NCBI GenBank assembly: GCA_047517625.1 | Contig: JAKZSO010000099.1 | Location: forward strand, 1 to 32,968 | Direction of reading: 5' to 3' | DNA: 32,968 bases | Origin: Alphaproteobacteria bacterium | GTDB taxonomy: Bacteria; Pseudomonadota; Alphaproteobacteria; UBA2966; CAIVPW01 | Shown: in pieces, positions 1 to 32,968 of the stretch | Layout: each line of letters starts with the position of its first letter | How positions within the stretch are numbered: the stretch's first letter is position 1 | Notes under the pieces: model-generated | What the model was told of the DNA's origin: nothing | Database searches by the model: none | Seen by the model: only the letters and a program-made list of their open reading frames with translations | Program-made: the position numbers and the translations under genes

Positions 1-369
1 GTCCATAACGCTGACCAAATGACCTTCGCCGGCATCGAGCAGGCGATCAAATCCTTGGCCGCTAAGGGCAGGGCCGGATCGCTTTCGCTGGGTGATATCG
101 AGGGCGGCACATTCACGATCACCAATGGCGGCGTGTACGGGTCCATGTTGTCGACGCCGATACTGAATTCCCCCCAGTCGGGAATTTTGGGCATGCACAA
201 TATCCAGCCCCGGCCCATGGCGGTGGGTGATGGCATCGAAGTGCGGCCGATGATGTACCTCGCCCTGTCCTATGATCACCGCATCGTCGATGGCCAAGGC
301 GCCGTGACCTTCCTTGTGCGGATCAAAGAATGCGTCGAAGACCCCCAGCGCATGTTGTTGGACCTCTAA
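1..369 (+). CDS. sucB: Dihydrolipoamide succinyltransferase (2-oxoglutarate dehydrogenase E2), C-terminal part; 5' end outside window
   Basis: Frame open from base 1. Motifs [26 protein letters not shown] and catalytic [12 protein letters not shown]; directly upstream of lpdA. Confidence 0.96.
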
Positions 370-1776
370 GTGCCAAGTTTTGATGTGGTGATTATCGGCG
401 GCGGGCCGGGCGGTTACGTTGCCGCCATTCGCGCCGCCCAGCTGGGCATGTCGGTGGGGGTCGTGGAATCCCGGGAACGGCTGGGCGGCACTTGCTTGAA
501 CGTGGGTTGCATCCCGTCCAAGGCGCTTTTGCAGTCGTCGCACCTGTACGCCGAGGCTGACCACGAATTCGCTGGCCATGGGATCAAGACCACTGGCCTT
601 GCCGTTGATCTGAAAGCCATGCTGACGCGCAAGGATTCGGTGGTCGAGCAACTGACCAGCGGCGTTGGTTTTCTGTTCAAGAAAAACAAGATCACCCACA
701 TCAAGGGTTTCGGCAGTATCCCAAAAACCGGCACTGTTTTGGTCAAACCGGCGGACGGCGGTGAAGATCAGACCTTGACCGTCGGCAAAATCATCGTCGC
801 CACCGGGTCCGAAGTCACGCAGCTGCCGGGGATCAAAATCGATGAAAAACGCATCGTTTCTTCCACCGGCGCTTTGTCGCTGGCCAAGGTACCCAAGCAT
901 CTGGTGGTGATCGGTGGCGGCTTCATCGGCCTGGAATTGGGCTCGGTTTGGTCGCGATTGGGGTCAGAGGTAACCGTCGTCGAATTTCTCGACCACATTA
1001 CCCCAAGCATGGATGACGAAGTCAGCAAGCACCTGATGGGCTCCCTAAAAAAGCAGGGCCTGAAATTCAGAATGTCCTCCAAGGTCACCGGTGCCAAATC
1101 CACCAAGACCGGGGTCGTGCTGACCCTTGAGGCCGCGGCCGGGGGCAAATCGGAAGAACTCAAAGCCGATGTGGTTTTGGTATCCGTGGGCCGAACTCCG
1201 GCCACCGATGGCCTGGGCCTGGACAAGCTCGGGGTCAACATCGACAAGCGCGGATTTGTTCAGGTGGACAATACGTTTGCCACGAATGTTACGGGCATCC
1301 ATGCCATTGGTGACTGCATTCCCGGGCCAATGCTGGCGCATAAGGCATCCGAGGATGGCGTCGCCTGTGTCGAAATGATGGCCGGGCACCACGCGGAAGT
1401 GGACTACAACACCGTCCCCGGCGTGGCCTATACTTGGCCCGAGGCGGCATCCGTTGGGGCGACCGAACAGGCACTGAAAGCCGACGGTGTCGACTTTGCG
1501 GTGGGAAAGTTTCCCTTCTCGGCGAACGCCCGGGCCAAATCGAACGGCTTCACCGAAGGTTTTGTGAAAATCCTGGCCGACAAGGCCACCGACCGAGTTC
1601 TGGGCGTTCACATTTTGGGGGCCGAGGCCGGAACACTGATCCACGAGGCGGTTTTGGCCATGGAGTTCGGCGGCTCGGCCGAGGACATCGCCCGCACCTG
1701 CCACGCCCACCCAACCCTGGCCGAGTCCATGAAAGAAGCGGCCTTAGATGCCGCTGGCCACGTCATTCACATGTAG
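370..1776 (+). CDS. lpdA: Dihydrolipoamide dehydrogenase (E3)
   Basis: GTG start directly after the sucB TAA. FAD motif GGGPGG, redox disulfide GGTCLNVGCIPSK, NAD motif GGGFIG, C-terminal HAHPTLAE. Confidence 0.98.
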   Translation: MPSFDVVIIGGGPGGYVAAIRAAQLGMSVGVVESRERLGGTCLNVGCIPSKALLQSSHLYAEADHEFAGHGIKTTGLAVDLKAMLTRKDSVVEQLTSGVGFLFKKNKITHIKGFGSIPKTGTVLVKPADGGEDQTLTVGKIIVATGSEVTQLPGIKIDEKRIVSSTGALSLAKVPKHLVVIGGGFIGLELGSVWSRLGSEVTVVEFLDHITPSMDDEVSKHLMGSLKKQGLKFRMSSKVTGAKSTKTGVVLTLEAAAGGKSEELKADVVLVSVGRTPATDGLGLDKLGVNIDKRGFVQVDNTFATNVTGIHAIGDCIPGPMLAHKASEDGVACVEMMAGHHAEVDYNTVPGVAYTWPEAASVGATEQALKADGVDFAVGKFPFSANARAKSNGFTEGFVKILADKATDRVLGVHILGAEAGTLIHEAVLAMEFGGSAEDIARTCHAHPTLAESMKEAALDAAGHVIHM

Positions 1777-1783
1777 AGCAGAT

Positions 1784-1807
1784 CGTGGTCGTTACTTTTC
1801 GACCACG
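1784..1807. terminator. Hairpin between convergent lpdA and xerC; possible terminator or 3' stabiliser
   Basis: Perfect 8-bp stem CGTGGTCG/CGACCACG with an 8-nt loop in the 49-nt gap; no strong U-tract. Confidence 0.5.
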
Positions 1808-1825
1808 TGAAACTGATCGGCAAAT

Positions 1826-2779
1826 TTAAGAAGCCCGCGCGCGGGGGTGGGCCTTGTCGTAGACCTCCATCAAGCGGGCGCCGTCGACTTCGGTGTAGCG
1901 CTGGGTAGTGGATAGCGTTGCGTGCCCCAACAGCTCTTGGATCGTTCGCAGATCGCCACCGCCGGCAAGCAAATGCGTGGCGAAGCTATGGCGCAGGGCG
2001 TGAGGGGTGGCGGTGTCGGGCAGCCCCAAAACCCGGCGCGCGGATCGCATCTTGGCCTGGATCACTCCGGCATTCAGGCGCTTGCCTCTGACCCCCACGA
2101 ACAACGGGCTGGCGGGCTCCAGGCCGAACGGGACCTGGGCCAAATAGGCGTCCACCGCCTGGTGAACGACCGCCAACACCGGCACCATGCGCTGTTTGTT
2201 GCCCTTGCCGGTGATGACCAAGGTTCGGCCCAAGGGTACATCGTCGCGATTGAGCCCCAAGGCTTCCGAGATGCGCAGGCCGCAGCCATAGGCCAAAAGC
2301 AGCACCGCCGCATCCCGCAATCCCACCCAGGGTTCGGCACCGTTTCCCAACACGCCATCCACCACCGACTTGGCGTCGGCCACGTCCAAGGCCTTCGGCA
2401 CTGAATGGGGTTGTTTGGGCGTGCGGACGGAGGCCAAGGCAGGATTGTGGGCAAGCCCGTGAACGTCGAGATACCGGAAAAACCCGCGCACCACGGATAG
2501 CGCCCGGGCCAGGGAGGTGGCGCCCAGGCCATGTTCACGCCGGGCCGCCATATAGCTGCGGAAGTCAGCGGCACGGAGATCGGACAGGTCCCTAAAACCG
2601 ACAGGGCCGCCCAGATGGGGCCCCAAGAATTCCAAGAATTTGGTCAGGTCGCGCGCGTAGGCGGAAAGGGTGTGGCGGGAAAATCGGCGCTCACCGGCCA
2701 GCCATTCCAGCCACGCAGCCACGGCTTGGCGCAGCGGCTGGTCGGCGGGTAAGTCTTCTATTCGCCCCGCTCCAGCCAT
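1826..2779 (-). CDS. xerC: Tyrosine recombinase XerC
   Basis: All catalytic motifs present: GLRISE, GKGNKQR, HALRHSFATHLL, LGHA, TTQRYT. Downstream of DUF484, the usual xerC context. Confidence 0.95.
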   Translation of the reverse strand: MAGAGRIEDLPADQPLRQAVAAWLEWLAGERRFSRHTLSAYARDLTKFLEFLGPHLGGPVGFRDLSDLRAADFRSYMAARREHGLGATSLARALSVVRGFFRYLDVHGLAHNPALASVRTPKQPHSVPKALDVADAKSVVDGVLGNGAEPWVGLRDAAVLLLAYGCGLRISEALGLNRDDVPLGRTLVITGKGNKQRMVPVLAVVHQAVDAYLAQVPFGLEPASPLFVGVRGKRLNAGVIQAKMRSARRVLGLPDTATPHALRHSFATHLLAGGGDLRTIQELLGHATLSTTQRYTEVDGARLMEVYDKAHPRARAS

Positions 2780-3480
2780 TCCCGCATGCGGTGGCTCAAT
2801 GCCAGGCCCAGGAACGTCAACAGCTCGGTGCCCTGGGTCGGGATAAAACGGGTTTCGCTGCGGCTGCCCATGGCCAACAGGGCGGGGGGGACTTTCTGGC
2901 CTATGTTCAACCGCACCAAGGCATCGGATTTCACCAACGTCGAGGCGCCGCCAAAAACGATGTTGTCGGAATCAATCTCGTCGCGCAGGTTTGCGTCCTG
3001 GCCCCGGCCGATCAAGTCGTCGACCGTGCCGGGTTCAACGACGATGACGCCAGTTGTTGATGCCAGTTTTCCTGGTTCGCTGTCGACGGATTCGACGCAG
3101 ATGGTGACCACGTCCACCTCCAAGATTTCGGCAACTTCAGTGGTGATCACGTCGATCAAGTGATGAAACGTGCTGGGCTCGTACAGCGCCAGCACCGCCG
3201 CGTGAATTCGCGAAAGGCTGGAAAGATTGCTGCGGGTGGCGGCGACAATCTCTCCCTGGCGCTCTTTTAATTGGCCCATCGTGCGCTGCATGCGCTCGAC
3301 CATGAACCGCTGCATATCCAGCACGTTACGGCCCATGCGCTCAGACGGTGGCACCAAAATTTCCACCAGTTCCGGATGGTCGTCCAAAAATGTTGGGTTC
3401 TGGGCAAGGTAGTCCGCTACATCGGAGGCAGAAATTTCCGGCCGCCGGGCGGGGACCGCGTTGTCGAGCTTGGAGGTCAT
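2758..3480 (-). CDS. DUF484 family protein (YigA-like, GAF-like fold)
   Basis: N-terminal VADYLAQNPTFL...HPEL, a coiled segment, and C-terminal LLAMGS...F..QGTELLTFL; overlaps the xerC start. Confidence 0.88.
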   Translation of the reverse strand: MTSKLDNAVPARRPEISASDVADYLAQNPTFLDDHPELVEILVPPSERMGRNVLDMQRFMVERMQRTMGQLKERQGEIVAATRSNLSSLSRIHAAVLALYEPSTFHHLIDVITTEVAEILEVDVVTICVESVDSEPGKLASTTGVIVVEPGTVDDLIGRGQDANLRDEIDSDNIVFGGASTLVKSDALVRLNIGQKVPPALLAMGSRSETRFIPTQGTELLTFLGLALSHRMREWLERGE

Positions 3481-3613
3481 CGCGTCAAGTTACCCAGGGG
3501 CTTAAATTCAAATTGGTCACTCTCGGTATCCGACATTCGTTAATTTTCGCCTACGTCCGACCGCTGCCCCTGTCGCGCTTGTAGCGAATCGCCAGCCATG
3601 CACAGTGTAGACC

Positions 3614-5830
3614 ATGAAAAACGCCCCCGCCACCGCCCCAGCCGCAGTCTCAGAACGTGACTTCGGCGCGGGAGCGACGGTTGGGGTTTTGGTGCCTCTG
3701 CCGTTGGGCGCTCCATACGACTACAGGGTCCCCGCCGACCTGACCGTGCGCCTGGGGGATTTCGTCGTCGTGCCTCTGGGCCCGCGCCAGGTCAATGGCG
3801 TGGTTTGGGCAGGGGGCACGGGTGAAGTCGCCCCAGATCGTCTGCGGGATTTGACCGGTCGCCTGGATGTGCCGCCCATGGCCCCGGCTCAGCGGGAATT
3901 TCTGGCATGGGTTTCGGACTACACCCTGGCAAGCGCGGGGTCGGTCCTGCGCTTGGCCATGAGCGTGCCAGCCGCCTTGGCTCCGCCAAAGCCTCAGACC
4001 GGATATGTTAAAGGCACGGTGGTCCCCAGCCGCATGACCCCGGCCCGCGCCCGGGTGCTGGACGAAGTGGACGGCGCGCCGCCCCGCACTTCAGTCGATT
4101 TGGCCAAGGCCGCGGGGGTCACACCGTCGGTGGTCAAAGGCTTGGCTGATCTGGGTGCACTGGTTCCCGTGCAGATGTTCCATGACACTGGTTTGGGCCA
4201 GCCGAACCCGGACAAAGAAGGCCCTGAGCTTTCCAAAATTCAGGCCGAGGCGGCGGAGCGCCTCATCCACGAAGTCGAAGCGAACAAATTTTCCGTGACG
4301 TTGTTGGACGGGGTCACCGGCTCCGGTAAAACTGAGGTTTATCTGGACGCAGTGGCCCAAGCCCTGCGCCAAGGCAACCAGGCCTTGGTTCTGGTGCCGG
4401 AAATTTCCCTCACCGCGCAATGGTTGGAGCGTTTCCAGCGACGGTTCGGCGCGTCCCCCTCGGAATGGCATTCGGATTTGAACGCCTCAAAGCGCCGGGA
4501 AACCTGGCGGGCGGTGGCGGAAAACAAGGCAAGCGTCGTTGTGGGCGCGCGGTCGGGATTGTTTTTGCCCTATGCCAGTCTGGGCCTGATCGTCGTCGAT
4601 GAAGAACACGACGCCTCGTACAAGCAGGAAGACGGGGTCATTTACAACGCCAGGGATATGGCTGTGGTTCGCGCCCGGGCTGGGGAATTCGCGGCCGTTC
4701 TGGTGTCCGCCACGCCATCGCTGGAGTCCCTGGTGAACACCCAAACCGGGCGCTATGGCCGGGTTCATTTGGTGGATCGTCATGGGCTGGCAGAATTGCC
4801 CGGGATCGAAACAGTGGACATGCGCGCCGACCCCCCGCCCCGGGGTCAATGGCTGTCGCCGGTGGTTACCCGCGCGATCGCCGCGGAATTGGCGGCGGGC
4901 ACCCAGGCCATGGTGTTCTTGAACCGCCGGGGGTATGCGCCGTTGACCTTGTGCCGGAACTGTGGCCACCGCATGGAGTGCCCCAACTGCTCGGCCTGGC
5001 TGGTTGAACACCGCCACACCGGCCATCTGGAGTGCCACCACTGCGGCCACCGCGTTCGTCAACCGGATTCGTGCCCGGAATGCGGCGCCGTCGATTCCCT
5101 CGCCGCCTGTGGCCCTGGGGTTGAACGGGTGGCGGAAGAACTGGCGGGGTTGTTCCCCGAGGCTCGCACCGCGGTAATGGCCAGCGATACCGTCACCGGC
5201 CCAGCGGCGGCGGCCGAATTGGTCCAGGCCATGGCCAACCACGAATTCGACATATTGATTGGCACCCAGATCATCGCCAAGGGCCACCATTTTCCTCTAC
5301 TGACCGTGGTCGTCGTTGTCGATGCGGACTTGGGCCTGTCGGGCGGCGATCTGCGCGCCACCGAGCGAACGTATCAGCTGCTAAGCCAAGTGGCGGGCCG
5401 GGCGGGGCGAGAGGAGCGACCCGGCCGGGCGTTTCTGCAAACCTATCACCCGGACTATCCGGTGATGGCGGCTTTGATCTCCGGCGACCGGGACGCTTTC
5501 TTGGTGCGCGAAGCCGAGGACCGCCGATCGCAATCATTGCCGCCGTTTGGCCGGTTGGTGGCCCTGATCGTTTCTGGACCCAACCCGGGGGTGGTCGAAG
5601 CGTTCGCCCGCAACGTGGCCAGAGCGGCACCGGCACAAAAAGATGTGCGCGTGCTGGGACCGGCCCCGGCGCCCCTTTCCATGTTGCGTGGCCGCCACCG
5701 ACACCGGCTGTTGTTGAAAGCGAAACGCGGGGTCAACGTTCAGTCTTATGTGCGGCGGTGGCTGGGTGCCGTGACCACCCCGTCCAGTGTACGCCTGCAA
5801 GTTGACGTGGACCCGTACAGCTTTCTGTAG
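3614..5830 (+). CDS. priA: Primosomal protein N' (replication restart helicase)
   Basis: Walker A GVTGSGKT, DEEH, four CxxC zinc pairs, QVAGRAGR, C-terminal VDVDPYSFL. Confidence 0.98.
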   Translation: MKNAPATAPAAVSERDFGAGATVGVLVPLPLGAPYDYRVPADLTVRLGDFVVVPLGPRQVNGVVWAGGTGEVAPDRLRDLTGRLDVPPMAPAQREFLAWVSDYTLASAGSVLRLAMSVPAALAPPKPQTGYVKGTVVPSRMTPARARVLDEVDGAPPRTSVDLAKAAGVTPSVVKGLADLGALVPVQMFHDTGLGQPNPDKEGPELSKIQAEAAERLIHEVEANKFSVTLLDGVTGSGKTEVYLDAVAQALRQGNQALVLVPEISLTAQWLERFQRRFGASPSEWHSDLNASKRRETWRAVAENKASVVVGARSGLFLPYASLGLIVVDEEHDASYKQEDGVIYNARDMAVVRARAGEFAAVLVSATPSLESLVNTQTGRYGRVHLVDRHGLAELPGIETVDMRADPPPRGQWLSPVVTRAIAAELAAGTQAMVFLNRRGYAPLTLCRNCGHRMECPNCSAWLVEHRHTGHLECHHCGHRVRQPDSCPECGAVDSLAACGPGVERVAEELAGLFPEARTAVMASDTVTGPAAAAELVQAMANHEFDILIGTQIIAKGHHFPLLTVVVVVDADLGLSGGDLRATERTYQLLSQVAGRAGREERPGRAFLQTYHPDYPVMAALISGDRDAFLVREAEDRRSQSLPPFGRLVALIVSGPNPGVVEAFARNVARAAPAQKDVRVLGPAPAPLSMLRGRHRHRLLLKAKRGVNVQSYVRRWLGAVTTPSSVRLQVDVDPYSFL

Positions 5831-5842
5831 CGGCGAATACAC

Positions 5843-5869
5843 GCAGCCAACCCCGCCGGGTTTGGTTGC
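5843..5869 (+). terminator. Hairpin just downstream of priA
   Basis: GCAGCCAA...TTGGTTGC stem with inner CCC/GGG pairs, 12 nt after the priA stop; short T tail only. Confidence 0.4.
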
Positions 5870-5903
5870 TTCGGTTAGGGGAGTGTGATAGGGATTTCCC
5901 TGC

Positions 5904-5953
5904 TCAGACGGCGGCTCCTCCCGTAGCGCCGTGTCTGATTTTGTTGTTGTGTT
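5904..5953 (+). terminator. Terminator-like hairpin with U-rich tail upstream of atpH
   Basis: TCAGAC(5904-5909)/GTCTGA(5933-5938) outer stem with inner GC-rich pairing, followed by TTTTGTTGTTGTGTT. Confidence 0.45.
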
Positions 5954-6000
5954 GCAATATGTTACCGGCTCTTCAAGAGGGCTAGGCAGGGCATTTTCAA

Positions 6001-8090
<2,090 letters not shown>

Positions 8091-8117
8091 AGCCAACGCG
8101 GGCTGGAGGCATCTGGA

Positions 8118-8999
8118 GTGGCTAATCTCAAATTTCTCAAGGACCGCATTGCCAGCGTTGCCTCGACCCAAAAGATCACGTCGGCGATGAAAATGGTCGC
8201 CGCGTCAAAGCTACGCCGCGCCCAAGAACAAGCCGAAGCCGCGCGGCCTTTTTCAGAACGCATGTCCCAAGTGATGGCATCGGTCGCGGGCGGCATGGCC
8301 AAATCCGATGACATGCCGAAACTGCTGGCGGGTACCGGCAAAGACGGTACGTATTTGATCGTGCTGGCCACATCCGAGCGCGGACTGTGCGGCGGCTTCA
8401 ACGCCAATCTGGTGCGGGCGGCCCGGCGCAAAATCCAAGATCTGAAAACCGCCGGCAAAAATGCGTCGGTACTGTGCATTGGCAAAAATGGCCGGGACAT
8501 GCTGGGCCGGGATTTCAGCGGCCTTATCATCGACACCATCGACATGTCGGCGATCCGCCGCCTCGCGTTTTCCGACGCCTCGCCCATTGCCGAGCGCATC
8601 ATGACCATGTTCGATAACGGCGATTTTGATGTGTGTTTGATGTTCTTCAGCCACTTCAAATCGGTAATGGAGCAAATTGTCACCGAGCATCAGTTGATCC
8701 CGGTCGCTGTGCCAGACGACGCGGCCGCGGTCCTGGAAGACGGTGGATCGTACGATGCCGAGCCCGGCGAAATGGAAATTCTGGCTGAATTGCTGCCGCG
8801 CAACCTGGCGATCCAGGTTTTCCACGGTTTGTTGGAAAACGCGGCCAGCGAGCAGGGCGCGCGAATGACGGCGATGGACAGCGCCACCCGCAATGCCGGA
8901 GACATGATCGACCGGCTAACACTGACATACAATCGCGCCCGCCAGGCCGCGATTACGACGGAATTGATCGAAATTATCGCGGGCGCCGAGGCTGTTTAG
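8118..8999 (+). CDS. atpG: ATP synthase F1 subunit gamma
   Basis: KITSAMKMVAASKL, RGLCGGFN, ASEQGARMTAMD, RQAAITTELIEI. GTG start after GGAG. Confidence 0.99.
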   Translation: MANLKFLKDRIASVASTQKITSAMKMVAASKLRRAQEQAEAARPFSERMSQVMASVAGGMAKSDDMPKLLAGTGKDGTYLIVLATSERGLCGGFNANLVRAARRKIQDLKTAGKNASVLCIGKNGRDMLGRDFSGLIIDTIDMSAIRRLAFSDASPIAERIMTMFDNGDFDVCLMFFSHFKSVMEQIVTEHQLIPVAVPDDAAAVLEDGGSYDAEPGEMEILAELLPRNLAIQVFHGLLENAASEQGARMTAMDSATRNAGDMIDRLTLTYNRARQAAITTELIEIIAGAEAV

Positions 9000-10466
<1,467 letters not shown>

Positions 10467-10472
10467 GACGCC

Positions 10473-10874
10473 ATGGCCGACAAAGTCGCATACGAATTGG
10501 TTTCGCCGGAACGCCTGTTGCGGTCGGGGGAGGCCGATATGGTGGTGGTGCCGGGGACCGAGGGCGACTTTGGCGTTCTGCCGGGCCACGCGCCGGTGAT
10601 TTCCACCGTACGCCCGGGGGTCCTAGAGATTCACGGCGGCGGCGGCGAAGCCGATCAAATTTTCGTCGCTGGCGGCCTGTGCGAAGTCTCAGAGGATCGT
10701 TGCACCGTGTTAGCCGATGATGCGGTGCCGGTGGCCGAGTTGGACCGGGCCGATCTGGAGCAGCGCTTGAAAAATGCCGAAGAAGACTTGGCCGATGCAA
10801 AGACCGACGAAGCCGCTTACAAAGCCTCGACGGCGGCGGCCTTGCTCAAGGACATGCTGCAAGTCGCACGCTAG
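10473..10874 (+). CDS. atpC: ATP synthase F1 subunit epsilon
   Basis: LVSPER, PGTEGDFGVLPGHAP and helical C-terminus; last gene of the F1 operon. Confidence 0.97.
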   Translation: MADKVAYELVSPERLLRSGEADMVVVPGTEGDFGVLPGHAPVISTVRPGVLEIHGGGGEADQIFVAGGLCEVSEDRCTVLADDAVPVAELDRADLEQRLKNAEEDLADAKTDEAAYKASTAAALLKDMLQVAR

Positions 10875-10883
10875 GGCTGGGTA

Positions 10884-11363
10884 TCAGGGAAAGTGCGGGG
10901 AGAATTCCGCCAGCATATCCACATAAGAGTGGCGCTTGAACCACACCACCCGGTCGACCAAGGATTGGCGGTCCAACCATTGGACTTCGCTGAATTCTCG
11001 TTCGTGGACATCCAAATCGAAATCGTCATCGGTTCCAGTAAACCGCATTAGGAACCAAATTTGGGTTTGCCCGCGAAATTGGCCGCCCCACAGTTTGGGG
11101 ATCAGGTCATTCGGAAAATCATAACTTAGCCATTGGGACGTCCGGGCGATCATTTCGGCTTTTGCGGTGCCAACCTCTTCCCACAGCTCCCGCCAGGCAG
11201 CGGTCTCCGGCTCCTCGCCATCATCGATCCCGCCCTGGGGCATTTGCCAGGCGGCGGACGGCATATCGATACGCTTGCCCGCCAAAATGCGGAAATCGGC
11301 ATTGACCAGCATGATGCCGACCCCGGGGCGGTAAACCAGGTCCTCCCGGTTCAGTTCTGCCAC
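10884..11363 (-). CDS. rppH: RNA pyrophosphohydrolase (Nudix)
   Basis: YRPGVGIML; Nudix box WQMPQGGIDDGEEPETAAWRELWEEVG; GQTQIWF. Confidence 0.95.
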   Translation of the reverse strand: MAELNREDLVYRPGVGIMLVNADFRILAGKRIDMPSAAWQMPQGGIDDGEEPETAAWRELWEEVGTAKAEMIARTSQWLSYDFPNDLIPKLWGGQFRGQTQIWFLMRFTGTDDDFDLDVHEREFSEVQWLDRQSLVDRVVWFKRHSYVDMLAEFSPHFP

Positions 11364-11366
11364 GCG

Positions 11367-12857
11367 CTAGTGGCCGCCGCCGGCTGCTGCTTCCTCCGCC
11401 GGATCTCCGCCGCCGGCCACCGCCGAGATCGGCACCAAGGCAATCTCCCGTTCGCTAAGGGTGGCGATCCATTCGGACACCCGTTCGATGGTCACGGGGT
11501 AGGGGAATCCGATGCCCACGGCGGCGCCGGTGGATTCGGCGATGCGTTCCAATTCAAAAAGTCTGGCATCGATGCCGACCCGGGACGCTTGGGCATCCAG
11601 GAACCGGTTGTTGACCACATGGGGCATCCGCATTTCCCCGGCCAATTGTCCGGCGATGCTGTCGGTGGTTTCCATTGCGTCCAAGAACATCAACCCGCGC
11701 GCCTGGATGTCCTCCAGGATCGGGAACATCGCCTCTGGCGAGGTTGTCATTTTCGATCCCATGTAGTTCGTGACCCCCACATACCCGGTAAATCGGCTGA
11801 GCAGCCAATGCAGCCGTTCAATATTTTCGGCCGCCTCGGCTTCGGTCATCAAGGTGTGGGGGCCGGGGTCGTTGGCTGGAAAATCCAAGGGCTCCATGGG
11901 CAATTGCAGCACCACTTCGTGGCCAGCGGCCCGGGCCTGGGCAATCCATTCGGACAAGCTGGGGGCATATGGAACAAATGCCAGGGTCACGGCGCCGGGA
12001 AGCTGTTGAATGGCGGCGGTGGTTGCGGCTGCGGACATCCCCAGGCCACCGATGACGATGGCAATTTTTGGGATGTCTTCGTCCAGTTCGACCGGCCGCG
12101 CATAGACGTGCCAGGGTTGGCGGCCGTCTTCGCCGATCACCGGCAAAAGGCCCACCTGGCCTTGCAGAATCAGACCGGGATCCGGGGCCGGGGCCAAAGC
12201 CTCTGCCGGGTCGGGGACAAAGGGTTCTGGCTCAGGTTCTGGCTCAGGCGCGGGAGGTGGCGGTGGCGGCGGTTCGGGTGGTGCCGGCTCTGGGGCGGGT
12301 TCAGGTTCCGGGGCGGCGGGCGGTACGCCAGGGTCCGGTTCTGGCTCCGGACCCGGTGCTACCTCGCCCAAATCCGCAACAACCGCCTCCTCGGGCGGAG
12401 CGCCTCCTGGTGCCTCCACCGGCGCTTGGGCCGGCTCAGCCGCCGCAACTTCGACCGGGGCGGGTTGCTCGGGCGGGGGTACGGTGGCGTATTTTCCGAT
12501 GGGGCCGGTGGCTTCTTCGTACGCCGCCTCGTCGAAACTGATCACCAGCCAGGTGACAAGACCGACAACCGCCAAAAAAACCACGGCGGAAGTCAGCAGC
12601 AGGGGATTTAAGTAGATCGGCCGCGGGCGTTCGTCTTCTTCGTCGGCCTCGAAGGTTTCGTCGCTGTCATCGAAGTCGAAATTGTCCTCGCCGCCGCCGT
12701 CATCGAAATCAAAGCCGTCGTCATCGCCCTCGCCCGAGCCGCTGGTATCTAGCTTGGCGGCGTCATCGTCGCCGTCAAAGGGATCCTTCCCGCCGAAGTC
12801 CTCGTCCGCCAGGTCGTCTTCGTTTTCAAGGTCGTCGTCGTCGGCTACAGGTGCCAT
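11367..12857 (-). CDS. Divergent polysaccharide deacetylase family protein (DUF610/YibQ-like) with acidic N-terminal tail, one TM helix and Pro-rich linker
   Basis: C-terminal domain motifs IAIVIGGLG, LQLPMEP, DPGPHTL, TNYMGS, FLDA, GFPYPVT; TM segment LLLTSAVVFLAVVGLVTWLVI; located between ctpA genes and rppH. Confidence 0.9.
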   Translation of the reverse strand: MAPVADDDDLENEDDLADEDFGGKDPFDGDDDAAKLDTSGSGEGDDDGFDFDDGGGEDNFDFDDSDETFEADEEDERPRPIYLNPLLLTSAVVFLAVVGLVTWLVISFDEAAYEEATGPIGKYATVPPPEQPAPVEVAAAEPAQAPVEAPGGAPPEEAVVADLGEVAPGPEPEPDPGVPPAAPEPEPAPEPAPPEPPPPPPPAPEPEPEPEPFVPDPAEALAPAPDPGLILQGQVGLLPVIGEDGRQPWHVYARPVELDEDIPKIAIVIGGLGMSAAATTAAIQQLPGAVTLAFVPYAPSLSEWIAQARAAGHEVVLQLPMEPLDFPANDPGPHTLMTEAEAAENIERLHWLLSRFTGYVGVTNYMGSKMTTSPEAMFPILEDIQARGLMFLDAMETTDSIAGQLAGEMRMPHVVNNRFLDAQASRVGIDARLFELERIAESTGAAVGIGFPYPVTIERVSEWIATLSEREIALVPISAVAGGGDPAEEAAAGGGH

Positions 12858-12921
12858 CCCCGGCCGGGCTCAACCCTCCCGGCCGCATTGTCGCCCTCGG
12901 CGGTGGTGCGGCCCACGAAAA

Positions 12922-14208
12922 CTAGTTTGCGGCCGCCCGCTGGTTCAATAGTGCCAAAGCGTGCAGTAAGTCAAAGGCTCGCGCAAGCTGATAGTCCGGC
13001 GTTGCATCTTCGGCCTCGGCTTCTTCTTCCGCCAAATCGTCGCCGCCTTCTTCGGGCACGTCCAAGGCGCCGCGAAGGTCCGCCTCGGTGCGCCTTGGGA
13101 AATTCCGGGTCTGGAGAATGACCAGGGAGGGCTCCACGACAATTTCCGGCTCGATCCCGGCGGCGTCAATCGAAACGCCGTCCGGGGTGTAATAATAGGA
13201 GGTGGTCAGTTGAACGAAGCCGAAATCGCCCATGGGAACAATGGTCTGGGCGGAGCCTTTGCCAAACGTGGTTTCCCCCAGCAAGATTGCCCTGGCGTTT
13301 GATTTCAGGGCACCCGCAACAATTTCCGACGCTGCTGCTGTGCCGCCGTTGACCAACAATACGATCGGCATTCCATTCAAGATATCGCCAGCGTCCGCGA
13401 CCCAATTCTGGCTGTCGTCGTCTGATTTGCCGCGCGAGGACACAATTTCGCCGCCGTCCAAAAACAGGTCGGCGACTTCGATGGCTTGATCGAACGATCC
13501 GCCGGGATTATCGCGCAGATCAAGCACGATTCCTTCAAATCCGTCGCCGACATCCTGTTGAATCGCGGCGATGGCGGCCGCCAAATCAGCGGCGGTGTCG
13601 TCCGTGAACAACGGCACGCGCACGTACCCGGTCACGGCCTGGGCGGTGTGGCTGAGCCGGGGAACCGCCACGATTTCGCGCACCATCGATGCCAGAAACG
13701 GGTCCGTCCCCGGCCGCACCATCGTTAGATCAACCATGGTTCCCGGCGTCCCAATCAAAACATTGATCGTCTGATCCAACGTCATGCCATAAACCGGCGT
13801 GGTGTCGATCTCGACAATCAAGTCCCCTGGCATCAGCCCCAAACGGTCGCCAGGGCCGCCGTCGATGGCCGCAATAATCATGGCAACGCCGCCGTCCATG
13901 GTGACTTCAAGGCCAAGCCCGTCATAGGTGCGAGTATCTTGTTCCTGCATCGCCGCGTATTGCTCGGGCGTCAGGAACCGCGACAAGGGGTCGAGCGCCG
14001 CCAACAGCCCGTCGATCGCGGCGCCGATCAGCGCTTCGTCAGCTACCTCCTCCACGTAGGCCGAGCGCACCCGGTCAAAAGCATCGCCAAACAAGTTCAG
14101 GACTTCGTACGTCTTGGGGTCGGCTGCCTGGCTCAGGGCAGGCGTGGCCAACAATGCCAGCGCCGCCGCCCCGGCGGTCAGGGAATTCCGCAACATCTTC
14201 ATTTTCAT
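12922..14208 (-). CDS. S41A carboxy-terminal protease paralog, predicted catalytically inactive (nucleophile Ser replaced by Ala)
   Basis: Start placed at ATG 14208 (MKMKMLRNS..., signal peptide), 10 nt after the ctpA stop. PDZ loop GLGLEV, LDLRDNPGG, GTAAASE in place of GSASASE, TFGKGSAQ, DYQLARA. Confidence 0.9.
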   Translation of the reverse strand: MKMKMLRNSLTAGAAALALLATPALSQAADPKTYEVLNLFGDAFDRVRSAYVEEVADEALIGAAIDGLLAALDPLSRFLTPEQYAAMQEQDTRTYDGLGLEVTMDGGVAMIIAAIDGGPGDRLGLMPGDLIVEIDTTPVYGMTLDQTINVLIGTPGTMVDLTMVRPGTDPFLASMVREIVAVPRLSHTAQAVTGYVRVPLFTDDTAADLAAAIAAIQQDVGDGFEGIVLDLRDNPGGSFDQAIEVADLFLDGGEIVSSRGKSDDDSQNWVADAGDILNGMPIVLLVNGGTAAASEIVAGALKSNARAILLGETTFGKGSAQTIVPMGDFGFVQLTTSYYYTPDGVSIDAAGIEPEIVVEPSLVILQTRNFPRRTEADLRGALDVPEEGGDDLAEEEAEAEDATPDYQLARAFDLLHALALLNQRAAAN

Positions 14209-14218
14209 ATCCGTCGCC

Positions 14219-15451
14219 TTAATTTGCTGCCAGACCGCCCTGGAACACTGCCATGGCGTGGAGCAAATCCAACGCACGGGAAAGCTGGTAATCGATGGGC
14301 CCGGTGTCAAACGGGACAATTTCCTGGCCATCCGGACCAATTTCCGGGGGTTTCGGGAACAGGGGTTCGATCTGCGCCTGCTCCACCACCACATCCGGGG
14401 TAATGCCGGTGCCCTGAATAGACCGCCCCGAAGGTGTGTAGTACCGCGAGGTGGTCAAGCGCATGGCGCCATAAACTCCCATGGGCATGATGGTTTGCAC
14501 CGAACCTTTGCCGAACGACCTGGTCCCGACGATCAACGCCCGCTGATGATCCTGCAACGCGCCAGCGACAATTTCTGATGCCGAGGCCGAGCCGCCGTTG
14601 ATCAAAACGATGATCGGCTTGCCGTCGGCCAAGTCGCCGCGCCTAGCGGTGTAGCGTTGCACCCGGGATGGGTCCCGGGCCCGGGTCGCGACCACTTCGC
14701 CACGGTTCAGAAAGGCCTCTGTGGCCGCAACCGATTGCTCCAGCAACCCACCGGGGTTGCCGCGCAGGTCCAAAATAACGCCTTCGAAATCGTCACCCAA
14801 TTCGGCTTTCAGTTCGGTCATCGCCCGCTTGATGCCGGATTCGGTTTGTTCAGAGAACGAAGTGATCAGAATATAGGCGGCGTTGCCCTCGACCCGGTAG
14901 CGCACCGAGGCCATGCGAATAACCGCCCGTGTCACCGAAATTGTAAAGGGGTCTGCCACGCCCTCGCGTTCGACGGTTAGTTCGATCGTGCTGTCGACCC
15001 TGCCGCGCATCAGATCGACGGCGTCGGACAAGGCCATGCCGGTAACGTCGTTGCCGTCCAGATGGGTAATGTGATCGCCCGCTTCGACCCCAGCCCTTTC
15101 CGCCGGTGTATCCGGCATTGGCCGAACCACCAGGACAAACCCTTCGTCCATGCGCACCTCGATACCCAGACCGCCGAACTCACCGCTGGTACGTTCCTGC
15201 ATCGCGCCATAGGTCTCGGCATCCATAAAGCTTGAATGGGGATCCAGTGAGGTCAGCATGGAATCGATGGCGGCGTTGACAAGTCGAAGCTCGTTCACTT
15301 CGCCCACGTAGCGGGCGCGGACCAATTCGAATACGTCGCCAAACAAGTTGAGCTGCTCGTACGTAGTTTTGGGGTCCGCCGCGCCGGCGCTTGTGGGGGC
15401 GGTGACAAGCCAAATGGCCGCGACCGCCGAGGTAAGGGCTGCCCTAATCAT
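14219..15451 (-). CDS. ctpA: Carboxy-terminal processing protease, S41A family
   Basis: Signal peptide, LDPHSS, PDZ loop FGGLGIEV, LDLRGNPGG. Catalytic Ser in GSASASE (14582-14584) and Lys in SFGKGSVQ (14507-14509). Confidence 0.95.
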   Translation of the reverse strand: MIRAALTSAVAAIWLVTAPTSAGAADPKTTYEQLNLFGDVFELVRARYVGEVNELRLVNAAIDSMLTSLDPHSSFMDAETYGAMQERTSGEFGGLGIEVRMDEGFVLVVRPMPDTPAERAGVEAGDHITHLDGNDVTGMALSDAVDLMRGRVDSTIELTVEREGVADPFTISVTRAVIRMASVRYRVEGNAAYILITSFSEQTESGIKRAMTELKAELGDDFEGVILDLRGNPGGLLEQSVAATEAFLNRGEVVATRARDPSRVQRYTARRGDLADGKPIIVLINGGSASASEIVAGALQDHQRALIVGTRSFGKGSVQTIMPMGVYGAMRLTTSRYYTPSGRSIQGTGITPDVVVEQAQIEPLFPKPPEIGPDGQEIVPFDTGPIDYQLSRALDLLHAMAVFQGGLAAN

Positions 15452-16737
15452 TTAATGTCCTCTTCTTCCTTAACCACCCGAAATTGGGGCTTGCGACCCA
15501 AATTCGGAATTGCCCGCCGGACCCATGTCCGTCCGGGCCTTGCGAGCCCCCTAAGATCAGCAAACCACGGTGATGGGTTAATTGGGTTCCCGTCCTGGCG
15601 CAGTTCGACATAGACCGTAGACTGGTTGGCATCCCCGCCCCCAGCCACACCAACAGGCTCTCCAGACAGGAGCCATTGGCCCACTTGGGCATCAATGCGG
15701 GAAAGCCCAGCAATCAAGGTATGGTACCCCTCGCCATGGGCGATGATCAAGAGCAGGCCGTAGCTTCTGAACGGCCCAGCAAAGACGATCCGACCCTCAA
15801 AAGGCGCCACCACCCGAGCTTCTTGGCGGGTTGCCACCGTTAATCCCCGGGCGGGCGTCCCAACCTCGTCCAAAGCCCCAAACCGCAGGATGACTGTACC
15901 TTGGACGGGCAATGGCACCTGGCCTCTGGCCTCGGCGAAAGACCGGGACGCCACCGGCGGAAGCGCCAATCCGGCGTTTTCTTCCTCGTTCAGACGGCCG
16001 ATCAATTCTCGGAGATCACCGGCCTGGGTCGCCAAATCGTCCATTCTCAAGCGCTCCGCCGCGCGTTCGGCTTGGGTTTGCTGGCGCTGGGTATTGTTGC
16101 GCTCCAACATCCGCGCCAGGGTTTGGCGCTGGTTTTCCGAGCGGTCGGTGGCAAACACCAGTTCCAATTGTTTTTCAGTAATTTCGTCGCGCAATCCGCG
16201 CACCGCACGAAGTTCGGCGTTCAAAGTATCTGCCCGGTCCCCCAAGGCCGGCAGGACGGCGGCCAGCAGAATCGACGATCGCACCACATCCACCGCCGCC
16301 CCGGGCCCGGCGATCAGCGTTTCCGGGGGTTGCCGGGCAATCCGTGCAAGGCTGGCCAACACCGCCCCCAGTTCCTCCGCCTGACCTTGAACGGCGGCGG
16401 CTTTGACCGATTCTTCCGCCCGCATCCCGGCCAACCGGGTTTCAATGGCCGTCGCTTCGCCCTCCAGCCGCAACACTTCCAGGGCCGCGGTGATTAGACC
16501 GTCGCGTAGATCTTCCAACTCCAGGATCAGGCGCTCCGCTTCCGCGCCGAGCTGCTGCTGGCGCTCCCGGCTTTGGCGCAGCTGTTCTTCAAGCCCCTCG
16601 AGGCGCTCCAATTCGTCCTGGCCGACCGCGGGGTCGGGGGACAGGCCGATCAGGATGGCAAAAACCGCCAAAACACCCAGCCCAACGCCGATCGCGCGGT
16701 GCCCAGCGCCGACCCAGGCCAGGCGCCCGCCGGACAT
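15448..16737 (-). CDS. envC: Murein hydrolase activator EnvC-like protein (coiled coil plus degenerate M23/LytM domain)
   Basis: Hydrophobic N-terminus, long coiled coil, LytM motifs PVQG, VVAPFEGRIVFAGPFRSYG, GEPVG, YVELR...PINP; Zn ligands absent; between gpmI and ctpA. Confidence 0.88.
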   Translation of the reverse strand: MSGGRLAWVGAGHRAIGVGLGVLAVFAILIGLSPDPAVGQDELERLEGLEEQLRQSRERQQQLGAEAERLILELEDLRDGLITAALEVLRLEGEATAIETRLAGMRAEESVKAAAVQGQAEELGAVLASLARIARQPPETLIAGPGAAVDVVRSSILLAAVLPALGDRADTLNAELRAVRGLRDEITEKQLELVFATDRSENQRQTLARMLERNNTQRQQTQAERAAERLRMDDLATQAGDLRELIGRLNEEENAGLALPPVASRSFAEARGQVPLPVQGTVILRFGALDEVGTPARGLTVATRQEARVVAPFEGRIVFAGPFRSYGLLLIIAHGEGYHTLIAGLSRIDAQVGQWLLSGEPVGVAGGGDANQSTVYVELRQDGNPINPSPWFADLRGLARPGRTWVRRAIPNLGRKPQFRVVKEEEDIK

Positions 16738-18308
16738 TACGCCTTGGCCGCGCCGGGCTTTGTGCTGCTGGTGACCAGCAGGGAGTGCCCGGTCATGTCC
16801 TGGGGCTGGTCAAGGCCCAAAAACGGCAGCAACGTCGGCGCAATGTCGGCCAGGCGTCCGCTGGCCAGCCCGGTGATGTGCGACGGCGCATTGACCAGAA
16901 TGGCGGGAACCGGGAATGTGGTGTGGGCAGTGTGGGGCTCGCCGGTGTCGGGGTCCCGCATCAGCTCGGCATTGCCGTGGTCGGCTGTGACAAGCAGCAC
17001 GCCGCCAGCCTGTGTTACTGTTGTCTCCAATCGGCCTAAGCATTGATCCACGGACTCCACGGCTTGGACCGCCGCCCGCAAATCACCGCTGTGGCCCACC
17101 ATGTCGGCATTGGCATAATTGACCAAAATGAAATCATAGATATCCGACTGAATTGCCTCTTCCAGACGGTCGGTCAGTTCGGGCGCCGACATCGACGGTT
17201 TTTTGTCATAGGTGCGAACCTTGGGCGATGGCACCAGGACCCGGTCTTCGCCAGTAAATACCTTTTCATCGCCGCCATTAAAAAAGAACGTGACGTGGGC
17301 GTACTTTTCCGTTTCGGCGATGCGCAATTGACGATGGCCGGCCCGGGCCACCAATTGGCCCATGGTATTTTCGATTGGCTGGTGGGGGAACAGGGTGATC
17401 ATCAAATCGCTGAGGCGGTCGGAATAGGCAGCCATACCGGCGGCGGCCGCGAACTTGATCTGGCGGTCCCGGGCAAAGCCTGAAAAATTCGGCTCCATCA
17501 GCGCGCTCAAAATCTGCCGCGCCCGGTCGGCGCGGAAATTGACCATCAAAAATCCGTCGCCATCGGCCATGCCGTCATAATCGCCAATGATCGTCGGCTG
17601 CAGGAATTCATCGGTTTCGTCTCTGGCGTAGCCGGCTTCGATGGCGCCGCGGGCGGATGTGGCTTCCAGGCCGTGGCCCTCGGCGATGGCCCGATACCCG
17701 CGCGAGGCCCGGCCCCAGCGATTGTCCCGGTCCATGGTGAAATAGCGTCCGGTGACCGTGGCGACGTCGATCCCCGCGGTGCCTTTCAATTCGCCTTCGA
17801 TCCAATCCAAATATTGCAGGGCGCTTTGGGGCGGTGCGTCCCGGCCATCGGTGAAAATGTGAAACAGCACCGGGATGCCGTGGCCGGCAACCGCATGGGC
17901 CACATGGGCCAAGTGGCTCATATGCGAATGGACGCCGCCGGGGGACAGCAGGCCCATCAGATGACAGATTCCGCCGCTGTCTTTCAGCGCCACGACAAAC
18001 TGGTTCATGCCGTCGTTGTCGGCGAAGCCGTCGTCGGTGGCGGCGTCGATGCGGGGGAGCACTTGCTCGACGGTGCGCCCAGCCCCCAGGTTCATATGCC
18101 CGACTTCGGAATTCCCCATCTGGCCTTCTGGCAGGCCAACTTCCGAAGATGACGTCGCCAGAAACCCCGTGGGGCAGGACCGCATCAGCCGGTCGTAATT
18201 CGGCGTGCCCGCAACGGCGATGGCATTGTCTTTCGGATCTTCGCGGTGGCCCCAACCATCCAGCACACACAGGACGACCGGCCGCCGCACCAGGGACTTA
18301 GCACTCAT
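16737..18308 (-). CDS. gpmI: 2,3-bisphosphoglycerate-independent phosphoglycerate mutase
   Basis: LDGWG, GQMGNSEVGH, AETEKYAHVTFF, NADMVGHSG, TADHGNAE. Confidence 0.98.
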   Translation of the reverse strand: MSAKSLVRRPVVLCVLDGWGHREDPKDNAIAVAGTPNYDRLMRSCPTGFLATSSSEVGLPEGQMGNSEVGHMNLGAGRTVEQVLPRIDAATDDGFADNDGMNQFVVALKDSGGICHLMGLLSPGGVHSHMSHLAHVAHAVAGHGIPVLFHIFTDGRDAPPQSALQYLDWIEGELKGTAGIDVATVTGRYFTMDRDNRWGRASRGYRAIAEGHGLEATSARGAIEAGYARDETDEFLQPTIIGDYDGMADGDGFLMVNFRADRARQILSALMEPNFSGFARDRQIKFAAAAGMAAYSDRLSDLMITLFPHQPIENTMGQLVARAGHRQLRIAETEKYAHVTFFFNGGDEKVFTGEDRVLVPSPKVRTYDKKPSMSAPELTDRLEEAIQSDIYDFILVNYANADMVGHSGDLRAAVQAVESVDQCLGRLETTVTQAGGVLLVTADHGNAELMRDPDTGEPHTAHTTFPVPAILVNAPSHITGLASGRLADIAPTLLPFLGLDQPQDMTGHSLLVTSSTKPGAAKA

Positions 18309-18640
18309 CCCGCTGCGCGCCCGTCGTCGGCGGCTAAGTCAGCGGACCACATTTTTTCCAGATTGTAGAAATCCCGGACTTCGGGCCGGAACAGATGGAC
18401 GATCACGTCACCGGCGTCGATCAAAACCCAATCGCATTGGCTTAAGCCCTCGACCCCCGGGCGACCGAACCCCCCGGCCTTGATCTGCTGGACCATATGA
18501 TCCGCCATGGCCCCGACCTGGCGGGTCGAGGTGCCGGAGGCGACGACCATGAAATCAGCGATCGAGGTTTTGCCGGCCAGGTCGATCGTGAAAACGTCGA
18601 TGGCCTTGTCGTCGTCCAAAGAGGTCTCGACAATCTTCAA
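18305..18640 (-). CDS. rsfS: Ribosome silencing factor (Iojap family); start uncertain
   Basis: LDDDKA, IADFMVVASGTSTRQV, WVLIDAGDVIVHLF, RDFYNLEKMW. The frame stays open 24 codons upstream of the TTG at 18640. Confidence 0.95.
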   Translation of the reverse strand: MKIVETSLDDDKAIDVFTIDLAGKTSIADFMVVASGTSTRQVGAMADHMVQQIKAGGFGRPGVEGLSQCDWVLIDAGDVIVHLFRPEVRDFYNLEKMWSADLAADDGRAAG

Positions 18641-18680
18641 CAGGCCTTCCGATGGGCTCGCAGCAGCCAGGGTTTTGCGG

Positions 18681-19334
18681 TTACGCGCGATGGTCTGTTG
18701 CTCCCGATCTCAAGCCTGATTTCTCCCTGCGAATGGCGGTGGCGGACGCGCTGTCCGTTTCCGCCGATAAAAAGGCCCACGCTGGGGGTGGCTGATCAGC
18801 CAGCCCCGCCGCCCGGGCTTGACTGACCCGGTTTCCGGCGAACTGGCGGGCCGCCACGCCCGATTTGGCGCGAAAAGAATAAGTGGGGCGGTCAAAGACC
18901 GCAACCGGCACAGATCGGAAGATTTGGGTCCATTGGCGCCAGCGATGGATCTGGGCCAGGTTGTCCGCCCCCATCACCCATACGAATCGGATGCCGCCAT
19001 ACCGCGCCTTTATTTTGGGCAGGGTTTCAGCGGTGTATCGGGTGCCCAGGTGCCGTTCCAGGTCGCTGACCACAATGCGGGCCTCGGCGGCGGCAAATAC
19101 CTTGGCGTCGGCCAGCCTGCCACCAAAAGGCGCCATGTCGTGGGCCAATTTCATCGGGTTCTGGGGCGATACCAGCCACCACACTTGGTCAAGGGCGAGG
19201 ATATTCAAGGCCAGTTGGCTAATCAGCAGATGCCCGGAATGAGCGGGATTGAACGATCCCCCCAGCAAGCCAACGCGTTTCGGCAATAGCCGATGGCCGG
19301 GCGCGCCGCCGCCGCCGTTCACTGGGGCGGTCAA
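18681..19334 (-). CDS. nadD: Nicotinate-nucleotide adenylyltransferase
   Basis: [14 protein letters not shown] (HxGH), [16 protein letters not shown]; downstream of proA. Confidence 0.95.
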
Positions 19335-20625
19335 GGGCGGGTCTGGCCGGCGCCGTGGATCACGTATTTGAACGTGGTCAGTTGCTCCACTCCGACAGGG
19401 CCCCGGGCATGAAGCCGCCCGGTGGAGATGCCAATTTCGGCGCCCATGCCGAATTCACCGCCGTCGGCGTACTGGGTCGAGGCGTTGTGCAGGACAATGG
19501 CGCTGTCGACCTCGGCCAAAAACCGCGCGGCAGCCCCGTCGTCGCCAGTGACGATGGCGTCGGTGTGATGGGAGCCGAACGTATTCACATGGTCAATAGC
19601 GTGGTCCAAGCCGTTCACCACCCGCACCGCAATAATCGCGTCCAGATACTCCGCTCGCCAGTCATCTTCGGTGGCCTGTGTTGCCCGGGGGTCCAATGTT
19701 TGCGTTTGCGCGTCGCCGCGTATCGCGCATCCGGCCTCCGCCAGGGCATCCAAAATCGCAGGCAGGTGGCTTTTCGCCACCGCCCGGTCAACCAACAAGG
19801 TTTCCGCCGCACCACACACGCCAGTGCGCCGCATCTTGGCGTTGACCGCGATGTCCCGGGCCATGTTCTTGTCGGCATCTTGGTGCACATACACGTGGCA
19901 AACACCTTCCAGGTGCGCGAACACCGGCACCCGGCTGTCGCGTTGGACCCGTTCGACCAATGATCGCCCGCCCCGGGGGATAATCACGTCGATGGTATCG
20001 CTCATGGCCAGCATGGCGCCAACGGCGTCCCGGTCCCGTGTGGGGATCAGTTGCAGCGCTCCCTCGGGCAACCGCGCCGCTGATACGCCAGCCTGCAGCG
20101 CCCGGAAAATGGCCAGGGACGAATGAAAGCTTTCAGAGCCGCCGCGCAGAATTGCCGGGTTGCCTGACTTTAGGCACAATGCCCCGGCGTCCGCGGTGAC
20201 GTTGGGGCGGGATTCGTAAATGACTCCGATCACCCCCAAGGGCACCCGCACCCGGGAAATGCGCAATCCATTGGGGCGGTCCCATTCGGCGATGGTTGCC
20301 CCCACAGGGTCGTCCAAAGCGGCGATTTCGGTCAGGCCTTGGGCCATCCCATCGATACGATCTTGATTGAGTACCAGGCGATCGACCAAGGCGCCGGACA
20401 GGCCTTTAGCTTCGGCCGCCTCCACATCAATAGCGTTGGCCGCCAGGATATCCGGCGCCGACGCCAGGATCGTTTCCGCCGCTACTGTCAGCGCCTTGTT
20501 CTTGGCATCGGTCGTTGCCATCGCCATGGGACCCGCAGCATTTTTCGCTGCCGCACCAATCCCGGCCATGATGACACCGACGTCTTCGGCCTCAACATCG
20601 ACAGCTGTCGGGTTCGCGGGCGCGG

Positions 20626-20629
<4 letters not shown>
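19331..20629 (-). CDS. proA: Gamma-glutamyl phosphate reductase
   Basis: [23 protein letters not shown], catalytic [27 protein letters not shown]. Confidence 0.98.
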
Positions 20630-23200
<2,571 letters not shown>

Positions 23201-23211
<11 letters not shown>

Positions 23212-23785
23212 CGGTTTTGTCCTTCTTGGCCCCAGTCTTTTTCTTTGCGACGGGCTTTTTCGCGGCGGTTTTCGGCTTCCCGGCGGCTTCGGCCTTTGTC
23301 GCGGGTTTCGCCTTGGCATCGGGTTTTGCAGCCGTTTTTGCTTCAGCCTCTGGTCTTGCGGCCGCTTTCGCTTCAGACTTCGGCTTTGCAGCGGCCTTTG
23401 GCTTTGCAGCGGTCTGTGGCTTTGCAGCGTCCTGTGGCTTTGCAGCGACCGCTTGTTTGGCGGGTTTCATGCCCGGGGCGGTAATTTCCGAAATCCGCAG
23501 AACTGTAGTCAATTGCCGATGGCCTGCGGTGCGCCGGTAGCCCTTGCGCCGCTTGCGCTTGAAAACCTTGATTTTGTCCGCGCGGGCGTGCTCGACCACC
23601 GTGGCCCTAACCTTGGCGCCGTCCACGTTGGGCTTGCCCACTGTCGTCTTTGTGCCGTCGCCAACAATCAAAACGTCGCCCAAATCCACCGAGGATCCAG
23701 ACTCACCAGCCATGCGCTCAACGACAATGACTTCGTTTTGGGCGACCTTGTATTGCTTGCCGCCAGAGCGGATGACCGCGAACAT
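23201..23785 (-). CDS. rplU: 50S ribosomal protein L21 with about 90-aa Ala/Lys/Pro-rich C-terminal extension
   Basis: [32 protein letters not shown], followed by AAKP repeats. Confidence 0.97.
23382..23447. repeat. 18-bp tandem repeat (four copies of the core GGCTTTGCAGCG) encoding AAKPxx
   Basis: Identical 12-mer at 23382, 23400, 23418 and 23436. Confidence 0.9.
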
Positions 23786-23842
23786 AGAACTTCCAATGTG
23801 TGTTTTGGGCGCTGGTAACGGTCGCGCCTGTGACCGGCCGCG

Positions 23843-23870
23843 AGGATACCCGCAAAGCCTTGCTTGTCAA
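23843..23870 (-). promoter_or_regulatory. Sigma70-type promoter for rplU-rpmA
   Basis: Minus strand TTGACA-16 nt-TATCCT, 57 nt upstream of the rplU ATG. Confidence 0.65.
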
Positions 23871-23923
23871 CGAATTTCGCTGATTTTTTTGACCAAAACG
23901 CCGATGCACGGGCAAGGGCGGAT

Positions 23924-23962
23924 GGCGAGATTCAAGCCAACAGGTTGATTTTGAGTCTCGCC
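23924..23962. promoter_or_regulatory. Long imperfect inverted repeat upstream of aapJ
   Basis: GGCGAGATTCAA...TTGAGTCTCGCC (11 of 12 complementary, the twelfth a G-T pair) around an inner CAAC-AG-GTTG. Confidence 0.5.
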
Positions 23963-24017
23963 GACAGCAGTATCACTCGGACCAAGTGAGTTCTTGAATA
24001 ACTATTGGGAGGGAAGA

Positions 24018-25046
24018 ATGAAAATCACCAAAATTACAACTGCCTTGGCTTTTGCCGGAATGTCTGTCATGGGCGCGGCAACCGTAACCCAGGCTGCGAC
24101 TCTGGCGGACGTGCAGGCGGCAGGTGTTCTGAAATGCGGGATCAACACCGGCTTGCCCGGGTTCGCCTACACCGATGACGCTGGCAATTGGATCGGTTTT
24201 GATGCCGCCTACTGCAAGGCTCTGGCCGCAGCAGTCCTCGGTGATGGAAACGCCGTCGAATACCACAATCTGACCGGCGCCAACCGGTTCCCGGCTTTGG
24301 CTTCGGGAGAAATTGATGCGTTGTCTCGGAACACGACCTGGACATTTTCCCGGGATGTGGACCTCGGCTTCACCTTTGTTGGCGTCATTTATTATGACGG
24401 CCAGGGCTTCATCGGCAGAAAGTCTTTGGGGATAACCAGTGCGACCGAGCTGGACGGCGCGTCGGTGTGCATCCAGACCGGCACGACCACCGAACTGAAT
24501 CTGGCTGATTTCTTCCGTGCTAACGGCATCACCTATGAGCCGGTTCCGATTGAGACCAATGAAGAAGCCCGTGTGGCTTATCTGGCTGAGCGCTGCGATG
24601 TGTACACAACGGATGCATCGGGCCTTGCCGCCACCAAGTCGACCTTTGAAGACCCGGAAAACCATATGGTCTTCCCGGAAATTGTCTCAAAGGAACCCCT
24701 TGGGCCTTTGGTTCGCCAGGGCGATGACGAATGGGCCGACATTGCACGTTGGACCCTGAACGTCCTGATTAACGCCGAGGAACTTGGCGTCACCCAGGCC
24801 AACGTTCGGTCGATGGCTGCAGGCACCAACAACCCGGAAATTAACCGGATGCTGGGATCCGAAGGCTCGCTTGGCGCCATGCTGGGCCTGCGCGCTGATT
24901 GGGCGGTGGATGTGATCGCTGCCGTCGGCAATTACGCCGAACTGTTCGAGCGCTATCTCGGAACAGACACACCGTTGGGCCTCGCGCGCGGCCAGAACGC
25001 TTTGTACAAGGACGGCGGGATTCTTTACGCACCGCCGATGCGCTAA
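24018..25046 (+). CDS. aapJ: General L-amino acid ABC transporter, periplasmic binding protein (AapJ/BztA)
   Basis: GGGAGGG ribosome-binding site before ATG 24018; signal peptide; LSRNTTWTFSRD, YYDGQGF, SKEPLGP, GILYAPPMR. Confidence 0.95.
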   Translation: MKITKITTALAFAGMSVMGAATVTQAATLADVQAAGVLKCGINTGLPGFAYTDDAGNWIGFDAAYCKALAAAVLGDGNAVEYHNLTGANRFPALASGEIDALSRNTTWTFSRDVDLGFTFVGVIYYDGQGFIGRKSLGITSATELDGASVCIQTGTTTELNLADFFRANGITYEPVPIETNEEARVAYLAERCDVYTTDASGLAATKSTFEDPENHMVFPEIVSKEPLGPLVRQGDDEWADIARWTLNVLINAEELGVTQANVRSMAAGTNNPEINRMLGSEGSLGAMLGLRADWAVDVIAAVGNYAELFERYLGTDTPLGLARGQNALYKDGGILYAPPMR

Positions 25047-25060
25047 ACAAACCGAACTGC

Positions 25061-25090
25061 GGGCCTCTCCTTGAAAATTGGGAGAGGCCC
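25061..25090 (+). promoter_or_regulatory. Intercistronic stem-loop after aapJ (mRNA stabiliser or partial terminator)
   Basis: Perfect 10-bp stem GGGCCTCTCC/GGAGAGGCCC with a 10-nt loop and no U-tract; typical after binding-protein genes. Confidence 0.75.
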
Positions 25091-25101
25091 AAGGTTTGAC
25101 C

Positions 25102-26280
25102 ATGGCGACAAATCAACCATCCGGTTCGGGCCAGGGAAGCCTGTGGACCAACGAGCGGGCTCGCGGAATCGCGGCCCAGATTTTCCTGGTCGGCGGCCTG
25201 GCGGCCTTTGTTCTTTTTCTGGTTGTCAACACCAACGTTAACCTCGAAAAAGCCGGCCTGGAAATAAGGTTCGCGTTTTTGGCGGACCAGGCGTTTTTCG
25301 AGATCAATCAAAATCTCATCGAATACTCGTCGACCTCGACCTTTGGCCGGGCGCTTCTGGTTGGGCTTCTGAACACTCTGCTGGTTTCCGTGCTGGGCAT
25401 TATAACCGCGACCATCGTTGGCTTCGTCATGGGGGTGTTGCGCTTATCCAACAACTGGTTGGTTTCGCGGATGGCCGGGGTCTACGTTGAGGGCACCCGG
25501 AACGTGCCGTTGCTGCTGCAGATCATATTTTGGTGGACCATCCTTACCGGGCTGCCCCGTGTCGCAGACAGCCTATCCATTGGCGACGCGGTTTTTCTGA
25601 ACAACCGCGGAGTTCGGCTGCCGGCGCCGGTGGCTGAGCCAGGCTTTGGTTTGGTCATGGTGACGGCAATCATCGGATTGTTCGTGGCGATGATCATTTC
25701 CGGCTGGGCTACCCGGCGCAGGGTAGCGACCGGCCAGGGTTTTCCCAACCTGTGGGTCAATTTGATGTTGATCTTTTTGTTCCCGGCACTGTTGTTCCTG
25801 ATGTTGGGACGGCCCCTGGGCTGGGATATACCGGTTCCCGGACGCTTTAATTTTTCCGGTGGCATAAACATCACCCCAGAGCTTGTGGCGCTGTGGTGGG
25901 CGCTGACGCTGTACACCGGATCGTTCATCGCCGAGACAGTGCGCGCCGGCATCCTGGCGGTCAGCAGAGGCCAAACCGAGGCGTCCTACGCCCTGGGCCT
26001 GCGCCCCGGCCAAACCATGCGCAAGGTGGTTATTCCCCAGGCGCTGCGGGTCATTGTCCCGCCGCTTACCAGCCAGTATTTGAACCTGACCAAGAATTCA
26101 TCGTTGGCGATTGTGGTCGGATACCAGGATCTTGTTTCGGTGGGCAATACCGCGTTGAACCAGAGCGGTCATTCCATTGAAATTGTCGCTATTTGGTTGG
26201 CAGTGTACCTCAGCCTAAGCCTTGCGACCTCGGCATTCATGAATTGGTACAATTCCCGGATTGCGTTGGTGGACCGATGA
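25102..26280 (+). CDS. aapQ: General L-amino acid ABC transporter permease (AapQ/BztB)
   Basis: Multiple TM helices; RNVPLLLQ, AETVRAGI..V..GQTEA (EAA loop), QYLNLTKNSSLA. Confidence 0.93.
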   Translation: MATNQPSGSGQGSLWTNERARGIAAQIFLVGGLAAFVLFLVVNTNVNLEKAGLEIRFAFLADQAFFEINQNLIEYSSTSTFGRALLVGLLNTLLVSVLGIITATIVGFVMGVLRLSNNWLVSRMAGVYVEGTRNVPLLLQIIFWWTILTGLPRVADSLSIGDAVFLNNRGVRLPAPVAEPGFGLVMVTAIIGLFVAMIISGWATRRRVATGQGFPNLWVNLMLIFLFPALLFLMLGRPLGWDIPVPGRFNFSGGINITPELVALWWALTLYTGSFIAETVRAGILAVSRGQTEASYALGLRPGQTMRKVVIPQALRVIVPPLTSQYLNLTKNSSLAIVVGYQDLVSVGNTALNQSGHSIEIVAIWLAVYLSLSLATSAFMNWYNSRIALVDR

Positions 26281-27380
26281 CTACTGGATTCTTCAGATCT
26301 CAAACTGAGATGATTGAAAATCGCGCGGCCCCGGGATCGACCGTCGGAGTGGTCGGCTGGCTGCGCACCAATTTGCTGTCGTCGTGGTTGAACGCTGGCT
26401 TGACGTTCCTCGGCCTTTACGTGGTTTGGCTGATTGTTCCGCCCCTGATTACTTGGGCGTTTTTCGATGCCACGTTCGAGGGCACGGACAGGTTCGCGTG
26501 CGAGAATCCCGGAGCATGCTGGGTATTTCTGGATCAACGCATCGGGCAATTCCTGTACGGATTCTATCCGGCTGAACAAACCTGGCGGGTAAACATCGCC
26601 CTCGTGCTGCTGATCCCGGCCATGGCACCGCTGCTTTTCGAAAATGTGCCGTACGCCCGCTACCTGCGCTGGTTTTCGCTGGCGTATCCGGTTGTCGCCA
26701 CGCTTCTGTTGGTCGGCGGATTCGGCTTGGAAGAAATTCCGACCAACAAGTTCGGTGGCTTCATGCTGAACATCACGGTGGGGCTGTCGGGAATCGTGCT
26801 GTCCTTGCCCATTGGGATCTTGTTGGCGCTGGGCAGGCGGTCCCAGCTTCCCATTGTCCGGATTTTTTCGGTCGCTTTCATTGAAGTGTTCCGGGGCGTT
26901 CCCCTGATCACCATGATGTTCACCGCAGCCATTCTTTTGCCGCTGTTTTTGCCGCCCCAGTTCAGTGTGGATTTGATCATCCGGGTGATCGTCGTTGTCA
27001 CCGCCTTTGCCTCCGCCTATATGGCCGAGGTCATTCGCGGCGGTCTTGCGGCGATCGACCGGGGCCAGCACGAAGCCGCTCAGGCTCTGGGCTTAAGCTA
27101 CTGGAAATCCATGGGCCTGATCATTCTGCCCCAGGCGTTAAAGTATTCCATTCCCGGTATCGTCAATACGTTCATCGCCTTGTTCAAGGACACGACGTTG
27201 GTCATCGTCATTGGCTTGTTCGACATTCTGAACATTGGCCGGTCGATGGTGGCGAACCCGGACTGGGTCGGTCTTGGCATCGAAACCTATGCAATTATCG
27301 CGCTGGCGTTTTTCACCGTTTGCTTTTCAATTTCCCGGTATTCGTTGGGCCTCGAGCGGCGCCTGGACACCTCGCGCTGA
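26277..27380 (+). CDS. aapM: General L-amino acid ABC transporter permease (AapM/BztC)
   Basis: ATGA overlap with aapQ; [35 protein letters not shown]. Confidence 0.93.
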
Positions 27381-27397
27381 AAGGAGACAGTGCTTTA

Positions 27398-28165
27398 ATG
27401 ACTGACACAAACCCAGGCGCCGTCGGTACGGATACAAACGCCATCATCGAAATCCGTGGCCTGAACAAATGGTTCGGGGTTCTTCATGTATTGCGCGATA
27501 TCGACCTGACGGTTAAGAAGCGGGAAAGGATTGTGATCTGCGGGCCATCAGGGTCCGGTAAGTCCACCTTGATTCGCTGTATCAACCGTCTGGAACATCA
27601 CCAACAGGGGTCCATTGTTGTTGACGGCACCGAGCTTTCCAATGATCTGAAGAACATTGACGCCGTTCGCCGCGAGGTCGGAATGGTGTTCCAGTCCTTC
27701 AATCTGTTTCCGCATTTAACAGTGTTGGAAAACTGCACATTGGCTCCAATTTGGGTGCGCAAGATTCCCAAGGAGGAAGCCGACCGGGCGGCGATGGAGT
27801 ATCTGGAGAGGGTCAAAATCCCGGAACAATCCAACAAATATCCCGGCCAAATGTCGGGGGGTCAGCAGCAACGCGTGGCCATCGCTCGCAGCTTGTGTAT
27901 GCGCCCCAACATCATGTTATTCGATGAACCAACGTCGGCGCTTGATCCCGAAATGATCAAGGAAGTGCTTGATGTGATGGTCGACCTGGCAGAAAGCGGC
28001 ATGACCATGTTGGTGGTCACCCACGAAATGGGGTTCGCCAGCCAAGTCGCCGACCGGGTGATTTTCATGGATGCCGGTCAAATCGTGGAGGAGAATTCAC
28101 CCAAGGAATTCTTTGAGAATCCTCAGTCCGACCGCACCAAGCTTTTCCTAAGCCAGATCATCTAG
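27398..28165 (+). CDS. aapP: General L-amino acid ABC transporter ATPase (AapP/BztD)
   Basis: AAGGAG ribosome-binding site; [38 protein letters not shown]. Confidence 0.95.
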
Positions 28166-28194
28166 CCCGCGGGCAGCTGGGGGCCAAAGACGCC

Positions 28195-30009
28195 TCAGCG
28201 CTCCAGTTCTTCGCGCAAGGTTTCCAGAGCGAGCCACTGGTCTTCGGCTTTGGACAATTCGTTCAGGACGGATTCCAATTCAGATGCCTTGGCGTCAAAG
28301 GCGTCCGGGTTGCGCTGGAAAAGGGCCGGGTCGGTTAGTTCCGCCTGCAATATCGAAATCGTCTGCTCCAAACGGGAAATGATGCCGGGTAGGGATTCCA
28401 GGGCGTGCTTTTCCTTGAAGCCCAGGCGGCGCTTTGACTGGGAGCGTGGCGCGGCAGGTTTTTTGGCCGCGGAGCCAGAGGGCCGGGCCGTCGGCGCCGT
28501 GACATGGGGATCCGCCCCGGAGCCGCGCTGGGCTATCATGTCAGAATAGCCACCGGCGTATTCGGTCCACCGGCAATCGCCCTCGGCCGCCAGCACCGAA
28601 GTCGCCACCCGGTCGATGAAGTCGCGGTCGTGGCTGACCAACAGAACCGTGCCCGCATACGTCGCCAGCATTTCTTGCAGCAGGTCCAGGGTTTCCAAAT
28701 CCAGGTCGTTGGTGGGTTCGTCCAGCACCAACAGGTTTGATGGGGTCACCAGCGCCCGGGCTAGCATCAGACGGCCCCGTTCACCGCCTGACAAAGCGCC
28801 GACCGGGGTCTGGGCTTGTTCCGGTGAAAACAAGAAATCCTTCATGTAGCCCATGACATGGCGGGATTTTCCGCCCACCGCGACTTGGTCGCTGTTCCCC
28901 CCGGTCAGGGCGTCCGCCAAGGCCTGCTTGGGATCCAATTTTTCCCGGCGCTGGTCCAAACTGACGGTTTGCAGATTGGATCCGTGGATGGCGATGCCCG
29001 CGTCCGGGGTCAAGGCGCCGGTGAATAGCCGCAGCAGCGTGGTTTTTCCGGACCCGTTGGGGCCAACGATGGCAAGGCGGTCGCCGCGCAGCACCCGCAC
29101 CCAGACATCGCGAATAAGCGGCCGGCCGCCGAAGCTCTTTGAAATCCCTTCGGCGTCCAGCACCAGCTTTCCCGATAAGTCGGTTTCGCTGTGGGTCATT
29201 TTGACGGAACCGGCGGGGCCGATGTGTTCCCGGCGATCTTGGCGCAGCGCCCGCAGCGCCCGCAGCCGGTTCTGATTGCGTTTGCGCCGGGCGGTGACGC
29301 CGTAACGCACCCAATGCTCTTCAGCGACAATTTTTCGATCCAGCTTGTGGCGATCCAGTTCCTCCTGCTCCAAGAAGGTGTCACGCCAGCCTTCGAACTT
29401 CTCAAAGCCCCGGTTCAGACGCCGGACCTTGCCGCGATCCAGCCACAGGGTCTTTTTGGACAGGGTCTGCAAGAACCGGCGGTCGTGGCTGACCAAAACC
29501 AGCGCCGATCGCAGACGGCTCAATTCTTCCTCGAGCCATTCGATGGTCGGCAAGTCCAGATGATTAGTGGGCTCGTCCAGCAACAATACGTCGGGCTCAG
29601 GGGCCAAGACTCGGGCCAGGGCACAGCGCCGGGCCTCGCCCCCCGACAGGGTTGCCGTGCTTTCGCCGCCATCGAATCCCAGGTGATCCAGCAAACCCAA
29701 AGCGCGGCTGGTGGGACGTTCGTCTTCCAATCCCGCCGCCACATAATCCAGTGTGGTGGCGAACCCGGCCAAATCCGGCTCTTGCGGCAGATAGTTGATC
29801 GATGTCCGCTGGCGGACGGTGCGTTCGCCGCTGTCTGGCTCGATCATCCCGGCGACAATCTTCAGCAGTGTGGATTTTCCCGATCCATTTCTGCCCACCA
29901 GGCACAGGCGATCGCGCGTTGATATGGAAAGGGCCGCCCCCTCCAGCAGGGGCATCCCGCCAAAGGTCACATGGATGCCCCGCAATATGACGAGCGGTGC
30001 CGCCATCAT
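28195..30009 (-). CDS. uup: ABC-F family ATPase, Uup-like
   Basis: Two ABC domains (GRNGSGKS/LSGGE/DEPTNHLD and GPNGSGKT/LSGGE/DEPTNDLD), linker GVTARRKRNQNRL, C-terminal coiled coil, no TM helix. Start at the ATGA overlap with the upstream gene. Confidence 0.9.
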   Translation of the reverse strand: MMAAPLVILRGIHVTFGGMPLLEGAALSISTRDRLCLVGRNGSGKSTLLKIVAGMIEPDSGERTVRQRTSINYLPQEPDLAGFATTLDYVAAGLEDERPTSRALGLLDHLGFDGGESTATLSGGEARRCALARVLAPEPDVLLLDEPTNHLDLPTIEWLEEELSRLRSALVLVSHDRRFLQTLSKKTLWLDRGKVRRLNRGFEKFEGWRDTFLEQEELDRHKLDRKIVAEEHWVRYGVTARRKRNQNRLRALRALRQDRREHIGPAGSVKMTHSETDLSGKLVLDAEGISKSFGGRPLIRDVWVRVLRGDRLAIVGPNGSGKTTLLRLFTGALTPDAGIAIHGSNLQTVSLDQRREKLDPKQALADALTGGNSDQVAVGGKSRHVMGYMKDFLFSPEQAQTPVGALSGGERGRLMLARALVTPSNLLVLDEPTNDLDLETLDLLQEMLATYAGTVLLVSHDRDFIDRVATSVLAAEGDCRWTEYAGGYSDMIAQRGSGADPHVTAPTARPSGSAAKKPAAPRSQSKRRLGFKEKHALESLPGIISRLEQTISILQAELTDPALFQRNPDAFDAKASELESVLNELSKAEDQWLALETLREELER

Positions 30010-30746
30010 ACGTTCAGGGTGGAACCGTGCTCCCGCAACCAATCTCGGTGCTCACGGAACTCCGGGTCCAGGGCTCCGACGCAATCCCAGAACCGGGACG
30101 AATGGTCGTGATGCTGCAAATGCGAAACTTCGTGGGCGGCGACGTATTCAGCGATCTCGCGGTTTGCGAAAATGACCCGGCGGTTTAGGCGGATGTGGCC
30201 GCTGATGCTGCAGCTGCCCCATTGGCTGCGATATTGGCGCACGGTGATTGCGCTGGGGACAACGCCCAGCCGGTTCGCAAAATGGCTGGTGGCTTTGGTC
30301 AAAATTTCCTCGGCCTGGGACTGGTACCACGCCATCAACTGGGTGCGGACGTCGTTGCCGCGCCCCGCCAAAAACGCCTCGCCATCGAAGGGCAACATGC
30401 CGTTCTCGGGCAACAAGGACACCACGATTTCGCCGCCGCTCAGGACCACCGACGGGCGGCTGGCAACGCCAACCTTTAACGTAAATTGGCCTCCCAGAAA
30501 CGGCAGAGTCTCACCGTCCACGAACAGTCTCTCCGCCGTGATTGGGCGGGCGGCCTGGAGCTGAATCTGGCGATCGATCCACGGGCCCCGCCTGAGGATG
30601 ATTTCCTGGATTTCCCGCAGGGTCACCCATTTGGGTGCGTAAATTTTGACGCGGCGGTTTTCGACGGCGATGCCCACCGTGCTTTTGCGCCGGGTGCGTT
30701 TCACATCCACGGGCAAGCCACCGGGGCCGTGCAAAGCGCGTCTCAT
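30006..30746 (-). CDS. YgjP/DUF45-like zinc metallohydrolase (M48/SprT-like); start uncertain
   Basis: RTRRKSTVGI, GETLPFLG, SQWGSCS, EYVAAHEVSHL..HDHSSRFW. Start tentatively at ATG 30746; the frame is open to 30872. Confidence 0.88.
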   Translation of the reverse strand: MRRALHGPGGLPVDVKRTRRKSTVGIAVENRRVKIYAPKWVTLREIQEIILRRGPWIDRQIQLQAARPITAERLFVDGETLPFLGGQFTLKVGVASRPSVVLSGGEIVVSLLPENGMLPFDGEAFLAGRGNDVRTQLMAWYQSQAEEILTKATSHFANRLGVVPSAITVRQYRSQWGSCSISGHIRLNRRVIFANREIAEYVAAHEVSHLQHHDHSSRFWDCVGALDPEFREHRDWLREHGSTLNV

Positions 30747-30901
30747 GGGCTGGGTCTGGATTGGTGGAACGGCGTCGCCATGGGCGTCTGCATCTTCATA
30801 GATTTTGGCCGCCACGCAAAGGGTTCTTGATCTCGGATCGTAAAGTATGGCCGAGATCGTTGTTGCCGCCATTGTGGCAACTTGAACCGAGGAGGACAGC
30901 C

Positions 30902-31769
30902 GTGCAATTCGCGAGTTTCAGAGCGGCCGGGCGGGACAGCTTCGGCGTGGTCAATAATAGCGGTGGGATTGTCGATCTTGGCCCGCGGATGGCCGATCGG
31001 GGCATCCAATCCCTGCGCCATGCCCTGGCAACCGGCCGGCTCACCGACGCCGGGGCTGCCGCCGTGGCCGATGCGGCAGATTTCGCTGAAGCCGATATCG
31101 AATTTTTGCCGGTGATCCCGGGGCCATCCAAGATTGTTTGTGTTGGCCTGAACTTCGAGTCCCACCGCCTGGAAACCGGAAAGCCCAAGGCGGAACACCC
31201 GACACTTTTTGTCCGCTATGCCAACACCCAGGTCGGCCACCGCCAGTCGTTGATCAAACCGGCGGAATCCGAACGGTTGGATTATGAAGGCGAGCTTGCC
31301 GTGATTATCGGCCGCGAGGGGCGGCGAATCCCAGAGTCCCAGGCGCTGGATTTTGTCGCCGGATATTCCTGTTATCAGGATGCCAGCGTCCGGGACTGGC
31401 AGCGCCATTCAAGCCAATTCACCGCCGGCAAGAACTTTCCCTCCACGGGCGGGTTTGGCCCCTGGCCCACCACCCCTGACGCGGTTCCCGACTGGGGCCA
31501 AATGACTTTGGAAACTCGGGTCAATGGCACGGCGTTGCAGAATGGGCGGCTCGATGATCTTAGCGACAGCGTGGCGGCACTGATCGCCCTACATTTCCAG
31601 GTTCACCGTCCTGATTCCGGATGACGTCATCATTACCGGCACCCCGTCCGGGGTCCGGTATGCCCGCAAACCTCCCATCTACCTGAAGGATGGCGATACG
31701 GTCGAAGTCGAGATCAAAGGTGTTGGCACCTTGGTTAATCCGGTGGTGGCCGAAACCCTCGACCCCTAG
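30902..31769 (+). pseudogene. Fumarylacetoacetate hydrolase family gene with a +1 frameshift
   Basis: GGAGG site then GTG 30902; KIVCVGLNF, DYEGELAVIIG, SVRDWQ, GKNF. An extra C in CCC 31587-31589 shifts the frame; the other frame continues [22 protein letters not shown]...[21 protein letters not shown] to TAG 31767-31769. Confidence 0.85.
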
Positions 31770-32170
31770 TTCGCAGGCTGAAGTGTGCCGATGATCGGAC
31801 ACTCCGGCACCGTGCCACCGCTGCAACTCGAAACCATTCCCTGCAGTACTTTTTCCATGGCCCGCAGGTCAGCGATCCGGGATCGCACGGTTTCAAGATG
31901 GCTCCCGGCCAGTTCACCGACCTCACCGCAGGTATGGCCGGGCTCATCCACCATCTGGAATAGGCTGCGCACTTGGTTCAGCGGAAACCCCAGTTCCCGC
32001 GCCCGGTGGATGAAAGCCAAGCGCTCGATGCGATCAGAGTCGTAAACCCTGTGGCCGCCGTCGGTACGCAAGGGTGGTCGAATCAACCCTTCCCGTTCGT
32101 AAAACCGAATGGTCTCGGTTTTTACACCGGTCTTGTCCGCCGCCGCCCCGATCGAAATTTTTTCCGCCAT
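31766..32170 (-). CDS. MerR-family heavy-metal-responsive transcriptional regulator (three-Cys type)
   Basis: HTH motifs [30 protein letters not shown]; Cys in HTCGEV and [12 protein letters not shown]. Confidence 0.93.
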
Positions 32171-32207
32171 TTGCTTGTCCAATTTGGTAAGGCATCACCC
32201 ATCCTTC

Positions 32208-32222
32208 CTATAGCTACTACAG
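32208..32222. promoter_or_regulatory. MerR-family operator-like dyad
   Basis: CTATAG-CTA-CTACAG (6-3-6 dyad, one mismatch), 37 nt upstream of the regulator ATG; resembles CadR/PbrR-type operators. Confidence 0.65.
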
Positions 32223-32253
32223 ATTTAGATTCAGCGGAAAATTAGCCCCGGGA

Positions 32254-32968
32254 TCACTCCAGGAATAGTTGCCAGCCTCCGTCCGTCTGTTGGCATGCGA
32301 CCGTGCCGATCGAGGAGGCAGTGATTTGCCCGGCGGTGAAGGTCTGGCGGTACTCCCGGCATTGGCGGCCGTCAGCCAGCCGGAAAGTCGCGACCGCCGA
32401 TATTGTTCCCTCGATGCGGCCCTCTGCCGTTACCCAGTCCATGGAGTCGCCATCGCCGATGATCGACAAGGCGACGCTGTAGGTCCGCGCAATAATGGCG
32501 AGGTCGTCGTCGGTTAGCAGGAAGATGATACGAACGTCGATCCCCGGTCCGATCAGGAATTGGCGAAGGCGCAACGTCTGGGCCGCCTGATCGGCAAGCC
32601 GGCGCTTTTCGGCTACAGCTTCAAGGGCGGCGACTTCGCCGGCGCGGCGCTCGATTTCTTCCGCCTGTTGCTGCGCTTCGGCGGCGCGGGCATCCATGAC
32701 CCCGGCGAGAACGGCCATAAGGCCGTCGTGGCCGGGTACGGCCTCCAGACCGCGGCGGGCATATTCCGTTGCCTCGTCGAGGCGGCCCTGGTCGTGCAGG
32801 CTGGCTGCCAACACCCCGTAGCGATCACCAACCTGTTCCAACCCCGCCAATGCCTCGGCGTTTTCGGGGTCGAGAACAAGGGCCTGATTGAACGCCGCGA
32901 CCGCGTTCTGCCCCGGCGGCAGCATCAAGCGGTCATTCTGCAAATGGCCCTGGCCAAGTGCGAGCAAC
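32254..32968 (-). CDS. Partial protein: TPR-like helical repeat, coiled coil and C-terminal 17-kDa surface antigen (RT0821/Lpp0805-like) domain; 5' end outside window
   Basis: RLMLPPGQNAVAAFNQALVLDPENAEALAGL (TPR-like); C-terminal GRQCREYRQT...GTVACQQTDGGWQL. Confidence 0.65.
   Translation of the reverse strand, partial: LLALGQGHLQNDRLMLPPGQNAVAAFNQALVLDPENAEALAGLEQVGDRYGVLAASLHDQGRLDEATEYARRGLEAVPGHDGLMAVLAGVMDARAAEAQQQAEEIERRAGEVAALEAVAEKRRLADQAAQTLRLRQFLIGPGIDVRIIFLLTDDDLAIIARTYSVALSIIGDGDSMDWVTAEGRIEGTISAVATFRLADGRQCREYRQTFTAGQITASSIGTVACQQTDGGWQLFLE

What the first reader, a model, noticed from the sequence alone, without database searches (positions are those of the whole stretch)
12922..15451. 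Tandem active CtpA and full-length secreted CtpA pseudoprotease (catalytic Ser replaced by Ala)
Seen: two colinear S41A genes 10 nt apart. Both have signal peptides and similar mature N-termini (ADPKTTYEQLNLFGDVF vs ADPKTYEVLNLFGDAF), a PDZ domain and a protease domain. Copy 1 has GSASASE with Ser (14582-14584) exactly 25 codons before the Lys of FGKG (14507-14509). Copy 2 has GTAAASE; the codon 25 positions before its Lys (13258-13260) is GCA/Ala (13333-13335). Known: S41A enzymes use a Ser/Lys pair at this 25-residue spacing (E. coli Prc S452/K477, P. aeruginosa CtpA S302/K327), Ser-to-Ala is the standard inactivating substrate-trap change, CTPs oligomerise and often need adaptors (NlpI, LbcA), and this locus usually has one ctpA. 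Inference: copy 2 is well diverged yet has no stop or frameshift, so it may be a retained pseudoenzyme acting as hetero-oligomer subunit, substrate adaptor or inhibitor controlling periplasmic proteolysis of cell-wall hydrolases. I do not know of a described system like this.
Basis: partly seen in the sequence, partly recalled or inferred. Interest (0 to 1): 0.85.

Follow-up and report, generated by a model that had tools for sequence, protein, structure and literature searches.

The report
Dead CtpA paralogue partnering active CtpA
Next to a normal periplasmic tail-specific protease gene sits a conserved, secreted sister gene that has lost its catalytic serine but kept the parts used for assembly and for reaching into a neighbouring subunit, while the active copy has lost exactly that reaching loop, so the two probably work only as a mixed complex.

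Summary
Two S41/CtpA genes lie 10 nt apart on the minus strand. Copy 1 has Ser/Lys. Copy 2 has Ala (GCA, 13333-13335) at the nucleophile position.

It is not an assembly error. The same codon stands in contigs of two DNA-type runs and one RNA library, and in a sister species.

Copy 2 belongs to a monophyletic clade found in all 9 assessable genomes of the family. 39 of 41 clade rows lack Ser (Ala or Gly) and 25 of 41 also lack Lys. The genes stay full length with dN/dS 0.08-0.33.

New here: the losses are complementary. In P. aeruginosa CtpA the resting protomer inserts a trans-interacting loop (TIL; E385, L388) beside the active site of a neighbouring dimer (PMC11021448). Copy 2 keeps this motif in 41 of 41 rows. 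Copy 1 has lost it in 9 of 9. Single-copy relatives keep E385 in 25 of 25.

Best reading (about 0.6): a hard-wired asymmetric CtpA hetero-oligomer, with copy 1 catalytic and copy 2 a non-catalytic, TIL-donating subunit. Binding is modelled only.

My literature searches found no bacterial S41 pseudoprotease in print.

The parts
16737..18308 (-). gpmI-like phosphoglycerate mutase, first gene of the tightly packed run
   Evidence: Pfam Metalloenzyme + iPGM_N; its last base overlaps the start of the next gene
15448..16737 (-). EnvC-like protein with a C-terminal M23/LytM domain
   Evidence: Pfam Peptidase_M23 at residues 296-388. Its stop overlaps the copy 1 start (ATGA at 15448-15451). Found upstream of copy 1 in 8 of the 9 other family genomes
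14219..15451 (-). copy 1: CtpA with an intact active site but no trans-interacting loop (P0002, 410 aa)
   Evidence: H84, S302, K327 and Q331 equivalents are kept in 9 of 9 family orthologues; E385 and L388 equivalents are absent in 9 of 9
14582..14584 (-). copy 1 nucleophile Ser codon (TCG)
   Evidence: read directly; 25 codons before Lys 14507-14509
14294..14380 (-). copy 1 linker (residues 358-386, Pro-rich) standing where single-copy CtpAs carry the TIL motif
   Evidence: Alignment. Mean identity of this region within copy 1 orthologues is 18%, against 81% within copy 2
14209..14218 (-). 10-nt spacer between copy 1 stop and copy 2 start
   Evidence: The gap is 10 to about 70 nt in all 9 genomes with the pair. 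No promoter- or terminator-like site on this strand here
12922..14208 (-). copy 2: secreted S41 pseudoprotease (P0001, 428 aa)
   Evidence: Clade analysis
14125..14208 (-). copy 2 signal-peptide-like N-terminus (residues 1-28, ...ALSQA/AD)
   Evidence: Read. All 9 orthologues have a hydrophobic N-terminus before the conserved mature start. No signal-peptide predictor was run
13969..14124 (-). copy 2 N-terminal dimerisation region (residues 29-80)
   Evidence: Aligns to the CtpA NDR. 73% mean identity within the clade. Forms the modelled interface with copy 1
13984..13986 (-). copy 2 Leu75 at the His-84 position (LDPLS instead of LDPHS)
   Evidence: copy 2 clade L13, E8, D8, N5, H4, Y2, Q1; copy 1 H 9 of 9; single-copy H 25 of 25
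13333..13335 (-). copy 2 Ala292 codon (GCA) at the nucleophile position
   Evidence: unchanged in the contigs
13258..13260 (-). copy 2 Lys317 codon (AAA) at the general-base position; Arg in one RNA-library contig
   Evidence: One search shows 13259 T>C in X15, which I read as AAA to AGA on the minus strand. Clade: K16, R12, M6, L5, A1, D1
13060..13101 (-). copy 2 trans-interacting-loop motif FPRRTEADLRGALD (residues 370-383; E375 = E385, L378 = L388 of P. aeruginosa CtpA)
   Evidence: E and L invariant in 41 of 41 rows; 81% mean identity in the clade
12937..12996 (-). copy 2 C-terminal dimerisation helix (DYQLARAFDLLHALALL...)
   Evidence: Aligns to the CtpA helix that carries L426/L430. L426 position L in 38 of 41, L430 position L in 38 of 41. 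Helix 406-427 in the model
11367..12857 (-). YibQ-like divergent polysaccharide deacetylase with an acidic N-terminus, one hydrophobic segment and a Pro/Glu-rich linker
   Evidence: Pfam PF04748 at residues 267-480. Found downstream of copy 2 in 6 family genomes
10884..11363 (-). NUDIX hydrolase, last gene of the run
   Evidence: Pfam NUDIX

Best explanation
A family-level duplication of ctpA was followed by complementary degeneration. Copy 1 keeps the catalytic residues (His, Ser, Lys, Gln) but has lost the trans-interacting loop. Copy 2 has lost the nucleophile and the His, and in most lineages the Lys. It keeps, under strong constraint, the two dimerisation elements and the trans-interacting loop.

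In the P. aeruginosa CtpA-LbcA complex only one protomer of each dimer becomes active. The resting protomer of a neighbouring dimer inserts its loop beside that active site. I propose that here this induced asymmetry is fixed in the genes. Both proteins are secreted. They pair through their N-terminal helices into copy 1:copy 2 heterodimers, which join through the C-terminal helices. Copy 2 then serves as the non-catalytic scaffold and loop-donating subunit of a periplasmic CtpA protease, possibly also holding substrate.

Shown: the sequence pattern, its conservation, and purifying selection. Inferred: secretion, physical pairing, stoichiometry, the role of the loop, and the substrates.
For: 1. 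Catalytic loss is real and conserved.
- Ala292 sits at the S302 position.
- Clade rows: G27, A12, S2 of 41. Lys position: K16, R12, M6, L5, A1, D1. His-84 position: H in only 4 of 41. Copy 1 (9 of 9) and single-copy CtpAs (25 of 25) keep H, S and K.
- S302A and K327A abolish P. aeruginosa CtpA activity, and H84A lowers it (PMC11021448, section read).

2. Purifying selection on copy 2.
- dN/dS is 0.079 for G000-G001 and 0.18-0.33 (median 0.24) over 10 pairs in another genus. Copy 1 gives 0.026 and 0.07-0.22.
- There is no stop in any of 39 distinct sequences.

3. Complementarity.
- The E385 and L388 equivalents are kept in 41 of 41 copy 2 rows and in 0 of 9 copy 1 rows. E385 is kept in 25 of 25 and L388 in 24 of 25 single-copy CtpAs.
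- E385A and L388A lower activity, and the loop comes from the inactive protomer (PMC11021448).
- Pro-147, a loop contact on the inactive PDZ, is P in 41 of 41 copy 2 rows, against 5 of 9 and 12 of 25.

4. Constraint has moved to the assembly parts. Mean identity:
- Within copy 2: TIL 81%, C-terminal helix 77%, NDR 73%, core 56%, PDZ 60%.
- Within copy 1: core 81%, TIL 18%.

5. Complex model.
- ipSAE 0.70, with the best of 3 controls at 0.02. The mark was reached by 58 of 80 solved complexes and 2 of 110 mismatched pairs.
- The runs agree in at least 96% of contacts, and the partner's pLDDT is at least 82.
- The interface is the N-terminal helices, as in solved CtpA and CtpB dimers.

6. Genome context.
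- The two genes are always adjacent on one strand, with a gap of 10 to about 70 nt, in 9 of 9 genomes.
- They are the only two S41 genes in this genome.

7. Phylogeny. Copy 2 is one clade (SH-aLRT 100) on the same side of a 96-supported branch as the family's copy 1.
Against: - No binding, stoichiometry or activity was measured.
- CtpA and CtpB homodimers are solved, so the complex model may only repeat that likeness. It does not compare hetero- with homodimers.
[quoted passage not shown] The authors suggest other roles for the loop.
- One lineage (G003, P0027) keeps Ser and Lys in copy 2, though not His, so catalytic death is not universal.
- Copy 2 also keeps F325, Q331, the helix Glu, the oxyanion Gly-Gly and the PDZ GLG loop almost invariantly. 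This would equally fit a peptide-binding role independent of copy 1.
- No LbcA-like activator was identified.
- The tree is a quick search and is unrooted. dS is near saturation (1.2) for the closest pair.
- The RNA-library contigs do not prove transcription (tool caveat).
Confidence: 0.6

Rival explanations
1. Copy 2 works on its own as a non-catalytic C-terminus- or peptide-binding protein. It would act as a natural substrate trap that shields or sequesters targets from copy 1, or as an adaptor that delivers them, without being a stoichiometric subunit.
For: Ser-to-Ala is the classic trapping change (S302A is used this way in PMC8764530). The PDZ GLG loop, F325, Q331 and the oxyanion glycines are almost invariant in the clade. 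The core of the AF2 model is confident, with pLDDT 80-97 over residues 110-360.
Against: This does not explain why the loop motif and both dimerisation elements are the best-conserved parts of copy 2. It also does not explain why copy 1 lost the loop in 9 of 9 genomes. 25 of 41 rows also lost Lys, and the core is the least conserved part.
Confidence: 0.15
2. Copy 2 has taken on a different job unrelated to copy 1. For example, it could be a scaffold for the neighbouring EnvC-like or YibQ-like proteins, or it could bind a small ligand as the S41-derived IRBP does.
For: The envC-ctpA-ctpA2-yibQ order is conserved. IRBP shows that an S41 fold without Ser can be re-used (PMC10120077; IRBP chain 9frx matches copy 2 at E 1.6e-13). 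Other Ser-less S41 homologues are fused to TPR or caspase-like domains.
Against: The regions under strongest constraint are those that, in CtpA, contact other CtpA protomers. The single-copy locus in other families has the same neighbours, so the neighbours do not call for a second CtpA (synteny outside the family was not examined in detail).
Confidence: 0.12
3. Copy 2 is still a protease that uses another nucleophile (for example Ser294) or another mechanism.
For: In this genome Lys317, Gln321 and Ser294 are present. G003 and P0027 keep Ser and Lys.
Against: Position +2 is A32, S6, T2, G1 of 41. 25 of 41 rows lack Lys, and 37 of 41 lack the His. S302A abolishes activity in P. aeruginosa CtpA.
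Confidence: 0.05
4. Copy 2 is an assembly or sequencing artefact, or a decaying pseudogene that drifts neutrally.
For: A single base change separates TCA from GCA. The genome is a fragmented assembly of 228 contigs.
Against: The same codon stands in contigs of other runs, and Ala is present in the sister species. There are 39 distinct full-length sequences without stops. dN/dS is 0.08-0.33. One search lists 73 invariant columns.
Confidence: 0.02

Closest known systems
Pseudomonas aeruginosa CtpA (with LbcA), a trimer-of-dimers C-terminal processing protease (PDB 7rpq, 7rqh, 8sxe-8sxh; PMC8764530, PMC11021448)
   Same: Best sequence match over the full length (E 2e-83) and best fold match (8sxh_B, TM 0.71/0.76). 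Same domain order: N-terminal dimerisation helices, PDZ, cap/core, loop, C-terminal helix with the two zipper leucines. In that complex one protomer per dimer is active and the resting one donates the loop.
   Different: There one gene makes both kinds of protomer, and the asymmetry is induced by LbcA. Here two genes each keep one half of the functions: copy 1 has the active site without the loop, copy 2 has the loop without the nucleophile. No LbcA-like partner was identified here.
ClpR, the catalytically inactive ClpP paralogue of cyanobacteria and plastids (PMC7966870, passages seen)
   Same: A dead paralogue of a self-compartmentalising serine protease, kept as part of a mixed Clp core together with active ClpP subunits.
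   Different: It is an unrelated fold and family (S14, cytoplasmic, ATP-dependent partner). No complementary loss in the active subunit is described in the passages I read.
IRBP / retinol-binding protein 3, an S41-derived protein without the catalytic Ser (PMC10120077; PDB 9frx matched)
   Same: An S41 fold that lost the nucleophile and stayed under selection; it is secreted.
   Different: It is eukaryotic, has four tandem modules and binds retinoids. It is not partnered with an active S41 enzyme.
CspC/CspA pseudoproteases with the CspB protease of Clostridioides difficile (PMC4619724, only the start of the abstract seen)
   Same: A pseudoprotease paralogue that controls a related active serine protease.
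   Different: It belongs to the subtilisin family and acts in spore germination signalling. It is not a symmetric oligomer split into two genes.
Degenerate LytM factors EnvC/NlpD (passage in PMC12772221)
   Same: Periplasmic cell-wall regulators that are catalytically dead members of a hydrolase family. An EnvC-like gene is the upstream neighbour here.
   Different: They belong to another family (M23). They activate unrelated amidases, not their own active paralogue.

Membership tests
Peptidase family S41 (C-terminal processing peptidases), membership by descent | Peptidase_S41 domain plus PDZ domain over curated cut-offs | tested here: met
   Copy 2: PF03572 162.3 bits (cut-off 24), PDZ_6 35.4 bits (cut-off 27); TIGR00225 255.1 bits against 218.6
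Peptidase family S41, membership as an active peptidase | Ser nucleophile 25 residues before the Lys | tested here: not met
   Ala292 (GCA 13333-13335) sits at the S302 position. Clade: G27, A12, S2 of 41
Peptidase family S41, membership as an active peptidase | Lys general base | tested here: inconclusive
   Lys317 is present in the window, but it is Arg in one RNA-library contig and is replaced in 25 of 41 clade rows
Peptidase family S41, membership as an active peptidase | His-84 / Gln-331 helpers of the P. aeruginosa enzyme | tested here: inconclusive
   Gln is kept in 41 of 41 rows. His is replaced (Leu75 here; H in only 4 of 41)
P. aeruginosa-type CtpA (oligomer with NDR, CDR and trans-interacting loop) | N-terminal dimerisation helices | tested here: met
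   Full-length alignment to 7rqh/8sxe from residue 31. In the complex model these helices form the interface with copy 1 (model only)
P. aeruginosa-type CtpA (oligomer with NDR, CDR and trans-interacting loop) | C-terminal helix with the L426/L430 zipper | tested here: met
   Copy 2: L in 38 of 41 at both positions. Copy 1: L8/M1 and L7/M2 of 9
P. aeruginosa-type CtpA (oligomer with NDR, CDR and trans-interacting loop) | Trans-interacting loop with the E385 and L388 equivalents | tested here: met
   Met for copy 2 (41 of 41). NOT met for copy 1 (0 of 9)
P. aeruginosa-type CtpA (oligomer with NDR, CDR and trans-interacting loop) | TPR lipoprotein activator (LbcA) binding between the two H1 helices | tested here: inconclusive
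   The genome has many TPR genes. One secreted 829-aa TPR candidate gave only generic TPR matches in the PDB, with LbcA not among the best 60. No LbcA sequence was available to search with
P. aeruginosa-type CtpA (oligomer with NDR, CDR and trans-interacting loop) | Hexamer (trimer of dimers) | not testable with these tools
   Six chains exceed the size limit of the complex tool
Proteases built from active and dead paralogous subunits (ClpP/ClpR kind): works-like comparison, not membership | Physical co-assembly of the dead and active paralogues | tested here: inconclusive
   Only a model: ipSAE 0.70 against a best control of 0.02. It may reflect solved homodimers

The most novel reading that the evidence does not exclude
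The induced asymmetry seen by cryo-EM in the CtpA-LbcA complex (one active protomer, one resting protomer that donates its loop in trans) has been frozen by evolution into two genes through complementary degeneration. This would be natural evidence that the resting protomer has a selected, non-catalytic job.

Dead S41 paralogues would then be a recurrent, overlooked class of periplasmic protease subunits or regulators. 13 of the 149 nearest 50%-identity cluster representatives also lack Ser and/or Lys, and some of these are fused to TPR or caspase-like domains.
Probability: 0.45. Interest if true: 0.8.

Novelty: new variant of a known kind. Interest (0 to 1): 0.7.

Why it matters
C-terminal processing proteases control cell-wall hydrolases and envelope integrity. 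How they are switched on is only now being worked out from one cryo-EM study.

A natural gene pair that separates 'catalytic' from 'resting, loop-donating' protomers gives a clean system in which to ask three questions:
- What is the second protomer for?
- What is the trans-interacting loop for?
- What is the hexamer for?

In the homomeric enzyme these questions are confounded, because every mutation hits both protomers. The pair would also be a compact example of subfunctionalisation inside a homo-oligomer. It flags that automatic annotation calls these dead copies 'carboxyl-terminal processing protease' or 'S41 family peptidase'.

Tried and rejected

- **LbcA-like activator:** TPR_19 and TPR_16 searches of the own genome gave 65 and 83 matches. 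One secreted 829-aa TPR candidate matched only generic TPR chains in the PDB. The question was left open.

- **Other dead lineages:** a relative of the Ser-less representative P0220 was found in one named MAG record (L043, 54% identity). No second ctpA lies within 4 kb upstream, and the contig ends 421 nt downstream. This is uninformative.

- **Conformational state:** the AF2 model of copy 2 fits the B chains of 8sxe/8sxf/8sxh (TM 0.70-0.71 on the query) better than the A chains (0.51-0.52), and fits resting better than active CtpB. I give this no weight. The control model of copy 1 was poor (pLDDT 61, pTM 0.42) and was therefore not searched, and AF2 may favour resting states in general.

- **Number of independent Ser losses:** the quick tree nests the Ser-keeping pair beside the Gly clade, which implies at least 2 changes. 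But the tree with all 39 Ser-less rows held together is 4.0 log-likelihood units better, with p-AU 0.584. One loss or several cannot be told apart.

- **First dN/dS run:** one search used stop-to-stop frames and was replaced by the trimmed run.

- **Signals around the genes:** promoter and terminator scans showed nothing above chance. There were no tRNA genes and no Rfam matches in the window.

- **Habitat:** No habitat claim is made.

- **Class-wide search:** only the top 150 match rows were printed, so tandem pairs in other families could not be screened from it. It shows only that no match above 392 bits (48% identity) was found outside the family among the 401 genomes searched. Two of those genomes (G261, G062) are unpublished. 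Nothing beyond that tally rests on them.

- **Supplements:** none were requested. Appendix Fig. S10 of PMC11021448 (sizes of the loop-mutant effects) was not seen.

- **Correction to my own notes:** the notebook entry says 15 representatives lack Ser and/or Lys. The recount is 13 of 149.
Full report
**Observation.** The minus strand carries two S41 genes. Copy 1 is 14219-15451 (410 aa, P0002). Copy 2 is 12922-14208 (428 aa, P0001). They are separated by 10 nt. Both have Peptidase_S41, PDZ and CtpB_N-like matches and pass the prc subfamily model TIGR00225. They are 41% identical end to end. Reading directly:
- Copy 1 has G-S-A-S-A-S-E, with the middle Ser (TCG, 14582-14584) 25 codons before the Lys of FGKG (14507-14509).
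- Copy 2 has G-T-A-A-A-S-E, with GCA at 13333-13335, 25 codons before its Lys (13258-13260).

In the alignment to P. aeruginosa CtpA chains (chain index + 33 = native number, my count) this Ala falls on the engineered S302A position.

**Not an error.** Twenty public runs from nine studies hold the stretch. Four of these runs were laid on the stretch.
- Contigs of X1 and X3 (two studies; possibly the source of this DNA) span the whole stretch with three differences: 14044, 14056 and 14995.
- An RNA-library contig of X15 spans 12900-13934 with three other differences.
- None of these differences touches 13333-13335.
- Independently, the sister species G001 has GCG (Ala) there.

**Conservation.** This genome has only these two S41 genes. 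All 10 species genomes held for the family were searched. Nine have the adjacent pair. In the tenth (G005, 79% complete) the contig ends inside copy 1.

Copy 2 orthologues read as follows:

| Genome(s) | Nucleophile motif | Base motif |
|---|---|---|
| G000, G001 | GTAAASE | FGKG |
| Five genomes of another genus | GTAG[PA]AE | FK[RK]G |
| G002 | GTAGAAE | FGLG |
| G003 | GTASVAE | FGKG |

All nine copy 1 orthologues read GSASASE...FGKG.

In the 5.8-billion-cluster search, 33 of the 120 listed hits are copy 2-like (P0003-P0034 and P0038). 32 of them lack Ser. The other 87 have Ser and Lys.

Site counts were made over 41 copy 2 rows: 9 genomic plus 32 database rows, 39 of them distinct. They are compared with 9 copy 1 rows and 25 single-copy CtpAs of other families:

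| P. aeruginosa position | Copy 2 (41 rows) | Copy 1 (9 rows) | Single-copy (25 rows) |
|---|---|---|---|
| S302 (nucleophile) | G27, A12, S2 | S9 | S25 |
| K327 (base) | K16, R12, M6, L5, A1, D1 | K9 | K25 |
| H84 | L13, E8, D8, N5, H4, Y2, Q1 | H9 | H25 |
| S302 + 2 | A32, S6, T2, G1 | S9 | S24, A1 |
| E385 (loop) | E41 | 0 of 9 | E25 |
| L388 (loop) | L41 | 0 of 9 | L24, F1 |
| P147 | P41 | P5, D2, S2 | P12, others 13 |

The +2 row shows that the Ser two residues downstream is no substitute nucleophile.

**Selection.** On the mature regions (NG86):
- Copy 2 has dN/dS 0.079 between G000 and G001 (dN 0.095, dS 1.20, 399 codons). Over ten pairs in the other genus it is 0.18-0.33 (median 0.24).
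- Copy 1 has 0.026 and 0.07-0.22 (median 0.18).

So copy 2 is under clear purifying selection, somewhat relaxed. dS is near saturation for the first pair.

**Origin.** In a quick maximum-likelihood tree of 75 rows:
- Copy 2 is one clade (SH-aLRT 100) on a long stem.
- The family's copy 1 is one clade (99).
- The single-copy CtpAs of other families are split from both by a branch with support 96.

If the root lies among the other families, this means a duplication at or before the base of this family, followed by faster change in copy 2.

The Ser-keeping pair (G003, P0027) is nested in the free tree. However, a tree with all 39 Ser-less rows together is not rejected and is slightly better (p-AU 0.584). 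The number of independent losses is therefore open.

G003 uses TCG, as copy 1 does. The Ala codons are GCA/GCG and the Gly codons GGC/GGA. A Ser > Ala > Gly path is possible.

In a sample of 401 genomes of the class, nothing outside the family scored above 392 bits (48% identity) with copy 2. In the 50%-identity library the clade collapses to one representative (693 bits), followed by a drop to 452 bits.

**The new point: complementary loss.** The P. aeruginosa work supplies the reference.
- CtpA dimerises through N-terminal helices, and dimers join through a C-terminal strand and helix into a trimer of dimers (PMC8764530, passages seen).
- With LbcA bound, only the front protomer of each dimer becomes active (PMC11021448, sections 8, 10, 13 and 14 read).
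- The loop 376-411 of the inactive protomer of a neighbouring dimer inserts beside that active site. E385' bonds His-84. [quoted passage not shown]
- E385A and L388A lower activity. S302A and K327A abolish it. H84A lowers it moderately.

Mapping these residues onto the alignment gives the pattern in the table above.
- Copy 2 keeps the motif FPRRTEAxLRGALD, with the E385 and L388 equivalents in 41 of 41 rows and Pro-147 in 41 of 41.
- Copy 1 of this family has a Pro/Ala-rich linker without the motif in 9 of 9 rows, yet keeps His-84, Phe-325 and the triad.
- Single-copy CtpAs keep E in 25 of 25 and L in 24 of 25.

Mean identity by region:

| Region | Within copy 2 | Within copy 1 | Within single-copy |
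|---|---|---|---|
| Loop motif | 81% | 18% | 44% |
| C-terminal helix | 77% | 64% | 61% |
| N-terminal dimerisation region | 73% | 72% | 71% |
| PDZ | 60% | 69% | 69% |
| Core | 56% | 81% | 69% |

So each copy has lost what the other keeps. The constraint on copy 2 sits on the parts that touch other CtpA protomers.

Even the Ser-keeping G003 pair shows both the loop loss in copy 1 and the His loss in copy 2. This suggests that the division of labour came before the loss of the nucleophile.

**Models.**
- A two-chain model of mature copy 1 with copy 2 gave ipSAE 0.70 (runs 0.70, 0.68, 0.70), against a best control of 0.02.
- The mark was reached by 58 of 80 solved complexes and 2 of 110 mismatched pairs.
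- The runs agree in at least 96% of contacts, and the partner's pLDDT is at least 82.
- The interface is the N-terminal helices plus core contacts.
- CtpA and CtpB homodimers are solved, so the pass may come from memory. It shows likeness, not binding.
- The AF2 model of copy 2 has pLDDT 74 and pTM 0.73. The PDZ and core are confident, and there is a helix at 406-427. Confidence is low at 1-55 and 361-403. The low stretch 361-403 covers the loop, which is also disordered in the CtpA-alone crystal (PMC11021448).
- The best fold matches are CtpA chains.

**Context.**
- The genes gpmI, envC-like, copy 1, copy 2, yibQ-like and NUDIX run head to tail. The first two junctions overlap, and 10 nt separate the two ctpA genes.
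- The copy 1-copy 2 gap is 10 to about 70 nt in 9 of 9 genomes.
- envC lies upstream in 8 of the 9 other family genomes. yibQ lies downstream of copy 2 in 6; the other loci end earlier.
- Contigs from metatranscriptomic libraries of two studies cover both genes and run across the junction: X15 record 7 at 13936-14760 and X16 record 12 at 14092-14322.
- By the tool's own caveat this is only a weak hint of expression and does not show a single transcript.

**Mechanism proposed.** Shown:
- Loss of the catalytic residues in copy 2.
- Loss of the loop in copy 1.
- Conservation and purifying selection.
- Adjacency of the two genes.

Inferred:
- Both proteins are exported.
- They pair through the N-terminal helices into heterodimers in which copy 1 is the only active site.
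- These heterodimers join through the C-terminal helices.
- The copy 2 loop reaches in trans to the His and Phe beside the copy 1 active site.
- The nearly invariant Phe-325, Gln-331, oxyanion glycines and PDZ GLG loop of copy 2 leave room for an added substrate-holding role.

**Limits.**
- Nothing was measured.
- Loop mutants of the Pseudomonas enzyme lose only a little activity.
- No activator was identified.
- The complex model cannot tell hetero- from homodimers.

**Comparison and novelty.** By descent copy 2 is an S41 family member of the P. aeruginosa CtpA type. It fails the defining test of an active peptidase (no nucleophile).

It works most like the dead subunits of mixed proteases such as ClpR with ClpP (PMC7966870). 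It recalls IRBP as an S41 fold without Ser (PMC10120077).

Full-text searches found no bacterial S41 pseudoprotease or mixed CtpA complex. The searches were:
- carboxyl-terminal processing protease + pseudoprotease: 0 papers.
- tail-specific protease + pseudoenzyme: 0 papers.
- C-terminal processing protease + 'lacks the catalytic' + homolog: 1 paper, unrelated.
- CtpA + catalytically inactive + paralog + S41.
- pseudoprotease + periplasm + bacteria: 10 papers, none on S41 by their titles and abstract starts.
- CtpA + Alphaproteobacteria + EnvC.

Subscription papers are outside that library. I therefore rate the finding a new variant of a known kind.

**Also seen.**
- 13 of the 149 other nearest 50%-cluster representatives lack Ser and/or Lys (10 lack Ser).
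- Among the ten of these scanned, two carry N-terminal TPR repeats and one a C-terminal caspase-like domain.
- Dead S41 domains may therefore be more common than annotation suggests.

Noticed in passing
window 13259 (copy 2 Lys317 codon): The RNA-library contig of run X15 reads C instead of T. On the minus strand this turns AAA (Lys) into AGA (Arg) at the general-base position, in a single contig at depth 9.8. It fits the clade-wide freedom of this position (R in 12 of 41 rows).
   Followed up: partly
proteins P0149, P0155, P0166, P0176, P0188, P0192, P0212, P0220, P0242, P0251, P0255, P0258, P0266: 13 of the 149 nearest 50%-identity cluster representatives outside the copy 2 clade lack the S41 Ser and/or Lys. 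P0149 and P0166 have N-terminal TPR repeats, and P0266 has a C-terminal caspase-like (C14) domain. The sources name them 'carboxyl-terminal processing protease'. Their gene neighbourhoods could not be examined.
   Followed up: partly
L043:3875-5299 (+), named MAG record found with P0220: A 475-residue open frame 54% identical to the Ser-less representative P0220. No second ctpA lies within 4 kb upstream, and the contig ends 421 nt downstream. Its catalytic positions were not read out.
   Followed up: partly
window 11367-12857 (-): The YibQ-like PF04748 protein has an unusually long N-terminal part. It begins with a strongly acidic Asp/Glu-rich stretch of about 80 residues, followed by one hydrophobic segment and then a Pro/Glu/Ala-rich linker (PEPEPAPEP...) before the deacetylase-like domain at 267-480.
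   Followed up: no
G000 contig C193 (L060:661-3147, +): An 829-residue TPR protein with a signal-peptide-like N-terminus. It is one of many TPR genes in this small genome (65 TPR_19 and 83 TPR_16 matches). Only generic TPR matches were found in the PDB.
   Followed up: partly
G003 (L010:1422 onward) and P0027: One lineage of copy 2 keeps Ser (TCG), Lys and Gln but has Glu at the His-84 position, and its copy 1 already lacks the loop. It is a possible intermediate stage and the natural control for activity tests.
   Followed up: partly
window 9036-10874 (+): ATP synthase beta- and epsilon-like open frames lie just upstream of the cluster on the other strand. This is judged from the translations only; no family search was run.
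   Followed up: no
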